Shown here: piece after piece, positions 1-64,000 of the stretch
Layout: the number at the start of each line of letters is the position of its first letter
How positions within the stretch are numbered: position 1 is the stretch's first letter
Assembly (NCBI GenBank): GCA_963696585.1
Contig: CAVOKW010000035.1
Location: 77,682 to 141,681 of the forward strand
Reading direction: 5' to 3'
Source: an uncultured Alphaproteobacteria bacterium
GTDB lineage: Bacteria; Pseudomonadota; Alphaproteobacteria; Parvibaculales; Parvibaculaceae
Length of the DNA: 64,000 bases
Translations under genes and position numbers: made by a program
Notes under the pieces: generated by a model
Seen by the model: the letters and a program-made list of their open reading frames with translations, nothing else
Databases searched by the model: none
What the model was told of the DNA's origin: nothing

Positions 1-732
1 ATTCTGATCCGACCGCAGCTTGGCGAAAATATCGGCACGGCCGCCCGCGCCATGGCCAATTTTGCGCTGGGTGACCTGCGGCTGGTGGCGCCGCGCGATG
101 GCTGGCCCAATCCGCGCGCCCGCTCGGCCTCGTCGGGGGCGGACTATATTCTCGACCATGTGAAGGTCTTTGACACGACGGCCGAGGCGATTGCCGATCT
201 TGACTATGTGATCGCCACAACGGCACGCGACCGGGAGCTTGTCAAAGTCATCATGACGCCGGAAACGGCGGCCGTGAAGCTGCGCGAGGTCTTGAACAGC
301 CAGCATAAGGCCGGGGTCATGTTCGGGCCGGAGCGGGCCGGGCTGCTCAATGATGATGTGGCGCTCACGGACGCCTCCATGATGGTGCCGGTCAATCCGG
401 CCTTTGCCTCGCTCAATCTCGCCCAGGCGGTTTTGCTGGTCGGTTATGAATGGTTCAAGACGGGTGACATGACCCCGCCCGAAAGGCTGGAGCTTGTTAA
501 ATCAATTCCGGCGACCAAGGGCGAGATTGTCGGCTTTTTCGATCATCTCGAAGCCGAACTTGACCGGCAGGGTTTTTTGCGGCCACCGGAAAAGCGCCCG
601 GTCATGATCCGCAACCTGCGCAATATCTTCCAGCGGGCCGCGTTGACGGATCAGGAAGTGCGCACGCTGCGCGGCGTTGTTTCGGCGCTGACGCGGCGCG
701 TGCCGCGCGGTCAGGGGCCGGAAGAAGACTAG
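1..732 (+). CDS. trmJ: TrmJ/LasT-family SPOUT RNA methyltransferase, 5'-truncated by window edge
   Basis: Frame open from base 1: ILIRPQLGENIGTAARAMANF...; MFGPERAGLLN and VNPAFASLNLAQAV SPOUT motifs. Confidence 0.85.
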   Translation: MLIRPQLGENIGTAARAMANFALGDLRLVAPRDGWPNPRARSASSGADYILDHVKVFDTTAEAIADLDYVIATTARDRELVKVIMTPETAAVKLREVLNSQHKAGVMFGPERAGLLNDDVALTDASMMVPVNPAFASLNLAQAVLLVGYEWFKTGDMTPPERLELVKSIPATKGEIVGFFDHLEAELDRQGFLRPPEKRPVMIRNLRNIFQRAALTDQEVRTLRGVVSALTRRVPRGQGPEED

Positions 733-761
733 GCGTGTAATTATCTGAGACTCGGCCCACC

Positions 762-1424
762 TTAGGTTCCTGAATTGTGGGTCGAGTCTTGTCGTGAAAG
801 TCGGGCATTCTGGACAGCATTGAAACGGCTGAGATGCGCAGTCCAAGCTTGCGTGTGGGCGCACATCCATCCGATGGCTTCGATGATCTCGTCATGCATC
901 TGCATCGCGGAGTCGAAGATGGGTTCGTGATGGGCGACGCGATTTCTGAACCGGCGAATGGCGTTGAAGCGACCGTGCACGAAGGAGCGTTTTTTGCCGC
1001 CGCCCGTCAGGAAGCCTTTATAGATTATTTTACGCCAAAGCGTGTCGTCATAACCTGTTCCCAACAGGCTGACCCAAAACGAAAATTTCAATTCCGCGAC
1101 AATATCGCCAGGGATTGGTTGGCGCAGCTTTCTTAATGCATCTTCGATTGCAGCTTTGGCAGTCGCATTAAGTGGCGCTGTGCCATTTGTCAGCCAATCA
1201 CTGCCATATGCCTGAGACATTCTTTCGTGCAGCGAGTTTCGGAAGCATATTTCGAGGCTCTGGAGTGGCGTATACAGGGCTTCTGAAAGTTGCGTGTTAT
1301 GTTCGTAAAGGCTGAGGGCTGCGTCCAGATTGTTGCCAGTTGCAGTCAGATATTTTGTAAGGCGCTCGCGTGAAACGGTCTTTTCGAGAGCTTTGTTAGC
1401 AACTTCGGTTCTCAATATTTTCAC
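762..1424 (-). CDS. Abi_2/AbiF-like HEPN-domain protein
   Basis: SRERLTKY...ALYTPLQSLEICFRN N-terminal signature and RNRVAH (RxxxxH) HEPN motif; visibly more AT-rich than flanks; GTG start uncertain. Confidence 0.8.
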   Translation of the reverse strand: MKILRTEVANKALEKTVSRERLTKYLTATGNNLDAALSLYEHNTQLSEALYTPLQSLEICFRNSLHERMSQAYGSDWLTNGTAPLNATAKAAIEDALRKLRQPIPGDIVAELKFSFWVSLLGTGYDDTLWRKIIYKGFLTGGGKKRSFVHGRFNAIRRFRNRVAHHEPIFDSAMQMHDEIIEAIGWMCAHTQAWTAHLSRFNAVQNARLSRQDSTHNSGT

Positions 1425-1462
1425 TTGCGATTAGGTGTTTACGTATTATCTTAGGCTCGTGC

Positions 1463-1528
1463 ACCCCGGGTCGGCCTCTGTCTCATGATATGCTCCCGGG
1501 GTCAGTCATTTGTGAGTACGAATGACTG
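1463..1528 (-). ncRNA. Candidate abiF-type structured RNA (two adjacent hairpins) upstream of the Abi gene
   Basis: Perfect 8-bp stems ACCCCGGG(1463-70)/CCCGGGGT(1495-1502) and CAGTCATT(1503-10)/AATGACTG(1521-28). Confidence 0.5.
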
Positions 1529-1589
1529 TTCATAGCACAATATCCATTTCATCTCTGGCTTCATGACCTAGTCGTCATTGCGCCTTTCA

Positions 1590-1618
1590 TTGACACGATG
1601 GCTTCACCCGTATAGAAA
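1590..1618 (+). promoter_or_regulatory. sigma70-type promoter for rpsD
   Basis: TTGACA at 1590-95, 17 nt, then TAGAAA (overlapping TATAGA at 1611). Confidence 0.55.
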
Positions 1619-1619
1619 C

Positions 1620-1786
1620 CGCGATTGAAACGGGTCTGTCCCTTGCGGCGGGCCCGATTTCATTTATCACGCACCCGCGGGACATTGGCTCTGCTTGAGC
1701 GGATTTCCCTGTCGGTTCAAAGGCTTAAACAAGCCGGAGGACAGAGGAGGGCGCGTTTCCTCTATTGATGACGTCAGGAAACCGCG
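1620..1786 (+). promoter_or_regulatory. Structured rpsD 5' leader with RBS-sequestering hairpin
   Basis: CGCGTTTCCT(1752-61) pairs with AGGAAACCGCG(1776-86) directly before ATG; further stems TGTCCC..GGGACA and GGCTT-AAAC-AAGCC. Confidence 0.45.
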
Positions 1787-2407
1787 ATGACAAAGCGCCA
1801 GGATGCGAAGTTCAAAATTGACCGCCGTATGGGTGAAAACCTGTGGGGCCGTCCCAAAAGCCCCATCAATCGCCGTGAATATGGCCCTGGCCAGCATGGT
1901 CAGCGCCGCAAGAGCAAGCTGTCGGATTTCGGCATCCAGCTCCGCGCCAAGCAGAAGCTGAAGGGCTATTACGGCAATATTTCCGAGAAGCAGTTCAAGG
2001 GCATCTACAAGGAAGCGGCACGTCTGCGTGGTGACACGGGCGAGCTGCTGATCGGCCTTCTGGAACGCCGTCTCGATGCGATCGTTTATCGCGCCAAGTT
2101 CGTGCAGACCGTTTTCGCGGCCCGCCAGTTCGTCAATCATGGCCATGTGCTGGTCAATGGCGAGCGCGTCAACATCTCCAGCTATCGCGTGAAGGATGGC
2201 GATGTCATCACGGTGCGCGAGAAGTCGCGCCAGATGACGGCTGTGCTTGAAGCCGCCCAGAGTGCCGAGCGCGATGTGCCGGATTATCTCGAAGTCGATC
2301 ATGAGAAGATGACGGCGAAGTTCGTGCGCACGCCCGCTTTCGGCGATGTGCCTTACCCGGTTCAGATGGAGCCCAACCTTGTCGTCGAATTCTACTCGCG
2401 CAGCTAA
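1787..2407 (+). CDS. rpsD: 30S ribosomal protein S4
   Basis: [43 protein letters not shown]. Confidence 0.99.
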
Positions 2408-2475
2408 CGCCGCGCGGACGGAAATTCTCCTCGCGCAGGCTAGTCCGCGTTGGCCTTTTATGGTCAGAAGAATGC

Positions 2476-2506
2476 AAGCCGCGGACCCTGTGTCCGCGGC
2501 TTTTTT
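2476..2506 (+). terminator. Intrinsic terminator of rpsD
   Basis: AAGCCGCGGAC-cctgt-GTCCGCGGCTT followed by T run. Confidence 0.85.
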
Positions 2507-2612
2507 GTTGAACTGTCTTTGGGACAGGGCGAGAGCGTATCCCATGCCTGATGACAGCCATCTGGTCTTTGCGCTATAGCAGGCCCTGAAACTGACGCAG
2601 CGGAGCGAGCCC

Positions 2613-3023
2613 ATGTCCCAGCCCAAAAAAGAAAAACCCGTCCTGATTGAAGTCGGACCGGGTGAGCTGATCGACAAAATCACTATTCTGCGCATCAAGT
2701 CTGAACGCATGAGTGATGCGGCCAAGCTCGTCAATGTGCGCCATGAATTGAGTGTGCTGGATAAGTCGCGCAAGGAGAACCTGGAGGACAGCGCCGAGCT
2801 TCGCCGTCTGGAGGGGGAGCTCAAGGCAGTCAATGAAGCGCTCTGGGTGATTGAGGATGATATTCGTCAGTGTGAGGCGAATAAGGACTTCGGCCAGACA
2901 TTCATTGATCTGGCTCGCTCGGTCTATATGCAGAATGACAAGCGTGCGGTCTTGAAGAAGGAGATCAATCTCCTGACGGGCTCGTCGATTGTGGAAGAAA
3001 AATCCTACACCAAATTTGAATGA
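2613..3023 (+). CDS. DUF6165-like helical protein
   Basis: GELIDKITILRIK...VNEALWVIEDDIR...ARSVYMQNDKRA. Confidence 0.75.
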   Translation: MSQPKKEKPVLIEVGPGELIDKITILRIKSERMSDAAKLVNVRHELSVLDKSRKENLEDSAELRRLEGELKAVNEALWVIEDDIRQCEANKDFGQTFIDLARSVYMQNDKRAVLKKEINLLTGSSIVEEKSYTKFE

Positions 3024-3027
3024 TGGC

Positions 3028-3981
3028 TCACGTGCGGGCGAGGAGCTTGCAGGCTTCTTCATGGACCTTATCGACCGTCAGATCCTGCATGCCGTTTTCG
3101 CCATCATAACCATCGCCCGTTTCGGCGATAATGTCTGCCAGAGGACGGCCTCGCACGCTCGTACATTTTTCGCCCCAAGGATCATAAAGATGATCAGCTG
3201 TGGGGCCAAAGAGACCGAGTGTGGGGACGCCTGCGGCTGCTGCCAGATGCATGAGCCCGGAGTCGTTGCCAATATAGAGGCGACAGCGTTCCAAGGCTGC
3301 GGCGACGAGGGGCAATGCACCGCTTTCCGGTCCGTCCCTGTCAATCATGATGATCTGACGTTCTTTGGGGATCGCCTTAAAAAGGGGTTCGCAGAATTTG
3401 CGTTCATCAGGACCTGCCGTGATCAGCACATAGGCACCACTCAGCGGTCCCTTTGGGGCAGTCAGGCGCTGCACGGTTTCCACAAAGCGATCCAGTGGCC
3501 ACATTTTGCGCGCCCAGTTCGCGGTTGGGCCGACCGCCAGCACAATGCGCCCATCGGGTATGAGTTCAGCAGCCTGCTTGCGCGCCTCTTCGCCCGGCCA
3601 GACGCGCGGGGCAGGGGCCGGATCAAAATTGCCAACACTGGCATTATGCAGCACGCGATGTCGTTCATGGTCTGCGCGCAGCACATGGCGCTTCTTTGTC
3701 CAGAGAACCCAGGCTGTTGCAGAGCCACGCAAATCGACCACGAGATCCCAGCGCGTGAAAAAGGTTTCCTTGAGCAATTTGCGCCAGTGACCGGCGCGCT
3801 TTTCCTTGCGCATCGCGATGACCTTATCGACGCGCGGTGCATGCTCGAAAATGGGCACCACGACGGGCCCGCAGGCAATCGTGAAGCGGGCATCTGGATA
3901 GCGCTCCATGAGACCGGCGAGCAAACCGGTCGAGAGCACGGCGTCGCCGAGTCTGGTGGAGGTAATGAAGAGAATTTTCAT
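3028..3981 (-). CDS. Glycosyltransferase family 9 (heptosyltransferase-like)
   Basis: ITSTRLGDAVLS, IGNDSGLMHLAAA, PTLGLFGPT. Confidence 0.92.
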   Translation of the reverse strand: MKILFITSTRLGDAVLSTGLLAGLMERYPDARFTIACGPVVVPIFEHAPRVDKVIAMRKEKRAGHWRKLLKETFFTRWDLVVDLRGSATAWVLWTKKRHVLRADHERHRVLHNASVGNFDPAPAPRVWPGEEARKQAAELIPDGRIVLAVGPTANWARKMWPLDRFVETVQRLTAPKGPLSGAYVLITAGPDERKFCEPLFKAIPKERQIIMIDRDGPESGALPLVAAALERCRLYIGNDSGLMHLAAAAGVPTLGLFGPTADHLYDPWGEKCTSVRGRPLADIIAETGDGYDGENGMQDLTVDKVHEEACKLLART

Positions 3982-4017
3982 TGACTGGCGCGCTATCCCT
4001 GCCGTGTGTCGGCGAGC

Positions 4018-4362
4018 TTATTCAGCTGCCGCTTCTGCAGCAATGCCTTTTTCTGTCAGATAGTCACGGAGTTCACCCTGCTCGAACATTTCGCGCACGA
4101 TGTCGCAACCGCCAACAAACTCACCCTTCACATAAAGCTGGGGAATGGTCGGCCAATCGGAATATTCCTTGATGCCCTGACGGATGGCGTCGTCTTCCAG
4201 CACATTGATGCCTTTGAAGGGAACGTTGAGATAGGTCAGCACCTGCACGACCGCATTGGAAAAGCCGCATTGCGGGAAAACCGGCGTGCCCTTCATAAAC
4301 ACAACAATGTCGTTACCCTCGACTTCAGCGCGGATGCGGTCGAATACGGGATTGTCGCTCAT
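4018..4362 (-). CDS. grxD: Monothiol glutaredoxin Grx4, copy 1
   Basis: [13 protein letters not shown] and [18 protein letters not shown]; GAGGA RBS before ATG 4362. Confidence 0.97.
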
Positions 4363-4396
4363 GTTCAAAGTCCTCTGATTCTTTCTGGCCGCTGGC

Positions 4397-4630
4397 TCAT
4401 TCGGGGGCGGAGGTCTGGAGTGCCAGAGCGTGCAGCTCGGTCCCCATGCCGCCCTTGAGCGCGTTGTAAACCATCTGGTGCTGCTGCACCCTTGTCATGC
4501 CCTTGAAGGAGGCGGAAACCACGTTGGCGGCGTAATGGTCGCCATCGCCCGCCAGATCGCGGATTTCGATCACGGCATCAGGAATGGCCTGCTGAATCAG
4601 TTTCTCAATGTCAGAAGCTGTCATCGCCAT
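4397..4630 (-). CDS. bolA: BolA family protein, copy 1
   Basis: DLAGDGDHY...[12 protein letters not shown]...LHALAL. Confidence 0.96.
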
Positions 4631-4660
4631 GCCGGGTTACTCCCCTTCACATCCAGTCGA

Positions 4661-4805
4661 TCAAACTTCATGCGCCTGCGCCATATAGGCAGGCAGCCAA
4701 CCCTCATGCGCCATGCGCAGCCTCTCCAATGATATGGGAGAGGCCTTGCCAAGTGTCAATTGCTCACCGCCGGTGAGGCCGAGGAAGCGGGCCGGAACGC
4801 CCGCC
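4661..4805 (-). pseudogene. purL: 3'-terminal fragment of purL (last ~48 codons)
   Basis: Identical to 9836-9980, the end of intact purL. Confidence 0.93.
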
Positions 4806-4889
4806 CGCTTTCGGCGATGTGCCTTACCCGGTTCAGATGGAACCCAACCTTGTCGTCGAATTCTCCTCGCGCAGCTCGTGCCGCGCGGA
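4802..4889 (+). pseudogene. rpsD: Degenerate copy of rpsD 3' end
   Basis: Matches 2331-2418 (offset 2471) with GAG>GAA, TAC>TCC and TAAC>TCGT (stop lost). Confidence 0.93.
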
Positions 4890-4901
4890 GGCTATAACTG
4901 C

Positions 4902-4932
4902 AAAAGGCCCCGGAGCAATCCGGGGCCTTTTT
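4902..4932. terminator. Bidirectional intrinsic terminator
   Basis: AAAAGGCCCCGGA-gcaa-TCCGGGGCCTTTTT. Confidence 0.85.
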
Positions 4933-4992
4933 CATTGGGTCGACAGGGGGATGACAACCCAATGGGGGAGGGGGGTCATGCCGGATGGGCGA

Positions 4993-5646
4993 TCAGTGAA
5001 CGGTGACCCAGTGCGAGGCTTCCCCACCATTGGGACCCGATGTGGATTCCTGGTGTGTGACGCTTCCATCCTCGTTTTTCACCGTGCTTGTGTCATGCGT
5101 GGTAGTACCATTGGGGCCGGTATGCGTGATGCTGCGCGAGCAGCCGCTGCCCTGGGTGCAGCTACCATCAAGCGTGGTGCTGGCGCTATAGCCATTGGAG
5201 CCTGTCGTTTCGCGGCTGCGCGACCAGCTGCCATTGCCATTGTTGACAGCAGTGCCCGATGAAGTGGCTGACCCGTTGGGCCCTGTGTAAGTGGTCGATG
5301 AGCTGACAGATCCGTCGCCATTTGGCGTCACTTCGCGTTCACGCGAATAGGTGTTGCCGGAATTGGTTGTCGTGGTGCGCGTACTGGAGCAGCCTGCCCC
5401 ATCGCCGCAATTGCGATCATAAGTGCGGGTGCCGCCATAGCCGCCATTCGTCTGAATCTCGCGGCTGCGCGAGACGCTGCCGGGGGATCGCGAGACCGAG
5501 CCTGACCAACTGCCGCCGCGACCCGCAGCGCCAACGGCGGAACCACCGCGCGAGATGTCGCGCGCTTCGGCGTAATCGATGAAGAAACCCGTGGCAAGAC
5601 CGGCAAGAAGCGCCAATGTCCCGGTGAGAAGAATTGTCTTTTTCAT
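4993..5646 (-). CDS. Secreted Gly/Ser/Thr-rich beta-hairpin repeat protein
   Basis: Signal peptide MKKTILLTGTLALLAG...AEA; repeated (S/T)GPNG/NGDG turns; two Cx5C motifs; AGGAG RBS. Confidence 0.8.
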   Translation of the reverse strand: MKKTILLTGTLALLAGLATGFFIDYAEARDISRGGSAVGAAGRGGSWSGSVSRSPGSVSRSREIQTNGGYGGTRTYDRNCGDGAGCSSTRTTTTNSGNTYSREREVTPNGDGSVSSSTTYTGPNGSATSSGTAVNNGNGSWSRSRETTGSNGYSASTTLDGSCTQGSGCSRSITHTGPNGTTTHDTSTVKNEDGSVTHQESTSGPNGGEASHWVTVH

Positions 5647-5680
5647 GATGAAGCTCCTATTGGAAATGGGGGGGAAGGGA

Positions 5681-5995
5681 TTAGCGGCGCAGGCCCTTGA
5701 ATGTGTCGCGAAGTTCGGCGCGTGTGATCTGTCCGTCGCCGTTTCCATCCAGCCGGCTGAGTTCAGCCAGACGTGCATCCGTGAATTCGGTCTTGGTGAG
5801 TTGGCCGTCCCTGTTGGCGTCCATCTTGTCGAATTGCCCTTCGAGAGCATGCTGGGCTTCAAGAGAGGCAATCGCTCCGTCATGATTGGAGTCGAGATCA
5901 AGGATACCGAAGGCGAGGGCTGGTGCCGCAAAGGCGACAAACAACAGGCTGGCAGCGATGGGCAGAGCAACTTTCAGAGAAGCACTTTTCGTCAT
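5681..5995 (-). CDS. Secreted EF-hand protein
   Basis: Signal peptide; DSNHDGAI, DANRDGQLTKTE, DGNGDGQITRAE loops; GGAG RBS. Confidence 0.88.
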   Translation of the reverse strand: MTKSASLKVALPIAASLLFVAFAAPALAFGILDLDSNHDGAIASLEAQHALEGQFDKMDANRDGQLTKTEFTDARLAELSRLDGNGDGQITRAELRDTFKGLRR

Positions 5996-6135
5996 GTGAC
6001 TGGCTCCGGTCAGTGTCGTTGGTGGCACGAGGAGATTAAACGGCAGGCAGCGCCTGCCGATTGCGGGGTTGTTTCGGCATGTAACATTATGTAACGGGCC
6101 TTGAGATAAGTCGGCGGCGATGACAAAAATGCACA

Positions 6136-6858
6136 ATGAACAAGGAAGCAGCCGTTTTTCATATCCTGATCGTCGAGGACGACCGCGAGATTGGCGATCT
6201 GGTGCTTGATCTTTTGACCCGTGAGGGCTTCGCTGCCCGGCTGGCGCGCTCTGGCGCGGAAATGGATCAATTGATGATGCAGGAGGCGGTCGATCTGGTG
6301 GTGCTTGATCTGATGCTTCCGGGTGAAGATGGCATATCGATCTGTCGGCGGTTACGGTCGCGCAGCGCCCTTCCCATCATCATGCTGACGGCAAAGGGTG
6401 ATGATATTGACCGCATCATTGGCCTCGAAATCGGCGCCGACGATTATATGGGCAAACCGTTCAATCCGCGTGAGCTGCTGGCGCGGATCCGCTCGGTGTT
6501 GCGACGGACCGCGCAGACAGCCAGACTCGATGTCGTCGGTTCGGAGCGGCGGCATTTTGCGGGCTACATATTTGACGTCGAGGCGCGTCGGCTCATACGG
6601 GATGGCGTGGAAATCGAATTATCGACGGGCGATTATGATCTTCTGCTTGCCTTGACAGCCAATCCGCGCCGCCTGCTCACACGCGACCAATTGATGGACA
6701 TGACCAAGGGGCGCAGCTGGGAGGCTTTTGATCGTTCCATCGATGTGGCCCTGTCGCGGCTCCGGCGCAAGATCGAAACGGACTCGGCGCAACCGGCCCT
6801 GATCAAGACCATCCGCAATGCCGGATACATGTTGACCGTGCCGGTGGAACGGGTATGA
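6136..6858 (+). CDS. OmpR-family response regulator
   Basis: VEDD, LDLMLP, GADDYMGKPF, RSIDVALSRLRRK, IKTIRNAGY. Confidence 0.96.
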   Translation: MNKEAAVFHILIVEDDREIGDLVLDLLTREGFAARLARSGAEMDQLMMQEAVDLVVLDLMLPGEDGISICRRLRSRSALPIIMLTAKGDDIDRIIGLEIGADDYMGKPFNPRELLARIRSVLRRTAQTARLDVVGSERRHFAGYIFDVEARRLIRDGVEIELSTGDYDLLLALTANPRRLLTRDQLMDMTKGRSWEAFDRSIDVALSRLRRKIETDSAQPALIKTIRNAGYMLTVPVERV

Positions 6859-8246
6859 GCGGGCTGCGCAGCCTCACCTTGCGCATCTGTCTTATCCTGG
6901 CGGGCGCGCTTTTCTTCATATTGCTCGCGATCTTTGTTGCGATTTACGTCCAGAACACGAATGCGTCCTATCGCGGATTTCGTCTGCCTCTTCCCGAGCA
7001 GATTTCCGCTATGGTCGAGTTTCTGGAATCGGCTTCGCCTGAAGAGCAGAATCTCTTTCTGCGTGCGGCCAATTCATCAAGCATGACCGTGCGCGTTGTG
7101 GCCAAGGCGCCTGACACGACCGAGACTGTCAGGCTTCCCAATGTGACGCGCCTGCTCACGAACTATCTCGACAAACTTGGCGGACGGCATGTCTATGCCA
7201 TGGTCGACATCGCCCATGGCCGCATAGGGGAGGGCGTGTCTGAAAGGGCTGGCGTGTTTTGGGCCATGCGGCCTGTCAGGTTGCTTGTTGAGCTGCGTGA
7301 TGGGCGCACGCTTGTGGTCGAAGTGACAGGCGAGCTGTTTGCCCGGCTGACAGGATTGCGTCTGGCGCTACTGGTCCTGATCGTCTCGATCATGATTGGC
7401 GGCATTTCGCTCTGGGCGGTGCAGCGCCAGATCAAGCCCTTGCGGCAACTGGCGCTGGCTGTTGATGTGTTTGGTGCGCAACTGGAAATCCCGCCCTTGC
7501 CGGATGAGGGCGCCAAGGAAGTGCGCCAGCTCATTGGTGCGATTGAAAGAATGCAAGCCAGAATTCGCGATCTCGTGAATGGCCGGACGCGCATTCTTGC
7601 CGCCATCGGACATGATCTTGGCACCTATCTGACACGGCTTCGGCTACGCGCCGAATTTATCGGCGATGCGCGGCAGCGCGAGAGCGCGATCCGCGACATT
7701 GAAGACATGCATGCGCTGATGGCAGATACGCTGACGCTGGCAAAACTTGAAAATGCGGGCGAGTTGATGACGCCAGTCGATCTTGGCGCCATTGTGCGAC
7801 GGCAAGTCGAGAGCCTTGCCAATGCAGGCGAACGGGTGACGCATGATCTGGATGAGGAGCCATGCCGGGTGATGGGACGCCCCGTTGCGCTGGGGCGGTT
7901 GGTCGGCAATCTGCTCTCCAACGCGCTCAAATATGGCAAGGCGGCTGAAGTCAGCCTGATGCGCGAGGGTCAGATCGTGCGGCTCATCGTAGCAGACAGG
8001 GGACCAGGCATACCGCCTGAGGAGCGTCAATCGGTTCTGGAACCGTTTTATCGGCGTGATGGGGCGCGCAATCTCGATACGGGCGGCTTTGGGCTCGGCC
8101 TTGCCATCGTCGCCGATATCGTTCAGCGCCATAATGGCCACATCGCCCTTATGGATCGCGAGGGCGGGGGGCTGATCGTGCGTGTCGATTTGCCATGCGC
8201 GCCGCCCGGGCGCGACGGCCAGTCCCCTGACGCCGCAACGGCATAG
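6855..8246 (+). CDS. EnvZ-like sensor histidine kinase
   Basis: Two TM segments, HAMP, IGHDLGTYLTRLRL H-box, NLLSNALKYG, DRGPGIP, GFGLGLAI; ATGA overlap with regulator. Confidence 0.95.
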   Translation: MSGLRSLTLRICLILAGALFFILLAIFVAIYVQNTNASYRGFRLPLPEQISAMVEFLESASPEEQNLFLRAANSSSMTVRVVAKAPDTTETVRLPNVTRLLTNYLDKLGGRHVYAMVDIAHGRIGEGVSERAGVFWAMRPVRLLVELRDGRTLVVEVTGELFARLTGLRLALLVLIVSIMIGGISLWAVQRQIKPLRQLALAVDVFGAQLEIPPLPDEGAKEVRQLIGAIERMQARIRDLVNGRTRILAAIGHDLGTYLTRLRLRAEFIGDARQRESAIRDIEDMHALMADTLTLAKLENAGELMTPVDLGAIVRRQVESLANAGERVTHDLDEEPCRVMGRPVALGRLVGNLLSNALKYGKAAEVSLMREGQIVRLIVADRGPGIPPEERQSVLEPFYRRDGARNLDTGGFGLGLAIVADIVQRHNGHIALMDREGGGLIVRVDLPCAPPGRDGQSPDAATA

Positions 8247-8263
8247 GCCTGCACCTCAAATGC

Positions 8264-8290
8264 AAAACCCCCCGGATTGATCCGGGGCCC
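8264..8290. terminator. Hairpin between convergent kinase and dioxygenase
   Basis: CCCCGGAT-tg-ATCCGGGG preceded by A run. Confidence 0.6.
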
Positions 8291-8379
8291 CTTGGTTGCG
8301 GGGCTCGTCAGTCCCCGCTTTCACTGAGGGTGAAAGGCCAGGCAGGCGATGCCATGCCGCAATATTTCTAAGTCGGGCA

Positions 8380-9183
8380 TCATGGCGAAAACGCGGGCGG
8401 GTAGTGACCGGCAGTTACAGTCAACATGCTCAGGGAACCCATGATGATGCCATCAACCGGAAAGGCGATGGCATCGTCATATCGCGTTGCGCCGAGCACA
8501 TAAAGCAATGGCAGATAGTGGTCGGGTGTTGGTGCGGAGAGCATGGCCGCTTCACCAAGCTGCTCGTAAGCGATCAATGGACCATGTTCGTGTTTGATGA
8601 TGCAGTTGCGCACGAAACTGTTGAAGCCTGAAGCCCAGTCGAAGGCGCTCGTCTCGCCCCGCCATTTCACAAGCGAAAGATTGTGCACGACATTGCCTGA
8701 TCCGATGATGAGTATGCCTTCATCGCGAAGCGGTGCCAGTCGCTTGCCGATCTCGTAGTGAAACGAAGCGGGCTTGGTGGCATCAATGCTGAGCTGAATG
8801 ACGGGTATGTCGGCAGCGGGAAAAGCGTGCAGCAGCACGGACCATGTGCCGTGATCGAGACCCCAGCTTTGATCGAGCACGACATCAAGCGGCTTGAGCA
8901 AATCGGCGACGCGCCTGGCAAGGGCCGGATCACCCGGTGCCGGATATTGCACATCGAAGAGTGCTTGTGGAAAGCGGCCAAAATCATGGATGGTGCGCGG
9001 CTGCGCCATCGCGGTGACGCCAGTGCCTTGCGTGTACCAATGCGCAGAGATGCAGAGAATGGCTTTGGGGCGGGGCAGGCTGGCGCCCAATGCAGCCCAG
9101 TGATCCGCATAGGGATTGGGCTCAATGGCATACATGGGACTGCCATGGCCGAAGAAAACGACAGGTTGTCGTGCTTCGGCCAT
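8380..9183 (-). CDS. ygiD: 4,5-DOPA extradiol dioxygenase (LigB/YgiD family)
   Basis: FFGHGSPM, ISAHW, WGLDHGTW, GSGNVVHNL, PTPDHYLPL. Confidence 0.92.
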   Translation of the reverse strand: MAEARQPVVFFGHGSPMYAIEPNPYADHWAALGASLPRPKAILCISAHWYTQGTGVTAMAQPRTIHDFGRFPQALFDVQYPAPGDPALARRVADLLKPLDVVLDQSWGLDHGTWSVLLHAFPAADIPVIQLSIDATKPASFHYEIGKRLAPLRDEGILIIGSGNVVHNLSLVKWRGETSAFDWASGFNSFVRNCIIKHEHGPLIAYEQLGEAAMLSAPTPDHYLPLLYVLGATRYDDAIAFPVDGIIMGSLSMLTVTAGHYPPAFSP

Positions 9184-9195
9184 GGTCAGGGATCC

Positions 9196-9537
9196 TTATT
9201 CGGCGGCTTGCGCGGTGATGCCTTTGGCGGCGAGATAGTCACGCAGTTCACCCTGCTCGAACATTTCGCGCACGATGTCACAACCGCCAACAAACTCACC
9301 CTTCACATAAAGCTGGGGAATGGTCGGCCAATCGGAATATTCCTTGATGCCCTGACGGATGGCGTCGTCTTCCAGCACATTGATGCCTTTGAAGGGGACG
9401 TTGAGATAGGTCAGCACCTGCACGACCGCATTGGAAAAGCCGCATTGCGGGAAAACCGGCGTGCCCTTCATAAACACAACAATGTCGTTACCCTCGACTT
9501 CAGCGCGGATGCGGTCGAATACGGGATTGTCGCTCAT
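9196..9537 (-). CDS. grxD: Monothiol glutaredoxin Grx4, copy 2
   Basis: Same protein as copy 1 except the C-terminal ~12 residues. Confidence 0.97.
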
Positions 9538-9980
9538 GTTCAAAGTCCTCTGATTCTTTCTGGCCGCTGGCTCATTCGGGGGCGGAGGTCTGGAGTGCCA
9601 GAGCGTGCAGCTCGGTCCCCATGCCGCCCTTGAGCGCGTTGTAAACCATCTGGTGCTGCTGCACCCTTGTCATGCCCTTGAAGGAGGCGGAAACCACGTT
9701 GGCGGCGTAATGGTCGCCATCGCCCGCCAGATCGCGGATTTCGATCACGGCATCAGGAATGGCCTGCTGAATCAGTTTCTCAATGTCAGAAGCTGTCATC
9801 GCCATGCCGGGTTACTCCCCTTCACATCCAGTCGATCAAACTTCATGCGCCTGCGCCATATAGGCAGGCAGCCAACCCTCATGCGCCATGCGCAGCCTCT
9901 CCAATGATATGGGAGAGGCCTTGCCAAGTGTCAATTGCTCACCGCCGGTGAGGCCGAGGAAGCGGGCCGGAACGCCCGCC
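9233..9980. repeat. Direct repeat copy 2
   Basis: See 4058-4805. Confidence 0.95.
9572..9805 (-). CDS. bolA: BolA family protein, copy 2
   Basis: Identical to copy 1. Confidence 0.96.
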
Positions 9981-12052
9981 TGTCCGGCGCGGGCGAGGAA
10001 ATGGCCCAATTGCGCCTCAGGCAGCGTCACGAGATAGCGCGCCTGATCTTCGCCAAAGCCCCAGGCATGGGCGGGCAGGGCCTCGCTCACCCCGATTGTG
10101 GCGCCGATCCGACCGGCCATGGCCATTTCAGCCAGCGCGACAAAGAGACCGCCATCGGAAAGGTCATGCACGGCCGTGACATTGCCCACCCGGATTTCCT
10201 GGCGGATGAAGTCGCCATTGCGGCGCTCGGTGGCCAGATCAACCGGCGGCGGCGAACCTTCTTCGCGGCGGCCGAGAATGTCGCGCAGATAAATGCTTTG
10301 ACCGAGATGGCCCTTGGTCTCGCCAATCAGCATGATGGCTTCGCCTTCCGCCTTGAAGGCGATGGTGGCGCGTGCGGTAACATCGGGCAGCAGGCCAACG
10401 GCGCCAATCGCGGGTGTTGGCAGAATGCCCTTGCCATTGGTTTCGTTATAGAGCGAGACATTGCCCGAAACGACAGGAAAGTCGAGGGCGCGACAGGCTT
10501 CGCCGATGCCCTGAATGCAGCCGACAAACTGGCCCATGATTTCCGGCTTTTCGGGATTGCCGAAATTGAGATTGTCGGTGATGGCGAGTGGTTCGGCACC
10601 AACGGCCGTCAGGTTGCGCCAGCATTCGGCCACAGCCTGCTTGCCGCCTTCGACAGGATCGGCCTGGCAATAGCGCGGCGTCACGTCGAGCGTGAAGGCA
10701 AGCGCCTTGGGACCATTACCAATGCGGATAACAGCGGCGTCGCCACCGGGGCCAATGGCCGTGTTGCCCTGAATGAGATTGTCATATTGCTCCCAGACCC
10801 AGCGGCGCGAGCACATGTCAGGCAAGGCGAGCATTTCAACGAGTGTCGCAGCGATGTCTTCGGGCGCAGGCACATTGGCGATGGCGAGCGCCTGGGGTTT
10901 GGCGGTTGCGATCCAGGGGCGGTCATATTCCGGGGCCTGATCGCCGAGTTCCTTGATCGGCAAATCGGCCATGACTTCGCCATGGCGTTTGACGCGGAAG
11001 CGCAGATCATCGGTTGTGAAACCGATGACCGCAAAATCGAGACCCCATTTCGTGAAAATGGCTTCGGCATCTTTCTCGCGTGTCGGGTCAAGAACCATGA
11101 GCATGCGCTCCTGGCTTTCCGACAGCATCATCTCGTAAGCCGTCATGCCGTCTTCGCGGCAGGGTACTTTGTCGAGGTCGAGTTCAACGCCGAGGTCGCC
11201 CTTGGCGCCCATCTCAACGGCGGAGCAGGTGAGGCCCGCGGCGCCCATGTCCTGAATGGCGATGACGGCACCTGAGGCCATCAGCTCCAGACAGGCTTCG
11301 AGCAATAGCTTTTCGGAGAAGGGATCGCCGATCTGGACGGTCGGGCGTTTTTCTTCCGTGTCGTGATCAAATTCGGCCGAAGCCATGGTCGCGCCATGAA
11401 TACCGTCGCGGCCTGTCTTGGAGCCGAGATAGACGATGGGCAAGCCGACGCCCTTGGCCTGCGAATAGAAAATCTTGTCAGTGTCGGCAAGGCCCGCCGC
11501 AAAAGCGTTCACAAGGCAGTTGCCATTATAGCTCGGGTCAAAATTGACCTCGCCGCCCACGGTTGGCACGCCGAAGGAATTGCCATAGCCGCCGACGCCT
11601 GCCACCACGCCTGAAACGATGTGCCGGGTTCGCGGGTGGCCGGGTTCGCCAAAGCGCAAGGCATTCAAGGCGGCGATGGGACGCGCGCCCATGGTGAAAA
11701 CGTCGCGCAGAATGCCGCCAACGCCTGTCGCCGCGCCCTGATGCGGTTCGATATAGGAGGGGTGGTTGTGGCTTTCCATCTTGAAGATGATGGCCTGACC
11801 GTCACCAATATCGACAACACCGGCATTCTCGCCAGGGCCGCAAATGACGCGCTCGCCGGTTGTCGGCAGGGTGCGCAGCCATTTCTTGGATGACTTGTAA
11901 GAGCAATGCTCGTTCCACATGGCCGAGAAAATGCCCAACTCGGTAAGCGTTGGCTCGCGGCCAATCAGATCGAGAATGCGCTGATATTCGTCGGGCTTCA
12001 GACCATGCTCGGCAACGAGTTCAGGGGTAATGGTTACATCGTTGCGGATCAC
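9836..12052 (-). CDS. purL: Phosphoribosylformylglycinamidine synthase subunit PurL
   Basis: [45 protein letters not shown]. Confidence 0.99.
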
Positions 12053-12717
12053 GCCACGGCCTCCAGCACGCTTTCAAACAGCGCGCGACCATCGGTGGTG
12101 CCGTTGAGCGGTTCGATCATGTTTTCAGGATGCGGCATCATGCCAAAGACATTGCCATGCGTATTGATGATGCCCGCGATGTCGTTGAGCGAGCCATTGG
12201 GGTTGTGGCCCGGCGCGTAGCGCAGCGCGACCTGGCCTTCGCCTTCGAGGCGGGCGAGATCTTCGGGGCTGGCAAAATAATTGCCATCGCCATGCGCGAC
12301 AGGGCAGCGCCAAATCTGACCTTCCTGATATTTCGAGGTGAAGGCGGTTTTGGCATTCGCGACTTCCAGCAAGACTTCGCGGCAGACAAACTTGAGCTGC
12401 GCATTGCGCATCAAGACGCCGGGCAGGAGACCTGCCTCGCACAGGATCTGGAAACCGTTGCAGACGCCGAGCACACGCGTCCCCGCCTTCGCCTTGCGGG
12501 CGACATCGGCCATGATGTTGGCGCGGGCGGCAATCGCGCCGGTGCGCAGATAGTCGCCATAGGAAAAGCCGCCAGGCAGAACGACGAGGTCCACATCGGG
12601 AAGCGTGGTTTCGGTATGCCAGACAGCGATGGGCTTGACGCCGGTGATGTGCGCCAGCGCGTAGAGCATGTCACGCTCGCGATTGGAGCCGGGGAAAACG
12701 ACGACGGCAGACTTCAT
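12049..12717 (-). CDS. purQ: FGAM synthase glutaminase subunit PurQ
   Basis: [31 protein letters not shown]. Confidence 0.99.
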
Positions 12718-12719
12718 GC

Positions 12720-12965
12720 TTACTTCTCGTCCAGCTCGATGGCGTAGTTTTCAATGACGGTGTTGGCGAGCAGCTTGCGGCACATCTCGTCGATGGCGGC
12801 ATGTGCCTTGGCACGGTCCTGCTCAAGCAATTCGACTTCGATATATTTGCCCTGACGGACGCTATCGACACCGGAAAAACCAAGCGCGCCGAGCGCACCT
12901 TCAATCGCCTTGCCCTGTGGGTCGAGAACACCATTCTTCAGGGTGACTTTAATGCGGGCCTTCAT
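12720..12965 (-). CDS. purS: FGAM synthase subunit PurS
   Basis: [13 protein letters not shown]...[10 protein letters not shown]. Confidence 0.98.
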
Positions 12966-12991
12966 GTGTCGCGTCTAACCTCTTGTCATCT

Positions 12992-13076
12992 GTCATTGCC
13001 GGGCTTGACCCGGCAATCCAGGGTCGCAAGCTCGGCATTTATAGCTCTGGATGCCCGGATCAAGTCCGGGCATGAC
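12992..13076. repeat. REP-like doublet (29-nt arm, 27-nt spacer, 29-nt arm)
   Basis: GTCATTGCCGGGCTTGACCCGGCAATCCA ... TGGATGCCCGGATCAAGTCCGGGCATGAC; arms identical to reverse complement of 27487-27571. Confidence 0.9.
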
Positions 13077-13091
13077 GATCTTACAGGATCA

Positions 13092-13853
13092 TCATTTCAC
13101 CAGCGTCGGGCCACGACGCTTGGGTTCGTTCTCAAACAGGATGCCGAGTCGGCGGGCGACTTCCTGATAGGCCTCGATCAGGCCCCCCATATCGCGCCGG
13201 AAGCGGTCTTTGTCCAGCTTGTCATTGGTGCGGATGTCCCAAAGACGGCAACTATCCGGGCTGATTTCGTCCGCCAGAATGACGCGCACCATGTCGCCCT
13301 CATAAAGGCGGCCAAACTCGACCTTGAAATCCACAAGGCGGATGCCGATGCCGAGAAACAGCCCTGTCAGAAAGTCGTTGATACGCAGGCCAAGCGCCAT
13401 CATGTCGTCGATTTCCTGCGGCGTGGCCCAGCCGAATGCCGTGATGTGTTCCTCGGAGACCATGGGATCGTTGAGTTCATCGGACTTGTAATAGAACTCG
13501 ATGATCGAGCGGGGCAGGATCGTGCCTTCCTCGATACCGAGGCGGGTCGAAAGCGATCCGGCCGCGACATTGCGAACCACCACCTCGCAAGGGATGATTT
13601 CAACCTCGCGAATGAGTTGTTCGCGCATATTGATGGCGCGGATGAAGTGGGTCGGTACGCCGATCTCGTTCAGCCGCGAGAAGATGAACTCGGAAATGCG
13701 ATTATTGAGGACGCCCTTGCCTTCGATGGTGGCATGTTTCTGGTTGTTCAGGGCGGTGGTGTCGTCCTTGAAGTGCTGAATCAGCGTGCCCGGCTCCGGG
13801 CCTTCATAGAGAACCTTGGCTTTGCCTTCAAACACGCGTCTGCGCCGGCTCAT
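13092..13853 (-). CDS. purC: SAICAR synthetase
   Basis: [41 protein letters not shown]. Confidence 0.99.
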
Positions 13854-14223
13854 GTCCTGATTCCAATCGGTTAGCCCGAGACATTGCTGCGCGATCCGAG
13901 GTCTGCGCCGGGCATAGGGAGAGCGGGGCAAGCGGTCTGGAATCGCTGCACCTGTGGGCGCAAGTTACCCCATGGCCCATGGCGATACAATGAAGCTCTT
14001 GGCAAGCTCTCGGTCAGCGTTTGATCGTGCTCAAGGGGTAAGAAAAAACGACATATTTCAGTGACTTATCAAAATTGCCGCGGAATGCGCCAGAAGCGGG
14101 CTTCGAGGTTGATTTGAGCGGTGCGGGCGGCTATGCCTAAGGCGCAATCAGAAGCGACTTTTGGCTGGTTGTGAGGCCGGTCTGGCCGGTCTGCCTTTTT
14201 CGACCCGTGAGCGAGCATAACCC

Positions 14224-14547
14224 ATGTCCACATTCGACAAGCGTGAAGACAGTTTCGAAAAGAAGTTCGTCCATGATGCCGAACTCAAGTTCAAGGCCAT
14301 GGCGCGCCGGAACAAGCTGCTCGGGCTCTGGGCTGCCGAATTGATGGGCCTGACGGGCGACGCCGCCACCGCTTTTGCCGGTGAAGTTGTCTCGGCTGAT
14401 ATGGCCGAACCCGGTGAAGAAGACGTTTACCGCAAGATTCGCTCCAGCTTCGATGCCAAGGGGGTCGCGCAGTCCGAGCATCAGATCCGCCGCACCATGG
14501 CTGACCTGCTGGACGAGGCGATCAGGCAGATTCAGAACGAAGGCTGA
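14224..14547 (+). CDS. DUF1476 family protein
   Basis: FDKREDSFEKKFVHD...ARRNKLLGLWAA. Confidence 0.9.
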   Translation: MSTFDKREDSFEKKFVHDAELKFKAMARRNKLLGLWAAELMGLTGDAATAFAGEVVSADMAEPGEEDVYRKIRSSFDAKGVAQSEHQIRRTMADLLDEAIRQIQNEG

Positions 14548-14588
14548 GCGAAGCCATTTTTGGACGCTTACCCCGGAAGAGACTAGTC

Positions 14589-16568
14589 TTGGATGGTACG
14601 AGTCGGGGGACGCCGTTGCCGCACCATCATCGCATATCGATTCGCCGCCAGATAAGCAGACTGACGGGCCTGGTCCTGATTTTGGCTGGCAGTCTGTCCG
14701 GCGCTGCCATGGCGCAAGCCGGCGACTGGCAGCATTATGGCGGCGATGCGGGCGGTACGCGCTATGTCGATGCCCGCGCCATTACGCCTGAAAATGTCAC
14801 TGACCTGGAAGAGGCGTGGTCCTTTTCCACAGGTGCGCTTGATGACAAGAGCGATGAGGTGCGCAGCCGCACGGCCTTTGAGGCGACGCCCATTCTTGTT
14901 GAAGACAGCCTGATCTTCTGCACGCCCTTCAATGAAGTGATCGCGCTTGATCCCGGTACAGGCGAAGCGCGCTGGCGGTTTGATCCGGCGGTCGCAAGTG
15001 ATCGGCGGCCCGGCAATCAATATACCTGCCGGGGCGTGGCTTACTGGCGCGATCCGGCTGCCGCTGATCTGGAGGCCTGCGCCAGCCGCATTTTCATGGG
15101 CACGGTGGATGGCCGTCTCATTGCCCTTGATGCCGGCACCGGCAAGCCCTGCGAGGACTTTGGCAGCAATCCCATTCGTCCGGGCGAAGTCATGGCGGGT
15201 GCCGACAGATTGCTTGTCTGGCCGGGCGAGTATCAGATGACCTCGCCGCCCGTCGTGACCCAGGGGCTTGTGATCGTCGGTTCCTCGGTGAGTGATAATG
15301 TCCGCGCGGCCGCTCCTTCGGGCCGCGTGCGTGCCTATGATGCGCGAACAGGCGAATTGCGCTGGAGCTTCGATCCGATCATCTCAAGCGATGAGGAAAG
15401 CGACGCGGCGACAGGGGCGGCAAATGTGTGGGCGCCCCTGTCGCTTGATGAAGCGCGCGGGCTGATTTTCCTGCCCACTTCCAGCCCAAGCCCGGATTTT
15501 TACGGTGGCCTGCGCCCCGGTGATAATCGCAACGCCAATTCCGTTGTGGCGCTGGACGCGGCGACGGGACAGCTGCGTTGGGCGTTTCAAACGGTGCATC
15601 ACGATGTCTGGGATTATGATTTGCCCGCTCAACCAACGCTGGCGACAATCACGCATGACGGCAAGCCGCGCGATGTCGTGATTCAGGTGACAAAAACCGG
15701 TTTCATGTTCGTGCTTGATCGCGACACGGGCGAGCCGGTGTTCCCGGTCGAGGAGCGCCCTGTGCCGCAGGGCGGGGCGCCGGGCGAGATGCTTTCCCAA
15801 ACGCAGCCTTTCCCCGTGAAGCCGCCACCCCTGATCCGTCAGACAGTGGGGCCGGATGAAAGCTGGGGCGTGGCATGGCTCGACAAGCGGTCATGCAGCC
15901 ATCGACTGCGAGCGCTGCGTAATGACGGGCTGTTCACGCCGCCAAGCCTTGAAGGCTCGATCCTCTCGCCGTTTTCGGGCGGCGGCGCCAATTGGGGCGG
16001 TATTGCCTTTGATCCGCAGCGCCAGCTTGCCATCGTCAATGAAAGCCAGATGGCCAACATCATCACGCTGATCAAGCGCGAGGGTTATGAAGGCGAGAAA
16101 GAGGCGAGCGAGAAAGGCCAGGTGGCCGCGCAGGCTGGCACCCCCTTTGCCGTCAAACGCGAACTCTTTGTCTCGATGTTTGGATTGCCCTGCACGCCAC
16201 CGCCATGGGGCAAGCTGATTGCGGTCGATCTGAAATCGGGCGACATCAAGTGGTCCAAGACCTTTGGCACGGTGCGCGATCTGGCGCCGGTGCCGCTCAA
16301 GGTCAAATGGGGGACGCCGAATATTGGCGGGCCCGTTGCCACAGCCAGCGGTCTGATTTTCATCGGCGCGGCGATGGATAATTATCTGCGCGCCTATAGC
16401 ACCGAGACCGGTGACGAGTTGTGGCGCGCCCGCTTGCCGGCTGGCGGTCAAGCCACGCCCATGTCCTATATGTGGAAGGGACGGCAATATGTGGTCATTG
16501 CCGCCGGTGGCCATGGCACGGCGGGCACCGATCTTGGCGATAGTCTGATTGCCTTCGCCCTGCCGTAA
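14589..16568 (+). CDS. PQQ-dependent dehydrogenase (glucose/quinate family), signal-peptide form
   Basis: DWQHYGG, CRGVAYW, WAFQTVHHDVWDYD, GGQATPMSY; start uncertain. Confidence 0.9.
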   Translation: MDGTSRGTPLPHHHRISIRRQISRLTGLVLILAGSLSGAAMAQAGDWQHYGGDAGGTRYVDARAITPENVTDLEEAWSFSTGALDDKSDEVRSRTAFEATPILVEDSLIFCTPFNEVIALDPGTGEARWRFDPAVASDRRPGNQYTCRGVAYWRDPAAADLEACASRIFMGTVDGRLIALDAGTGKPCEDFGSNPIRPGEVMAGADRLLVWPGEYQMTSPPVVTQGLVIVGSSVSDNVRAAAPSGRVRAYDARTGELRWSFDPIISSDEESDAATGAANVWAPLSLDEARGLIFLPTSSPSPDFYGGLRPGDNRNANSVVALDAATGQLRWAFQTVHHDVWDYDLPAQPTLATITHDGKPRDVVIQVTKTGFMFVLDRDTGEPVFPVEERPVPQGGAPGEMLSQTQPFPVKPPPLIRQTVGPDESWGVAWLDKRSCSHRLRALRNDGLFTPPSLEGSILSPFSGGGANWGGIAFDPQRQLAIVNESQMANIITLIKREGYEGEKEASEKGQVAAQAGTPFAVKRELFVSMFGLPCTPPPWGKLIAVDLKSGDIKWSKTFGTVRDLAPVPLKVKWGTPNIGGPVATASGLIFIGAAMDNYLRAYSTETGDELWRARLPAGGQATPMSYMWKGRQYVVIAAGGHGTAGTDLGDSLIAFALP

Positions 16569-16580
16569 GGCGCTCAAGTT

Positions 16581-17306
16581 TCACGCGAGCGTTTTTTGCC
16601 TGAGGCGCGCGGCTATCTGCTCAAGGGATAGCAAATGATTGCCTTCTTTCACGACATCATAAACCGTGACGTTCATGGCGCGCACTGTCTTGCGCACGAT
16701 CTCGCGTGAGCCGGGCGCCTCGTCAAAGTCGATGACATTGACGCAGCAGGTGTTCTGGTCAATGGCATTGAAGGCTTGCAGCCCAACGCCAAAAGCCCAG
16801 CCCAGAACGAGACGGTTGATGCCGCCATGGGCGACGAGACAGAGCGTTTCCCAGTCAGGTTCGGCAATCAGATTTTCCAATGCGGACAGGACGCGTGCGT
16901 TGATCTCTTCAAAGCTGTCGCCGCCGACATAGCGCGTGCCGGGCACAGCGGCATCCTTGAAGGCATAGGCGATCTGCGAGAGGTCGGTGATCGAGGCGCG
17001 CATGTCATTGCTGCCCTGAAACTCGACAAAGGCGTCGTTCTGTTCAATGGCGATGTCGCGGCCTTGCAGGATGAACTGAGCGGTTTCAACCGAGCGTGGG
17101 AAGCTCGACACGACGGCGCGGTCGAAAGGCGTATTGGCGAGCGCCTGACCTGTGCGCGTTGCCTGCTCGCGGCCCCAGGGGGTCAAGGGAACAATGGTTG
17201 AATCCGCAACACGATTTCCCTGATCGTCGACATAACTGACATCGCCATGACGGAAGAGATAGATGCGACGACGACGTGCGCCGTCAAATGCTATGCGAAG
17301 GGGCAT
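16581..17306 (-). CDS. Histidine phosphatase (phosphoglycerate mutase) family protein
   Basis: YLFRHG motif, SSFPRSVETA, LVAHGGINR. Confidence 0.9.
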   Translation of the reverse strand: MPLRIAFDGARRRRIYLFRHGDVSYVDDQGNRVADSTIVPLTPWGREQATRTGQALANTPFDRAVVSSFPRSVETAQFILQGRDIAIEQNDAFVEFQGSNDMRASITDLSQIAYAFKDAAVPGTRYVGGDSFEEINARVLSALENLIAEPDWETLCLVAHGGINRLVLGWAFGVGLQAFNAIDQNTCCVNVIDFDEAPGSREIVRKTVRAMNVTVYDVVKEGNHLLSLEQIAARLRQKTLA

Positions 17307-17383
17307 GTGTCTCGTCCCGGTTTGAATTGCTTTGCCGGAAGTATAAGGCGGATTGTGACGCAACGTGAAGCATCACGCCGACT

Positions 17384-17534
17384 GTCATGCCCGGATTTAT
17401 GCCGGGGTCCGGAGGGAAGAAGAATGGATCGCGGCACAAGGCCGGGATGACCGCTCAGGGCGTGTCCTCGCGCGGCGCGCAGCGTCGTGGCAATCCAGTC
17501 CCTGTATCGATTGCTTTGCTTCGCTCGCAATGAC
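17384..17534. repeat. Two REP-like doublets
   Basis: GTCATGCCCGG...GCCGGGATGAC and ...GGCAATCCA...GATTGCTTTGCTTCGCTCGCAATGAC. Confidence 0.75.
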
Positions 17535-17548
17535 GAAAGAGGTCATCT

Positions 17549-18850
17549 TTAACCGAAAACGCGACGGAAAATCGTATCGACATGCTTGGTGTGGTAGCCA
17601 AGGTCAAACAGCTCTTCGAGTTCCTTGTCGCTGAGCCTGGCGGAAACTTCCTTGTCGGCCTTGAGCAATTCCAGAAAATTGCCTTCGCCACGCCAGACGG
17701 GCATGGCATTACGCTGGACCAGACGATAACTGTCCTCGCGGCTGACGCCTTTTTGCGTCAAGGCCAGCAGCACACGCTGCGAATGCACCAATCCGCCGAG
17801 CCTGTCGAGATTCTTGCGCATGTTTTCAGGATAGATCATCAGCTTGTCGATGACGCCGGCGAGCCGCATCAGCGCGAAGTCGAGCGTGACTGTGGCGTCA
17901 GGCCCGATCATGCGTTCAACGGAGGAATGCGAAATATCGCGCTCATGCCAGAGCGCCACATTTTCCATGGCCGGGATCGACATGCCACGCACGAGGCGGG
18001 CGAGACCCGTCAGGTTTTCGGTCAGCACCGGGTTGCGCTTATGCGGCATGGCGGAAGAACCCTTTTGACCCTCGGAGAAAAACTCCTCGGCTTCGAGAAC
18101 TTCCGTACGCTGAAGATGGCGGATTTCAGTGGCGAGACGCTCGACGCAGCTCGCTATGACGCCGAGCGTGGCAAAATACATGGCGTGACGGTCGCGCGGG
18201 ATGACCTGCGTGGAGACGGGTTCAATCGCAAGGCCGAGCGCCTTGGCAACATGTTCTTCAACGCGCGGGTCGATATTGGCGAAGGTGCCGACGGCGCCGG
18301 ATATGGCGCAGGTGGCAATTTCGGCCCGCGCCGCAACGAGGCGGTCGCGGCAGCGCGAAAACTCGGCATAGGCGAGCGCCAGCTTGACGCCGAAGGTGGT
18401 CGGTTCGGCATGGATGCCGTGGCTGCGGCCAATGGTAAGCGTGTCCTTGTGCTCAAAGGCGCGGCGCTTCAAGGCGGCCAGCAATATATCCATGTCCGCG
18501 AGCAGCAGGTCAGAGGCGCGGGCAAGCTGCACGCTGAGGCAGGTGTCGAGCACGTCGGAGGAGGTCATGCCCTGATGCACGAAGCGACTATCCTCGCCAA
18601 CAAATTCCGAGAGATGCGTCAGGAAAGCAATGACGTCATGCTTCACTTCGCGCTCGATTTCGTCAATGCGTTCGACATTGAAGACAGCCTTGCCGCCCTT
18701 GTCCCAGATGTTTTTGGCGGCCTCCTTCGGGATCACGCCGAGTTCGGCCAGCGCGTCGCAGGCATGAGCTTCGATCTCGAACCAGATGCGGAACCTGGTT
18801 TCCGGCGACCAGATGGCGACCATTTCGGGACGGGAATAACGCGGGATCAT
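17549..18850 (-). CDS. purB: Adenylosuccinate lyase
   Basis: MIPRYSRPEM, GRSHGIHAEPTTFG, GSSAMPHKRNPVLTEN. Confidence 0.99.
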   Translation of the reverse strand: MIPRYSRPEMVAIWSPETRFRIWFEIEAHACDALAELGVIPKEAAKNIWDKGGKAVFNVERIDEIEREVKHDVIAFLTHLSEFVGEDSRFVHQGMTSSDVLDTCLSVQLARASDLLLADMDILLAALKRRAFEHKDTLTIGRSHGIHAEPTTFGVKLALAYAEFSRCRDRLVAARAEIATCAISGAVGTFANIDPRVEEHVAKALGLAIEPVSTQVIPRDRHAMYFATLGVIASCVERLATEIRHLQRTEVLEAEEFFSEGQKGSSAMPHKRNPVLTENLTGLARLVRGMSIPAMENVALWHERDISHSSVERMIGPDATVTLDFALMRLAGVIDKLMIYPENMRKNLDRLGGLVHSQRVLLALTQKGVSREDSYRLVQRNAMPVWRGEGNFLELLKADKEVSARLSDKELEELFDLGYHTKHVDTIFRRVFG

Positions 18851-18956
18851 GCAGGGCGCCTCAAGCGTTCGGGGGAGAAGTCGCGGGTTTAGCAGATAGG
18901 GGGGGATTGCTCAACCGGGCCGTCAAAAGCGCTGTACAGGGCAGAAACGCCCGGAA

Positions 18957-19670
18957 TCACAATAGTTTCAGGGCCCTGAAGCTCGCATGTCGGCCCTTGC
19001 CGATGATGAGATGGTCGTGCAGCTCGATGCCCAGGGGCCTGGCCGTGGCGGCGATGCGCTGCGTCATGTCGATATCGGCGGCGGAAGGGGTCGGGTCGCC
19101 GGAGGGATGGTTGTGGACGAGGATCAGGGCCGAGGCATTGAGTTCGAGGGCGCGCTTGACGACTTCACGCGGATAGACGGGCGTGTGATCGACCGTGCCT
19201 TTTTGCTGGATTTCGTCGGCGATCAGCACGTTCTTGCGATCCAGAAACAGGATGCGGAATTGTTCGGTGGTGTTATGCGCCATGGCGGCAGAGCAATAAT
19301 CGAGGAGTGCCGTCCAGGAACCGAGCACTTCCTTGCGCAGCACATTGGCGCGTGACAGGCGCAAGCCGGCTTCGCGAGCGATGCGAAACTCGGCGATGAT
19401 GCTCTCGCTCACGCCGGCCACTTCCCGGAGGCGCGCGGCTTCTGCATTCAGAACTTCGGAGAAGCCGCCAAAATGCGCGATGAGCGCCTTGGCGAGTGGT
19501 TTGACATCGCGGCGTGGCACGGCGCGAAAAAGGATGAGTTCAAGCAGTTCATAATCGGGCAGGGCTTCAGGCGCGCTCAGAAAACGGGCGCGAAGACGCT
19601 CGCGATGGCCCTCATAATGCGGCTTGGCGTCATGCGGCTTGGCGTCATGCGGCTTGGCGCTATCGGCCAT
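18957..19670 (-). CDS. radC: RadC/JAB-domain protein
   Basis: [36 protein letters not shown]. Confidence 0.96.
19617..19659. repeat. 15-bp in-frame tandem repeat (AKPHD x~3) in radC 5' end
   Basis: ATGCGGCTTGGCGTC repeated. Confidence 0.9.
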
Positions 19671-19680
19671 GAGCGTGCGG

Positions 19681-20505
19681 TCAGGCTGAATAGGGCGGGA
19701 AATCAAGCCCGGCAGGCGATTTGGTGAATATCTCGCAGCCATCCGCCGTCACGCCAATCGAATGCTCGAACTGGGCGGAGAGCGAGCGATCACGGGTCAC
19801 GGCCGTCCACCCGTCAGCAAGGATCTTGACGCCCGGCTTGCCGACATTGATCATCGGCTCGATGGTGAAGAACATGCCCTGCTTGAGCTGGATGCCTTCG
19901 CCCTTGCGGCCATAATGGAGGATGTTCGGCATATCGTGAAAGACGCGGCCAAGGCCATGGCCGCAGAACTCGCGAACGACGGAACAGCGCTCGCCTTCGG
20001 CATAGTCCTGAATGGCGGCCCCGATGTCGCCCAGCGTTGCGCCGGGACGCACGACGCCAATGCCGCGCATCATGGCTTCATAGGTAACTTCGACGAGGCG
20101 CGAGGCTTTGCGCGGCACATCGCCCACATGATACATGCGGTTGGTGTCGCCATGCCAGCCATCCTTGATGAGGGTCACGTCGACATTCACGATATCGCCT
20201 TCGCGCAGACTGCGATCGGACGGAATGCCATGGCAGACAACATGGTTGATCGAGGTGCAGCAGGATTTGGTGAAGCCACGATAGTTCAGCGGCGCCGGAT
20301 AGGTGCCATGGTCGAGCGCGAACGCATAAACGAGCTTGTCGATATGCTCGGTTGTGACGCCGGGCTTGATCACGGGCACGAGCATGTCGAGCGCCTCGGC
20401 GGCGAGCTTGCCGACGGCGCGCATGCCTTCAAAGGCGGCCGCGTCATGCAGCTTGACCGCGCCAGTATTGCGTGTCGGGGCGTCGAAGGCGTCAATATAG
20501 TTCAT
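19681..20505 (-). CDS. map: Type I methionine aminopeptidase
   Basis: [41 protein letters not shown]. Confidence 0.98.
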
Positions 20506-20735
20506 GATGGCTCAAAGATGGGGGCTGTGGCCCTGAATGACAAGGTTCGGCCAGTATAAGGCCATCTCGCGCTTGAGCCTAGCGGTAAGGATTGAAGAAT
20601 TTCCCGCCAAAACGTGTGGTTGAGCGCTTTTCGCGGGCGCTGGTTTCAGGTCACAATGTGGAGCGCCGGGGCTGTCTCAGGGGGGCATTGCCCTATATGA
20701 AGAAGCAACTCATAACTGATGCCGGGGAAGTTGCC

Positions 20736-21518
20736 ATGACTGATATCGCTGCCGATGCGTCTGCCGGGCTTGTGACAGCCTGCGTGCTGCTGATTGGTGA
20801 CGAGATCCTGTCCGGTCGCACACGCGATTCCAACCTCAGTTACATCGCCAGGCATCTTGGACAGATCGGCATTCAGGTGCGCGAGGCGCGCGTCATTCCC
20901 GATGTGGAAGCGACCATTGTGTCGGTGCTGAACGAGGTGCGCGCCAAATATGATTATGTCTTCACGACGGGCGGAATCGGCCCGACCCATGATGACATCA
21001 CGGCCGATTGCGTGGCCAAGGCGTTTGGCGTGCCCATCGGACCGCATCCTGAAGCGATGCGCATTCTGGCGGCGCATTATGAAACATCGGGCGGCGAATT
21101 CACGCCGTCACGTCAGCGCATGGCGCGTATCCCCGAGGGCGGCAGCCTGATTTTCAATCCCGTGAGCAAGGCGCCCGGCTTTCAGATCGGCAATGTCTTT
21201 GTCATGGCGGGCGTGCCCATGGTCATGCAGGTGATGATGGACAGTCTGAGCCCGCGCCTGAAGGGCGGGGCGGTGATGCTGAGCCGCACGGTGAGCGGCC
21301 AGATCGGTGAGGGCACGATTGCCGAAAGGCTGGGGAACCTGCAGATGCGCTATTCGCAGGTGAGCATCGGTTCCTATCCTTATTATCGTGGCACGGCCTA
21401 TGGCACGAGCCTGGTCATGCGCTCGACCGATTCTGAAATGCTGGGCAAGGTGGCTCAGGAAGCCGCTGACTTGATCCGAAGCTTCGGGGTTGAGCCCGTG
21501 GAGGGGGAACCGGCGTGA
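20736..21518 (+). CDS. CinA-like molybdopterin-binding protein
   Basis: IGDEILSGRTRDSN, TTGGIGPTHDDIT, MAGVP. Confidence 0.92.
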   Translation: MTDIAADASAGLVTACVLLIGDEILSGRTRDSNLSYIARHLGQIGIQVREARVIPDVEATIVSVLNEVRAKYDYVFTTGGIGPTHDDITADCVAKAFGVPIGPHPEAMRILAAHYETSGGEFTPSRQRMARIPEGGSLIFNPVSKAPGFQIGNVFVMAGVPMVMQVMMDSLSPRLKGGAVMLSRTVSGQIGEGTIAERLGNLQMRYSQVSIGSYPYYRGTAYGTSLVMRSTDSEMLGKVAQEAADLIRSFGVEPVEGEPA

Positions 21519-21769
21519 TGCAATTTGGCGGATTTCGGCCAGATTGTCGCTATTCGGCAACATTTTAAGGGACATTACAAAAGTTTCAGCCGACAGACGG
21601 GACTGAACCGTTACAATGCTGTCTGAACCGATTAGAGTTCAATGACAAGGCTGCCGACCTGCCCAGACTTCTCTGATCGGGGCGCTCAGGCGGAGGGGAC
21701 ACAGGCCCAAACCAAATATAGGGTCTGGCAACAAGTTCAGGGTCACGCGAACCCGGAGGGAGAAACGAA

Positions 21770-22021
21770 ATGAAGAAGTCCATTGGCATTATGGGTCTGG
21801 CTTTTGGCGCCGCAATGATGGTGTCGGGTTCGGCCATGGCTCTCGACTCCAGCTTCGACGCGATGTCGAAGTCGGGCACACATCAGTTCTATGTCTGGTG
21901 CACAGGCGGCGCGAGCAGCGTGAAAACCGCTGACGGCGCGAACGCCAAGGAAGCTCAGGCAACGCTCGCCGCCGCCGCTGGCAACACATGCTGGCCGGTG
22001 TGGCAGGGCCTTTCGAAATAA
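21770..22021 (+). CDS. Small secreted protein (83 aa), unknown function
   Basis: GGAG RBS, signal peptide ending SAMA, two Cys, own terminator. Confidence 0.75.
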   Translation: MKKSIGIMGLAFGAAMMVSGSAMALDSSFDAMSKSGTHQFYVWCTGGASSVKTADGANAKEAQATLAAAAGNTCWPVWQGLSK

Positions 22022-22074
22022 GCTGCCCTTTCGGCAGCCATGGTGAAGCGGCGGTCCCTCGGGGCCGCCGTTTT
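22022..22074 (+). terminator. Hairpins/terminator after small secreted protein
   Basis: GCTGCC-cttt-cGGCAGC and GCGGCGGTCCC-tc-GGGGCCGCCGT-TTT. Confidence 0.6.
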
Positions 22075-22148
22075 GCTTTGGAGCGTTGCGCCGAATCCGC
22101 TGAGCGGGCATATCTGGGTCGCGTTCATGGCGCTCGACAAGCGCTCAG

Positions 22149-22235
22149 GGCCCCTTGGCGAAACTGGTATACGCAGCAGACTTAAAATCTGCTTCTCGCA
22201 AGGGAGTGCGGGTTCGAGTCCCGCAGGGGCCACCA
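22149..22235 (+). tRNA. tRNA-Leu(UAA)
   Basis: Acceptor GGCCCCT/AGGGGCC, anticodon arm GCAGA-CTTAAAA-TCTGC, long variable arm, GGTTCGAGTCCC, encoded CCA. Confidence 0.97.
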
Positions 22236-22338
22236 TTTTCCGCGCAGGGCTTGGCGCATGGGCAAGATTTTCAGCATCGGCTTTCACAAGACCGGCACGA
22301 CGTCGCTGGCGGCGGCTCAGGCGCCCCGAGGCACGGGA

Positions 22339-22587
22339 TCAGGCGGGCTGCCTGGCTTTGTAGAGGGCGCCCGCCGGGACGGTTTCGTCGCCATGCAGCG
22401 AGGCGTCGTACTTGTAAAGCGTTGAGCAATAAGGGCAGATGATTTCGCTGTCACGACCCATGTCGAGATAAATATGGGGGTGGTCGTGAGGCGGGGTGGC
22501 CCCCATGCACTCAAATTCCTTCACGGCAATGCGGATTTCACGTGCGCCGGCGTCATTCTGGAATTGGGGGGTGCCCTGGGCGTGCAT
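22339..22587 (-). CDS. zf-CHCC-type zinc-finger protein
   Basis: CMGATPPHDHPHIYLDM...CPYC. Confidence 0.9.
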   Translation of the reverse strand: MHAQGTPQFQNDAGAREIRIAVKEFECMGATPPHDHPHIYLDMGRDSEIICPYCSTLYKYDASLHGDETVPAGALYKARQPA

Positions 22588-22803
22588 GGGTCTCTTCTCC
22601 GCGACAGCTTATGGAACGTCTGGCCCGACAAGCGCCGGATGGCGCGAAATTAGCCCGGTTGGCGGCTGATTTATAGCCCCCGATCATTGCAAAAACCGGC
22701 GCTTATGAGGATGGTCGGACGAGGCTATTTCGTCCATAATGAAAAAAGGGTCCGCTCATATTGTCCTGAACAATAGATGTGCGGCGTGTCGGGAGGGTTA
22801 TCG

Positions 22804-24243
22804 ATGTCGTCCAACGGGCCGCAAGAGCGGGCACCGCTGCCTTTTTCCACCATTTTTTTCTATGCTTTTCCGGCGGTCCCCATTTCTGCCATGGGCCTGC
22901 CGCTGGTTGTGCATTTGCCGCCCTTCTATGCCGGGCCAATGGGGCTCGGGCTGACGCTGGTCGGCACGATATTCATGCTGGCCCGTTTCTGGGACGTCTT
23001 CACCGATCCGATCATCGGCATTCTCTCTGACAAATATGAGACGCGCTGGGGACGTCGGCGTCACTGGATCGTCGCTTCGGTGCCGATCATGCTGATTTCC
23101 GTGGTCATGGTTTTCATGCCCATGTCTGATGCCGTCACGGGCGGCTATCTCATATTCTGGCTCTTCTTCCTCTATGTCGGCTGGACGCTGCTCACGATCT
23201 CGCACATGTCCTGGGGCGCGGAACTGACGCCCGACTATCATGAACGGACCCGGGTACAGAGTGCGCGTGAAGTGTGCCTCATTCTCGGCATGGTTTTCGT
23301 TCTGATGCTACCTGCCATCATCGAAGCCATGCATCCGGAAAATGTCGCGGCGGCGCGCATCGCCTCCATGGGATGGTTCGTGCTCATCCTGCTGCCAATC
23401 GCCGTGTTTCTGGCCGTGTGGAAAGTGCCGGAGCACAAGACACCGCGCCCGCAACATGTGCCCTTCCGTCAGGCTGTCGCCGTGCTGGTGGGCAATCTCC
23501 CGTTACGCCGTGTGCTGATTGCCGATCTGGTGCTCGGCATTTCCGGCGGCACGATTGCGAGCCTCTTCCTGTTTGTGGCGGAGGATTCTCTCCAGCTCGG
23601 CAAGTTTGCGAGCCTTGGCCTGCTGCTCTATTTCATTTCGGGCGTTGCGTTTGTGCCGGTCGTTTTGCGGGTCAGCCGCATGGTCGGCAAGCATCGCGCG
23701 GCGGCCCTCTCCTCGCTGTTCAACACCATCACGGTGCCGATCATCCTGCTCATTCCGGCAGGCAGTATTCCTTATGCCGCTGGCGTCATGATCCTGCTCG
23801 GTCTCAACATGGCGGCGTCGCCCTTCCTGTTCCGCTCGATGATGGCGGATGTCGCCGATCAGGATGCCGTGGATACCGGCCAGAGGCGCACCGGACTGTT
23901 CTTTGCCATGCTCGCCATGACCAACAAGTTCGGCGCGGCGATTGCGATCGGTCTTTCCTACATGATGCTTGATATGGTGGGGTTTGTGCCGGGAGGCGAG
24001 AACTCGCAAGCCGCGCTTGACGGGTTGCGGGCAGTCTATGTCTGGCCGACTTTCTTCATTGGCTTCATTGTTGCCTATGTCGTCTGGAACTTTCCGCTGG
24101 ATGAAGCCAGACAGAAGATCAATCGCGCCATTCTGGAAGAGCGTGAACGGCACATATCGACACTCGATGTTGCGGCGGCGGCGATTGAAACACGCACGCT
24201 CACCCCCTCCGATCCGCAATCGACGGGCGCAGCCGCCGACTGA
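22804..24243 (+). CDS. MFS transporter, GPH/MFS_2 family
   Basis: ARFWDVFTDPIIGILSD..TRWGRRRHW, WGAELTPDYHERT; about 12 TMs. Confidence 0.92.
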   Translation: MSSNGPQERAPLPFSTIFFYAFPAVPISAMGLPLVVHLPPFYAGPMGLGLTLVGTIFMLARFWDVFTDPIIGILSDKYETRWGRRRHWIVASVPIMLISVVMVFMPMSDAVTGGYLIFWLFFLYVGWTLLTISHMSWGAELTPDYHERTRVQSAREVCLILGMVFVLMLPAIIEAMHPENVAAARIASMGWFVLILLPIAVFLAVWKVPEHKTPRPQHVPFRQAVAVLVGNLPLRRVLIADLVLGISGGTIASLFLFVAEDSLQLGKFASLGLLLYFISGVAFVPVVLRVSRMVGKHRAAALSSLFNTITVPIILLIPAGSIPYAAGVMILLGLNMAASPFLFRSMMADVADQDAVDTGQRRTGLFFAMLAMTNKFGAAIAIGLSYMMLDMVGFVPGGENSQAALDGLRAVYVWPTFFIGFIVAYVVWNFPLDEARQKINRAILEERERHISTLDVAAAAIETRTLTPSDPQSTGAAAD

Positions 24244-24255
24244 GAAAGTCCTGAC

Positions 24256-25011
24256 ATGGCGACATTTGAACGTGACGGTGTGACGATCGCCTATGATGTC
24301 CTGGGCGAGGGCAAGCCCGTTCTTCTGCTGCATGGCTTTGCTTCGACCCGCATCGATAACTGGCGGCGCACGGGCTGGTATGACGCCCTGCTCAAATCGG
24401 GACGTCAGGTGATCGCGATGGACCTTCGCGGTCATGGCGAGAGCAGCCGGTCGCATGATCCGGCCTGTTATGGCATGGACGCCCATGTGGCGGATGTGAT
24501 TGCGCTTCTCGATCATCTGAAGATTGATCGTTGCGAAGTCATCGGCTTTTCCATGGGGGCGGGCATTGCCATGCGGCTGGCGGCGGCGCATGGGGATCGC
24601 GTCAAGCTCCTGGTGCTGATCGGCGTGGGGGGCGCATCACTCAAGCGCAGCAGCAATGGCGATGCGCTGGCCAAGGCCTTGCGGGCGGAAAGTGCTGACG
24701 CCATTGAACACGAGATGGCGCGCGGTTTCTGGCTTTATGCCGAAAAGCTGGAGCAGGACCGCGAAGCGCTTGCGGCTTTCGTGCGCGCACCACGTGAGGC
24801 CCATGAAATTGTCGATATTGTCGCCGGCATCAAGACCGAGACGCTGGTTGTGGCCGGGTCACGCGATGATCTGGCGGGGAACCCTGCCGAATTGGCGGCG
24901 CTGATGCCAGACGCGCGTTCTGAAATCGTGCCTGGTGCTGACCACATGTTCGTGCTGCCTCATCCTGTGCTCAAGGGCATTGTCATGGATTTTCTTGAAG
25001 GCATCTTCTGA
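24256..25011 (+). CDS. Alpha/beta hydrolase
   Basis: LLHGFAS, DLRGHGES, GFSMGA, DHM. Confidence 0.92.
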   Translation: MATFERDGVTIAYDVLGEGKPVLLLHGFASTRIDNWRRTGWYDALLKSGRQVIAMDLRGHGESSRSHDPACYGMDAHVADVIALLDHLKIDRCEVIGFSMGAGIAMRLAAAHGDRVKLLVLIGVGGASLKRSSNGDALAKALRAESADAIEHEMARGFWLYAEKLEQDREALAAFVRAPREAHEIVDIVAGIKTETLVVAGSRDDLAGNPAELAALMPDARSEIVPGADHMFVLPHPVLKGIVMDFLEGIF

Positions 25012-25069
25012 CCGGTTGGGTTGCGTTGCTTGAGACGCTAGACTGCTGCGTGATTTGCAGGAGCGCGCC

Positions 25070-25816
25070 TTGAATTATTTTGTCTCTGACGGATTGAAAC
25101 TGGCCTGCACGATGGAAGGCAAGGGCACGCCAATCATGCTGGTGCATGGCTTTGGCTCGACCCATCGCGCCAACTGGATTGAAACGGGCTGGACGCGGGC
25201 ACTGATCGATGCAGGCTTCCGTGTGATCATGGCCGACGGGCGCGGCCACGGGGCAAGTGACAAGCCACATGATCCGGCTGATTATGCGCTGGAGGCGATG
25301 GCGGAAGATGTGATCGCATTGCTCGATCATATTGGCGAGCCGGGTGTTGATATCATGGGCTATTCGATGGGGGCGATGGTGACGCTGGTTGCGCTTGCCC
25401 TGCATCCCGAGCGCTTTGATCGTGCGATTGCCGCCGGTGTCGGTGAAAATCTGTTGCTCGCGCCGCGCGGGGCGGATGCCGTTGTGGCGGCGATGCAGGC
25501 GGGGCGCGCTGAAGATATTGCCGATCCCGAGGCTCGTCTCTATCGCCTGTTTGCCGATCAGAATGGTCAGGACCGCGTCGCGCTGGCCGCCTGTTTCCAG
25601 ACCCTGCGCCAACCTTATCCTGTCGAGCTGCTTGGCAAGATCACGCGCCCCGTGCTCGTTGTCGCCGGTGAAAATGACCCCGTTGGCGCGCCATCCGCCC
25701 TGGCGGCGCGTATTCCCGGCGCGACGTCGCATGTGGTGCCAAAGCGCGACCACATGCGAACTGTTGGCGACAAGGATTACAAGGCCGCCGTGTTGAAGTT
25801 TCTGGAAACCTATTAG
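25070..25816 (+). CDS. Alpha/beta hydrolase (tandem paralog)
   Basis: LVHGFGS, DGRGHGAS, GYSMGA, DHM; TTG start after AGGAG. Confidence 0.9.
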   Translation: MNYFVSDGLKLACTMEGKGTPIMLVHGFGSTHRANWIETGWTRALIDAGFRVIMADGRGHGASDKPHDPADYALEAMAEDVIALLDHIGEPGVDIMGYSMGAMVTLVALALHPERFDRAIAAGVGENLLLAPRGADAVVAAMQAGRAEDIADPEARLYRLFADQNGQDRVALAACFQTLRQPYPVELLGKITRPVLVVAGENDPVGAPSALAARIPGATSHVVPKRDHMRTVGDKDYKAAVLKFLETY

Positions 25817-25912
25817 CGGGCGGTCAGCGGCGCAAAGCCGGGATGCATCCCGGCATCCGTGATCAGCGTTTCACCGGTGATGTGTTCGCCGCACCTGATC
25901 TTTCAGTGACAT
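25813..25912 (-). pseudogene. SDR oxidoreductase remnant with large internal deletion
   Basis: GGGAG RBS + MSLKDQV joined out of frame to GEHITGETLITDAGMHPGFAPLTAR*. Confidence 0.75.
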
Positions 25913-25971
25913 GATCTTCTCCCTGCCGGACCCGCGGGGGTTGCTCGTTCCTGTCTGGGGAGAGACGAACC

Positions 25972-26304
25972 TTATTCGGGTGGGTTTCGGAAGGCGGCGA
26001 GGATCAGCCGGTCAGCAAAACGATTGGCCTGTTCGTCATCCGACGGGAGCTCGATACAGACCAGATGCCTTTCGATATGGCGCAGGGCGTGGCCCCGCGC
26101 AAAACCGACACCCGGCACGTCAAGCGCCAGTGCCGCCCCCGCCGCTGGCAGGGGCGAGGCTTCGACGATGGCGCCAGCCGGTGACATTTCATGGATCAGG
26201 CATTCGGCATCGACACCTGAAAAGACGATGCGACCTTCAATGCGCGTTCCGATGCGGCGAAAACGGCGACGTTCGGCGGGACGGGGGGGTTCTGGGATAT
26301 TCAC
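25972..26304 (-). CDS. PilZ-domain protein
   Basis: ERRRFRR (RxxxR) and HEMSPAGA (D/NxSxxG-like). Confidence 0.82.
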   Translation of the reverse strand: MNIPEPPRPAERRRFRRIGTRIEGRIVFSGVDAECLIHEMSPAGAIVEASPLPAAGAALALDVPGVGFARGHALRHIERHLVCIELPSDDEQANRFADRLILAAFRNPPE

Positions 26305-26388
26305 GCGGCGCTCCGTTCTGGACGAGGGAGCGTAACGTCTGGAGTCATTCCAAATCCTTTCTGGCCAAACCTTCGTCGCGGCTATGGT

Positions 26389-27183
26389 CTATTTTCCGTT
26401 AAAGACAGGTCGGCGTTTGGCCATGAAGGCGGCGCGACCTTCCTTATAGTCGTCGCTGGCAAAGCAGGCGGTCGCCAGACGATCGCAAAGCGCGGCATCG
26501 AAGTTTTCAGCCGGTTTCACGCATTCGTCGACGATGCGCTTTTCGGTGGCGATCGTCATGGGCGCGTTTTCCGCAATCATGGCGCAGGTGTCGCGCGTCA
26601 GGGTTTCCAGCGCCTCGCGACTCGTTACGCGATTGATGAGGCCCATGGCGAGAGCTTCTTCATGGGTGAAGCGGCGCGCGGTGAAAAAGATTTCCTTGGC
26701 ATAAGCGGGGCCGACAATATTGACGAGGCGTTTTGTTCCCATGGGCGGATAGGCAAGGCCGAGCTTGGCCGCCGGAATGCCGAAGGTCGATCCTTGCGAG
26801 GCGATGCGCATGTCGCAGGAGAGTGCGATGCCAAGCCCGCCGCCGATGCAATAGCCATCGATCATGGCGATGGTCGGCAGCTTCGACGCGGCGATACAAT
26901 CAAAGGCGGCGCTGGTTGCGTTTTCATAGGCATCAACGCCCTCGACCGATGAGCGTGATTTTTCAAACTGGGAAATATCGGCGCCCGCCACAAAAGCCTT
27001 GTCGCCCGCACCTTTGAGCACGATGACGCGAATGGCCGGGTCTTCATGCAGATATTGCATGATCGAGGGAACCGCCTCCCACATTTCCATGCTGACCGCG
27101 TTCATGCGCTCGGGATTGTTGAAAATCATCCAGCCGATGGCGCCGTCTTTCTCGACGATCATCTTGTCGGTGAGCCTGGGCAT
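26389..27183 (-). CDS. Enoyl-CoA hydratase/isomerase
   Basis: AFVAGADIS, GYCIGGGLGIALSCDMR, DYKEGRAAFMAKR; AGGAG RBS. Confidence 0.95.
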   Translation of the reverse strand: MPRLTDKMIVEKDGAIGWMIFNNPERMNAVSMEMWEAVPSIMQYLHEDPAIRVIVLKGAGDKAFVAGADISQFEKSRSSVEGVDAYENATSAAFDCIAASKLPTIAMIDGYCIGGGLGIALSCDMRIASQGSTFGIPAAKLGLAYPPMGTKRLVNIVGPAYAKEIFFTARRFTHEEALAMGLINRVTSREALETLTRDTCAMIAENAPMTIATEKRIVDECVKPAENFDAALCDRLATACFASDDYKEGRAAFMAKRRPVFNGK

Positions 27184-27239
27184 GGGAACTCCTGGGAAAT
27201 CAGACTGGTATATTGTTGCCGCAATATTCTTCACTGTCA

Positions 27240-28124
27240 TGCCCGGACGAGCCGGACCATGACGATTTTTCAAAGGCACACTGGCCCTCACCCCCTCATC
27301 CTCGCCGGACCTTCGGTCCGTCTCTCCCTCTCCCCTGAGGGGAGAGGGCAAGCGTGTCGACGGCAGGCGTGCGCGCGATTTTCTGGCCGTTCACGCCGAG
27401 CGCATCAAAGCGCATCTGGTCCATGCCGTCATATTTGCCGCCGTAGATGAGCGTCGGGCCTTTAATCCCCCCAGCATCTTACAAGTGTCATGCCCGGACT
27501 TGATCCGGGCATCCAGAGACGCAAATTCAAAAGCGGTCGCTCTGGATTGCCGGGTCAAGCCCGGCAATGACAACTGAATTTTGTGCCTCTTAATGGCGGG
27601 CGGATGACAGCAGAAGACGGGGATGGCCCGGACAAGCCGGGCCATGACGATTTTTCAAAGGCACACTGGCCCTCACCCCCTCACCCTCGCCGGACCTTCG
27701 GTCCGTCTCTCCCTCTCCCCTGAGGGGAGAGGGCAAGCGTGTCGACGGCAGGCGTGCGCGCGATTTTCTGGCCGTTCACGCCGAGCGCATCAAAGCGCAT
27801 CTGGTCCATGCCGTCATATTTGCCGCCGTAGATGAGCGTCGGGCCCTTAATCCCCCCAGCATCTTACAAGTGTCATGCCCGGACTTGATCCGGGCATCCA
27901 GAGACGCAAATTCAAAAGCGGTCGCTCTGGATTGCCGGGTCAAGCCCGGCAATGACAACTGAATTTTGTGCCTCTTAATGGCGGGCGGATGACAGCAGAA
28001 GACGGGGATGGCCCGGACAAGCCGGACCATGACGATTTTTCAAAGGCACACTGGCCCTCACCCCCTCATCCTCGCCGGACCTTCGGTCCGTCTCTCCCTC
28101 TCCCCTGAGGGGAGAGGGCAAGCG
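27240..28124. repeat. Tandem repeat of a 385-bp REP-mosaic unit (~2.3 copies)
   Basis: Same sequence at 27251, 27636 and 28021; unit holds a CCCTCACCC/GGGAGAGGG element, a gene fragment and a GTCAT doublet. Confidence 0.95.
27347..27421 (-). pseudogene. Sulfatase N-terminal fragment inside the 385-bp unit (second copy +385)
   Basis: Translates DQMRFDALGVNGQKIARTPAVDTLA, matching the sulfatase DQxRxDxLGxxG...TPxxDxLA motif. Confidence 0.7.
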
Positions 28125-28290
28125 AGCCATGCGAGCGCGGGTGACGGGCGCCGGAGGTCAGTTCTCCTGTTGAACTCGCCCTGGGGCAGCCTATATGTTA
28201 AACCGATCTCAAGGTCGGGCATGGTTTGCTCGATCGGGGAAGGCTGAAGGCCGGTTGGGCAGGTGCCCCTCGGGTCCGGAGGAGCGGTTC

Positions 28291-29136
28291 ATGTCAAAGG
28301 CCTATGAAAAAAATCCGGGCGCGAGCGGACTGACCATTGTCGATCCGGTCTGGGACCGTATTCGCGCCGAAGCGCAGGCGATGGCGGCAAGCGAGCCGAT
28401 CCTGTCGGGCTTCCTGCATTCCACCATTCTCAATCATCGCGCTTTTGACGATGCGCTGGCGTTTCATCTCGCCCAGAAGCTTGGCAATGCCGATGTGCGC
28501 CCGATCCAGTTGCGCGAATTGCTCGACGAAGTGTTGCGCGCCGACCCCTCGATTGGTGAAGCCTATCGCGCCGACATCGTGGCCTATTATGACCGCGACC
28601 CGGCCTGCCACGCCTATATTCAGCCGCTTTTGTATTTCAAAGGCTTTCATGCGCTGCAAACCTATCGCGTGGCGCATTGGCTGTGGACACATGATCGCCG
28701 CGCCATGGCGCTTTTCCTGCAAAACCGCATGTCGGATCTTTTTGCGGTTGATATTCATCCGGCGGCCCGCATCGGCAAGGGTGTGTTCATCGATCATGCG
28801 ACGGGCACCGTCATTGGCGAAACCGCCGTCGTCGAAGATGATGTGTCGATGCTGCATGGCGTGACGCTGGGCGGGACGGGCAAGGAAATCGGCGACCGTC
28901 ACCCGAAGATCCGTCGCGGTGTTCTGATCAGTGTTGGCGCCAAGGTTCTCGGCAATATCGAGATCGGCGAATATAGCCGCATCGGCGCAGGCAGCGTGGT
29001 GCTTCATGCCGTGCCGGCCCATTGCACGGCCGTTGGCGTGCCCGCCAAGGTTGTCGGTTGCGCCGGTTGCGACCAGCCGAGCCATTCGATGGACCACATC
29101 ATCCGCCCGGCGGAAGATGCCGAGATCAGCGACTGA
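28291..29136 (+). CDS. cysE: Serine O-acetyltransferase
   Basis: DRDPAC, FKGFHALQ, VDIHPAARIG, IDHATG, GDRHPKI; GGAGGAG RBS. Confidence 0.98.
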   Translation: MSKAYEKNPGASGLTIVDPVWDRIRAEAQAMAASEPILSGFLHSTILNHRAFDDALAFHLAQKLGNADVRPIQLRELLDEVLRADPSIGEAYRADIVAYYDRDPACHAYIQPLLYFKGFHALQTYRVAHWLWTHDRRAMALFLQNRMSDLFAVDIHPAARIGKGVFIDHATGTVIGETAVVEDDVSMLHGVTLGGTGKEIGDRHPKIRRGVLISVGAKVLGNIEIGEYSRIGAGSVVLHAVPAHCTAVGVPAKVVGCAGCDQPSHSMDHIIRPAEDAEISD

Positions 29137-30433
29137 TCAGGGCAACCGATCCTTCAGCGCATAAAACAGCATGCCCGCGACCATGCCAGGATGGCGGAGC
29201 CATGTGCCGCCGGGGAAGGGAGGGGTATTGAGTGTTGCCAGACAATCAAAGCGTTCGGCTTGTCCGGCAATTGCTTCGGCGATGAGCTTGCCGCCAAGCG
29301 TCGCAATATTGATGCCCTGACCTGAATAACCATGGGCGAAAAGCATGTTGGGCGCGAGGCGGCCAAAATGCGGCATCCGCTTCAGCGTGATTGCCAATGT
29401 ACCGCCCCAGGCATAATCGATTTTGACGCCTTCAAGCTGCGGGAAAACGCGCAGCATGGGTTTTGTCACGAATGCGGCGATGTCGCGCGGGAAGCGCGGC
29501 GAATAATTTTCGCCGCCGCCAAAGAGCAGGCGATGGTCGGCAGACATGCGGTAATAGTCGATGACGAACTTGGTATCCTGCACGGCGACATCATCGCGGA
29601 TAAGGGCGCGCGCGCCATCTTCGCCCAAGGGTTCCGTGGCAATGATGAAATTGTTGATCGGCATGATGCGCCCGGCGACGCGGGGCTCAAGATTGCCGAG
29701 ATAGCCATTACAGGCGAGCACGACATGATTGGCGCGAACCGTGCCGCTTGATGTCTTGATGATGGCGGGATCCGTGTGGCTCACTTCGATGACGCGTGAG
29801 GCTTCATGGATGCGGGCCCCTTTGAGGAGGGCTGCCTGCGCCAGACCACGAGGCGTAATTCAGCGGATGGAGATGCGCGCCCTTCATGTCGAGCAGGCCA
29901 CCATGATAGCGGTCGGTGTGCACCATCTCGCGCATTTCGTCGCGTTCGATATAGCGCATGTCGGCGCAATCATAGGTGCCGCGCATATGGTCGGCTTCCT
30001 CGCGCAGCCATGCGGCATCGCCCGCTTTCCAGGCGGCATGGAGCACACCGGGCTTCAAGTCACACTCGATGCCATAACGTGCGATGATATCCCTGACGGT
30101 GTCGACGCTATCGCAGGCCAAGGCCCATAGCCGCTGCGCCCATTCCGTTCCGAGCGTTGCTTCGAGCGTGCGCTGATCCTTGCGATGGCCGGTGCCGAGC
30201 TGGCCGCCATTGCGACCTGAGGCGCCCCAGCCGATTTTTTCAGCTTCGAGCACGACCACGTCATAGCCGCGCTCGCTCAGATGCAAGGCGCAGGAGAGGC
30301 CGGTATAGCCCGCGCCGACGATGCAGACATCCGCCCTTTGTCCGCCCGTGAGCGGGGGCAGGTCCGGCAAACCGTCACTGACTGTGGCGGCATAATAGGA
30401 GGGGGGGTAGGTCGGCTTTGACATAAGGCGCAT
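29137..30433 (-). pseudogene. PuuB/DadA-family FAD oxidoreductase split by a +1 frameshift (or sequencing error)
   Basis: IVGAGYTGLS, GASGRNGG in the 5' part; removing one base at ~29852 restores HPLNYARGLAQAA; span 1297 = 3n+1. Confidence 0.85.
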
Positions 30434-30442
30434 GGGCGCACG

Positions 30443-30727
30443 TCACGCGATGGCGACGCGGCTTTCCTCCTGCTTGTCGGCGTGAATACTGCAAAGGTCC
30501 ATGCAGGCTTCCCATGGCGCGCCATCGCGCACATCTTCCAGCGCCTCTTCATCTGCCCATTCGGTGCGGAAAACGACACGACCTTCGGCAGGATGTTCTT
30601 CAATGAGCGATGCGCGGAAACCCGGCGGGGGATTGCGATCCAGTTCGCGCTCTTTGTAGCCGCGAAGCTGGGAGACGATATGGTCGGGTTGTTTCGTCTT
30701 GAAGGTGACAATGAAGGCGAGCGCCAT
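30443..30727 (-). CDS. Small protein, possible ABM/dimeric alpha-beta barrel
   Basis: GAGG RBS; MALAFIVTFK...VVFRTEWADEEAL pattern. Confidence 0.6.
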   Translation of the reverse strand: MALAFIVTFKTKQPDHIVSQLRGYKERELDRNPPPGFRASLIEEHPAEGRVVFRTEWADEEALEDVRDGAPWEACMDLCSIHADKQEESRVAIA

Positions 30728-30896
30728 GGGTTCCTCGTTGCTTGACCCCGGTTTGTCGGGGCTTGTCATGATCCTGAAAGGTCGAGTGTGGTTCTTCTAT
30801 AGCATGCCGGGACCGAGAGTTCCCGCTTTGCGCTTGGGCTGACTCGCGGCACAATGACCCCCTGGCAAAAATAATAAACAAGAAAAGGGAAGTGAA

Positions 30897-31700
30897 ATGG
30901 GACGCATCTCGGGAAAAGTGGCACTGGTGACAGGCGCGGGCAAAGGCATTGGCGCGGCTTCCGCCAAACTCTATGCGCGCGAAGGCGCCAGGGTTTTGTG
31001 CACCGACCTTGATGTCGAGGCTGGTGAGGCGGTGGCAAGCGCGATAGTCGCGGCTGGCGGCGAGGCGCTCTTTATGCGTCATCAGGTGACAGATGAGGGC
31101 GATTGGGAAAAGGCCGTCGCCCTTGCCGTGCAAAAGTTTGGCGGGCTGCATGTGCTTCTCAACAATGCCGGTATCGCGCCTGCCGGATCGCCTGTCGAGA
31201 ACATGACGCTGGAACAATGGCGTCATACGATTGCCGTTGATCTCGATAGCGTGTTTCTGGGCTGCAAGCATGGCGTGCGCGCCATCAAGGAAACGACGGC
31301 CAAAGGAGGACCCGGCGGCTCGATCATCAATGTCTCGTCCATTCTGGGCCTGGTCGGCAATGCCAATTCGGTTGACTACAATGCCGCCAAGGGCGGTGTG
31401 CGCCTGCTGTCGAAATGTGTCGCGCTGGAATGTGCGCAGGCTGGCTATCGCATTCGCGTCAATTCGCTGCATCCGGGCTATATCGACACGCCATTGGTGC
31501 GCAATGCGGTGGCGAACATGTCAGGTGGCGATCAGGCTGGCGCCAATGCCGTGATCGACATGCTGGTGATGGCGCATCCGATCGGTCGTCTGGGCGTGGC
31601 TGATGAAATTGCCAATGCGGCGCTGTTTCTGGCGAGCGACGAATCGAGCTTCATGACCGGGACGGAAATGGTCGTGGATGGTGGCTATACGGCGCGATAG
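30897..31700 (+). CDS. SDR oxidoreductase (3-beta/cyclopentanol dehydrogenase-like)
   Basis: TGAGKGIG, NNAGI, YNAAKGG, VNSLHPGYIDTP, VVDGGYTA. Confidence 0.95.
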   Translation: MGRISGKVALVTGAGKGIGAASAKLYAREGARVLCTDLDVEAGEAVASAIVAAGGEALFMRHQVTDEGDWEKAVALAVQKFGGLHVLLNNAGIAPAGSPVENMTLEQWRHTIAVDLDSVFLGCKHGVRAIKETTAKGGPGGSIINVSSILGLVGNANSVDYNAAKGGVRLLSKCVALECAQAGYRIRVNSLHPGYIDTPLVRNAVANMSGGDQAGANAVIDMLVMAHPIGRLGVADEIANAALFLASDESSFMTGTEMVVDGGYTAR

Positions 31701-31711
31701 GCGCAACACAT

Positions 31712-31849
31712 TCAAAGACGCGAACTCAACTCGCTCGTTTTCTGATGGTCCGCGGGTGCCTCGCCTGTGTGCCAGGCAAGTGTGAGCACAGCTCCTGCGG
31801 TCAACAGGAGCGTGAACAGGACCAGCCATTTCAGTTTGCGTTGCGACAT
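31712..31849 (-). CDS. Unannotated 45-aa single-pass membrane protein
   Basis: GGGAGAG RBS; MSQRKLKWLVLFTLLLTAGAVLTLAWHTGEAPADHQKTSELSSRL*. Confidence 0.65.
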   Translation of the reverse strand: MSQRKLKWLVLFTLLLTAGAVLTLAWHTGEAPADHQKTSELSSRL

Positions 31850-32015
31850 GGATCAGGCTCTCCCGAGGCGTCCGACAAGGCTGACACGACGGGTTCCCGT
31901 CGCCAACGGGACGAAGCGCCGCAGTCCCGTTTGCGCCGGAGGCTCTGAATGGTTAAAACACCGCTTGGACATTGGGTCGCGGAAGCGGCCCCTGACATGC
32001 GAGTGGGAGACATCC

Positions 32016-32228
32016 TTGGACAAGACCGAAATCAGACGCATCGAAGCCTATCTGCGCGATAAGTTTCGTCTGCCATCCATCACGGTCACGAAGCGCCCGC
32101 AGAAGGATGATTCCGCCGAAGTGAATATTGGCGATGAGTTTATTGGCGTGATCTTCCGCGACGAAGATGAGGGCGAGATTTCCTACGCCTTCAATATGGC
32201 CATTCTCGACATTGATCTTCCCGAGTGA
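32016..32228 (+). CDS. DUF3126 family protein
   Basis: TTG start after GGGAG; RPQKDDSAEVNIGDEFIGVIFRDEDEGEISY. Confidence 0.88.
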   Translation: MDKTEIRRIEAYLRDKFRLPSITVTKRPQKDDSAEVNIGDEFIGVIFRDEDEGEISYAFNMAILDIDLPE

Positions 32229-32239
32229 TGGCGCCCTGA

Positions 32240-33004
32240 TCAGTCAGTGATCGAGCCGACAAGGTCGCTGGGCAGGCCTGGCACCTCGAAGCTGTTGATG
32301 AGCAGTTCAACAGTCTTGTCAATTTCACGCCATTGCGGCAGTTGCGAGCGCTTGTAGCGATAGACAAGCTCAAGCGTCGGCGTGAGCAGCATCGACCGGC
32401 TGCAATTCGGGCTATCAACCTCGACCGTGGCTTTTTCGCATATCAGGAGGATCATGTGGCCGTTGGCATCCGTGCCGACGAGCAGGTCCTGATTGCGATA
32501 GCCGGAATCATCGCGGAAATGGAAGCGATCAAGGTCTGCGGGGTCGCGCTCGGGCGTCGGCGAGACAAGATATTTCGAGTAGATATCCCTGAGCCTGCGA
32601 TCAGCCGGCAGGGGGGTCGAGGTTTCGCGCAGCGAGAAATAGATGACCTGCGAATTGGGACCGTTATCGCTGAAGCTGGACTGACGCGCCATGCTGAAGG
32701 GATCGAAGCCCGGCAGCAGCGCATGCATGTCCATCCGCGTATGCGCACCACCACCGCGCTGGGCGGGATAGCGGGTGTAGTTTTCCGGGATCATGAAATG
32801 CGTGCCGGCGACAACCGTTTCGATCTTGCGGCTGTCGGCGCTGGCGCGCGGGTCCAGACCCAGGATCTCGTTGGGCGTCGGACCAAAATAGTAATAAAGG
32901 AAAAAGACCGAGAAGGAGAGAACCCCCGCAATGACAAGGGCCGGGATGATCCAGGCGGGGCGTTCATGCACCAGTTCACCGCCAGACTGTTTGTTGCGCG
33001 CCAC
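32240..33004 (-). CDS. Membrane-anchored hypothetical protein
   Basis: N-terminal TM (WIIPALVIAGVLSFSVFFLYYYF) then a soluble domain. Confidence 0.75.
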   Translation of the reverse strand: MARNKQSGGELVHERPAWIIPALVIAGVLSFSVFFLYYYFGPTPNEILGLDPRASADSRKIETVVAGTHFMIPENYTRYPAQRGGGAHTRMDMHALLPGFDPFSMARQSSFSDNGPNSQVIYFSLRETSTPLPADRRLRDIYSKYLVSPTPERDPADLDRFHFRDDSGYRNQDLLVGTDANGHMILLICEKATVEVDSPNCSRSMLLTPTLELVYRYKRSQLPQWREIDKTVELLINSFEVPGLPSDLVGSITD

Positions 33005-33274
33005 GTCTCATCCTTCCCATTGTCTCGCCGCCCTGATGGCGAGGCCTGCCATCTTATCCGGGCGATCCCTGTCAGCAAGCCGAATGGGCGGACTGTTTCG
33101 CTGTGGCACAGACCCGGCGCAAAGCGGCACGGGAGAGCCGGGTCTTGCGGCGACCGGATTTTCAGGCGCATCAAGTCACCATCAATAACATGCTGTAACT
33201 AAAAGAATATTTCCAAATCGTGGATTGGCGGTCATGGCCCGGGCAGGTGGTACGGCGCTTGCGGATAGGGTGGC

Positions 33275-33682
33275 ATGACACATTTTGCCATTCGATCACT
33301 GTTTCTGGGCGGTCTTGTCCTGGGCCTTGTCGGCCACATGGACAATCCCTCTGCGCTCTTCGGCGAGAAGGCAGGCGCGATCCTGCGGGAAGCGGCGCTG
33401 CGCTGTTCGGCGGCGCGCGCCTCCTGCCAGATAGCCGGTATTGAACTCGGTGGCGATGGCCAGAGCGTGGCGGGGGCGTTGATTGCCGGTTCAAGCAAGG
33501 TCAAGGCAAGCGACATGCTGAAGGGTTTGCGGGTGCCGAAGGTTTTGACGCTTCTCGACGAGCGCGTTGTGCCGGAAACACTGGTCAATGCCGCGCATTC
33601 ACAGCTGGGGCACTGGGCTGGAGATGCGACCAGAAAATTGATGTCATCGCGATCGGCATCAGCCGCGCGGGCACTGAACTAG
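33275..33682 (+). CDS. Hypothetical exported protein
   Basis: Hydrophobic N-terminus; position upstream of next gene. Confidence 0.55.
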   Translation: MTHFAIRSLFLGGLVLGLVGHMDNPSALFGEKAGAILREAALRCSAARASCQIAGIELGGDGQSVAGALIAGSSKVKASDMLKGLRVPKVLTLLDERVVPETLVNAAHSQLGHWAGDATRKLMSSRSASAARALN

Positions 33683-33701
33683 ACGAGGCAGGGGCGGGTT
33701 C

Positions 33702-34013
33702 ATGTTTGAGTTAACGGTTTTTGCCATGACGGTTGCAACGGGGTTTGTTGCATCCGGTTTGACGGGGAGCTTCTATCGCCTTGTCACCAACAAGCCACCG
33801 AGCTTTGCCGTGGTGTCTGATTCAAGCATTGGGCTGCTGGTCGCAGTCTTCATGCTGATCTTTGCCGGGCCCCTGGTCATTTTGCGCAATGCGCTGCGGG
33901 CTCAGGTATTTGAAAATCGCCCACCGCTATGGCTCCTGCTCTCTGCCATGATTGCCATGCTGTGGAGCTTCCTGTCGGGCGAGCTGCTGCTCAGCATCAT
34001 CCTGACACTCTGA
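33702..34013 (+). CDS. DUF6949-like membrane protein
   Basis: GFVASGLTGSFYRL...FAGPLVILRNA...WSFLSG. Confidence 0.75.
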   Translation: MFELTVFAMTVATGFVASGLTGSFYRLVTNKPPSFAVVSDSSIGLLVAVFMLIFAGPLVILRNALRAQVFENRPPLWLLLSAMIAMLWSFLSGELLLSIILTL

Positions 34014-34020
34014 GCGATCA

Positions 34021-35070
34021 TCAGGCGCGGCGACGAATGCCGCGCGCCAGACTGCCAAAGAGCAAGGTGCCGATGCCTGCACCCAGCGCCCAGATCCAGT
34101 GAAAGGCGAGCAAGAACAGATTGCTCAAGGTCTTGAAGGCGCGAAGGCTGGTTTTGCCCGTCAGTTCGACAATCCCGCGCGTCTTACTGCCAAGCTTGCC
34201 ACCCATTTTGGCGACATGCGCCAGATCATCCGTGTTGTCGACATATTTCAGCAGGCGGACGGACTCAGCCGGGCCGACCCCTTTTTCAAGCGCCGCCACA
34301 TCGTCAATCACGGGCGCGATCTTGGCGAATGAAACCGAGCCCGCATAATTGGTGATGGCGCGACGTGTCGCGGCGCTGTCTGCCAGATCGACCGTGCGCA
34401 AGGTGCCACGGAGCTTTTCAAAATTGACGGCTTCACTGAGCAGGCGCGTCATGTTGCGCGCAAAGCGAACGGTGATGGTTCCGGCTTTCTCGGCCACTTT
34501 AAGCAAGGAGACACCGATGCGGGCAGGCAGTCCGCCGCCGCCTGTGGCAATCGTTGCCGTGGTGGCGGCCAGGCCGAGCACGGAAAGCCCCAATATCAGT
34601 TGCGAATAATCCTCGCCCGAGACCATCTTGCTGCCCTCGCGGCCAATGTCACGCACATCGCCGACAACGGTGAAGTCAGAGGTTATGGCGCCCATGAAGG
34701 AGGCCGTGTCACCACCCTCGCCCGTGACGAAGCCTTCAAAGAAACCGCCCGTGTTGCGCATAACCGTGCGGCTCAGGGTTTTTTCGGCGTCAAGGCGGCT
34801 CTGCGTGTCCGGATCAAGCTTCACAATCATGTAATGGGCGATGTCGGCATACATGATGGCGTCTTCATAGTCGCCAGCATCGAGCGCGGCATTGATGCGG
34901 CTGGCGAGGTCGTTGGCATTGGTCTTCTGCGCGAGTTCAGCCTTGATGAAGGGATCGACGGGGATCATGTCGTCCGTGACATAGGCGTCGAGAAGCCCGC
35001 GTTCATAAACGGCCATGAACCCCACGGGCAGAAGCAGAAGAAAGAGGATGAAAGCGATCAGTCGCATCAT
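34021..35070 (-). CDS. Conserved hypothetical membrane protein
   Basis: 349-aa ORF, N- and C-terminal TMs, central Gly/Ala hydrophobic hairpin. Confidence 0.75.
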   Translation of the reverse strand: MMRLIAFILFLLLLPVGFMAVYERGLLDAYVTDDMIPVDPFIKAELAQKTNANDLASRINAALDAGDYEDAIMYADIAHYMIVKLDPDTQSRLDAEKTLSRTVMRNTGGFFEGFVTGEGGDTASFMGAITSDFTVVGDVRDIGREGSKMVSGEDYSQLILGLSVLGLAATTATIATGGGGLPARIGVSLLKVAEKAGTITVRFARNMTRLLSEAVNFEKLRGTLRTVDLADSAATRRAITNYAGSVSFAKIAPVIDDVAALEKGVGPAESVRLLKYVDNTDDLAHVAKMGGKLGSKTRGIVELTGKTSLRAFKTLSNLFLLAFHWIWALGAGIGTLLFGSLARGIRRRA

Positions 35071-35196
35071 GTTACCCGCGCCCCCAGCGCTCTGAATGTC
35101 ACCCGCCCCATGTCGCCGCCGATCTGCCCCGCGCGACGGATCAGGAAAGAGTGGTCTATTGCGGGTGCGAGCGCAACCTTGTGATCGCGTCCTGGT

Positions 35197-37209
35197 TCAG
35201 CCGCCGATGATGCCGCCGTTTTCTGCCGTGATGACGACGAGGGAGGGGCGTGGCGGCATGGCGGGTGAAAAATCAGGCCAGCGTGTGGCGGGCTTCTCAA
35301 AGCTCGACTCTGCTTCAAAGCCCGGGAAATTCTTGGTGCCGTCAGCGGCCGGATGCTGAACGGCAACGAAAAATGTCTTTGAATCAGGCGTGAAGCAGGG
35401 GCCGCACATTTCTGCGCCGACGGGGACACGGAAGAACATGCGGCCCGTGCCGCGTAAGGCGCCTGAGGTTTCAAGGGCGAAAATGCCATCGGCTGATTGC
35501 GTGTTTTTCGACCATTTCGAGCCCTGATCGGTGGCAACCCACAGGCGGCCTTTGGCGTCCACAGCCAGATTGTCAGGATTGGCAAACCAGCCATTGGCAG
35601 ATGTGGCGGCGTTCCACCCGGCCTTGGTGGCGGTGTCCGCCGGATTGCCGCATTGGACCAGCATGTCCCAGGCGAAATTCAGATTGGCGTGGTCATTGTC
35701 CTGCGGGGTGATTTCAACGATTTGACCCCAGAGGTTCTCGGCGCGCGTGTTGACGGCATCGAGCTTGTCGGCTGTGCGTTCATCATTGTTGGTGAGGGCA
35801 AGATAGACCTTGCCGGTTATCGGATCGGGTTGCACATCTTCGGGGCGATCGAGCGGTGTTGCCCCCAGGACATCGCCCGCCCGGCGTGCATCAATCAGGA
35901 CATCGCCCTGGTCGGCGAAACCGTTTGTAGCGTCCAAACCGTTTTCACCGTGAATGAGGGCGCGCCAGACACCTGTTCCATCCGGCATGAACGTCGCGAC
36001 ATAAAGCGTGCCTTCGTCCAGCAAAGTCTGATTGGCGCTACGATCCGTCTTGTTGACCTTGTCAGTCGATACATACTTGTAGAGATATTCATTGGACTGA
36101 TCATCGCCCATATAAATGACGAGGCGGCCATCGGCCGATTGAGTCGTTTCGGCGCCTTCATGCTTGAAGCGGCCCAGCGCCGTGCGCTTGATGGGAACGG
36201 ATGTCGGATCGAGTACATCGACCTCGACAATCCAGCCGAAGCGATTGCATTCATGCGGCTCGGCATTCACATCGAAGCGTTTGTGATATTTGCCCCAGGG
36301 ATATTTATTGGCCGGGATGCCCATGCGTTCCATGGAGGCTTTTTCCGGGCCTTCTTCTGCCGCGCCCATGAAGTACATGTTCACGTTTTCCTCGGCCATG
36401 AGATAGGTGCCCCAGGGCGTGATGCCGCCGGCGCAATTATTCACGGTGCCGATGACTTTGGTGCCTGTCGGGTCTTCGACGGTCTGCAGGCGCGGATGAC
36501 CCGCGGCAGGGCCTGACAGGCCCATCTGCGTGTCGAGTGTGGTGATGCGGCGATTATACGGGCTCTCAAGGACATGCGCCCATTTGCCGTCTGCACCTTT
36601 GGCGATCTCGATGACGGAGCCGCCATGCGCCGCCATGGAAATTTCGACCTGTTCAAGGGTGAGCGCGTCCTTCAGCTCTTTGCCTTCAAGGCCGGGAAAC
36701 ATCAGATCGTCATTGGTGTATTCGTGGTTGATGCAAAGCAGGCCGCGATCACTGGCATCGGAGCCGAAGGGCAGGGGAACGAATCCGACATAATCATTGT
36801 TGTAGCCAAACTGAAGGCGCTGGGCGGCGGCCGACTGGTTCATGGGGTCAAAGGCTGGCGCGCTGGCGACCACGGGGTCACCCCAGCGCATCAGGATCGA
36901 GGCGACATAGCCCGGTGCGACATGGTGGGTTTCATCGACGCCATGGGCAATCTCTTCAAAGGTGAAGGAAGATGTGCCCGCAGGCGCGGATTTTGCCGTT
37001 TCGTCCTTTTGCTTGTCGTCGCAGGCGGCGAGCGCCATGAGGCTCGTCGAGGCGCCAAGCATGAGGCCGGTTGTGCCCAGGCCGGACAAAACCGCGCGGC
37101 GCGACAGGCGCATCTGCCAGACATCGCGCAGGCTGGGACTCGTCGGACGAGATACGGTCGCATTGTCAGCGGATTCGAGGTCCTGCGCGAAGGAGGGGCG
37201 TTTGGTCAT
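35197..37209 (-). CDS. phoX: PhoX-family alkaline phosphatase (Tat-exported)
   Basis: SRRAVL twin-Arg signal, INHEY, NCAGGITPWGTYLMAEEN, ALGRFKHEG, DRPED, NPDN, AEMCGP, VAVQHP. Confidence 0.96.
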   Translation of the reverse strand: MTKRPSFAQDLESADNATVSRPTSPSLRDVWQMRLSRRAVLSGLGTTGLMLGASTSLMALAACDDKQKDETAKSAPAGTSSFTFEEIAHGVDETHHVAPGYVASILMRWGDPVVASAPAFDPMNQSAAAQRLQFGYNNDYVGFVPLPFGSDASDRGLLCINHEYTNDDLMFPGLEGKELKDALTLEQVEISMAAHGGSVIEIAKGADGKWAHVLESPYNRRITTLDTQMGLSGPAAGHPRLQTVEDPTGTKVIGTVNNCAGGITPWGTYLMAEENVNMYFMGAAEEGPEKASMERMGIPANKYPWGKYHKRFDVNAEPHECNRFGWIVEVDVLDPTSVPIKRTALGRFKHEGAETTQSADGRLVIYMGDDQSNEYLYKYVSTDKVNKTDRSANQTLLDEGTLYVATFMPDGTGVWRALIHGENGLDATNGFADQGDVLIDARRAGDVLGATPLDRPEDVQPDPITGKVYLALTNNDERTADKLDAVNTRAENLWGQIVEITPQDNDHANLNFAWDMLVQCGNPADTATKAGWNAATSANGWFANPDNLAVDAKGRLWVATDQGSKWSKNTQSADGIFALETSGALRGTGRMFFRVPVGAEMCGPCFTPDSKTFFVAVQHPAADGTKNFPGFEAESSFEKPATRWPDFSPAMPPRPSLVVITAENGGIIGG

Positions 37210-37282
37210 GACTGGTTACCGCTGTCTCATGTTTGAGCTGGGCTTGGGGCCGGGGCATTTATCCCCGGTCTTTCAACAGGAG

Positions 37283-37314
37283 ATTATAGTCAAGGGTTAA
37301 CAGGCGGATGACAA
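37283..37314 (-). promoter_or_regulatory. Pho box plus -10 element for phoX
   Basis: Minus strand TTGTCAT-ccgc-CTGTTAA (37314-37297), 8 nt, then TATAAT (37288-37283). Confidence 0.7.
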
Positions 37315-37401
37315 CTGTTGCAGAGCCTCGTTTCAAAGGGCAGAGCGTGGCATAGTCCCTTATCGCTATTGATAAGGTTTGAAGATCGGGAGAGACGAGG
37401 A

Positions 37402-37932
37402 ATGGCACTTTATGCATTGGGCGATATTCGCCCCCAATTGCCGCACGAGGGCGACTACTGGATTGCCCCTTCGGCGCATGTGATGGGCAATGTGAAGCTC
37501 GAAAAAAATGCCAGTGTCTGGTGGGGGGCGGTGCTGCGCGGCGACAATGACCTGATCACGGTCGGCGAAAACTCCAATGTGCAGGATGGTTCGGTGTTTC
37601 ATACCGATCCGGGTTCGCCCCTGACGATCGGGAAAAATGTGACCATCGGCCATATGGTCATGCTGCATGGCTGCACGATTGGCGATGACACGCTGATCGG
37701 CATTGGCAGCACGATCCTGAACAACACCAAAATCGGGCGTGGCTGTATCATCGGCGCGCATACGCTGATTGCCGAGGGAAAAGAGATTCCCGACTTCTCC
37801 ATGGTTCTTGGCTCACCGGGGCGCGTTGTCAAAACGCTGCCGGAAGACACCATCGCCATGCTGCGATTTTCGGCGACACATTATGTCGAAAACTGGAAGC
37901 GCTTTTCCAAAGACCTCAAACAGATCGGTTGA
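37402..37932 (+). CDS. Gamma carbonic anhydrase family protein
   Basis: [30 protein letters not shown]. Confidence 0.95.
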
Positions 37933-38978
37933 CAGGTAACGCGTTGCGTCAGGTTTTCCGTTTCACAGCTCTCCTGATCCTCCTGCTTGGCGGGGCGTTT
38001 TCACCTGCGCGCTCGGCGAGCCTTGATGGACGTTATCAAGGCATTGCCGACGGGGCGGGGATGAGCCTGAGCCTGGAAGAGCTTGATGGCCGCGTGGTCG
38101 GCAAACTTGTCATGGTCGAAGGCGAGGCGCTGGCGCTGAATGGCGAGCGTTCCGCCAAAGGCGCGCAAGGTTCGCTGCGCATCAAGGGCGCGGCGAGCGA
38201 CAGCGCGTTTTTCCTGCTTGAAGAGCGCCCACGCGGCGTGCAAATCCTGATCATGCCCGCGCGTGATGACGGCACACCTGACGCCGCTGCCGGGCGGCAA
38301 TATTCCCTGCTGCGAGAAGGCGTTGGCGTCAATGTACCGTTGCCGGGCAATGCGAACGCAATACCCGCGCCGGACAAGCCTGTCGATGTGATTGCCTTTA
38401 TTGATGGCTATCGAAACTGGTCGCCACGTGATGGGGCGAGACTCTATGCAACGCTGGATGATCAGTCGCGCGGCGTGATGCTGCTGTTTGATTTTGCCAG
38501 TGCCGACATTTTGTGGCGCCTGTGTGAAGCGCAATCCACAGGTGAGGTGCCTGCAAAGGTCCTGCATGAGGCGCTGGAACGGCAGCAGACGGATTGTGCG
38601 CAATTCTTGCCCATTGCCAAGGCGGCTCAGAAAAGCAGCCTCTATCCGGAGTTTTTGCGCCGCGCCCGTTTTCAGATGGAGCTGGTTCGGGCGACGGTGC
38701 TTTGTCATCGCGGGCAATCGCCAGCGGATAAATGTAATGACGTGGCGGCACTGACAACGCCCCTGATCCTGCGCTGGCGCAAGGCCATGGCGATCATGCA
38801 GGAAATATCCGGTGGTACGCCGGAGGTCGAATCCGAAGCGCGTGTGAAGGATGCGCTGATCGGGTCACCACCATTGCGGCAATCTTTGGATGAGAAGGCG
38901 CCCGCCAGATTGTCGCAAGAAACAGATCCGGCGAGTGGCCCATCGCGTCGCGTGCCACTCGCCAGACCCAGGCATTAG
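37929..38978 (+). CDS. Hypothetical exported protein
   Basis: Signal-like N-terminus; overlaps the previous stop. Confidence 0.65.
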
Positions 38979-38979
38979 C

Positions 38980-39405
38980 TCAGTTGATTGAAACGAGCAT
39001 GATCTCGAAGGTGAGATCTTCGCCCGCGAGCGGGTGGTTGCCATCAAGGCGAACCATCTGATCATCCAACGCGGTGATGACGAGCGGGATTTCCTGTCCC
39101 TGTTCGCCACGCGCGGTGAGTTGCATGCCGAGTTCGAGCGGCATCTCCGGCGGAAGTTCCGTGCGCGGAACATCCTGTACCATTCGCGGATCATGCGCGC
39201 CATAAGCCTCGATGCAGGGAATGGTGAAGGTCTTGCTGTCGCCTTCATTCATGCCGAGAATTGCCGACTCAAACCCGGGAATGACCGATTGTGAGCCGAG
39301 AGCAAATTCGAGCGGGCTTGAATCGCGGCTGCTGTCGAAGACAGAACCATCGCTCAGTGTGCCGGTATAATGAATTTTGACGGTGTCGCCGCTTGTCGCT
39401 GCCAC
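38980..39405 (-). CDS. FKBP-type peptidyl-prolyl isomerase (SlyD/SlpA-like)
   Basis: VKIHYTGTL.DGSVFDSS, LDGNHPLAGEDLTFEI. Confidence 0.96.
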   Translation of the reverse strand: MAATSGDTVKIHYTGTLSDGSVFDSSRDSSPLEFALGSQSVIPGFESAILGMNEGDSKTFTIPCIEAYGAHDPRMVQDVPRTELPPEMPLELGMQLTARGEQGQEIPLVITALDDQMVRLDGNHPLAGEDLTFEIMLVSIN

Positions 39406-39574
39406 GAAAGTGCCTTTCTGCGCGCCCTTGCGGAACCTATGCGCTGTTCAGGTGAAAATAAAAAGGGCCTTCAGGCATGTGCCGGAAGACCCCCTTGAGC
39501 TGATAAATGCCCGGGACAAAGCAGAGCGTAACAGGGGCGGGAGCAGGTTTCCACCCCGACGCAGTGCGATTGAA

Positions 39575-40423
39575 TCAGAAGTGGCGGCGCCAGACCCGAC
39601 GCATTTTTGCTTCCGTTTCGGGACCGAGCGTGGTCCAGGCGGCACGGTCACGTGTGGCATCAACCACGACAATGCTGTCGGTCTTGCCGATATGACGTGA
39701 GAGATCGTTGAGCAGCATCGTGGCCGTTGCATCCGCATTGAGGCACCAGACATTCGGCGCGAGCTTGTAGGCCGGGCCTGACGACATGATGGCCTGTTCA
39801 AGCTGACCGGCATAGCGGCTCTTGATATCGGTTACGACGACGAAATTCGATGAGTCGGGTTGCTTGCGACGGTCAACCTGGCCTTTGGCCGAGCCATAAC
39901 GGCGCTCCGGCGCGTCGCTTTCGGCTGTGGTCGTGGGACCGACGGGCGTTGGCTCCTCATTCAGGCTTTCCAGCTGCGTGTCGAGTGACGGGGCCGGTGC
40001 CTGGCGCGTCGAGGATGAAATGAGGGCCTGAAGCTGCGCGACTTCACGCGACACGTCTTCAGCGACGGGCTTGTGGGCCGGTGTCTCGACGGTTTTCAAG
40101 GCTGCCCCCTCCGTTGGCGCGGTGGTTTGTGCGACGGGGGCGGCGCGACCGAAATATTCAAAGAAGGCGGGCGTGTTTTCGGCATATTGCCACATGATCG
40201 CGCCAGCGGGTGTGCCCTCAGGCGCAATCAGGCTATGGGCGGCAACGCGACCTTCCCGGATGTAGGCGGCCATGGCCTCGTATGAATAGGGGCCATAGAT
40301 GCGATCATTATATTTCAACACCCAACGCGACATGGCGCGTGGACCAGGCTGGGCGAAGCCTGAGGCTTCCCCCGACTGGTGAAGGGTGTCGTCCGATATT
40401 TTCTGCTCTTGTGCCGGTGACAT
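39575..40423 (-). CDS. GYF_2/DUF4339-like domain protein
   Basis: WVLKYNDRIYGPYS...IREGRV motif, low-complexity linker, C-terminal alpha/beta domain. Confidence 0.7.
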   Translation of the reverse strand: MSPAQEQKISDDTLHQSGEASGFAQPGPRAMSRWVLKYNDRIYGPYSYEAMAAYIREGRVAAHSLIAPEGTPAGAIMWQYAENTPAFFEYFGRAAPVAQTTAPTEGAALKTVETPAHKPVAEDVSREVAQLQALISSSTRQAPAPSLDTQLESLNEEPTPVGPTTTAESDAPERRYGSAKGQVDRRKQPDSSNFVVVTDIKSRYAGQLEQAIMSSGPAYKLAPNVWCLNADATATMLLNDLSRHIGKTDSIVVVDATRDRAAWTTLGPETEAKMRRVWRRHF

Positions 40424-40624
40424 GTTTCAGCGCATTCGCATTGTTTGCCGGGGCAGGATGCCGACCGACGAAAAAATTCCGATTTCCTGAGAATAGATGG
40501 CTTTGGTTACCGAAACGTCAAAATCGGGATGAATTGCCAGTCATGTCTGGAGACTTGTTCACAACGTCTCAAACGGGCACATTTCGAACCTTAAACCGGC
40601 AGTCCGCATAAAAAGGAGACCATA

Positions 40625-41401
40625 ATGGACAGACAGTTTTGCAAAGTGACGCGTGAGGGCCATGTGCTCATCGTGACAATGAACCGTCCCGAGCGCATGA
40701 ATGCCCTGCATCCCCCTGCGAATTTCGAGCTTGAGCAGGTGTTCGACGACTTTGCCGCCGATGATGATCTGTGGATTGCCATTATCACGGGCGAGGGTGA
40801 TCGCGCCTTTTCGGCGGGCAATGATTTGCGCTATCAGGCCGAGGGCAACAAGATCGAGATACCGAAAACCGGCTTTGCCGGGCTGACGGCGCGCTTCAAC
40901 TGCAACAAGCCGCTGATTGCTGCCGTGAATGGCATGGCGATGGGGGGCGGTTTTGAAATCGCGCTGGCATGCGACATCATTATTGCCGCCGACAGTGCCG
41001 TGTTTGCGCTGCCTGAGCCGCGCGTGGGATTGGCGGCGCTGGCCGGCGGTCTGCATCGTCTGACGCGTCAAATCCCGCTCAAGCAGGCCATGGGCATGAT
41101 CCTGACTGGACGTCGTGTCGGCGCGGCAGAAGGCCAGACCCTTGGCTTTGTCAATGAAGTGGTGCCGCAGGCCGAGCTGATGGCGGCGGCGCGGCGCTGG
41201 GCTGATTTGATGCTTGAATGCTCGCCCATGTCGCTGCGGGCGTCGAAGGAAACGGTTCGCGAAGGAATGGACAAGGCAACATTCGCGGAGGCCTATTCAA
41301 CGCCATATGAGGCCGTGAAAGCCCTGTTTCGCAGTCAGGATCTCATTGAAGGGCCGACGGCCTTTGCCCAGAAGCGCAAGCCGAACTGGACGGGCAAGTA
41401 A
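40625..41401 (+). CDS. Enoyl-CoA hydratase (CaiD-like)
   Basis: AFSAGNDL, NGMAMGGGFEIALACD, FALPEPRVG, EGPTAFAQKR. Confidence 0.95.
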   Translation: MDRQFCKVTREGHVLIVTMNRPERMNALHPPANFELEQVFDDFAADDDLWIAIITGEGDRAFSAGNDLRYQAEGNKIEIPKTGFAGLTARFNCNKPLIAAVNGMAMGGGFEIALACDIIIAADSAVFALPEPRVGLAALAGGLHRLTRQIPLKQAMGMILTGRRVGAAEGQTLGFVNEVVPQAELMAAARRWADLMLECSPMSLRASKETVREGMDKATFAEAYSTPYEAVKALFRSQDLIEGPTAFAQKRKPNWTGK

Positions 41402-41514
41402 GTCAAACCATGGCCCCCTCTCAATGCCAACCGGCCCTGCCGCGGATTACGACAGGACCGGCCTCGACAGGACCGGACCCTAAGGGGGGGCGAGGGGCTC
41501 GGTCGGGGGGCGGT

Positions 41515-41540
41515 GACGCGCGGGGTGGAACCCGCGCGTC
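41515..41540. terminator. Hairpin between convergent genes
   Basis: GACGCGCGGG-gtggaa-CCCGCGCGTC. Confidence 0.6.
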
Positions 41541-41557
41541 AATTCGGCATTGCGCGA

Positions 41558-42340
41558 TCACTTGTTGAGAGAGGAAGTCTCTCCGACCATCTGTGCTGGA
41601 CGCAGTTCCGTCAGGGTCCGGTTTTTCAGTGCCTTGTTGGCGAGAGCCGCGGTGACGAAGGGTGCGATGGTGCCCACTGGCGGCAGCGGCTGCATGGCGA
41701 TGTGACGAAAGCTGCGTTTGTCGAGATTGACCCAGATATAGGGCCGTTCACGCGACTGGCGTTTGACCCAGGTGTATGGCGTATCTACCCAGGCCACGAT
41801 CTGCCAGTTCTTGTTGTCGAGGATATATTCGCCCTTATCCGTCTCGACGACGAGTACGGCATGGCCTTCGCCGTTCCATTCGCGCACCACTGTGATCAGC
41901 AAGCTGTCGGCAGGCCAGCCGCGATCTATCAGAAGCTTCTGCTTGAGCATGGCCAGATCTTCGCAATCACCGCCCTGGGCACCGGCTACCGCCCACCATT
42001 CCGCGCGCTGATAAAGCTCATCATCCTCGCGCTGGGGTATGTTGCGATTGACATATTCATTCACTTCGTTGAGTTGCGACCAGCGCTCAGCGGTGAGTTC
42101 GGGATTTACGGGCCGATCATTGCCACCGGCGCATTGCTCGGCATTGCGCAGGCAATAGCCGATATAGCCGACGGGCGGCACGACCTGCTGGCCGACAGGC
42201 ATGGTCTCTGACATATGCTGCAACAGTGCCGGATCATTGTTCATTGCCAGCGGTGACAAGGAGGTTGTGCCGCCAGTGACGGCGCATCCACCCAGAGCGG
42301 AGACGAGAAGAACTGCTCCAACGACTTTACCGTACCACAT
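41558..42340 (-). CDS. Transglutaminase-like cysteine peptidase (BTLCP), lipoprotein-like signal
   Basis: GDCEDLAMLK, GHAVLVV, YILDN; LGGC lipobox-like motif. Confidence 0.92.
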   Translation of the reverse strand: MWYGKVVGAVLLVSALGGCAVTGGTTSLSPLAMNNDPALLQHMSETMPVGQQVVPPVGYIGYCLRNAEQCAGGNDRPVNPELTAERWSQLNEVNEYVNRNIPQREDDELYQRAEWWAVAGAQGGDCEDLAMLKQKLLIDRGWPADSLLITVVREWNGEGHAVLVVETDKGEYILDNKNWQIVAWVDTPYTWVKRQSRERPYIWVNLDKRSFRHIAMQPLPPVGTIAPFVTAALANKALKNRTLTELRPAQMVGETSSLNK

Positions 42341-42702
42341 TTCAGTCCACCCAGATATTCAACTCTATGATGTGGAAGGTGGCAGGCAGAAGTGAGAGTG
42401 TCTTTAAATGAGATGGTCCAATTTTATTTGAATTAGCACCAGCTTTGAGACGAGTTTACCTAAAACTTTAACGGCTCGAATTTGAAGGAGTACGTAACGT
42501 TTTCTTCATCAAGCAAGTGCCGTGAAAGTCTCGATTTTTCGCGTGCTGATGGTTTGCCGATTGCACCAGTTCATTCAGAATGGTCACGATTTATGCGCTC
42601 AAATTGGCGCATAATTTTTTTTGATCCCGGCCTTCGGACCAAAGAAAAATCGCCAGATCGGGGATCTGGCGACTCGAAATCTCTCAGGTGGTGGCGCGTT
42701 GT

Positions 42703-43335
42703 TCAGCCGAAGGGGCGCGAAAGGGCGCTGGCGCGTTCGGGAATTTCCGTAAATTCGATGGCGATGCCTTCGATCGTATGGCGCACGATGCGGCCCTTCA
42801 TGCGGCCAATCGAGACATTGGTGCCAAGCGGTGGCTTGATTTCCGTGGCGACATTGGCGCCGCCGAGCGACATGTCAACGATACGGCAGGGCGCCGTGCG
42901 ACCATCGGGCAGGGTCACGACCGAGCCTTCCTCAATGCCCGCCTCTTTTGGCGCATAGCGCGGAAAGGCGCGCTTGGCCGCGATATCCTCCGGCGATTGC
43001 CCCCTGGCGATGGAATCAAGTTTGGCCTGCAAGCGCTCACGGCGCGGTCCGCTGATTGCCGTGGCAATGGCAAAGCCACCGTCGAATGATCGGGCGACAA
43101 CGCCTTCAAAGCGGCCAAAATCTTCGAGATAGATGATGATGTTGTCGCCAATGCTGACGAGCACGTCGCTATTGAGCGCGATGCCGCCAAGCGACATGTC
43201 CCGGATCGAGCATTCATGCTCGGTTCCATCAGTCGCCAAGAAGCGCCCTTTCGCAGAAACTGCGATTCGGGGATGCTGGCGGCGTTCGTGACCCTCAGGC
43301 TGCATATTTTCGACCGATGGCTGGCTTTGTGTCAT
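42703..43335 (-). CDS. Tandem PilZ-domain protein
   Basis: ERRQHPR/DMSLGG and KRAFPR/DMSLGG. Confidence 0.93.
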   Translation of the reverse strand: MTQSQPSVENMQPEGHERRQHPRIAVSAKGRFLATDGTEHECSIRDMSLGGIALNSDVLVSIGDNIIIYLEDFGRFEGVVARSFDGGFAIATAISGPRRERLQAKLDSIARGQSPEDIAAKRAFPRYAPKEAGIEEGSVVTLPDGRTAPCRIVDMSLGGANVATEIKPPLGTNVSIGRMKGRIVRHTIEGIAIEFTEIPERASALSRPFG

Positions 43336-43626
43336 GGCGTGAGCAATTCGTCATTTCCAGAGACTCACAATAGCGCTCACAAGGTTAATGAATGTCTACT
43401 TTCCAATGCCCGTAAAACAGAAATTTCTCCAATCTGGTGGACGGGTGAGAGGGTGGGCAGGGCATACACTTGCAAAATTGACGCTTGCGTCATGATTTTG
43501 GATTGCCGAGAATGAGCCGCATCAGATCATGAGGTGGCGGGCTTTCCTGTTTTTGACAGAACAGCGTGATTGCATCGGACCCGTAACAAAAACGATAACC
43601 GGATCTGTTAAGGTCCAGGAGTACAC

Positions 43627-45270
43627 ATGAGCAGCTTTGATTACATCATCATTGGCGCTGGCAGCGCCGGGTGCGTATTGGCGAACCGTCTGTCGGAAAA
43701 TCCCGCCAACAAGGTTCTGTTGCTGGAAGCTGGCGGCAAAGACAAGAACTTCATGATCCATATGCCTGCGGGTCTGGCGAGCCTGATCGGCGGCGGCAAG
43801 GAAAACTGGTGCTACGAAACCGAAGGCCAGCCGCATATGAACAACCGGCGCCTGTTCTGGCCGCGCGGCAAGGTACTGGGCGGCTCCTCGTCGATCAATG
43901 GCATGATCTATATTCGCGGCCATGCGCGCGACTATGACATGTGGCGTCAGATGGGTCTGGAAGGCTGGGGTTTTGGCGATGTGCTGCCCTATTTCCGGCG
44001 CTCCGAAGGCAACGAGAACGGCAATAGCGCCTTTCATGGCGGTGAAGGTCCGCTCGGTGTCACCAATGTACGCAAAACAAATGTGCTGTTTGATGCCTTC
44101 GTTGAAGCCGGCAAGCAGGCGGGTCATGCCTATACGGATGACTTCAATGGTCCCCAGCAAGAAGGTGTGGGCCCTTACCAGCTCACCATCAAGGACGGCA
44201 AGCGTTGCAGTGCGGCTGTCGGCTATCTCGTGCCAGCCCTTTCACGCGACAATCTTTCCGTTGAAGTCGAGGCGCTGACCTCGCGTGTTCTCTTTGAAGG
44301 CAAAAAGGCCGTTGGCGTTGAATATGTGCAGGGTGGTGTCACCAAGACGGTGCGCGCCAGCCGCGAGGTCATCATTTCGGGCGGCGCCGTGAATTCGCCG
44401 CAGGTGTTGATGCTGTCGGGCATTGGCGATGGCGACTATCTGAAGAAATTCGGCATTGATGTCGTCGCCCATCTGCCCGGTGTCGGCCAGAACCTGCAGG
44501 ACCATCTTGATGCGGCCGTGATTTATGAATGCAAGCTGCCGATCACGCTGCACAGCCAGACAAATCCGTTCCGTCAGATTTTGACGGGGATGCAATACGT
44601 CTTCTTCAAGTCGGGTCTGGCAGCTTCCAACGGTCTTGAATCGGGTGCTTTCCTGAAAACACGCTCGGAACTTGAAGTGCCTGATATTCAGCTGCATTTC
44701 GTGGCCGCCATGATGCGTGACCATGCGCGCATGAAGTCGGATCGCCATGGCTTCACGATCCATATCTGCCAGCTGCGCCCGGAAAGCCGCGGCTTTATCG
44801 GTCTCAAGAGTCCAAAGCCTGGCGACCATGCCTTGATTCAGCCGAACTATCTGGCGGCTGAATATGATCGCAAGGTGATGCGTGATGGCACGCGCATGGT
44901 GCGCAACATCATCGGCCAGCGGGCGATGGACGTTTATCGCGGGCCGGAAGTCTGGCCGGGTGCCGACAAGCAGAGCGATGCCGAAATTGATGGCTGGATC
45001 CGCGAGACTGCCGAGACGATCTACCACCCCGTGGGCACGGCCAAGATGGGTGTTGACCCGATGGCGGTTGTTGACGCGCGTTGCCGCGTGCATGGCATTG
45101 AAGGCTTGCGCGTGGTGGACGCGTCAGTCATGCCGACCCTTGTGGGTGGCAATACCAACGCGCCGACCATCATGATCGCCGAGAAGATTTCGGATGATAT
45201 TCTGGGACGCGCAGCGCTGCCGTCGGAAAATGTCACGATCGCCGAAGATCGCGTTGGCGCCGCTGCTTAA
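43627..45270 (+). CDS. GMC oxidoreductase (choline dehydrogenase/AlkJ-like)
   Basis: [51 protein letters not shown]. Confidence 0.96.
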
Positions 45271-45288
45271 GCGGCGCCCGCGAGGGCG

Positions 45289-45963
45289 TTATTTGTGATC
45301 TTCCGTGCGGTGGATCGCTGATTTGACGAGCCGCAGATAAGAACGCTCCGAACGCATGGGCGGGCGGCGCATCGCCATATTGGCAATGGTGCCTGACGCA
45401 ATGACGGGTGGTTTTTCGCGCATGATGCGACGGGCCACCGATTCAGCCTTGTATTCGCGCTTTGGCATTTTTTCCGGATTGAGAATCTGGAGACGGTCGA
45501 TCCATTGGCGTGCCAGAAGATGGTCGCCGATCCAGGCATGCTGTTCGGCGGGAACGGCCGCGCCGAGAATACGTGCGATGGCCCCATTTTCGGCGGCAAG
45601 CGGCATCAGGATCATTTCGAAGGCCGCTTCACGCTGCTGGCTTGTGGCAGCGGTATATTCGACGATGGCGATGTTGGCGGCACCGGTCACGTCTTCCAGC
45701 GCGTGCTTGATATTGTCGAGACAATCATCCTGCCACATGGAGAGAATGTTGTGGCCGCGGAACTCCATGCCGTAGGCACTGCACAGGCCGGTTCCTGCCA
45801 GACGGAAGGCATAGGACCAATCGTCCTGTCGCTCCAGAATGAACACATAGGGCAGGAGGCGCTTGATATCGCCGGGCTCGATTTCGCTGCGCTTGGGCGC
45901 GAGACGGCCAGCGCGCATGGCGTTCCAGTAATCAAACAGCGCCTGATTTGTCTTGTGTTTCAT
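45289..45963 (-). CDS. PAS_5-like domain protein
   Basis: LFDYWNAMRAGRLAPKRSEIEP, FRLAGTGLC, FEMILMPL. Confidence 0.85.
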   Translation of the reverse strand: MKHKTNQALFDYWNAMRAGRLAPKRSEIEPGDIKRLLPYVFILERQDDWSYAFRLAGTGLCSAYGMEFRGHNILSMWQDDCLDNIKHALEDVTGAANIAIVEYTAATSQQREAAFEMILMPLAAENGAIARILGAAVPAEQHAWIGDHLLARQWIDRLQILNPEKMPKREYKAESVARRIMREKPPVIASGTIANMAMRRPPMRSERSYLRLVKSAIHRTEDHK

Positions 45964-46164
45964 GCCCGTCACGTCCCCTGCCGCAATCAACTGTTGCCGT
46001 AAGCGCTGCCGGGTCGAGCGCTCGCCCGCGTCTGCCCGGTGGCTCTGAGGCCCGATGGTCTGTACCGTTTCGGGCCTTGTCCTTTACCTGTCGTCCCGCT
46101 TTGGCTGTGGCGTATCGATCCGATACGGGGATGAGCGCGTCGCCTTGCGGTTATCATGGCTGGA

Positions 46165-46179
46165 GCAGAAAGCGTGCCA
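46165..46179 (-). promoter_or_regulatory. Candidate sigma54 promoter for the PAS gene
   Basis: TGGCAC-GCTTT-CTGC (GG-N10-GC). Confidence 0.55.
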
Positions 46180-46317
46180 GATGTTAATGGCAGTTATGCG
46201 AAATCATTGTCACAGTCTCATTTCTGTACAAATTAATTCAATTAAAACAGTACGTTAGATTTTTTTCGCTGACAATTTCAAGCGCATTAAAACGTTAATT
46301 TTCCATCCGCCGCGTTG

Positions 46318-46332
46318 TGGCGCAAGGTTTGC
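46318..46332 (+). promoter_or_regulatory. Candidate sigma54 promoter for the Asn-rich gene
   Basis: TGGCGC-AAGGT-TTGC (GG-N10-GC). Confidence 0.65.
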
Positions 46333-46471
46333 GAGGGAGGTAATGGCTCAGGATTAGTCACTCTCGCATGTACCATGCGCGAATTTGCTGCGGCACATCT
46401 TTCGCATTGTGGGAGCGGGAGTCCCTGATTTTAGCAGGACAGCGTGCCCAATTGGGGCCGGGAGTGTCACG

Positions 46472-47506
46472 ATGAAACAGTTTTCAAAATATCTGGCAGG
46501 CGCATCGGTTGCCGTCGTGTTGGGCGCGGGGCTTTTTGCCTTTGCGGGCATGACCCCGGCCTATGCGGGCAGCAGCGGTTGCGACACAGGATGTCAGCCG
46601 CCTCCACCCCCGCCCGCCGATGATTGCGGCTGTGATGGTGGCGGTCACGATGACGGCGGCGGCGACGGCGACAGTCATGGTCATGGTGGCGGCAGCGGCA
46701 GCAACTCCAACGCCAATACGAACATCAACAAGAACACCAACATCAATGACAACACCAACACAAATAACAACAACAACACGAACAACAACACCAACACGAA
46801 CAACAACAATGTCGAAGTGAACAACGAGATCAATATTGACGTCACTGTTGATGCGAGCAGCAGCTCGAACAGCGATAGCAGCAGCAACAGTTCATCGTCC
46901 TCTTCAGCGCAGGCGGCCGCAGATGCAGCGGCGCAGAGCCAGGTCAGCAATGCGACCAGCACATCCTCGCGTCGCAATGCGTTGTTTGGCGATGAAGTTC
47001 GTGGTGCGGGTGGCACGGTCTATCAGGCGCCGCGTCCCCAGATTTCGATGGGACCGATTGTTGTTGTGGAGCGTCAGAGCAAACGTGGCCTGCGGCCTGT
47101 GAAGGGCGTCTGCCTTGATGCCAAAGGCGGTGAAGATACGGCGTTTCTGTCGGTTGACGACAAGCGCGTCGATATCAGCAAGGGCCGTGGCGAGCTGATG
47201 TATTGCCGTTCCGGCGAAACGCTGGTCGCGACGGTTGGCGTGATGACGCAAGATGATGGCGCGGCGCCCGATTATACGGGTGGCTATGTCATTGAATGTC
47301 AGGATGGCGAAACGCTGAACTATGGCGACGAGGGCCGACTGGCCTGTGTGGCGGGCGGACGTCATGCCGCCGGTGCCTCGCGGGCACATGGTCTGGCTGG
47401 CGGTCGCTATGCCGAGCTGTTCCTGACCAAGGAAAGCATTGAGGAGAGCGCCTCTGCCGTCACCTATGCGGGCGCGACGACCTTTAGTGGCGGTGTCGGC
47501 TACTGA
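46472..47506 (+). CDS. Secreted protein with Asn/Thr ladder, Ser/Ala tract and Cys-containing C-terminal domain
   Basis: GGGAG RBS; signal peptide ending AYA; NSNANTNINKNTNINDNTNTNNNNNT...; four Cys in the C-domain. Confidence 0.85.
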   Translation: MKQFSKYLAGASVAVVLGAGLFAFAGMTPAYAGSSGCDTGCQPPPPPPADDCGCDGGGHDDGGGDGDSHGHGGGSGSNSNANTNINKNTNINDNTNTNNNNNTNNNTNTNNNNVEVNNEINIDVTVDASSSSNSDSSSNSSSSSSAQAAADAAAQSQVSNATSTSSRRNALFGDEVRGAGGTVYQAPRPQISMGPIVVVERQSKRGLRPVKGVCLDAKGGEDTAFLSVDDKRVDISKGRGELMYCRSGETLVATVGVMTQDDGAAPDYTGGYVIECQDGETLNYGDEGRLACVAGGRHAAGASRAHGLAGGRYAELFLTKESIEESASAVTYAGATTFSGGVGY

Positions 47507-47527
47507 TCCGGTCAACAGGGCTGATTG

Positions 47528-47557
47528 AACGGGGAGGGCGAAAGCTCTCCCCGTTTT
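47528..47557 (+). terminator. Intrinsic terminator
   Basis: AACGGGGAGGGC-gaaa-GCTCTCCCCGTT-TTT. Confidence 0.85.
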
Positions 47558-47607
47558 TGTTTTGTCGCAGCCTCAGACGCGTTCCAGCCGATCACACCGG
47601 GGCCGAC

Positions 47608-48496
47608 CTTGAAGGCTGTAAAGACGTGGATGGCCCGAACAAGTCGGACCATGACGATGTTGACAGGATTGCGTCTTGTCCGGGTCAAGCCCGGCCATGA
47701 CTGTGGCATGGATCCCGGGAGTGAATCCCGGGATGACAGACTTATAATCCGTCATGCCCCGCTTCAGGCGGGGCATCCACGACTTGAAGGCTGTAAAGAC
47801 GTGGATGGCCCGAACAAGTCGGACCATGACGATGTTGACAGGATTGCGTCTTGTCCGGGTCAAGCCTGGCCATGACAAGTGGCATGGATCCCGGGAATGA
47901 ATCCCGGGATGACAGACTTATAATCCGTCATGCCCCGCTTCAGGCGGGGCATCCACGACTTGAAGGCTGTAAAGACGTGGATGGCCCGAACAAGTCGGAC
48001 CATGACGATGTTGACAGGATTGCGTCTTGTCCGGGTCAAGCCTGGCCATGACAAGTGGCATGGATCCCGGGAATAAATCCCGGGATGACGCTTGAAAACA
48101 ATGGGCGTCATGCCCCGCTTCAGGCGGGGCATCCACGACTTGAAGGCTGTAAAGACGTGGATGGCCCGAACAAGTCGGACCATGACGATGTTGACAGGAT
48201 TGCGTCTTGTCCGGGTCAAGCCTGGCCATGACTGTGGCATGGATCCCGGGAATGAATCCCGGGATGACAGACTTATAATCCGTCATGCCCCGCTTCAGGC
48301 GGGGCATCCACGACTTGAAGGCTGTAAAGACGTGGATGGCCCGAACAAGTCGGACCATGACGATGTTGACAGGATTGCGTCTTGTCCGGGTCAAGCCTGG
48401 CCATGACTGTGGCATGGATCCCGGGAATAAATCCCGGGATGACAGACTTAAAATAATGGGCGTCATGCCCCGCTTCAGGCGGGGCATCCACGACTT
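47608..48496. repeat. Tandem array of five 175-180-bp REP-mosaic units
   Basis: CTTGAAGGCTGTAAAG starts at 47608, 47783, 47959, 48139 and 48314; four GTCAT/ATGAC-type hairpins per unit. Confidence 0.97.
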
Positions 48497-48524
48497 CTGT
48501 TGTCACTCCGGTGTGATTTGTCAG

Positions 48525-48614
48525 CCCCCTCACCCGCGCTCGCGTTGCTCGCTTGCCCTCTCCCCTCAGGGGAGAGGGAGAGACGGACCGCAAGGTCCGG
48601 CGAGGGTGAGGGGT
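48525..48614. repeat. CCCTCACCC/GGGAGAGGG-type palindromic element
   Basis: Near-identical reverse complement of 28064-28152. Confidence 0.85.
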
Positions 48615-48636
48615 CCATGCCTTCAACAACACGCAC

Positions 48637-48669
48637 AAAAAAAGAGGAAGGCTTCGAGCCTTCCTCTTT
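48637..48669 (-). terminator. Intrinsic terminator of hfaB-like gene
   Basis: AAAGAGGAAGGCT-tcg-AGCCTTCCTCTTT preceded by an A run (T run on minus strand). Confidence 0.85.
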
Positions 48670-48697
48670 GTACTGACAGACTGTCGAAGGTCACGTG

Positions 48698-49708
48698 TCA
48701 GTTGGTGCTGCCGCGCAGGTCGCTCGAGTCGAAGGTTGGTGCGCGGTAATAGTCGTAAGGGTCCTTGATCTGTGTCGTGGCGACGATAGCCTCGGTGCGG
48801 GGCGAGGGTTTCTGGAACTCGATCTTGCCCAGCGGGTCGCCATTGGCGCCGAAGTTCGTGCAGCTTGTCGGGTTCACATTATAGAGCGGCACGACCATTT
48901 CGAGCACGGCGCGTTCGATGACCGAGCGGACGCCAAGCTGGAGCGGCTCGTTGGCGCGTTCGCCAGCCCCGAGGCTGAAGAGATTGCCGCCGAGAATGTC
49001 GAAGACGCCAGCGCTGATTTCGCGGCCGATGATCTGCTTCTGATAGGAAACAACATTGATGACTTCGAGCGTTTCGCTGTTCACGAGGCGCATGTCGATG
49101 CCGACATTCATGACGAACTGACGGGCATTGAGCGAGGCGCCGGTGTCGCCGCTGCCGGCTGTGTAGCCCGCATCAATGCCACCATTGCGGATGTCGTAAT
49201 TGAGTTCGGTGATGCCGCCGACGAGGTAGTAATTGCTGCCCTGAATGGAGCCCGCCATGATCTTGCGATAGTCGCCCGTGTCGGCCTGCACATTGTCGCC
49301 GATGAGTTTGGAGCTGGCATATTTCAGCTCAAGTTCGGTGACCGATGTGTCATAGCGCTCGACAAGGCGCACATGGGCTTTTGACAGGGCCGAAATCGCC
49401 ATCAGCGACCCGCCCTGGGTCACGGCCGGGCCGCCATCCTTGTCGATCTTGCCTGTGTAGTCGCGAATATTGCCAACAGCGATGCGCGGGGCGTCGTTCA
49501 TGCGGCCAATCGCCGTGCCGACGCAGCGCAGCGCCGAGGAATAAGGTGTTTCATTGTTGATGACGGGCGCATTGCCGATGGGGGTCGTGTAGCGGCCATC
49601 GCTGCCCGCATTGGGGCTGATGCAACCCGTGAGCGACAAGGTCAGGCCGAGCAAAGCCGCGATCCGCTTGGGACCGTTCTTCTCTCTCACATATGTGAAT
49701 GCCGGCAT
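48698..49708 (-). CDS. hfaB: HfaB/CsgG-family outer-membrane lipoprotein (336 aa)
   Basis: Lipobox LTGC; GRYTTPIGNAPVINNETPYSSALRC, AVGNIRDYTGK, VTQGGSLMAISALSKA, LVERYD, GGITELNY, NEPLQLGVR. Confidence 0.85.
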   Translation of the reverse strand: MPAFTYVREKNGPKRIAALLGLTLSLTGCISPNAGSDGRYTTPIGNAPVINNETPYSSALRCVGTAIGRMNDAPRIAVGNIRDYTGKIDKDGGPAVTQGGSLMAISALSKAHVRLVERYDTSVTELELKYASSKLIGDNVQADTGDYRKIMAGSIQGSNYYLVGGITELNYDIRNGGIDAGYTAGSGDTGASLNARQFVMNVGIDMRLVNSETLEVINVVSYQKQIIGREISAGVFDILGGNLFSLGAGERANEPLQLGVRSVIERAVLEMVVPLYNVNPTSCTNFGANGDPLGKIEFQKPSPRTEAIVATTQIKDPYDYYRAPTFDSSDLRGSTN

Positions 49709-49752
49709 CGTCACTTGGCTCACCTTGATAGCGAATTGTTCCAACTCATGAG

Positions 49753-49768
49753 TGCAACGGGTGTGCCA
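49753..49768 (-). promoter_or_regulatory. Consensus sigma54 promoter of hfaB-like gene
   Basis: TGGCAC-ACCCG-TTGCA, ~45 nt upstream of ATG. Confidence 0.8.
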
Positions 49769-49772
49769 GCGT

Positions 49773-49798
49773 AAAGCTCTTGTTAACGAATGAGCTTT
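49773..49798. promoter_or_regulatory. Inverted repeat abutting the -24 element (candidate operator)
   Basis: AAAGCTC-ttGTTAACgaat-GAGCTTT. Confidence 0.45.
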
Positions 49799-49970
49799 TC
49801 TGCGGGTTTGCAGGGTTAAGACGCTTTCTTCTGCCGCTTGTCTCTGTGCATCATGTGTCACGGCGGTCTTGCAAAGCCGGGGCCTCGGCCAGCGTGTTTC
49901 ATGCTGAAACAAAAGGCGCGGCGCGTTAACCAGTGCAATGCGCCAAATGGGGATCAGGGGAGAGTGCGCG

Positions 49971-50110
49971 ATGGCGCGGCTTGAGTTCTTTTTCGATTGT
50001 TCAAGTCCATGGACTTGTTTGGCTCGCCAACGATGTTTGTGAACAAGACTGACATGTATTTTGGCAATGATCGTTTGCCATTGGTGGAGGCTGCGCTTGA
50101 GCGTTCCTGA
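49971..50110 (+). pseudogene. HCCA isomerase/DsbA-family remnant with large internal deletion
   Basis: RBS + MARLEFFFDCSSPWT joined out of frame to FGSPTMFVNKTDMYFGNDRLPLVEAALERS*. Confidence 0.85.
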
Positions 50111-50126
50111 AGTTCCTGAGGCCGAA

Positions 50127-50918
50127 ATGCCACGTCATGAGCCACCGGCGCTGAATGTGCCCGGGCCCGTATTGGCGCTGTTGGCGCTGATGGCCGGTAT
50201 GTTTGTACTTTACGATCAATCCAGTCCCGATGGTCAGGATCAGATGATCTTGTGGCTGGCGTTGTTCCCGGCGCGCATTCTGGCGCCGACGGGTGAAAAC
50301 CTGATCTGGCCGGGTGGTGTGGCGGGCGATTTCTGGACCTTTATCACTTATACCTTCATGCATGGCAGCTGGACGCATCTCATCGTCAACAGTGTCTGGC
50401 TGCTCGCTTTTGGCTCGGCGCTGGCGCGGCGGCTGGGGGCTGTGCGTTTCTATCTCTTCTATTTCACCTGCGGCATTGCCGGGGCGGTGTTGCATGTGGC
50501 GCTGAATGCCGGATCGATGGTGCCGATTGTTGGCGCTTCGGCGGCGCTGTCTGGCCTGATGGGCGGTGCGGCGCGGTTCATCTTTCTCAGCGACGGGCCG
50601 CTGGGCGGATTGATGCGGATTGGCCGCGACGGATTGCCGATCATGTCGCGCGGGCGGATGTCGATCATGGGGGCGCTGACGGATCGCCGCTCGATGATTT
50701 TCATTGTGGTCTGGCTGGGGCTTAATTTCCTCTTTGGGCCGACGGGTCTTTCAGCGGCTGTGGGCTCAAGCGCGGCTGTTGCCTGGGAAGCGCATATGGG
50801 TGGTTTTCTTGCGGGATTGCTGCTTTTCGGCCTGTTTGACCCGCTGCAATTTTCAGCCTCTGGCGGACCGGGCAATGTGGACTATGGCCAATGGCTGGGA
50901 CCGCGCGACGGTAGATGA
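50127..50918 (+). CDS. Rhomboid intramembrane serine protease
   Basis: FMHGSWTHLIVN, VGASAALSG, AWEAHMGG. Confidence 0.95.
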   Translation: MPRHEPPALNVPGPVLALLALMAGMFVLYDQSSPDGQDQMILWLALFPARILAPTGENLIWPGGVAGDFWTFITYTFMHGSWTHLIVNSVWLLAFGSALARRLGAVRFYLFYFTCGIAGAVLHVALNAGSMVPIVGASAALSGLMGGAARFIFLSDGPLGGLMRIGRDGLPIMSRGRMSIMGALTDRRSMIFIVVWLGLNFLFGPTGLSAAVGSSAAVAWEAHMGGFLAGLLLFGLFDPLQFSASGGPGNVDYGQWLGPRDGR

Positions 50919-50995
50919 GAAAAGCCTATTGAATAGCCGGGTGGCATAACCACATAGCGGATAGGTGGTTTCATCCCCCCAGAGGAGGCACTTCA

Positions 50996-51325
50996 ATGAG
51001 CGACGGTTCGGCTTCGGCCAATGAGCTTGATCACGGCAAGGATGATGCAGGTGCCGCGCCTGATGCGTCCGGCCATGATCGCAAGGAACTTCTCTATCGT
51101 TTCCTGTACATGCTGGCGTTCTGGTTTCTCGGCAATATCGCGTTCTCGCTCTCCATCCTGATGGGCGCGGTGCAACTTGCCGTCATTCTTGTGACGGGCA
51201 AACGCAATGAAGAGCTGCGGAACTTCAGCCGCAATCTCATTCAATATGTCTGGCAGTGCCTGGCATTTGTGACATTTGCGAGTGAGGAAAAGCCGTTTCC
51301 GCTCGGCTCGTTTCCCAAGCTCTGA
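50996..51325 (+). CDS. DUF4389-like membrane protein
   Basis: RFLYML...QLAVILVTGKRNEEL..F...EEKPFP. Confidence 0.85.
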   Translation: MSDGSASANELDHGKDDAGAAPDASGHDRKELLYRFLYMLAFWFLGNIAFSLSILMGAVQLAVILVTGKRNEELRNFSRNLIQYVWQCLAFVTFASEEKPFPLGSFPKL

Positions 51326-51377
51326 AGCGTAACGATCGCGCTGTCCCTGTACGACCAGATTGGCAGCAGGACAGACG

Positions 51378-51520
51378 CGGATGGCCCGCGACTTTTAAAT
51401 CTCAAAGAGGGCCGGGCCATGACGGTGAGGCGAATATTTTCTCTCGTCATTGGCCGGGCTTGATCCGGGCATGACAGGCGGAAGAATGGATTGCCGCGGC
51501 GCTCTGCGTCTCGCAATAAC
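51378..51520. repeat. Degenerate REP-like cluster
   Basis: GGATGGCCCG..GGGCCATGAC, GTCATTGGCCGGGCTTGATCCGGGCATGAC, GGATTGCCGCG..CTCGCAATAAC. Confidence 0.65.
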
Positions 51521-51528
51521 GCTTTCTC

Positions 51529-52137
51529 CTAAAAAAGCGGCTCGGTATAAAGGGATCTGCCATCAAGGTTCAGGGACTTGATGGCAGCTTCGCCATCGTC
51601 TGAAATGGCGACATCCACCATGATGCGGCGCTCGTTTCGTGCCGCTTCCAGATCATGGCCTGTGCCTTCGGGCACGAAATAGCTCTCAATACCGTAATGA
51701 ATGGTTGCCTCGCCGCAGCGCGGACAGGGCTGTTGTGACTTGTTGCCATTCGGGCCGGCAGGCGGCGCACTGCGATCCACATAGATGATCCGGCCACGGA
51801 TGATGGCTTTTCCCTGTATGGCGTCAGGCCTGGTTCGGGACAAGGCGACGGCCTGCCAGATTTCGTTGGCTGGGGCGAGGGTGACGAAAACCTTGTCGCC
51901 GCTGGCGAGATCATCGGGCGCGCCGAGTTCGGCGACTTTCAGTCGTGAGATTTCATAATTGAGGGTCACATAATCGCCGCGGAAAATGTCGCGCGGATCG
52001 ACGGGCTCGGTTGCCAGTCTGACAACCGTGGCACTGCTCAAGAGCGAGACACGCCCGGCAATCATCCAGCCAAGAAAAAAGGTCTGGAAAATCGCCAGCG
52101 CGACAAGGCCCAAGCCAAAGCGGTTCATCTTGCTCAT
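51529..52137 (-). CDS. GDYXXLXY-domain protein
   Basis: PVDPRDIFRGDYVTLNY, YGIESYFVPEG. Confidence 0.93.
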   Translation of the reverse strand: MSKMNRFGLGLVALAIFQTFFLGWMIAGRVSLLSSATVVRLATEPVDPRDIFRGDYVTLNYEISRLKVAELGAPDDLASGDKVFVTLAPANEIWQAVALSRTRPDAIQGKAIIRGRIIYVDRSAPPAGPNGNKSQQPCPRCGEATIHYGIESYFVPEGTGHDLEAARNERRIMVDVAISDDGEAAIKSLNLDGRSLYTEPLF

Positions 52138-53426
52138 TTGGCTTCTCCCGATGCGTCTTGTCCGACGGAACCGACAATGCGTCGTCGCATGCGCTCCATG
52201 AGGAGACTGCCCGCGATGAGCAGCACCCCACCAAGAAGGAAGAAGGCGGCCGTACCAAGCAGGGAGCCGAGCGCTTCGAAATAGACGTAAAGCGTTTCGC
52301 CGCCAAAGGCGATGAAGCCGAGATTGACGGTCATGCGGCTTTCGCGATGCGACCCATAGGAAATGAGCCAGGCCGACAGACCGAGGATCAAACCGACATT
52401 GATCCAGGGCCAAAGGCCGCCATCGCCGGCAAAGAGGGGACGGCAGATGAAGACAAGGGCGATGAGGCCCATGGCGGCAAGGTCGCGCGGTTGCAAATGA
52501 GCGCTGCGCCGCGCCCACATGGTCAGACCGGCAAGCGAAAGCAGCAAGACGCTGAGCAGCCAGAAATCGGGTCTGCCGCTGTCATGGAACGTACCGGCAT
52601 ATTGCATTACCCAGAGCAGGGCGAAGGTGAGCACGATGCCGTAATGCTCCATGATGGTGCCAAGGCGCGCCATGTTTTTGGTCAGCGCGACGCCCTTGAG
52701 CCAGAGCGCCAGCGCCATCAGGCCGAAAGCGCCGAGCAGGCTCGCATTATTGAGATCAAACACTTGCGTGAAGGCGGTGGCATTGATGCCAAGCCAGAAG
52801 ACGAGCGCGAGCAAACCGAGATGTATGGCGGGGGTCCAGCTCAGCGCCAGTGTGAGCCACATGGCGGGTATCCAGACGATGAGGAAAGACCAGTGTATCG
52901 CATTGGGGTCGAGATTATGCGTGAAGGCGGTCCAGATGCCTGCGAGCAAAAAGCCGAGTGCCAGAGCGGGGCGCGAGGGCAAGATGGCGGCGGCAAACAG
53001 GGCAGCGAGACACCAGGCGAGTATGCCGCCCGGATCGTCCGTTTGAATGTGATAGATCTGCGCGATGAGCATGATGGCCGCGCCGAAGAACAACAATCCG
53101 AGCAACAAGGCGGCTTGCGCGAAGTTGGGCTGGTTGCGGCGATTGGCGTAGATCGCGACGCCATAGCCAACCCACATGGCAGCAAAAATCATGACGAGCT
53201 TGGTGAGTTTGGAAATCTCGCCCCAGTTTGCCGCGACAAAGCTCATGGCGGCAAAACCGATCAGCACCACGCCGAGAATGGCGAGGATCGAGGCCATGGA
53301 GCGCGAGTGGACGCCCGTGCTGGCCTGACGCAGAATGGCTTCGGCATTGGCGGGCGTCACCCAGCCACGCTCGATCCAGAGGTCGATATCGGTCTTGAGG
53401 CGCTGGACATAGAGGGTTTGCCACAT
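52134..53426 (-). CDS. DUF2157 membrane protein
   Basis: FVAANW, FFGAAIMLIAQIYHI; multi-TM; overlaps the GDYXXLXY gene. Confidence 0.92.
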   Translation of the reverse strand: MWQTLYVQRLKTDIDLWIERGWVTPANAEAILRQASTGVHSRSMASILAILGVVLIGFAAMSFVAANWGEISKLTKLVMIFAAMWVGYGVAIYANRRNQPNFAQAALLLGLLFFGAAIMLIAQIYHIQTDDPGGILAWCLAALFAAAILPSRPALALGFLLAGIWTAFTHNLDPNAIHWSFLIVWIPAMWLTLALSWTPAIHLGLLALVFWLGINATAFTQVFDLNNASLLGAFGLMALALWLKGVALTKNMARLGTIMEHYGIVLTFALLWVMQYAGTFHDSGRPDFWLLSVLLLSLAGLTMWARRSAHLQPRDLAAMGLIALVFICRPLFAGDGGLWPWINVGLILGLSAWLISYGSHRESRMTVNLGFIAFGGETLYVYFEALGSLLGTAAFFLLGGVLLIAGSLLMERMRRRIVGSVGQDASGEAK

Positions 53427-53480
53427 GGCTCGGGATTCCGTTGTTTTGGCGTTTTTGACGATCTGATCACAAGATTTCCT

Positions 53481-53589
53481 GTCACCCCGGATTTATTCCG
53501 CGGTCCGGTCTTGCATCGGATAGCTCCCGGTACGAGGCCGGGATGACAGTATCAGAAGACGTGGATGGTCGGACGAGCCGGGTCATGGC
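53481..53589. repeat. REP-like doublet plus a degenerate single element
   Basis: GTCACCCCGGATTTATTCCG...GGCCGGGATGAC; GTGGATGGTCGGACGAGCCGGGTCATGGC. Confidence 0.7.
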
Positions 53590-53751
53590 AATAAAAGTGT
53601 CAATGACATTCCCAACCGTCAGGCTTGCAGCTTGCGACGCAATGTCGCATGATTTCCCCGGGCGGGCGAATGCCGTCGCGGCGGGCTGCTATCCGGGGAG
53701 GGATAGGCGTCCGGAGAAGCTGCGAGCGGCGGCGATCCGAGGAGGAATGCC

Positions 53752-54183
53752 ATGAATGTAGCGACCATTCTGAAGTCCAAGGGTTCGGACGTTTCGACAC
53801 TCGGACCGAATGTCACCTTGCAGGACGCGGCGCGACTTTTGACCGAGCAACGCATTGGTGCCGTGGTCATCGTCAATGGCCAGTCACTGGCCGGGATTCT
53901 GTCAGAGCGTGACATTGTGAAGGCCATTGCCGCGCATGGCGCTGTGGCCCTCGCCAAGCCGGTGCGTGATGTCATGACGACGCGTGTCGTCACCTGCGAT
54001 CTCAACGATTCAGTCGATGAGATCATGGATTCGATGACGGCTGGTCGTTTCCGCCATCTGCCGGTTGTCGAGGCCGGGACGCTGATCGGCATCATTTCCA
54101 TTGGTGACGTGGTCAAGCATCGCATGGCCGAAACCGTTATGGAAACCGAAGCGCTGAAACTTTACATCAGTTCCGGCGCCTGA
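53752..54183 (+). CDS. Tandem CBS-domain protein
   Basis: RIGAVVI, GILSERDIV, FRHLPVVE, ISIGDVVK. Confidence 0.95.
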   Translation: MNVATILKSKGSDVSTLGPNVTLQDAARLLTEQRIGAVVIVNGQSLAGILSERDIVKAIAAHGAVALAKPVRDVMTTRVVTCDLNDSVDEIMDSMTAGRFRHLPVVEAGTLIGIISIGDVVKHRMAETVMETEALKLYISSGA

Positions 54184-54185
54184 TC

Positions 54186-55280
54186 TCAGGCCATCAGCTC
54201 GATTGCTTCAATGATGTCGGGGAGGGCCTGACGGGTCGCTTCCCGACCGAGGCGGATCATTTCATCCGCCCGGTCAAAATCGAGCAGGCTCATGTGACCA
54301 ACTTTCGGCGCGATCACAACATCAGGCGGATCGCTGGCCATGCGCATACGGCCCAGACGATCCGTCACGATGTTGAGGGAGGCGAGGAGGACACTGGCGA
54401 GTCGCGGCTCACGCTGTTTGCCGCCACCAACGACCCGCTGCAGTACCTCGGTTTCTTCCTTGCGTTTGGAGGTACCAAAGACGCTGTCCCACAGCCATTC
54501 ATGCATGGGCAAATCGGTGCCGACTGCCCGCGCCTTGTCCTGCTCCTCACGACGCGCGGCGATTTCATCCCGCACGCTCGGATCGTTATCAATGGCCTCT
54601 TCCAGGCCTTCAAAGAGGTGATCATCGCGCAACGGGGGTGGGGCGAGATCCTTGACGTATGAATTTGCGTTGCCGACTTCGCGTCGCGCGCGGCGCAGGT
54701 CGCGCGTGTCATAGGGGTCGTTGGTCAGGTTGACGGCAATGACGACACGTGAGCCGAGGGCGCGGGCAACCGAGACGGGCACGGGGTTGACAAGCGCGCC
54801 ATCGATCAACCAGCGGCCATCTACCGCCATGGGCGTGAAGATGCCCGGAACGGCATAAGATGCGCGGATCGACTGGATGAGATCGCCATGATGCAGCCAG
54901 AGCTCGTGGCCGGTGGTGAGCTCGGTGGCGACAGCGACGAAGGTTTTGGGCAGGTCCTCAATAGCCAGTCCCGACAGATGTGCCTGCATCAGGTCGGCGA
55001 GTTTGGCGTCGCCAATGATGCCGGTGGAACGGAAGCGGAAATCAAGCAGCCCGAGAATGCGGCGCTTGTTGAGGCTACGTGCGAACTCTTCCAGGGCATC
55101 CAGTTTGCCGGCGACATGGCAGGCCCCGACGAGTGCGCCTATGGAGGTGCCGGACACGATGTCGGCTTCGATGCCCGCTTCATCGAGTTCGCGCAAGACA
55201 CCGATATGCGCCCAGCCACGCGCTACGCCAGAGCCAAGCGCGATGCCGATTTTGGGGCGGCTGATTTTTAACGGTGTCAT
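54186..55280 (-). CDS. Patatin-like phospholipase (RssA-like)
   Basis: GSGVARG, GTSIG, DGALVNPVP. Confidence 0.94.
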   Translation of the reverse strand: MTPLKISRPKIGIALGSGVARGWAHIGVLRELDEAGIEADIVSGTSIGALVGACHVAGKLDALEEFARSLNKRRILGLLDFRFRSTGIIGDAKLADLMQAHLSGLAIEDLPKTFVAVATELTTGHELWLHHGDLIQSIRASYAVPGIFTPMAVDGRWLIDGALVNPVPVSVARALGSRVVIAVNLTNDPYDTRDLRRARREVGNANSYVKDLAPPPLRDDHLFEGLEEAIDNDPSVRDEIAARREEQDKARAVGTDLPMHEWLWDSVFGTSKRKEETEVLQRVVGGGKQREPRLASVLLASLNIVTDRLGRMRMASDPPDVVIAPKVGHMSLLDFDRADEMIRLGREATRQALPDIIEAIELMA

Positions 55281-55336
55281 GTACGCAACTTGCTTTTACA
55301 GGTTTCGACCAATCCATCATTGCATTTCTGCTCCCG

Positions 55337-55398
55337 GATTGCCGCGCCCCTCCGGGGCTCGCAATTCCGGGGCTCGCAATTCCGGGGCTCGCAATGAC
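55337..55398. repeat. REP-like element with internal 15-bp triplication
   Basis: GGATTGCCGCGCCCC-(TCCGGGGCTCGCAAT)x3-GAC. Confidence 0.85.
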
Positions 55399-55480
55399 GA
55401 AAATGCCAGTTACCCGTCGTCATATTGGTCGTGTCTGTATTCCGAGTCTCTGGCGAAATTATGTCGGAGACAATGTGGGC

Positions 55481-55921
55481 CTAGTCATGCTTGTGGGCAA
55501 GGCGCAGCATGTCGGTGGCGGCGAGTGTCTTGCCATCGCTGCCCAGGGGCACAGCGCGATAAAAGCAGGAGCGAAAGCCGACATGGCAGCAGCCGCCATC
55601 GCCATCGACCTTCACCTTGAGCCAGATCGTATCCTGATCGCAGTCGGTTCGCATTTCGATGACGCTCTGAATCTGGCCACTGGTATCGCCCTTGTGCCAG
55701 AGCGCCTGACGCGAGCGTGACCAGTACCAGGCGGTGCCCTCGGCAATGGTGCGGGCCAGCGCTTCCTCATTCATCCAGGCATGCATCAGCAATTCGCCAC
55801 TCGCCGCGTCGGTCGTGACAACGGGGATCAGGCCGCGCTCGTCAAAGCGTGGCGCGAAAACGAGGGCTTCTTCCAGCACCTGTTTGGTGTCGGCTGTGCC
55901 GAAGCGGGATAAGGGCGACAT
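55481..55921 (-). CDS. hisI: Phosphoribosyl-AMP cyclohydrolase
   Basis: [32 protein letters not shown]. Confidence 0.97.
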
Positions 55922-56043
55922 GGTATTTTCTCCGGACCCCGCCACATGTGGCGGCTGACCCATCGTAAGGACGAAAACGGCCCGGACAAGGGCCCATGAG
56001 GGGGCTTGTCCGGGCCGCGAAAGAACGTTTTGAGCGTCAGCGC

Positions 56044-56676
56044 CTAATAGCCGCGGATCATCTGCATGAAGCGGGTTTCAAGGCGCGGGTCTTCGCGGAA
56101 GACGCCGGTGAAGAGGCTGGTGATCGTGGCGACATCGGGCTTATGAACGCCGCGCGTGGTCATGCACTGATGCTTGGCTTCCACGAGAATGGCCACGCCC
56201 GCGGGTTCGAGAGCGGTGTTGATGGCATCGACAATCTGTTGCGTCATGGTTTCCTGCGTTTGCAGGCGACGGGCATAGATCTCGACGACGCGGGCGAGCT
56301 TGGAAATGCCCACGACCTTGTTGGTCGGCACATAAGCAATATGCACCTTGCCAAGAATGGCCACCATGTGGTGTTCGCAATGGGATTCGAGCGCGATGTC
56401 GCGAAGCATCACCATGTCGCTATAACCTTCAACATCTTCGAAGGTGCGGCCGAGTTCCTTGAACGGATCGGCATTATAGCCTTCGAAAAATTCTTCATAG
56501 GCGCGCACGACGCGACCGGGCGTATCCACCAGACCTTCGCGGTCGGGATTGTCGCCTGCCCAGGCAATCAGCGTGCGAACAGCCGCTTCAGCCTCTTCGC
56601 GGCTTGGGCGCTTCAAGGGGATGGTGAGGTTTTCCACGCGGTTCCGGAATCCATCTACAACAGCATTCATGTCCAT
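56044..56676 (-). CDS. folE: GTP cyclohydrolase I
   Basis: [34 protein letters not shown]. Confidence 0.98.
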
Positions 56677-57172
56677 TTGACCACTCTCCAGGGGTTTCCC
56701 GACCGCCTCGCCCACGCAATCCTCTTGGGGGGACTTTGTGACCTGCGCTGCATTCGGTTCAATTCACGAGAGGTTTCCGTCACGGAAACACTCGCTTTGC
56801 CCATCAAGCACGGGTCTTATGCCATGCTGTTTTTGATGTGACACCGTCTAAAGGATGCATATAGCTTTGCACAAAGGGGCTATCAAGGGTGCAGGTTTAA
56901 TTGTTCGGCGCAAATTGCCGGGTTTGGGGCATCCAATTTTGGCTGTTTACGCCTGGTTTGCAATTTCGGTTCACCTTGTTAATGCTTGCGATGGCCCGGC
57001 AAGGCCAGTATCAGTGGGACAGCGGCGCGCGAGGCTGCGGCGATTCAGGATGTTCGGAAATGACCTGTCGAACCCGATACAAGGCTCAAACCTGCCATTT
57101 TGACTGAGTCCCCGCCGGGAGGCGGGTGGTCTCGGTCGCCTGACCCCTGACGCCCAGACCGGACCCCTCCTG

Positions 57173-58570
57173 ATGAAAACCGCCAAGCCGCTATCGCTCT
57201 ATAATTCGCTGACACGCAGCAAGGAGATTTTTACGCCTGCCGATCATCAGCGCGTAACCATGTATGTCTGCGGCCCCACGGTTTACAATTTCGCCCATAT
57301 TGGCAATGCCCGACCGGCCGTCGTTTTTGACGTGCTCGCCCGGTTGCTGCGGCGGCTTTATCCGCATGTCGTTTATGCCCGCAACATCACCGACATCGAG
57401 GACAAGATCATTGCCGCCGCGCGCGAGCAGGGCGTCGAGATCGGTGTCATCACGCAAAAATATGCCGACATCTATCGTCAGGATATGGGGGCGTTGGGTG
57501 TGATCGTGCCGGATATCGAGCCGAAGGCGACGGAGAGCGTGCCGGAGATGATCGCGATCATGCAGCGGCTCATCGCGGCGGGACATGCCTATGCGGCGGA
57601 AGGGCATGTGCTGTTCAATGTGCCGAGCGACAAGGCCTATGGTCGGCTTTCGGGCCGTGATCGCGACGACATGATTGCCGGGGCGCGGGTGGAAGTGGCG
57701 CCCTATAAAAAAGACGCCGCAGACTTTGTGTTGTGGAAACCCTCGACACCTGATCAGCCGGGGTGGGACAGCCCTTGGGGACGCGGGCGTCCGGGCTGGC
57801 ATATCGAATGCTCGGCCATGATCGAGAAGCATCTGGGCGAGACCATCGACATTCATGGCGGCGGCATCGACCTGCAATTTCCCCATCATGAGAATGAGCT
57901 GGCGCAATCAAGCTGCGCCCATGGCGGCGCGCCGCTGGCCCGCTTCTGGCTCCACAATGGCTTTGTGAATATCGAAAAAGAGAAGATGTCCAAATCCGTC
58001 GGCAATGTGCTGCTGGTGCATGACCTCATCAAAACAGCGCCGGGCGAGGCGATCCGGCTGGCGCTGCTCAATGGGCATTACCGCCAGCCGCTTGACTGGA
58101 CAGCCGACGGACTCACCCAATCTGTGAGGATGCTGGACCGGCTTTATGGGGCGTTGCGCGGGCTTTCGGATGTAAAATCTGAGCCAACCCACGATGCCGT
58201 GCCCTCGGCTTTCTGGGAGGCGCTGCTCGATGACCTCAATACACCCAAGGCCTTGGCCGAGCTTTTTGCCCTGGCAAAGCAGGCCAATACCGAGACGGAT
58301 CCCGGCACGCGCGCGCAGCTCAAGGCCGCGCTTCTGGGTTCGGCGCAGCTTTTGGGGCTGCTGCAAAGCGATCCGGAAACATGGTTTGCAGGCGCCGGGG
58401 TGGTATCCCATATAAATGCCGAGGAGATCGAAGCCTTGATTGCGGGGCGCAATGCCGCGCGCAAGGCCAGGGATTTCAAGGAAGCCGACCGGATCCGCGA
58501 TGAACTTACGGAGAAGGGCGTGCAGATTGAAGATGGCCCGCAGGGAACGACGTGGCGGGTGGCGAGTTGA
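57173..58570 (+). CDS. cysS: Cysteinyl-tRNA synthetase
   Basis: [32 protein letters not shown]. Confidence 0.99.
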
Positions 58571-58574
58571 GGCG

Positions 58575-59027
58575 ATGCTGAACGAGATTTACAATCAGCG
58601 CATTCTGAAGCTGGCGGCGGATATCCCGCTGACGGCGCGGTTGGCTGCGCCTGATGCCACGGCGGTGGCGGTCTCGAAACTTTGCGGTTCCAAGGTGACG
58701 GTCGATATTTGCATGTCGGGTGACCGCGTGGCCGCCTATGGCGCCGAGATCAAGGCTTGTGCTCTGGGGCAGGCGTCCTCCTCGATCATGGCGCGTCATG
58801 TCATCGGCGCAAGCGCGGCAGAGCTTCATGCCGTCGCGGCGCAGATGCGGAAAATGCTGAAAGAGGATGGTCCGGCCCCGACGGGCGACTGGGCCGATCT
58901 TGAAGTGCTCGAACCGGTTCGGGGCTATAAGGCGCGTCATGCCTCCACATTGTTGATATTCGACGCTGTGGAGGAGGCGATTGATGCCGCCATGGCGCGC
59001 AATGACGGCAAGAGTAGACGTGGATGA
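58575..59027 (+). CDS. IscU/NifU_N-like scaffold protein
   Basis: SKLCGSKV, KACALGQASSS, RHASTLL; stop codon lies inside a REP. Confidence 0.9.
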   Translation: MLNEIYNQRILKLAADIPLTARLAAPDATAVAVSKLCGSKVTVDICMSGDRVAAYGAEIKACALGQASSSIMARHVIGASAAELHAVAAQMRKMLKEDGPAPTGDWADLEVLEPVRGYKARHASTLLIFDAVEEAIDAAMARNDGKSRRG

Positions 59028-59171
59028 CCCGCCTGAAGCGGGTCATGACGGGTATTTGTTGCGTCGTCATGGCCCGGCTTGTCCGGGCCATCCCACGTCT
59101 ACAAGGCCCTGAATGCGGGGATCCCGGGATGACGGCTACCGGTCGGATTGCCTGGCTTTGCTCGTCATGAC
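59020..59171. repeat. REP-like cluster
   Basis: GTGGATGACCCGCCTGAAGCGGGTCATGAC; GTCATGGCCCGGCTTGTCCGGGCCATCC; ..CCGGGATGAC; GGATTGCC..GTCATGAC. Confidence 0.8.
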
Positions 59172-59300
59172 ATCGCTGTTTCCAGTCAGGCTTGGGCGGC
59201 ACACGAGCCCGCTGGTTGTGCCCATCCCGATTAAAAGCTAACAAATGCGCCGACAGGGGCTGGCTTCCAGCCTTCGAGTCGCGGAAACGGAATCTGGCTC

Positions 59301-59648
59301 ATGCGGCCTGCCCGAAAGACATCTGGTCTGGTTGCGCTGATGATGCGCGGCGTCATCCAGTTTTATCGGATGATCATCTCACCGATGATCGGGCCGCGTT
59401 GCCGACATCTGCCGACCTGCTCGGAATATGGCCTGACAGCCATAGAGCGGTTCGGTGCCTGGCGAGGCGGCTGGCTGACGCTGGCGCGCCTCAGCCGCTG
59501 CCACCCTTGGGGCAGTCACGGGTTTGACCCCGTGCCCGAGGAATTGGCGGCGGCGCCGCTGTGGGCGCCGTGGCGCTATGGGCGGTGGAAGATGGTTGAG
59601 GTTTCGGCGGGGCGTGACGGCTTGAGCGATTGCGACGGACAACACTGA
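59301..59648 (+). CDS. yidD: Membrane protein insertion efficiency factor
   Basis: CRHLPTCSEY, RCHPWGSHGFDPVP. Confidence 0.95.
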   Translation: MRPARKTSGLVALMMRGVIQFYRMIISPMIGPRCRHLPTCSEYGLTAIERFGAWRGGWLTLARLSRCHPWGSHGFDPVPEELAAAPLWAPWRYGRWKMVEVSAGRDGLSDCDGQH

Positions 59649-59681
59649 GCGGCAGCGACTGAGTGAATTGAGAGACAGATA

Positions 59682-61640
59682 ATGATCAGACTGACACTTC
59701 CCGATGGCGCGGTCCGCGAATTTGATGCGCCCTTGAGCGGCCTTGCCTTTGCCGAGAGCATTGCCAGGTCGCTCGCCAAGAAGGCGATTGCCGTCAAGCT
59801 TGATGGTGAGGTGAAAGACCTTGCCACGCTCATCGACAAGGATGCGGCGATTGAAGTTGTGGTGCGCGAGACGACCGATGGCGTCGATCTGCTGCGCCAT
59901 GACTGTGCCCACGTCATGGCTGAGGCCGTGCAGGAGCTTTTCCCCGGTACGCAGGTGACGATCGGCCCCGTGATCGAAAACGGCTTTTTCTATGACTTTG
60001 CCCGCTCGGAGCCTTTCAAGGCTGAAGACCTTGAAAAGATCGAAGCGCGGATGAAGGAAATCGTTGATCGTGACGAGACGATCACGCGTGAAGTCTGGGA
60101 TCGCGACGAGGCGGTCGCCTATTTCAGGAAAATCGGTGAAGCCTATAAGGCCGAACTCATTGAAGCCATTCCGGCGGGTGAACCTGTGTCGATCTATCGA
60201 CAGGGCCATTGGCTTGATCTTTGTCGCGGGCCGCACCTCCCGTCCACGGGCAAGCTCGGCAAGGCTTTCAAGCTGACGAAACTCGCTGGCGCTTATTGGC
60301 GCGGCGACAGCCGCAACGAGATGCTTCAGCGCATTTACGGCACCTGCTGGGCGAATGAAAAGGACCTCGAAGCCTATCTGACGATGGTGGAAGAGGCCGA
60401 GCGCCGCGACCACCGCAAGATCGGTCGCGAGATGGAGCTTTTCCATTTGCAGGAAGAGGCGCAGGGCTCGGTGTTCTGGCATCCCAAGGGCTATCGCATC
60501 TGGCAGGCGCTGGAACAATATGTGCGCCGTCGCATTGACCGGGCTGGTTATGTGGAAGTGAAAACGCCGCAGTTGCTCGATGCCAAGTTCTGGGAACAGT
60601 CAGGCCATTGGGGCAAGTATCGCGAAAACATGTTCGTGGTGCCGGACGAAGTTCCGTCCACGGATGATGAGGCCCCGATCCTGTCGGGCAAGGCCAAGCT
60701 CATGGCGATCAAGCCGATGAACTGCCCGGCGCATATCCAGATTTTCAAGCAGGGCGTCAAATCCTACCGTGATCTGCCGCTGCGCATGGCGGAGTTTGGC
60801 TGTTGCCATCGCAACGAGCCGCATGGTGCGTTGCATGGGCTGATGCGTGTGCGCCAGATGACGCAGGATGACGCGCATATTTTCTGTCGCGAAGACCAGA
60901 TCCAGAGCGAAACAGAAGCCTTCTGTGCGTTGCTTGAAACGGTCTATGACGATATGGGCTTTACCGACGTTGCCATTCGTCTGGCGACACGGCCAGAGAT
61001 GCGTGCCGGTTCGGACGAGACCTGGGATAAGGCCGAAAAGGCATTGGGCGACGCACTTCGCGCCACGGGCCGTGACTTTGTGGTGGCGCCGGGCGATGGC
61101 GCTTTCTATGGCCCAAAACTTGAGTTCCATTTGAAGGATGCCATTGGCCGTTCCTGGCAGCTTGGCACCTTGCAGCTCGATTTTGTGCTGCCGGAGCGGC
61201 TGGACGCCAGCTATATCGGCGAAGACAGCGCCAAGCATCGTCCGGTCATGCTGCATCGCGCGATCATGGGCTCGCTGGAACGCTTTATCGGCATTTTGAT
61301 TGAGCATTATGAGGGTCGTTTCCCGCTATGGCTCGCGCCTGTGCAAGCCGTGGTGGCGACAATCACCTCGGAGGCTGATGACTACGCGTTGAGCGTGGCT
61401 GAAGAGCTGCGCGCGGCGGGCTTGCGCGTTGAAACCGATCTGCGCAATGAGAAGATCAACTACAAGGTGCGCGAACACTCGGTTGGCAAGGTGCCGGTCA
61501 TTCTGGTGGCCGGACGGCGCGAGGCTGAGGAGCACAAGGTTTCGGTGCGTCGCCTTGGTTCGCAGGATCAGACAGTGATGACACTGGATGAGGCGATCAT
61601 TTCTCTCAAGGCCGAGGCGACGCCGCCCGATTTGCGCTGA
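59682..61640 (+). CDS. thrS: Threonyl-tRNA synthetase
   Basis: [35 protein letters not shown]. Confidence 0.99.
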
Positions 61641-61665
61641 TCGCCTCCTGTCCTCCGCCCTCAGC

Positions 61666-61732
61666 GTCATCCCGGCCTTGTCCGGGATCCATCTCTATTG
61701 AAGTATGGACCCCGGAATAAATCCGGGGTGAC
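61666..61732. repeat. REP-like doublet
   Basis: GTCATCCCGGCCTTGTCCGGGATCCA...TGGACCCCGGAATAAATCCGGGGTGAC. Confidence 0.8.
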
Positions 61733-61837
61733 AGATTTGGGTGGGGGATGCATTGCATTCCCGCCCATCCGTGGCGGACAGGCCACGGTGGTTATGGTTA
61801 GGATCAGCCTGGGTATGACACGGGCTGGGGAAATGGC

Positions 61838-63565
61838 ATGAGGCCGGGAAGACGGGCGGGGGCAGCCTTTGCGCTGACACTTACGATTTTGAGTTCCAAC
61901 CTCAAGGCCGACGAGCAAGAGATACCGGCGCAAATGGCGCCAGTGGCAAGCGGCGGCGAGGTGATTGATCCCGCCCTTGTGACAACGCCGATGGTTTGGC
62001 GCTGGCGCATTACCAAGACCGAGTGGAGTGCGAGCGATGAACGCGCCTATGGCGAGTTTGTGGCTGCGATCGGCAAGAGCGATTGCCACAAGGTCGATCA
62101 ATGCCTGCAAAGCCCCGCCAATATCTATCGATCAAGCGATCCCAAGGGGGCCTATTATTTTTCAGACTGCGCGGACCTGCCCTATATGCTGCGCGCCTAT
62201 TTTGCATGGAAAAATGGCTTGCCCTTTTCTTATGCCAGCGGCGTGGCCGCCGTTGGCGCGTCGCGTGATCTGCGCTATTCGCGCTATGGCAATTATGTCT
62301 TTGCGCGACAGGATGTCGTGGCGCCCGTTGAAGGCGCCTATCCCAATGCGCGCTCGGTGCTGAATACGCTCAACAATACAATATCGAGCGCGATGTTCCG
62401 CTACGCCCCGGGTTTGACACGTGGCGAAGCGACCGACTTTTATCCCGTCAGGATTGCGCCGGGTTCCATTCGTCCGGGTACGGTTATTTATGACCCGAAT
62501 GGCCATGTCGCGGTTGTCTATGATGTCGATGATGAAGGGCGCATTCGTTTCATTGACGCCCATCCTGATAATTCCCTGACACGCGGCAATTACGGTCGGC
62601 GCTTTGTGCGTGCTTCGCCGCCCATGGGCGCAGGGTTCAAGAACTGGCGACCGTTGAAACTGGTCGGCGCCCGTCAGGGAGCCGATGGCACCTGGTATGG
62701 GGGGCGCATTGAAGCAACGCCCGACAAGGAGTTGCCGGATTGGTCGGATGAGCAGTTCTACGGCACAGTGACGCCCAGGCCCACCGGCTGGCAAAGCTCG
62801 GTCTTTGTCTATAAGGGGCAGGTCATGGATTATTATGACTATGTGCGTCATGCGAGCGCCGGACATGACATTGTCTATGATCCCGTTGAAGAGACGCGCA
62901 GCATGGTCGCAGGTCTCTGCGAGGATTTGCACTATCGCGTGCAGGCGGTCGATATCGCGATCAAGGCCGGTCTCGACAAGCAGGCGCAACCCTCACGTCT
63001 GCCGCCAAACATTTACGGCACGGAGGGGGATTGGGAGACCTATTCGACTCCGTCACGTGATGCGCGTCTCAAGGTGTCGTTTCAGGAGCTGCATGATCAG
63101 GTCGCCAATTTTCTCGCGCTCTATGCCCAGAAAGCACCGGACATTGTTTATGCGGGAAATGACCTGAAGGGCGATTTGAAGCGCGCCTATATGGAAGAGA
63201 CCAGGGCTTGCCGCATTGCCTATCAGGCAAGCAATGGCGAGACACGCGAAATGAGTTTTGAAGAGGTCAAGGCGCGGCTCTTTGCCATGTCCTTTGATCC
63301 TTATCATTGCATCGAGCGACGCTGGGGCGCGACATCGGGGGCGGAACTTGCGACCTGTCAGGAAGATGGCTTGAAGCGCGCCTGGTATGAGGCGGAATCA
63401 AGATTGCGCAATCAGACAGAACGCACTTATGACGCGCGAATGGATTTTGATCTTGGTGATTTGCGCGGTCGCGTGCCCGGCATCGGGCAGGATGCGCCGC
63501 CTGCCATTGATGTGTTGTCATTGCTGAACGACGGGCAGTCAAGCGAAGTTGCCGTGACGCCATAG
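61838..63565 (+). CDS. Secreted 575-aa protein with a putative papain-like Cys-His-Asp site
   Basis: Signal peptide; SDCADLPYMLRAY, YDPNGHVAVV, FIDAHPD. Confidence 0.75.
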   Translation: MRPGRRAGAAFALTLTILSSNLKADEQEIPAQMAPVASGGEVIDPALVTTPMVWRWRITKTEWSASDERAYGEFVAAIGKSDCHKVDQCLQSPANIYRSSDPKGAYYFSDCADLPYMLRAYFAWKNGLPFSYASGVAAVGASRDLRYSRYGNYVFARQDVVAPVEGAYPNARSVLNTLNNTISSAMFRYAPGLTRGEATDFYPVRIAPGSIRPGTVIYDPNGHVAVVYDVDDEGRIRFIDAHPDNSLTRGNYGRRFVRASPPMGAGFKNWRPLKLVGARQGADGTWYGGRIEATPDKELPDWSDEQFYGTVTPRPTGWQSSVFVYKGQVMDYYDYVRHASAGHDIVYDPVEETRSMVAGLCEDLHYRVQAVDIAIKAGLDKQAQPSRLPPNIYGTEGDWETYSTPSRDARLKVSFQELHDQVANFLALYAQKAPDIVYAGNDLKGDLKRAYMEETRACRIAYQASNGETREMSFEEVKARLFAMSFDPYHCIERRWGATSGAELATCQEDGLKRAWYEAESRLRNQTERTYDARMDFDLGDLRGRVPGIGQDAPPAIDVLSLLNDGQSSEVAVTP

Positions 63566-63568
63566 GCA

Positions 63569-64000
63569 TCAGAATTGCAACCACAAGCCGACGCGCCATG
63601 TCTTTTCATTAAGTGTTTCGCGGCCTGTAATGACGGTCTCATATCCTGCTTCGAGTGCAATGTTCCCGGCAATGTTTTGCACGAGCGACAGGCCGAGTTT
63701 TGTCGATTGGTAGAGACCGCCTGAGGCGTTGACGCTCAGGGCCGTGGTGTTCATGCTTTTGATGAGCAGCATGGTGTCTTGATAGGGTTTCAGGCCGAGC
63801 GTGACATCGGCGCGCACGAGATCAGGGGCGTTGCCAGTGCTTTTTGTATAACCGACTTCCTGGACTGAAAAAGCCTCAATGCCGAGGACGGGGGCCGAAC
63901 GCGCCATGACGATGGCCATTTCGCCATCCACATCGCCGCTATGGGGAGAGGAGGGATTGTCGCCTGAGGTTGTGCCATGGATGGTCGCAAGCGGCTGAAG
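63569..64000 (-). CDS. 3' part of a probable outer-membrane beta-barrel protein (open to window edge)
   Basis: Frame stays open to base 64000; alternating hydrophobic strands; ends WRVGLWLQF. Confidence 0.6.
   Translation of the reverse strand, partial: LQPLATIHGTTSGDNPSSPHSGDVDGEMAIVMARSAPVLGIEAFSVQEVGYTKSTGNAPDLVRADVTLGLKPYQDTMLLIKSMNTTALSVNASGGLYQSTKLGLSLVQNIAGNIALEAGYETVITGRETLNEKTWRVGLWLQF

Follow-up and report, generated by a model that had tools for sequence, protein, structure and literature searches.

A probable heterogeneous tandem duplication with two cargos in the rpsD–grxD interval of an uncultured Parvibaculaceae bacterium

How does a single chromosomal slot come to be occupied twice, by different genes, and is such an arrangement real? 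The question is raised by a locus in a 64,000-nt stretch of an uncultured Parvibaculaceae genome (GCA_963696585.1, contig CAVOKW010000035.1, 77,682 to 141,681), the whole of which we call the window. The host, a relative of Parvibaculum, is a bacterium of soil and water. With a probability of roughly 80%, we read the region as a chromosomal, lineage-wide heterogeneous tandem duplication, that is, a stable merodiploid with two cargos, of which cassette A would be imported; this figure covers a real chromosomal tandem array and the imported A cargo, in either order of events. The case is an ordinary sort of genome rearrangement, though a clean and well-supported one.

The locus consists of two head-to-tail chromosomal segments with a single novel distal::proximal joint (purL'::'rpsD), the layout of a segmental tandem duplication. 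Unit 1 (2471 bp) carries the rpsD 3' end, segment X, DUF6165, GT9, grxD, bolA and purL'; unit 2 (5175 bp) carries 'rpsD, a terminator, a 217-aa protein gene, EF-hand, RR, HK, LigB, grxD and bolA, with intact purL next. The features are as follows.

1787–2407, plus strand: rpsD (30S protein S4), sole complete copy (NCBIfam NF003717, E=1.6e-81)
2327–2418, plus strand: rpsD 3'-end repeat copy 1, the functional end plus 11 nt past the stop (93% to 4798–4889, spacing 2471)
2420–2569, plus strand: segment X, opening with the last rpsD codons in a second, degenerate copy (~2421–2455) and including a rho-independent terminator hairpin (2476–2502)
2613–3023, plus strand: DUF6165 protein, 136 aa, cassette A (Pfam PF19662)
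3028–3981, minus strand: family 9 glycosyltransferase (GT9), heptosyltransferase-like, 317 aa, cassette A (PF01075)
4018–4362, minus strand: grxD1, Grx4-type monothiol glutaredoxin (TIGR00365)
4058–4805, unstranded: repeat R copy 1, most of grxD, bolA and 145 bp of the purL 3' end (repeat search, 2x unitig depth)
4397–4630, minus strand: bolA1, identical to bolA2 (PF01722)
4661–4805, minus strand: purL', the last 48 codons of purL without its 5' part (translation)
4803–4806, unstranded: duplication joint purL'::'rpsD, CGCC common to both parents, inside an imperfect ACGCCCGC motif
4798–4889, plus strand: 'rpsD fragment, 3'-end repeat copy 2, decayed (Tyr>Ser, stop codon gone)
4903–4931, unstranded: bidirectional terminator hairpin in the interval from 'rpsD to the 217-aa gene (RNAfold, -26.3 kcal/mol)
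4993–5646, minus strand: Ser/Gly/Thr-rich 217-aa protein with N-terminal hydrophobic stretch, cassette B (no Pfam match)
5681–5995, minus strand: EF-hand protein, 104 aa, with N-terminal hydrophobic signal-like stretch, cassette B (PF13202, PF00036)
6136–6858, plus strand: OmpR-family response regulator (RR), cassette B (profile match)
6855–8246, plus strand: EnvZ-like HAMP histidine kinase (HK), cassette B (profile match)
8380–9183, minus strand: LigB-family 4,5-DOPA extradiol dioxygenase (YgiD-like), grxD-proximal in cassette B (NF007914, E=1.7e-116, over the curated cutoff)
9196–9537, minus strand: grxD2 (translation, alignment)
9233–9980, unstranded: repeat R copy 2 (repeat search)
9572–9805, minus strand: bolA2 (translation)
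9836–12052, minus strand: purL, sole complete copy (PF00586, PF02769, PF18072)

Repeat search and register comparison define a direct repeat R of 748–764 bp (4043/4058–4805 and 9218/9233–9980), whose length and identity make a chance origin impossible. The preliminary description had given ~580 identical bases, divergence only toward the variable slot and a 5175-bp unit, and all three points hold: over 4058–4805 the copies differ at just three positions (4069, 4105 and 4222), 583 bases (4223–4805) are identical, the copies diverge below 4043, and they are offset by 5175 bp. R ends at 4805/9980, and at the joint its first copy adjoins a second repeat of 92 bp made of the rpsD 3' end (2327–2418 and 4798–4889, 93% identical, spacing 2471). 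The joint itself, where purL' passes into 'rpsD, is a short, GC-rich 4-bp microhomology (CGCC). Both of its sides are native: derived bases that set them apart from all relatives are common to 'rpsD and the resident rpsD, and purL' matches the resident purL.

The tandem layout was seen in the window and in contigs L003/L011, where graph logic alone could resolve the 748-bp repeat, and misassembly of two strains or haplotypes had been named as the finding that would overturn it. An exact 41-mer over the joint recurs in three independent assemblies (JGI 3300027851, ENA ERZ27247451 and NCBI GCA_049663905.1; contigs L003/L011, L012 and L013), and joint-spanning unitigs occur in the Logan graphs of runs X6, X13 and X14. 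R also stands at about twice the depth of cassettes A and B and of purL in six metagenomes, each of a different sample; unitig depths of A, R and B were 20.6, 36.4 and 15.4 in X1; 14.7, 31.3 and 18.4 in X6; 29.3, 54.4 and 29.8 in X8; 13.6, 30–40 and 16–19 in X9; 26–34, 70.9 and 27.9 in X11; and 8.1, 14.3 and 6–7.6 in X15. A two-strain assembly chimera is ruled out by the presence of the joint in at least three independent assemblies and several Logan run graphs.

A very improbable alternative is that the tandem layout was created by the inference of the assembler, and that in reality either a 5175-bp circle (R plus B) exists free beside an A-only chromosome or several strains are mixed. In short-read data the de Bruijn graph of such a chromosome with one circle per cell would be the same, and three contigs (L001, L002 and L005) run unbroken through purL, R, A and rpsD, with B on separate contigs ending in R; these could be real B-less genomes instead of the outcome of assembler path choice. 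Against a circle, the Pfam/NCBIfam scan found no replication or partition function encoded by the 5.2-kb unit, and the depths of A, B and flank are about 1:1:1 when averaged over the six metagenomes and samples (A to B about 1:1, with individual runs from 0.8 to 1.3). The joint is, moreover, identical among strains ~0.2% apart, and a mixture of strains is unable to create a purL'::'rpsD joint, the microhomology being far shorter than k.

ORFs were taken as genes from 52 to 12052, all scanned against Pfam and ten against NCBIfam; the families found there were SpoU, Abi_2, S4, DUF6165, GT9, Grx, BolA, EF-hand, RR, HK, LigB and PurL, and the scan gave no recombinase gene within or beside the array, as an integrase-driven island would have. 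Consistent with what had been said from the sequence at the outset, profile searches of the ORFs in both units turned up neither an integrase nor a transposase domain. Nor were exact or near copies found in other contexts or unrelated hosts, all of them lying in the rpsD–grxD slot; more distant GT9 homologues have a different, non-mobile context. Genomic islands in gene 3' ends duplicate that end, and here too a direct repeat of the rpsD 3' end borders an inserted block while the target gene is intact. Unlike such islands, however, the present locus has no integrase or excisionase, its 760-bp grxD–bolA–purL' repeat is ordinary chromosomal sequence, and its joint is chromosomal::chromosomal.

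Relatives show what the slot looks like elsewhere. A more distant Parvibaculum MAG lineage (L119 and L121) has a single-copy, B-type slot that matches unit 2, and with this lineage as outgroup the B-type slot would be the ancestral single-copy state. The nearest relatives, L101 and L103, have a single, unduplicated slot that contains both GT9–DUF6165 and the two-component module; further slot states compared were those of L116, L105–L107 and L108. The last 43 residues of grxD2, including its copy-specific C-terminus, equal those of the L108 grxD that adjoins LigB, and the rpsD terminators of L101, L103 and L119 are orthologues of the hairpin at 4903–4931 (97% match to L103). Segment X (2420–2569) had no match or source in any other lineage fetched. 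Relics of the rpsD end lie 3' of rpsD here (2421–2455) and also in L116. The claim that the locus holds two alternative gene sets thus stands for the grxD-proximal occupants, which do alternate, but not for the sets as wholes, as L101 and L103 combine GT9–DUF6165 with the two-component module; by this comparison the true alternatives are GT9/DUF6165 and LigB.

The two cassettes differ in their apparent history. Relative to L103, DUF6165 is 97.8% identical in nucleotides and 93% at third positions, and GT9 92.6% and 82% (96% in amino acids), against only 82–84% and 61–65% for core purL/purQ. An alignment places a switch inside grxD at ~4050–4058, the last ~12 codons of grxD1 and the spacer to GT9 being of the L101/L103 type. 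Homologous allelic replacement is the pattern seen for A: greater closeness to L103 than the core and one breakpoint in the conserved grxD flank. The pattern does not account for the left breakpoint, at 2420. Because it is far closer to L103 than core genes are, cassette A (DUF6165–GT9 with the grxD 3' end) is, judged by these identities, an import from a sister lineage. The DUF6165 identity between window and L101 (89.5%) approximates that between L101 and L103 (89.8%), which, with two reference relatives behind it, suggests that the L103 clade was the donor and the window lineage the recipient. Cassette B, by contrast, looks vertically inherited, with a ratio of two-component (TCS) to core divergence of ~1.7–1.8 both between window and L103 and between L101 and L103.

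These histories bear on one of the two origins first proposed, in which a circle from a relative ('rpsD–B–grxD–bolA–purL') entered an A-type chromosome by Campbell-type crossover in grxD–bolA–purL. A crossover in the 760-bp repeat would yield the A-then-B order without a recombinase. Such integration would need B to be foreign and A resident, contrary to the divergence of the two (A near L103, TCS of B proportional to the core); the B-type slot is single-copy and ancestral in the outgroup lineage, and 'rpsD and purL' are of resident type, 'rpsD sharing derived bases with the resident rpsD. We therefore consider this origin very improbable.

The other origin proposed, tandem duplication by microhomology with replacement of one middle, gives the best fit, given the native sides of the joint and the A breakpoint inside grxD. 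A microhomology-mediated illegitimate event, in which the segment either duplicated spontaneously in tandem or received incoming DNA by homology-anchored illegitimate insertion, would have produced two copies of the slot, and homologous exchange with DNA of an L103-like relative would have placed DUF6165–GT9 beside one copy of grxD. Neither postulated intermediate, a B–B tandem or a conspecific A-only strain, was found in the sequences compared. GT9 and LigB lie 36 bp and 12 bp, respectively, 3' of grxD on the same strand, and because they are so close downstream, transcription of each probably depends on that position; no promoter for bolA1–grxD1–GT9 was detected in the sequence. Duplication of grxD–bolA would thus have allowed both GT9 and LigB to be kept without a swap, and selection for both cargos would stabilise a normally unstable arrangement.

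A variant of this explanation, differing only in the order of events and in our judgement somewhat unlikely, is additive insertion in one step by homology-facilitated illegitimate recombination. Transformation, a gene transfer agent or conjugation would bring a linear conspecific A-type fragment (rpsD...X–DUF6165–GT9–grxD–bolA–purL') into a B-type cell, where the fragment would anchor by rpsD homology, and its free purL' end would be joined at CGCC to the resident rpsD 3' end, adding 2471 bp with no loss of resident DNA. Homology-facilitated illegitimate recombination during DNA uptake is known from Acinetobacter and pneumococcus, and one homologous anchor with a short GC-rich microhomology joint would yield the layout in a single step; the classical cases usually delete resident DNA, whereas the present locus, known here from sequence alone, duplicates its flanks. 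The layout can equally be read as a 2471-bp insert between 92-bp rpsD 3' repeats, and the joint is short and GC-rich, like illegitimate ends. The rpsD anchor is highly conserved, while the HK beside DUF6165 in type-1 donors is ~71% identical, which would make an ordinary double crossover difficult, and one event is needed instead of two. Conversely, the variant requires a conspecific A-only donor (R1 = R2), of which no genome has been demonstrated, or later full gene conversion of R1, and the copy-1 rpsD 3' end has the derived bases of the fragment and hence no donor signature. One-step insertion and duplication followed by replacement are inseparable on present data.

Small bacterial tandem duplications are mostly transient and seldom found in reference genomes; the spontaneous microhomology-joined duplications of Salmonella and E. 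coli have identical units and are lost without selection. Like these, the present array has a joint of two unrelated sites sharing a few bases, no recombinase gene and recombining repeats; it differs in its stable inheritance and in its cargos, which are unlike each other and one of them imported. Tandem duplication is also the subject of a published study (PMC11111574).

A closer parallel in layout comes from 'lethal cassette' transformants of Streptococcus pneumoniae, merodiploids that keep an intact copy and a cassette-replaced copy (PMC3784515). There, as here, a unit with the original genes and a unit with the incoming cassette lie head to tail, and the duplicated flanks provide homology (PMC3784515). 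Those merodiploids are kept as both copies are needed (PMC3784515), and selection for both cargos would likewise maintain the present array. The pneumococcal duplications, however, are 100–900 kb long, bordered by IS repeats, laboratory-made and unstable (PMC3784515), whereas the present array measures 2.5 + 5.2 kb, is joined at a 4-bp microhomology and belongs to a wild lineage, all sampled populations of which have it fixed.

Populations from hydrocarbon, freshwater, sediment and soil all have the duplication fixed, so that a structure of a normally unstable kind has been stabilised. Each copy gained a unique, selected cargo, making this a natural, datable example, and a conflict over one transcriptional position (GT9/DUF6165 or LigB 3' of grxD) may have been settled by duplicating the position. 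Short-read assemblers are broken or misled here, giving A-only-looking contigs and orphan B contigs within one MAG, and annotation and pangenome pipelines will therefore miscount these genes. A broader proposal, which we regard as speculative and distinctly unlikely, is that the rpsD–grxD interval of Parvibaculaceae is a recombinase-free cassette-exchange hotspot where new cargo can be added instead of swapped, through one-flank anchoring, microhomology joining, flank duplication and gene conversion, the rpsD-end relics (2421–2455 and L116) being scars of earlier rounds. If generally true, hypervariable loci would have a route to 'allele stacking' that requires no mobile-element machinery.

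Finally, variation among strains bears on how the two copies have been maintained. SNPs at 4524/9699 and 4686 are present in both R copies within one strain, and the R1 alleles at 4069, 4105 and 4222 differ among strains. Because strain-specific SNPs occupy both copies, the comparison indicates gene conversion between them, and the locus illustrates how such conversion may homogenise a duplicate bolA–grxD. Because the copies exchange sequence, the excision of the 5175-bp unit suggested in the preliminary description is possible in principle, but neither an excised circle nor a deleted form was detected among assembled contigs, which lose rare variants. Strain SNPs are mostly synonymous (synonymous to nonsynonymous 6:4 in A and 14:2 in B), consistent with purifying selection on both cassettes.

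The rpsD-grxD region is best read as a tandem segmental duplication (a merodiploid arrangement) with a microhomology joint, together with allelic import of one cassette. Pfam and NCBIfam scans, together with public gene calls, give the content listed here. Both units carry an intact grxD and bolA, and complete rpsD and complete purL occur once each.

Features of the array (window positions)
2327-2418: last 80 bp of rpsD and 11 nt past its stop
2420-2569: segment X, following the rpsD end repeat in unit 1
Unit 1, cassette A, plus strand: DUF6165 protein, 136 aa
Unit 1, cassette A: family 9 glycosyltransferase (GT9), 317 aa
4058-4805, minus strand: repeat copy R1, with most of grxD, the complete bolA gene and the 145 bp (48 codons) at the purL 3' end
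4798-4889: second copy of the rpsD end
Unit 2, cassette B: Ser/Gly/Thr-rich protein, 217 aa, N-terminal hydrophobic stretch
Unit 2, cassette B: EF-hand protein, 104 aa, N-terminal hydrophobic, signal-like stretch
Unit 2, cassette B: OmpR-type regulator
Unit 2, cassette B: EnvZ-like kinase
Unit 2, cassette B: LigB-family 4,5-DOPA dioxygenase
9233-9980, minus strand: repeat copy R2, same content as R1

The direct repeat proposed in the preliminary description was borne out by a repeat search and by register comparison at an offset of 5175. The copies are unrelated below 4043 in both the repeat search and the base-by-base comparison, differ only at 4069, 4105 and 4222 within 4058-4805, and run without mismatch for 583 bp (4223-4805) to the repeat end at 4805/9980. 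The two copies of the rpsD end are 93% identical, and this second repeat touches R at the joint (4803-4806). The array can be described equivalently as a 5175-bp unit between R copies or a 2471-bp unit between rpsD ends. The sequences around the joint are GGAACGCCCGCC/TGTCC in the purL parent, GCGCACGCCCGC/TTTCGG in the rpsD parent and GGAACGCCCGCCCGCTTTCGG at the joint itself; the two parents thus have CGCC in common, within an imperfect ACGCCCGC motif. The scans found no recombinase or transposase domain in either unit, in agreement with the earlier remark that integrase and transposase are lacking. In a search for their sources, neither segment X nor the spacer between the kinase and LigB matched anything outside this species.

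Immediately past the rpsD stop, the final rpsD codons and spacer recur in degenerate form (2387-2455), making a tandem unit of about 34 nt (GAATTCTACTCGCGCAGCTAA... then GAAATTCTCCTCGCGCAGGCTAG...). The same feature is found in the relative L116 at about 7939-8005 and is missing from the copy-2 fragment and from L101, L103, L107 and L119; it may be a trace left by a former rearrangement at this end of rpsD.

Public data support the physical reality of the array. Exact-protein look-ups recovered genes of the locus in many public assemblies, and a 41-mer over the joint occurs in three of them: in contig L003/L011 of a JGI metagenome, in contig L012 from ENA and in contig L013 of the NCBI MAG GCA_049663905.1. 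Logan unitigs cross the joint in sequencing runs X6, X13 and X14. Six metagenomes, each from a different sample, show R at about double the unitig depth of either cassette and of purL; the A and B depths scatter about 1:1, with B in X1 at about 75% of A, within noise.

Unitig depth of cassette A, R and cassette B by sequencing run
X1: A 20.6, R 36.4, B 15.4
X6: A 14.7, R 31.3, B 18.4
X8: A 29.3, R 54.4, B 29.8
X15: A 8.1, R 14.3, B 6-7.6
X9: A 13.6, R 30-40, B 16-19
X11: A 26-34, R 70.9, B 27.9

The preliminary description had named misassembly of two strains or haplotypes, shown by long reads that do not support the junction, as what would refute its reading. We reject a chimera because it could not make a joint with a 4-bp overlap, and the same joint is common to metagenome strains about 0.2% away from the window; its presence in independent assemblies and the doubled depth of R likewise speak for a real array. 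An A-only chromosome accompanied by a free 5175-bp circle would yield the same short-read graph as a loop traversed once, and contigs L001, L002 and L005 do run from purL through R into A. However, the 5175-bp unit holds no replication genes and A, B and flank stand at about 1:1:1 averaged over samples, so we consider a circle very improbable. For the tandem array, a contig running through A together with an orphan B contig is the expected assembler behaviour, and orphan B contigs ending in R accompany L001 in GCA_049663905.1 (L013) and L005 in JGI 3300018412 (L016). Gene-content and synteny analyses of these two data sets would thus misread the split locus.

Several contigs that might suggest other arrangements were set aside. 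The A-only contigs are not accepted as proof of deletion derivatives: the sources of L001 and L005, the two that the check covered, also contain B contigs, and the joint-bearing L012 comes from the related sample ERZ27247451. A contig in X12 that connects the body of rpsD with the rpsD end on the B side was rejected as evidence of an unduplicated B-only strain, since the two rpsD ends are identical over 40 bp, which exceeds k=31; coverage in X12 is also broken along the competing edges, and a similar piece in X20 is the genuine rpsD end aligned to the 'rpsD fragment. The LigB-R-purL contig in X19 was rejected as evidence of physical linkage, its mean depth fitting a collapsed 2x R with side edges lost. 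No deletion or circle joint is reported in any run, which does not imply absence, as contigs drop rare variants.

Homologue names place the organism among Parvibaculaceae-like alphaproteobacteria. What lies between rpsD and grxD varies, and six states of this slot were observed.

States of the rpsD-grxD slot
(a) rpsD, terminator, 217-aa protein, EF-hand protein, regulator, kinase, LigB, grxD, bolA, single copy: "Parvibaculum sp." MAG lineage (L119 and L121)
(b) two-component (TCS) module alone: L116
(c) TCS module and DUF6165-GT9, without LigB: nearest relatives L101 and L103
(d) LigB alone: L105-L107
(e) LigB and a membrane protein: L108
(f) tandem array: the window

Unit 2 corresponds exactly to state (a), down to an orthologous terminator hairpin behind rpsD. 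Core amino acid identity to the window is 81-85% for the state (a) lineage and 88-92% for L101/L103. Two different middles are indeed present, as first described, but they are not strict alternatives, since L101 and L103 combine GT9-DUF6165 with the two-component module. Among the matches listed in an rpsD contig scan there were only relatives at ≤81% identity (Rhodobacterales, Bradyrhizobium, Roseibium), and the scan shows rpsD...grxD-bolA-purL synteny to be old in Hyphomicrobiales. GT9 homologues in Parvibaculum spp. (64-66%) were dismissed as slot evidence, as they lie at a different locus.

The two cassettes differ in their divergence from relatives.

Nucleotide identity (third positions in parentheses)
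Window vs L103: core 82-84% (61-65%), DUF6165 97.8% (93%), GT9 92.6% (82%), TCS 69-73%
L101 vs L103: core about 89-90% with bolA at 95%, DUF6165 89.8%, GT9 about 77%, TCS 79-83%

DUF6165 of the window stands at 89.5% to L101, nearly the 89.8% of L103; this is the L101-L103 core distance and not the window-L101 core distance. Thus the window gene appears to nest with L103, with the L103 clade as the probable source and the window lineage as the recipient. The TCS module diverges at about 1.7-1.8 times the core rate in both comparisons, which fits vertical descent. In the grxD alignment, the right-hand breakpoint shows as a switch to L101/L103-type sequence over the final ~12 codons of grxD1 and the spacer before GT9; grxD2 ends in the LigB-linked type, with 43 terminal residues identical to L108, and both copies carry window-lineage sequence upstream of about 4058. 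Both rpsD 3' ends have derived bases in common against all relatives, and purL' is resident purL; the joint is therefore native on both sides. B, not A, is the resident cassette. The feature does not behave as an integrase-borne island or an integrated foreign circle, the latter having been one of two origins first suggested. The 'rpsD fragment has lost the stop codon and one conserved Tyr and has about five private changes in 92 bp. Because this divergence is comparable in magnitude to the neutral distance between cassette A and L103, duplication and import may be of similar age, although the counts are small.

L101 and L103 differ in GT9 (locus 10001-10954 in both) at 77% nucleotide identity versus about 89-90% in most core genes, and the window GT9 is a mosaic relative to L103 (88-99% along the gene). 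GT9 appears to be a diversifying, often exchanged allele.

The array unites a microhomology joint that has no recombinase gene with it, a B unit of native origin and A cargo that was imported and has its breakpoint in grxD; two routes to it fit the present data. A B-type slot could have undergone spontaneous tandem duplication, followed by homologous replacement of the copy-1 cargo; alternatively, a conspecific donor of A type could have supplied a 2471-bp A unit that entered in one step by homology-anchored illegitimate insertion. Neither intermediate was found among the genomes compared. The other suggested origin, duplication by microhomology with replacement of one middle, largely holds, given the 4-bp joint and the grxD breakpoint, and one-step insertion fits the same data. 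Relatives have one gene or the other, GT9 or LigB, immediately downstream of grxD. A plain swap would lose one of them, and duplication of grxD-bolA would keep both; retention thus likely has a positional cause. The grxD1-GT9 gap is 36 bp and the grxD2-LigB gap 12 bp, on the same strand in each pair, and a sigma-70 promoter scan gave no usable candidate upstream of bolA1. The array parallels laboratory merodiploids, in which intact and cassette-replaced copies are both kept (PMC3784515). Its small size, heterogeneous cargo and fixation across populations are unusual for its kind, and it serves both as a clean example from nature and as a caution to those who assemble short reads.

Variation among strains indicates continuing exchange between the repeats. 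The nonsynonymous bolA change N36S (4524/9699) is in both copies of every strain having it, as is a change at 4686, each on single unitigs of 2x depth; the R copies evolve in concert. R1 alleles at 4069, 4105 and 4222 range from all R1-specific (window) to all R2-like (L011), a spread that gene-conversion tracts with different end points would be expected to produce. The R repeats thus undergo gene conversion, and both cargos are under selection: SNPs between strains are mainly synonymous (synonymous to nonsynonymous, 6:4 in A and 14:2 in B), and purifying selection on each cassette is therefore indicated.

The four-gene module of cassette B (217-aa protein, EF-hand protein, regulator and kinase; 4993-8246) is conserved beside rpsD in the Parvibaculaceae-like relatives L101, L103, L115, L116 and L119, and could be a calcium-responsive envelope sensing unit. 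The sole Rfam/ARAGORN match in the 64-kb window is a tRNA-Leu (anticodon TAA; 22149-22235, plus strand). Between the SpoU methylase gene and rpsD lies an Abi_2-like gene of the abortive-infection family (762-1424, minus strand; 220 aa). This position varies among strains: L001 has a gene of 144 aa there, L004 one of 100 aa, and L002 and L005 the Abi_2-like gene. It is a second small variable spot beside rpsD.

Follow-up and report, generated by a model that had tools for sequence, protein, structure and literature searches.

A conserved convergent pair of hfaB and a divergent hfaE-like gene in Parvibaculum-like bacteria, a probable reduced holdfast-anchor locus

Within the window, the 64-kb stretch of DNA that was analysed, two genes converge on a 1.2-kb gap (Table 1). 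One encodes an Asn-rich protein, here called HfaE-like, and the other encodes HfaB. They form separate transcription units, each closed by a terminator-like hairpin with a T-run; an earlier sequence-only reading of this DNA had described the two genes as convergent, each with its own terminator. The hfaE-like start codon (ATG) is preceded by a GGGAG Shine-Dalgarno sequence at 46460-46464. Genes for PAS_5, GMC oxidoreductase, rhomboid and DUF4389 proteins flank the pair. The earlier statement that hfaA, hfaD and curli genes are not adjacent was borne out, and jackhmmer detected no HfaA or HfaD homolog in any frame of the window. The gap itself is filled by 175-bp repeats, which the earlier reading did not mention. 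This repeat occurs nowhere else in the window, is predicted to fold (z = -6.7) and coincides with the site at which relatives' assemblies break; it lies outside the hfa system.

Table 1. Positions of genes, promoters and other features at the hfaE-like/hfaB locus
Feature	Position	Strand	Remarks
PAS_5 (PF07310) gene	45289..45963	-	Divergent from hfaE-like; Pfam 132 bits
Second sigma54-like element, TGGCGCaaggtTTGCg	46318..46333	+	9/11, at -154; site named by the sequence-only reading
hfaE-like sigma54-type element, CGGCACatcttTCGCA	46391..46406	+	-81 from ATG; conserved family-wide
GC element, hfaE-like promoter	46404-46405		
hfaE-like (Asn-rich) gene	46472..47506	+	344 aa; DUF8217/PF26654 family
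Signal peptide, HfaE-like	46472-46567	+	Sec-type, ends AYA/G; judged by eye
CxxGC-P6-DCGC motif, HfaE-like	46568-46639	+	
(N-x)n tract, HfaE-like	46703-46810	+	Residues 78-113; TRF
C-terminal beta domain, HfaE-like	about 47000-47503	+	Ends SGGVGY
Terminator-like hairpin	47527-47556	+	13-bp stem and T-run; 20 nt past hfaE-like stop
Five tandem 175-bp repeats	47608..48496	.	Palindrome-rich; TRF 95% matches
Terminator-like hairpin	48669-48641	-	13-bp stem and T-run; past hfaB stop codon
hfaB	48698..49708	-	Start 49708, end 48698; 336 aa; CsgG-superfamily outer-membrane lipoprotein, lipobox Cys29
GC element, hfaB promoter	49754-49753		
hfaB sigma54 consensus promoter, TGGCACacccgTTGCA	49767-49752	-	11/11, TGGCAC-N5-TTGCA; 60 nt 5' of ATG

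HfaB belongs to the CsgG superfamily and is a lipoprotein. Its match to the NCBIfam model holdfast_HfaB (NF037935) scored 360.9 bits (cutoff 300) and spanned profile positions 2-263 of 264, and its match to Pfam CsgG scored 62.5 bits. The lipobox, LSLTG-C29, was invariant across 18 HfaB homologs in the family alignment. An HfaB profile recovered CsgG from the PDB (E 3e-10), and an AlphaFold model built from 18 sequences, with a low confidence (pLDDT 51), served only to confirm this match; its best Foldseek hits were again CsgG (E 1.7e-8). Two wastewater metatranscriptomes yielded just two short exact contigs, both on hfaB. Matches on the Asn-rich gene were rejected, as they proved to be AAC low-complexity sequence from other organisms and not its transcripts.

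The HfaE-like protein begins with MKQ and a hydrophobic helix (residues 7-24) that, judged by eye, leads to the AYA/G site. The CxxGC-PPPPPP-DCGC motif follows, and then a strictly alternating (N-x)n tract of 36 residues, a Ser/Ala-rich stretch and a Cys-containing C-terminal domain of ~170 aa. Five of its eight Cys residues are invariant in the family alignment and one more is nearly so. AlphaFold assigned a pLDDT of about 90 to residues 196-330. A Foldseek search of the PDB with this confident domain found nothing (best E 0.44), and a profile of the protein matched no PDB sequence.

The C-terminal domain ties this protein to HfaE. Aligned to HfaE with hhalign, it gave a probability of 99.6% and an E of 9.8e-25 over 115 columns. 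An HMM of the domain also matched, at 38-69 bits, open reading frames that converge with hfaB at Hyphomonadaceae and Caulobacteraceae loci and bear the motifs PHPAS(Q/R), CNERSLLR and DGGVG; the published HfaE signatures are PHPASQV, CNERSLLR and DGGVG (bioRxiv 10.1101/2022.07.20.500906). The present subfamily retains the last of the three alone, as an invariant C-terminal SGGVGY. PHPASQV and CNERSLLR are absent throughout its alignment, and the conserved Cys and Gly positions flanking them align in hhalign. Precomputed annotation places PF26654 (DUF8217) on all homologs of the Asn-rich protein and on true HfaE; for a near-identical allele the DUF8217 match is flagged 'weak'. An exhaustive profile search yielded a continuum of 215 cluster representatives with a common overall architecture. 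Profiles of HfaA (NF037934) and HfaD (NF037936), validated by their recognition of the true HfaA and HfaD of Henriciella, gave no match to the Asn-rich protein at E up to 1. It was not reached by jackhmmer from HfaA and HfaD, and a Pfam scan with E up to 1 showed no curlin repeat (CsgA/CsgB) in it. The Asn-rich protein, which bears a signal peptide, is a divergent member of the HfaE/DUF8217 family. Because it shares homology, architecture, Pfam family and genomic position with HfaE, it is an Hfa protein, which refutes the earlier proposal of a 'different, non-Hfa' subunit.

Published work presents HfaE as a secreted anchor protein of the holdfast that depends on HfaB and assembles into SDS-resistant multimers, and an hfaB mutant was more severe than an hfaA hfaD hfaE triple mutant (bioRxiv 10.1101/2022.07.20.500906). 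The same preprint describes HfaE and HfaA as confined to Caulobacterales; that the HfaE family reaches beyond this order is new.

All Parvibaculum-type proteins have the (N-x)n tract, at a length of 18 to 52 aa; Tepidicaulis and all lineages with a retained hfaA lack it. We infer, rather than observe, the 'Asn ladder' and 'amyloid-like' character of this tract, which AlphaFold models with low confidence (pLDDT 30-45) and without secondary structure. It is quite conceivable that the tract has no function as a ladder, amyloid or adhesin and is only a disordered linker of low complexity, prone to slippage; on balance we doubt it. The AlphaFold result, the variable length, the quite different repeats found at this site in other lineages and the near-identical allele, which differs by one AACAAC unit in the tract, are all in keeping with a linker. 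However, the every-second-residue pattern is held, with nearly invariant N columns, among proteins only ~40% identical, which argues for selection on the pattern and not on composition alone. The repeats of the other lineages likewise alternate and favour beta strands.

Starting from the Asn-rich protein, a convergent hfaB lies 2-7 kb downstream in 22 of 29 loci, the other seven being truncated contigs; starting from hfaB loci, the hfaE-like gene was found paired as well. The earlier view that the pairing is not accidental is upheld by these counts. Among 109 locus maps, three arrangements recur: hfaA-hfaB-hfaD with a convergent hfaE in several families, hfaA-hfaB with a convergent hfaE-like gene in Tepidicaulis, and hfaB with a convergent hfaE-like gene in the Parvibaculum type. 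The hfaA-hfaB-hfaD operon, a feature of context and not of the HfaB family, is absent here, and in Parvibaculum-type loci neither HfaA nor HfaD has a homolog up to 10 kb from hfaB. Genome scans with HfaA returned no Parvibaculum and three Tepidicaulis among the best 80 of 325 loci, which is suggestive of Parvibaculum-type genomes without hfaA; a scan for HfaD, made with a single narrow motif, returned just 12 loci and carries little weight as to the absence of hfaD.

The rhomboid/DUF4389 and PAS_5/GMC/PilZ flanks are common to the compared loci. The PAS_5 gene adjoins hfaE or hfaE-like in every locus of the Parvibaculum type, and likewise in Tepidicaulis, L071/L072, L083 and two Hyphomonadaceae loci (L095 and L101). 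It is a conserved neighbour, a possible regulator and no more than a candidate member of the system. The position of the hfaE-like gene, convergent downstream of hfaB and divergent from PAS_5, is the same in L095, L101, L071/L072, L083 and Tepidicaulis. We conclude that the order rhomboid, hfaB (with or without hfaA before it and hfaD behind it), convergent hfaE, PAS_5 is ancestral, and therefore that the present locus is a reduced canonical form and not a new pairing. The HfaB and HfaE-like proteins both track the species tree.

Both genes carry candidate sigma54 promoters. A GG at -24 and a GC at -12, correctly spaced and conserved among orthologs, precede each of them. The hfaB element matched at least 10 of 11 positions in 39 of 42 distinct Parvibaculum-type upstream regions (chance 0.014 per region), and among 42 loci retaining hfaA, 33 have the same type of element ~50-70 nt ahead of that gene. 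For hfaE-like, each of the 50 distinct upstream regions from orthologs has an element at -73 to -102 that matches at least 8 of 11 positions and keeps GG/GC invariant (chance 0.024 per region); it stands out as a block of sharp conservation where the surrounding alignment has diverged. The sequence-only reading, which had assigned a sigma54 promoter to each gene, was correct on hfaB and on the type of promoter shared by the two. The site that it named for the hfaE-like gene exists, but the family-wide element is the one at 46391-46406; TGGCGCaaggtTTGCg has a counterpart near -150 only in the nearer subclade (L001-L012), and some other loci have a second sigma54-like element at -131 to -149. 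Thus, putative sigma54-type promoters are conserved before hfaA or hfaB and before hfaE-like in dozens of genomes from several families, and sigma54 dependence of both genes is predicted. No GAFTGA or RpoN-box motif was found in any frame of the window, and neither an activator gene nor rpoN lies there. In C. crescentus, work by Janakiraman and Brun in 1999 reportedly found hfaA transcription to be independent of rpoN despite a sigma54-like promoter; the sequence-only reading's premise that the Caulobacter hfa operon depends on sigma54 is doubtful for this reason.

We also considered whether hfaE-like and hfaB are just synteny neighbours, with HfaE-like being a periplasmic or outer-membrane protein that is exported and acts independently of HfaB. 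The ~20 kb around the pair are collinear across the family, so that linkage within the family alone is no proof of a functional tie. The two genes form separate transcription units, the gap admits unrelated cargo (TetR, MATE or SMR genes, or repeats), and C. crescentus HfaE multimerises without HfaB (bioRxiv 10.1101/2022.07.20.500906). Against this, proximity of hfaB and hfaE persists across orders, even in L084, L086, L107 and L109, where most other neighbours were undetected, and both genes have kept one and the same uncommon type of promoter. Genetic work in two species of Caulobacterales also places HfaE downstream of HfaB (bioRxiv 10.1101/2022.07.20.500906). We therefore regard mere adjacency as unlikely.

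The closest experimentally studied counterpart is the holdfast anchor of Caulobacter crescentus and Hirschia baltica (HfaA, HfaB, HfaD, HfaE). The present HfaB is an equivalog of its HfaB (361 bits). The HfaE/DUF8217 partner likewise has a signal peptide, N-terminal Cys/Pro motif, variable repeats, Cys-containing conserved C-terminal half and terminal GGVG motif. In both systems a sigma54-type promoter stands 5' of the first gene in the hfaB transcription unit, and hfaE lies near and convergent with the hfaB operon, as in Hyphomonadaceae. In contrast, the locus lacks hfaA and hfaD, which were not seen in the genome scans either (for HfaA among the best 80 of 325 loci, for HfaD with the one narrow motif), PHPASQV and CNERSLLR are lacking, and the alternating-Asn tract replaces V/P/G-rich repeats. 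The present organism, moreover, stands outside Caulobacterales, and any holdfast polysaccharide of its own is putative.

Tepidicaulis (L050, L058) has the same flanking genes, equally ordered, and its HfaE-like protein belongs to this subfamily, scoring 165 bits with the C-terminal HMM and also lacking PHPASQV and CNERSLLR. It differs in retaining hfaA and in having I-N-K-type repeats in place of the (N-x)n tract. Its locus has the look of an intermediate stage on the way to the reduced form. A tentative and rather improbable extension is that Parvibaculum-type bacteria possess a condensed two-protein anchor, in which the Asn tract of HfaE took over amyloid-like self-assembly once curlin-like HfaA (and HfaD) had been lost, so that HfaB and a chimeric subunit would make up a complete minimal anchor. 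The correlation of the tract with hfaA loss carries little statistical weight, since it reflects a single evolutionary event.

E. coli curli (CsgG with CsgA/CsgB) offers a more distant comparison. HfaB resembles CsgG in sequence profile and fold, and the concept of a lipoprotein channel with a secreted, repeat-bearing, multimer-forming, Asn-rich subunit may be common to both. Unlike the curli system, the present locus has no curlin repeats, csgE or csgF; HfaE-like has a folded C-terminal domain, which curlins lack; HfaB is longer (336 aa versus about 277 aa for CsgG); and export of HfaE through HfaB is putative.

We consider it probable that this is a reduced holdfast-anchor (hfa) locus of Parvibaculum-like type, in which hfaB and a divergent hfaE have been kept in their ancestral convergent places without hfaA or hfaD at the locus. 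By analogy with the Caulobacter and Hirschia work, the Sec pathway would carry HfaE-like across the inner membrane, HfaB, as a CsgG-like outer-membrane channel, would place it on the surface or be required for its placement, and surface HfaE-like could assemble into stable multimers linking a polysaccharide adhesin with the envelope. HfaB may not be the channel, because in C. crescentus HfaE multimers form without it and localisation of HfaE requires HfaA and HfaD as well as HfaB (bioRxiv 10.1101/2022.07.20.500906). The conserved Cys-containing C-terminal beta domain is probably the functional core of the family, and the lineage-specific (N-x)n tract, situated in its variable repeat region, is most likely a beta-prone module for self-association or spacing. 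An enhancer-binding protein whose gene lies elsewhere in the genome may activate the two genes jointly.

The sequence-only reading had instead proposed a new amyloid-like subunit, neither Hfa nor curli, that an orphan HfaB-type pore would export as part of an undescribed two-gene adhesin system; a locus with only two Hfa-type genes, conserved pairing and promoters, a lineage-specific tract and the Pfam/NCBIfam scans of the protein and six homologs, which used a Pfam copy without PF26654 and returned low-complexity noise but no family match, speak for it, yet the conserved domain is homologous to HfaE and architecture, Pfam family and genomic position are common to both, leaving it very improbable. 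That the system is undescribed does not hold, given the published HfaB-dependent anchor HfaE and the ancestral gene order. The pair is real and conserved, and it probably represents a known system for anchoring adhesins in pared-down form and not a new one. What is new is a Parvibaculum-type lineage that retains only hfaB and hfaE-like at the locus, with a conserved (N-x)n tract in its HfaE.

Through the reduced hfa locus, DUF8217 and dozens of 'hypothetical proteins' of Parvibaculum-like bacteria become linked to HfaE, a holdfast anchor protein that has been studied by experiment. A natural system with hfaB and hfaE only could help to reveal roles of HfaB beyond the handling of HfaA and HfaD. 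The conserved sigma54-type promoters and the PAS_5 and PilZ genes that are always nearby provide concrete leads on regulation. Finally, these organisms occur in metagenomes of hydrocarbon, oil-sands and wastewater type, and surface attachment may matter for degradation there.

The Asn-rich gene convergent to hfaB, hereafter the hfaE-like gene, encodes a protein for which no family match was found in our local Pfam and NCBIfam libraries; the precomputed family PF26654 (DUF8217) is assigned to all of its homologs (28 proteins at E <= 1e-3 in a 5.8-billion-protein collection). HfaE (CC_2639 / Hbal_0649) is a secreted, cysteine-rich protein encoded near the hfa operon, with a divergent N-terminal half, a conserved C-terminal half and the motifs PHPASQV, CNERSLLR and DGGVG; its multimers are resistant to SDS, and the holdfast stays on the cell only when HfaE is present (Chepkwony, Hardy and Brun, 10.1101/2022.07.20.500906). 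In Henriciella, Ponticaulis, Robiginitomaculum, Caulobacteraceae and other loci, ORFs lying convergently with hfaB scored 38-69 bits against an HMM of the C-terminal domain from the Asn-rich protein's family. The published motifs were found exactly in these ORFs, which are therefore true HfaE proteins. Profile-profile comparison aligned the window's family with true HfaE over 115 columns (99.6% probability, E 9.8e-25), pairing VxxVC(I/L)D, GE(L/I)xxC, TxG, CxxGEAL and LxC.

With the true-HfaE alignment as query, 568 database proteins were recovered at E <= 0.001, and among the matches listed 120/120 were annotated PF26654 and named 'hypothetical'. When 1.84 billion cluster representatives were searched exhaustively with HMMER, the profile of the window's family recovered 215 proteins at E <= 1e-3; 14 were close, and the others were HfaE-type proteins that form a continuum, with matches lying mainly in the C-terminal domain. 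Sampled members have a common architecture of signal peptide, Cys/Pro motif, lineage-specific repeats, conserved domain and terminal GGVG, and the repeat type varies among lineages: V/P-rich, I-N-K hexapeptide-like, Q/N-rich or (N-x)n. Together, the HMM, motif, profile-profile, PF26654 and architecture results place the Asn-rich protein in the HfaE family, as part of a divergent subfamily from which PHPASQV and CNERSLLR are missing. The sequence-only reading had proposed a subunit that was neither Hfa nor curli. Pfam, NCBIfam and jackhmmer revealed no relation to HfaA, HfaD or curlin, but the protein is an HfaE homolog, and the non-Hfa part of the proposal therefore fails.

Features of the hfaB/hfaE-like locus and its neighbors, in window coordinates
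Feature	Position	Strand	Description
BTLCP / Peptidase_C93 gene	41558-42340		
Two-PilZ-domain gene	42703-43335		
PAS_5 gene	45289-45963		
Sigma54-like site of the sequence-only reading	46318-46333		counterparts only in nearer subclade
Sigma54-type element of hfaE-like gene	46391-46406		family-wide
hfaE-like gene	ATG 46472, stop 47506	+	344 aa
Signal peptide of HfaE-like protein	N-terminus		Sec-type, MKQFSKYLAGASVAVVLGAGLFAFAGMTPAYA/G
CxxGC-PPPPPP-DCGC motif	after signal peptide		
Gly/His/Asp stretch	between CxxGC-PPPPPP-DCGC motif and Asn tract		
(N-x)n tract	residues 78-113; 46703-46810	+	NSNANTNINKNTNINDNTNTNNNNNTNNNTNTNNNN, strict alternation
Ser-rich, then Ala-rich stretch	C-terminal of Asn tract		
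C-terminal domain of HfaE-like protein	~170 residues		four invariant cysteines and invariant SGGVGY end (25-homolog alignment)
Tandem repeats	47608-48496		five copies (95% identical) of a strongly palindromic 175-bp unit; z = -6.7 for the DNA fold
REP-like palindrome	48556-48578, 27326-27348, 27711-27733, 28096-28118		CTCCCCTCAGGGGAGAGGG
hfaB	49708 to 48698	-	336 aa
Lipobox of HfaB			LSLTG-C29

The (N-x)n tract, the alternating-Asn stretch of the protein, is present in all members of the Parvibaculum type (the lineage with only hfaB and an hfaE-like gene at the locus, which includes the window), with a length of 18-52 residues (median 32), and is absent from Tepidicaulis and true HfaE. Its alternation is kept among proteins ~40% identical, and in the window TRF detected AAC-type periodicity at 46702-46809. 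An environmental allele, otherwise 100% identical, is shorter in this tract by one AACAAC unit (two Asn), which reads as a slippage-type length polymorphism. AlphaFold, run on a 25-sequence alignment, modeled an all-beta domain at residues ~196-330 (pLDDT ~90) as the sole confident part and left the tract without secondary structure (pLDDT 30-45); Foldseek found no solved relative (best E 0.44). Given these results, the 'Asn ladder' and 'amyloid-like' character of the tract should be regarded as putative. A separate HfaE/DUF8217 subfamily (P0279, P0280, P0283, P0285, P0289; locus L083 13820-14953) has long I-N-K-type hexapeptide-like repeats where the Asn tract would be. These repeats match LpxD left-handed beta-helix repeats weakly, suggesting that the variable region of the HfaE family can form a beta-solenoid.

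HfaB exceeded the curated cutoff of its NCBIfam equivalog (360.9 bits versus 300) and also matched Pfam CsgG. Its family profile matched solved CsgG structures (E 3e-10), and the best Foldseek matches of a low-confidence HfaB model were all CsgG. A remnant of a DsbA-like gene (PF01323), which in relatives sits upstream of hfaB, lies at 49971-50104; it keeps only ~residues 2-29 and 172-200, ~456 bp being deleted relative to MAG RI_261 (L030 9217-9674). The remnant may be relevant, as the HfaE-like protein is cysteine-rich.

The two ORFs are convergent and each is followed by its own terminator-like element, a 13-bp-stem hairpin with a T-run, as had been claimed. The five 175-bp copies occupy the 1.2-kb gap between the genes, and the unit was found nowhere else in the 64 kb. 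The gap also holds one REP-like palindrome, from which spurious ORFs arise; three other copies, 385 bp apart, lie near 27.3-28.1 kb. Gap cargo varies by genome, comprising TetR, MATE or SMR genes, a 713-aa protein or, in the window, repeats. MAG RI_261, the closest relative, has the two genes on separate contigs (L001, L030), each at a contig end, and Logan contigs with a near-identical allele end just past the hfaE-like gene; both patterns fit disruption of assembly by the gap repeats. Assemblies of related genomes break at the repeat site.

Promoters were scored against TGGCAC-N5-TTGCW, with GG and GC obligatory. Sigma54 promoters had been proposed for both genes, and hfaB indeed has a perfect match at 49767-49752, 60 nt upstream of its ATG, with a score of at least 10/11 in 39/42 distinct Parvibaculum-type upstream regions (chance expectation 0.014). 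For the hfaE-like gene, the site proposed at 46318 is not the family-wide element. That element, CGGCA(C/T)-N5/6-(T/C)(T/C)GCA, lies at -73 to -102 in 50/50 distinct upstream regions (chance 0.024) and is the only conserved island in their alignment besides the Shine-Dalgarno sequence. A markedly A+T-rich stretch (46220-46305) directly upstream of both sigma54-like elements of this gene may bend the DNA or bind an activator.

A sigma54-type element also lies ~50-70 nt upstream of hfaA in 33 of the 42 loci that keep hfaA, and the promoter seems to have stayed put when hfaA was lost. Several true hfaE genes (L084, L107, L109, L086, L071) have a sigma54-like element at ~-48, and the hfaA and hfaE elements span Hyphomonadaceae, Caulobacteraceae, Rhizomicrobium and others (hfaA loci: L066-L109). 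Given their presence ahead of both genes in several families, this promoter type seems to go back to the ancestor of the entire hfa regulon. Neither an activator gene nor rpoN was found in the window. Janakiraman and Brun reportedly observed in 1999 that C. crescentus hfaA transcription is rpoN-independent despite a sigma54-like promoter, so sigma54 control of hfaB and the hfaE-like gene is a well-supported prediction, not a fact.

Near-identical sequence is present in hydrocarbon, oil-sands, oil-field, soil, sediment and freshwater metagenomes. Each of two wastewater metatranscriptomes yielded one short exact-match contig for hfaB and no usable match to the hfaE-like gene.

Scanning one genome per species gave 29 loci with the Asn-rich gene, confined to Parvibaculum, Parvibaculaceae, 'Rhodobiaceae' and unclassified alphaproteobacterial MAGs. 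In 22/29 loci hfaB is convergent, 2-7 kb downstream; the other 7/29 are contigs that end sooner. An HfaB-seeded reverse scan (80 loci) agreed, with the Asn-rich gene convergent downstream in every Parvibaculum-type hfaB locus with enough flank, and the earlier pairing is thereby upheld by synteny. Collinearity across the family extends over ~20 kb around the pair, so linkage within the family is by itself weak evidence of a functional tie, and the pair is a candidate functional unit.

Locus maps were made with jackhmmer for HfaA, HfaB, HfaD and HfaE across 109 loci, with reference genes confirmed by NCBIfam. The arrangement hfaA-hfaB-hfaD occurs in Hyphomonadaceae, Caulobacteraceae, Rhizomicrobium/Micropepsaceae and unclassified alphaproteobacterial MAGs. 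A convergent hfaE at such loci was seen in Hyphomonadaceae, one Caulobacteraceae MAG and several unclassified MAGs, but at no Rhizomicrobium/Micropepsaceae locus. Phaeomarinobacter-like genomes have hfaA-hfaB-hfaD(short), Tepidicaulis and two MAGs have hfaA-hfaB with a convergent hfaE-like gene, and the Parvibaculum type has hfaB and the convergent hfaE-like gene alone, as the sequence-only reading had noted in finding neither hfaA nor hfaD beside the pair. A Tepidicaulis-seeded HfaA scan gave 325 loci, the best 80 of which include three from Tepidicaulis and none from Parvibaculum. We consider it conceivable but rather unlikely that an amyloid-like role of the lost HfaA passed to the (N-x)n tract.

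The PAS_5-only gene is always divergent from hfaE or the hfaE-like gene, and past it lie the two-PilZ gene and, in many cases, a LapG-type BTLCP protease. This hfaE-PAS_5-PilZ neighborhood is found in the Parvibaculum type, Tepidicaulis and some Hyphomonadaceae (L095, L101), and its PAS_5, PilZ and BTLCP members are candidates for c-di-GMP-linked regulation of the anchor. Loci share flanks on the hfaB side (DUF2157, GDYXXLXY, DUF4389, rhomboid) and on the hfaE side (PAS_5, GMC oxidoreductase, two-PilZ protein, BTLCP), and gene order is partly kept into Hyphomonadaceae, as in Ponticaulis koreensis (L095), where PAS_5, GMC and PilZ come after hfaE. Judged by these common flanks, the window shows no new association but the ancestral hfa region, from which hfaA and hfaD have been lost at this locus. 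The minimal two-gene locus envisaged earlier thus stands, but not as an undescribed system: with an HfaE homolog as partner of hfaB, it is probably a pared-down form of the known holdfast anchor.

Follow-up and report, generated by a model that had tools for sequence, protein, structure and literature searches.

Deletion of hfaE in Caulobacter crescentus causes the holdfast to be shed (PMC6372794). The protein co-localises with the holdfast, and its polar localisation requires HfaB, HfaA and HfaD; HfaE of C. crescentus/H. baltica forms multimers resistant to both SDS and heat, HfaA and HfaD likewise form SDS-resistant multimers, and the multimer study placed the predicted aggregation segments of HfaE in its conserved C-terminal half. 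The motifs PHPAS(Q/R), CNERSLLR and DGGVG were reported as conserved in all HfaE analysed, the N-terminal half is generally the poorly conserved half of the protein, hfaE lies beside the hfa operon in H. baltica, and the protein has been reported as one of a handful restricted to the Caulobacterales (bioRxiv 10.1101/2022.07.20.500906). Few components of the Caulobacter holdfast anchor are as poorly understood as HfaE. The relative described here differs in its host, which belongs to the Parvibaculaceae (NCBI order Hyphomicrobiales) and not to the Caulobacterales.

Gene model and architecture of the hfaE-like gene

The stretch of DNA analysed (64,000 nt of a contig from an uncultured alphaproteobacterium, hereafter the window) carries the gene and its elements in the following arrangement.

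46460–46464, +: Shine–Dalgarno sequence GGGAG, read directly
46472–47506, +: hfaE-like gene, DUF8217/HfaE-family secreted protein of 344 aa plus stop (open reading frame, codon statistics, ribosome-binding site, homology, alleles)
46472–46567, +: predicted Sec signal peptide, aa 1–32 (MKQFSK, hydrophobic core, AYA/G; sequence features only)
46580–46633, +: Cys pair/poly-Pro/Cys pair motif CDTGCQPPPPPPADDCGC, aa 37–54, recurring in the subfamily (short form CDTGC-PPPPPP-CGC)
46634–46702, +: Gly/His/Asp linker, aa 55–77 (G/H run also in relatives)
46703–46810, +: every-other-Asn ladder, aa 78–113 (alternation statistics, DNA periods, allele indels)
46811–46852, +: amphipathic alternating strand VEVNNEINIDVTVD, aa 114–127, read from the translation
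46853–46966, +: Ser/Ala low-complexity tract, aa 128–165 (helix predicted at aa 145–158)
46967–47503, +: conserved DUF8217 C-domain, aa 166–344 (phmmer, alignments, hhalign, AlphaFold2)
47527–47556, +: intrinsic terminator of the hfaE-like gene, 13-bp stem and T run

An open reading frame spans 46385–47506 (+). We take the ATG at 46472 to be the better start because GGGAG stands 7 nt upstream of it, the signal peptide begins at residue 1 and gene callers agree; the equivalent ATG is the start called on six related contigs carrying alleles of the gene. The TTG at 46385 was rejected: no ribosome-binding site argues for it, starting there would leave the signal peptide internal, and relatives are called from the ATG. 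Signal peptide, Asn tract and C-domain all have their best codon score in frame 0 of the plus strand, and the antisense open reading frame at 46904–47515 (203 aa) was rejected as coding on codon statistics. No sigma-70 consensus promoter was found in 45900–50150, and the window contains no complete CtrA box (TTAA-N7-TTAA). A single metatranscriptome contig, 151 nt long, matches the gene perfectly, a weak observation that is too little to claim expression.

The original prediction, made from the DNA letters, had described a signal peptide, a Gly/His/Asp linker and a Ser/Ala tract, all of which could be located in the 344-aa translation, as could its N-x-N-x stretch of ~50 residues (aa 76–127, 26 Asn in 52 residues). 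Its globular, Cys-containing C-terminus was likewise borne out: the C-domain holds four cysteines (Cys214, 245, 276 and 292), ends in GGVGY and is modelled by AlphaFold2 as a confident all-beta fold (pLDDT 82–96 over aa ~195–331), with no structure for the N-terminal half of the protein. In total the product has 8 Cys, compared with 9–10 in canonical HfaE. A Foldseek search of the C-domain against the PDB returned nothing better than E 0.33, and a sequence profile of the domain found no relative there. One further match, P0014 (1354 aa), is a Gram-positive Big_3 repeat protein whose E-value accrues from ten weak repeats, and was rejected as a family member; the match hints at an Ig-like sandwich.

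Homology to HfaE and the hfaB neighbourhood

An exhaustive phmmer search with the C-domain retrieved 25 representative clusters, the weaker of which bear the published HfaE motifs (E 1e-4 to 1e-7 for motif-bearing HfaE), and BLASTP matched the Henriciella and Maricaulis HfaE at E 8e-8 and 6e-7, respectively. Profile comparison by hhalign aligned the candidate subgroup with the HfaE-motif group over 160 columns (probability 99.8%, E 1.6e-27), and a precomputed PF26654 (DUF8217) tag is present on all homologues, weakly so on a 342-aa allele. A word-indexed search with the single C-domain gave no matches, a false negative since the exhaustive and profile searches found the family; the candidate and eight relatives were likewise assigned to no family by Pfam or NCBIfam (the Pfam copy used lacks the DUF8217 model). 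Matches to Menin, SOG2, MAP_0585, ClfB and PRK13914 were rejected, as they lie in low-complexity sequence and far under their cutoffs, and two proteins with fused domains (P0005, DnaJ; P0021, aldo/keto-reductase) look like chimeric metagenome assemblies. Homology of the product to HfaE is, on these sequence comparisons, very highly probable. The original prediction had tentatively pointed to similar C-terminal domains in Caulobacterales proteins; this was correct, those proteins being HfaE (DUF8217).

The candidate has the general character of HfaE (CC_2639/CCNA_02722; Hbal_0649), namely a secreted protein of ~300–350 aa whose low-complexity N-half diverges while its Cys-containing C-half is conserved, and the four C-domain cysteines are invariant across the candidate subgroup and the HfaE group. 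It differs in lacking both PHPAS and CNERSLLR and in possessing an expanded Asn ladder. Aligned with PHPASQV, the candidate has DAKGGEDTAFLSV and its subgroup has DAKGLEEAA (with GGEDTAFLSV in the candidate where HfaE has the PHPAS region). A variable Gly/Ala/Arg-rich loop GRHAAGASRAHGLAGGRYAELFL occupies the position of CNERSLLR, and the Cys pair of that motif is missing. P0019 of the Hyphomonadaceae is also without CNERSLLR, yet lies near a full hfa operon. DGGVG is present with an Asp-to-Ser change, the candidate ending in FSGGVGY, and G340, G341, V342 and G343 are invariant in a 79-sequence alignment. Even the N-terminal plan is common to the candidate and Maricaulis HfaE, which displays a signal peptide, a Gly run, CCTPPPPPTCC, NHGGGH, an alternating VNV segment and a Ser/Ala tract; VxVNVD-type segments resembling VEVNNEINIDVTVD are shared by Maricaulis HfaE and much of the subfamily, and most canonical HfaE have a short amphipathic run (median 2 steps). 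As judged by sequence, the candidate is a divergent, ladder-bearing HfaE relative in a distinct Parvibaculaceae subgroup.

The genes and elements around it are as follows.

42703–43335, −: PilZ-domain gene (precomputed Pfam tags on identical/syntenic loci)
45289–45990, −: PAS_5 (MopJ-like) gene, divergent from the hfaE-like gene (Pfam PAS_5, 1.3e-38; synteny)
47608–48582, unstranded: hairpin-rich REP-like element of ~176 nt, repeated in tandem (~5.5 copies) and occupying the interval between the convergent genes
48641–48669, −: intrinsic terminator of hfaB
48698–49708, −: hfaB, CsgG-like outer-membrane lipoprotein of 336 aa from MPAFTYV, lipobox LTGC, presumed partner in secretion and anchoring (NCBIfam, Pfam)

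HfaB scores 360.9 bits against the equivalog-level model NF037935 (holdfast_HfaB, cutoff 300) and matches Pfam CsgG at E 4.4e-17, with 54–62% identity to the Maricaulis and Henriciella proteins. The PAS_5 gene reaches 69 bits against the MopJ model, under the cutoff of 200, and pairs with hfaE at every locus examined. The PilZ/PAS_5/hfaE backbone is conserved, with hfaE convergent with the hfa locus: in Maricaulis, Henriciella and a Hyphomonadaceae MAG, PAS_5(−) is followed by DUF8217(+), which converges on HfaD-CsgG-HfaA, in agreement with the placement described for H. baltica. The backbone is the same in the window, in P. indicum and on three Parvibaculum-type contigs, with the candidate in the hfaE slot; that slot is shared by five Parvibaculum-type loci. 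The hfaE-like gene and hfaB share no operon, being convergent and each having its own terminator; they lie 1.2 kb apart in the window, and in relatives 2.5–4.6 kb of unrelated genes stand between them. The REP-like module at 47621–47657 occurs at roughly 20–30 times flanking contig depth in metagenomes. A DsbA-like gene adjoining in the window has decayed to a remnant.

Neither hfaA nor hfaD was detected in the window (tblastn) or at six Parvibaculum-type loci (Pfam tags). Unless the two genes are located elsewhere in the genome, the set of proteins needed to localise HfaE in Caulobacter is therefore incomplete here. Their absence from the locus, together with the Cys-, His- and Asp-rich N-terminus, the decayed DsbA-like neighbour and the want of any described Parvibaculum holdfast (we found no report of one in the literature), would suit an account in which the product is a periplasmic metal- or redox-related protein unconnected with adhesion, its adjacency to hfaB being a relic of synteny left after the holdfast was lost. 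We consider this improbable: hfaB and the candidate are both intact and conserved, the latter invariant outside its tract in many environments, HfaB still exceeds its equivalog cutoff, and the Cys-Pro-Cys motif is common to motif-bearing Maricaulis HfaE, which sits beside a complete hfaA-hfaB-hfaD operon. Across Parvibaculum-type genomes HfaB is 65–84% identical and the candidate C-domain about 50%; this conservation, taken with the invariance outside the ladder, argues that both genes are under selection.

The every-other-Asn ladder and its variation

Between aa 78 and 113, Asn occupies alternate positions over 18 consecutive steps (36 residues), and N-x-N triplets number 13 where composition-preserving shuffles give 6.4 ± 2.2 (p = 0.005). 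The pattern is also found in 26 subfamily members (median run 15, versus 1 in canonical HfaE), and the ladder is, by sequence comparison, specific to the candidate subgroup and its hallmark. Among relatives the number of alternating Asn per tract ranges from 8 to 25; the partner residues are T, I and K in the candidate and Y, W and H in relatives. Nothing speaks for a role of N-glycosylation sequons within the tract.

At the DNA level, the ladder displays periods of 6, 12 and 18 nt (i.e., 2–6 aa) and no other tandem periodicity, and indels between alleles have these same three lengths, all in frame. Population differences are confined to 46747–46774, the rest of the gene being invariant across independent metagenomes. 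The codon statistics, in-frame indels and invariance outside the ladder establish that the gene is real and maintained. Neither the 344-aa nor the 373-aa product could be matched by exact sequence, since the alleles on deposit have tracts of other lengths. The ladder in this lineage would have expanded by slippage of 6–18-nt units; its length varies between strains.

This behaviour recalls the MSCRAMM adhesins (ClfA, ClfB, Sdr), which have a strict dipeptide repeat, 6–18-nt units and strain length polymorphism, and whose Ser-Asp repeat stalks sit between sorting signal and functional domain. The candidate differs from them in its residues, its Gram-negative envelope, the lack of LPXTG and its beta-prone partners, and the ClfB model match in its tract scores 11.5 bits against a threshold of 999. 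On the MSCRAMM analogy, the low-complexity half could be a spacer, extended or disordered, that forms no amyloid, can be adjusted in length and merely spans the envelope or a polysaccharide layer, all specific function residing in the C-domain. Such a spacer would fit the predicted disorder of the tract, its status as the sole polymorphic part of the gene (changing by whole repeat units), its range of lengths among relatives, the generally poor conservation of the HfaE N-half, and the fall of the weak, sub-threshold ClfB and MAP_0585 matches within low-complexity sequence. It sits less easily with the enrichment of aromatic or beta-branched partners (Y, W, I, T, V) where spacers typically use small or charged ones, with the amphipathic, beta-strand-like VxVNVD segment that always follows the tract, and with an Asn register held over long runs at the significance given above; we regard a pure spacer as conceivable, if doubtful.

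Asn/Gln ladders stabilise cross-beta structure in curli and Fap, and tracts rich in Asn are known to form prions and steric zippers (e.g., Sup35 GNNQQNY). Sup35 and Ure2 are Asn-dominated with Tyr, Thr and Ser and form in-register parallel beta-sheets with Asn ladders; they differ from the candidate in being cytoplasmic eukaryotic proteins without strict alternation. The likeness to curli (CsgA/CsgG) and Fap lies in a CsgG-family channel gene, here hfaB, adjoining that of a secreted Asn-rich substrate candidate; the difference lies in the large folded C-domain and in the repeats, as the candidate gave no Pfam match to curlin or Fap models to E 10 and contains no 19–23-residue curlin/Fap rung repeat. 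In the relatives of the window, the Pfam tags on neighbouring genes within about 10 kb include no CsgB, CsgE, CsgF, FapA or FapB. The candidate resembles HfaA and HfaD in being secreted, HfaB-dependent (by analogy), low-complexity and rich in Asn/Ala/Gly/Thr, and in coming from an hfa locus, but shares no sequence similarity with them (tblastn); whereas HfaA and HfaD carry curlin-type GN-x-A/S repeats, the candidate combines a dipeptide ladder with a folded domain.

The original prediction proposed that the ladder is a cross-beta core, self-polymerising into a fibre or stalk that displays the C-domain as a folded tip. The alternation of Asn with beta-prone partners over the whole ladder speaks for it, as do the persistence of the pattern in the 26 subgroup members though sequence drifts, the adjoining CsgG-type channel gene, the SDS-resistant multimers of the HfaE family, and the missing curlin-like HfaA and HfaD, for which a replacement may be needed. 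Against such a core, canonical HfaE yields resistant multimers with no ladder and has its predicted aggregation segments in the C-terminal half, and AlphaFold2 places the tract at pLDDT < 50 with no secondary structure (a monomer model, which cannot show amyloid). The rung repeat of CsgA or FapC is missing, and slippage by 6 nt alone can yield a strict dipeptide period in a length-polymorphic tract, as in staphylococcal Ser-Asp repeats. The stalk with a folded tip is moreover one topology option, and the opposite is at least as likely, since a C-domain that is folded and held by disulfides would be too bulky for a CsgG-type channel. A cross-beta stalk of this kind is in our view unlikely. Family and context keep an amyloid reading plausible; for the ladder, to which the AlphaFold2 model gives no structure, it stays putative, and that the ladder is a beta-zipper or amyloid-like polymerisation element of some form is a tentative possibility.

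A putative HfaB-linked surface anchor

We favour the reading that the candidate is the Parvibaculaceae version of HfaE, acting in the anchor that tethers a polar, holdfast-type adhesive polysaccharide to the outer membrane (a probability of roughly 0.6); an HfaB-linked surface-anchor role is likely to the same degree. Against this reading stand the two missing motifs, the lack of hfaA and hfaD at the locus, the want of a shared operon with hfaB, the unstructured N-half in the AlphaFold2 model and the absence of any holdfast report for Parvibaculum. The protein would be exported by Sec and its signal peptide cleaved, after which the four invariant C-domain cysteines would be oxidised to disulfides, within a domain predicted to be compact and all-beta. 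By analogy with C. crescentus, where HfaE needs HfaB, HfaB may then carry the candidate to the cell surface. The part able to traverse a CsgG-type pore would be the unstructured N-half, comprising the Cys-Pro-Cys staple, the G/H linker, the Asn ladder, the amphipathic VxVNVD strand and the Ser/Ala tract. Once exported, the N-half may self-associate and/or embed in polysaccharide via its Asn and Tyr/Thr/Ile faces, with the conserved C-domain as a putative protein–protein or protein–glycan docking module. With neither hfaA nor hfaD at the locus, HfaB and the candidate may be the whole anchor. A stronger version, in which the anchor of the Parvibaculaceae has been reduced to HfaB plus the HfaE variant and the (Asn-x)n tract serves as a prion-like cross-beta module replacing the HfaA/HfaD fibres, we hold to be distinctly unlikely.

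The comparison identifies a distinct HfaE subgroup outside the Caulobacterales, in the Parvibaculaceae, a group without a known holdfast. Members of this family are associated with hydrocarbons and surfactants and come from soil, freshwater and oil-field samples. Across the HfaE family, the four Cys, the GGVG end and the all-beta core emerge as conserved, and PHPAS and CNERSLLR as dispensable; as the candidate pairs with hfaB alone, the locus may represent a naturally minimal HfaB–HfaE system that lacks HfaA and HfaD. In the every-other-Asn tract it offers a testable beta-zipper candidate on a bacterial surface; since nothing else in the gene is polymorphic, the tract may adjust how long or how strong the anchor is from strain to strain. 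If true, the two-gene amyloid anchor would constitute a new sequence class of extracellular functional amyloid exported via a CsgG-type channel, and would be evidence that holdfast-like polar adhesion extends past the Caulobacterales.

Architecture of the hfaE-like gene

The longest open reading frame at the candidate spans 46385–47506 on the forward strand, within which we consider the ATG at 46472 the better start, because a GGGAG ribosome-binding site lies 7 nt upstream, a typical Sec signal peptide then begins at residue 1, and six related contigs have the same start in their gene calls. Translation recovers all of the parts that the original prediction had described for 46472–47506, and codon statistics support the frame across the signal peptide, Asn-rich tract and C-terminal domain, establishing the reading frame as real. 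A 203-aa antisense frame finds no such support as a gene.

Parts of the hfaE-like product (46472–47506, plus strand, 344 aa)
aa 1–32: signal peptide read from the sequence, ending AYA before G
aa 37–54: CDTGCQPPPPPPADDCGC
aa 55–77: Gly/His/Asp linker
aa 76–127: Asn-rich tract (Asn at 26 of 52 residues)
aa 114–127: amphipathic strand VEVNNEINIDVTVD, closing the Asn-rich tract
aa 128–165: Ser/Ala tract
aa 166–344: C-terminal domain (C-domain) with four Cys

The C-domain can also be read as containing an internal echo (ELMYCRSGETLVATVG and YVIECQDGETLNYG). One 151-nt wastewater metatranscriptome contig, the sole RNA-derived piece within 45200–50000, matches its coding region perfectly at 46998–47148 and is at best a weak sign of transcription.

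Kinship with HfaE and organization of the locus

Local Pfam and NCBIfam scans of the candidate returned nothing above threshold, nor did the C-domain, taken by itself, draw any match in a word-indexed search. Exhaustive phmmer with the C-domain retrieved 25 clusters among 1.84 billion representatives; the stronger matches have the full candidate architecture in common (Parvibaculum sp. where named), and the weaker ones (E 1e-4 to 1e-7) bear PHPAS(Q/R), CNERSLLR and DGGVG, the three motifs reported as conserved in all HfaE (Chepkwony, Hardy and Brun, bioRxiv 10.1101/2022.07.20.500906). When the candidate's subgroup (n = 16) and the HfaE-motif group (n = 6) were aligned separately and compared profile to profile, they matched over 160 columns (99.8% probability, E 1.6e-27), and BLASTP linked the candidate directly to HfaE of Henriciella (E 8e-8) and Maricaulis (E 6e-7). 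Profile searches gathered at least 1580 clusters for the HfaE-motif group (Hyphomonadaceae, Henriciella, Hyphomonas) and ~23 for the candidate's group (Parvibaculum), all matches carrying a precomputed PF26654 (DUF8217) tag that is weak on the candidate's 342-aa allele. The C-domain HMM search envisaged in the original prediction thus reaches the HfaE/DUF8217 family, and homology of the candidate to HfaE is shown at the level of sequence. Short metagenome contigs are the source of two database proteins matched by the C-domain, P0005 (DUF8217 fragment plus DnaJ N-terminus) and P0021 (DUF8217 fragment plus aldo/keto-reductase fragment); we regard these fusions not as real architectures but as probable chimeras of assembly or gene calling.

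The four C-domain Cys of canonical HfaE and its terminal GGVG are invariant in a 79-sequence alignment that includes the candidate, and the N-terminal plan of Maricaulis HfaE (Gly run, CCTPPPPPTCC, NHGGGH, alternating VNV segment, Ser/Ala tract) follows that of the candidate. Unlike canonical HfaE, the candidate's subgroup has neither PHPAS nor CNERSLLR, lacks the Cys pair associated with the latter (8 Cys in the candidate versus 9–10), and is set apart by its long every-other-Asn ladder. Since two of the three published motifs are missing, we file the candidate as a distinct HfaE/DUF8217 subgroup and not as canonical HfaE.

Genes near the candidate
41558–42340, minus strand: Peptidase_C93
42703–43335, minus strand: PilZ, part of the shared backbone
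45289–45990, minus strand: PAS_5, MopJ-like, under the MopJ cutoff
48698–49708, minus strand: hfaB (NCBIfam NF037935, Pfam CsgG, LTGC lipobox), convergent with the candidate

The neighbouring HfaB scores 360.9 bits against the NF037935 equivalog (cutoff 300) and 4.4e-17 against Pfam CsgG. The window runs PilZ, GMC oxidoreductase, PAS_5, candidate, hfaB, rhomboid, GDYxxLxY protein, DUF2157-like and CBS; the Maricaulis order is PilZ, PAS_5(−), DUF8217(+), HfaD(−), CsgG(−), HfaA(−), Rhomboid, GDYXXLXY, DUF2157 and CBS. Henriciella aquimarina and one Hyphomonadaceae MAG keep the Maricaulis core order, in agreement with the placement of hfaE beside the hfa operon in H. baltica (bioRxiv 10.1101/2022.07.20.500906). 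This common backbone makes the candidate the positional orthologue of hfaE. The nearest hfaB relatives are those of a “Hyphomicrobiales” MAG, at 84% identity, and of Parvibaculum, at 64–65%, including P. indicum DSM 25305, which has a syntenic 339-aa orthologue of candidate architecture (C-domain E 4e-49); NCBI taxonomy places Parvibaculum in Parvibaculaceae, order Hyphomicrobiales, outside Caulobacterales. We searched the window and six Parvibaculum-type loci by tblastn with HfaA and HfaD of Maricaulis and Henriciella and found no match; HfaB scored 1e-80 to 1e-95 in these searches. The gene tables of three Parvibaculum-type loci list CsgG only.

The PAS_5 gene is divergent from hfaE at all loci that we examined, Maricaulis, Henriciella and Parvibaculum among them, and PilZ usually lies alongside; this arrangement suggests that a regulatory connection to the anchor gene, through the cell cycle or c-di-GMP, has been conserved. 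Two genes past PilZ, in the window and Parvibaculum loci, precomputed tags place Peptidase_C93, a bacterial transglutaminase-like cysteine protease of LapG's family and a further gene of surface-adhesion type. Between hfaB and rhomboid, a DsbA-family gene (DSBA, PF01323) intact in Parvibaculum relatives (200–263 aa) is cut at 49916–50110 to its first ~22 and last ~35–50 codons in different frames, and looks like an internal-deletion pseudogene.

The candidate and hfaB each have a separate strong terminator, and in the gap between these (47608–48582) a ~176-nt element made of two GC-rich hairpins (ATGCCCCGC-TTCAG-GCGGGGCAT and ATCCCGGGA-ATGA-ATCCCGGGAT) is repeated in tandem ~5.5 times. With metagenome depth over one module (47621–47657) roughly 20–30 times that of the flanking contig, and with fragments recurring at 27999–28039, at 59016–59051 and in the Parvibaculum loci L007 and L008, the element resembles a dispersed repeat of REP/BIME type; several public contigs terminate inside it. 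A near-identical strain (locus L003, same species, other sample) carries, between its hfaE-like gene and the repeat array, a 180-aa MOSC-domain gene (6116–6658) missing from the window. Elsewhere, a 763-bp direct duplication (4043–4805 and 9218–9980, 99% identity, 5.2 kb apart) bears a minus-strand monothiol-glutaredoxin-like frame.

Pattern and variation of the Asn ladder

Asn occupies alternate positions for 18 consecutive steps (aa 78–113), and the alternation exceeds what composition gives (13 N-x-N triplets versus 6.4 ± 2.2 in shuffles, p = 0.005). The median alternating run is 15 in 26 subgroup members versus 1 in 42 canonical HfaE, and the partner residues drift (T/I/K in the candidate; Y/K, W/Q and H/E in other members), such that the pattern is conserved and the sequence is not.

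Six contigs sharing an identical neighbouring gene encode alleles of 342, 346 and 352 aa that are 100% identical save for in-frame indels of an NTNINK unit or 2–4 Asn/Thr residues; across contigs of four independent studies, every difference is confined to 46747–46774. The ladder is thereby shown to be the sole polymorphic part of the gene, hypervariable in frame, with conservation and purifying selection shown outside the tract. The organism is present in metagenomes of freshwater, soil, sediment, hydrocarbon and oil-field origin. In its DNA the tract is an imperfect repeat (periods of 6, 12 and 18 nt). The main competing reading of the ladder is a spacer produced by slippage, whose length can be adjusted, comparable to that of Ser-Asp repeat adhesins.

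Predicted structure and a putative anchor role

AlphaFold2, supplied with the 79-sequence alignment, predicts a confident all-beta C-domain of eleven strands (pLDDT 82–96 at aa ~195–331) and, for the entire N-terminal half including the ladder, no secondary structure (pLDDT <50). Foldseek found no solved relative (top match E 0.33, TM ≤0.28, generic Ig-like domains), the sequence profile matched nothing in the PDB, and a weak multi-repeat match to Big_3 adhesin only hints at an Ig-like sandwich.

Deletion of hfaE in C. crescentus causes the holdfast to be shed (PMC6372794), and the C. crescentus and H. baltica literature describes an HfaE that co-localizes with the holdfast, requires HfaA, HfaB and HfaD in order to localize, and alone gives heat- and SDS-resistant multimers. 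By analogy, the candidate may work like HfaE: Sec-exported and disulfide-bonded in its C-domain, it would be carried to the cell surface by HfaB. In curli secretion CsgG lets unfolded chains through, for which reason the unstructured N-terminal half would be the portion fit to cross a CsgG-type pore; outside the cell this half may self-associate or embed in adhesive polysaccharide, with the C-domain as a putative docking module. We put the probability of an anchor role at about 0.6. The amyloid or fibre nature proposed in the original prediction finds partial support: it gains from kinship with multimer-forming HfaE and from the adjacent HfaB channel gene, and loses from the absence of predicted ladder structure and of curlin or Fap repeats. 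Lacking such repeats, the candidate is neither curlin nor Fap; an amyloid-like role for the ladder itself seems to us rather unlikely.

Our literature search found no paper tying Parvibaculum to holdfast. What is new here is that the HfaE/DUF8217 family reaches beyond Caulobacterales, that an hfaB and hfaE-like pair occurs at a locus without hfaA or hfaD, and that the Asn ladder is specific to this subgroup and variable between strains.
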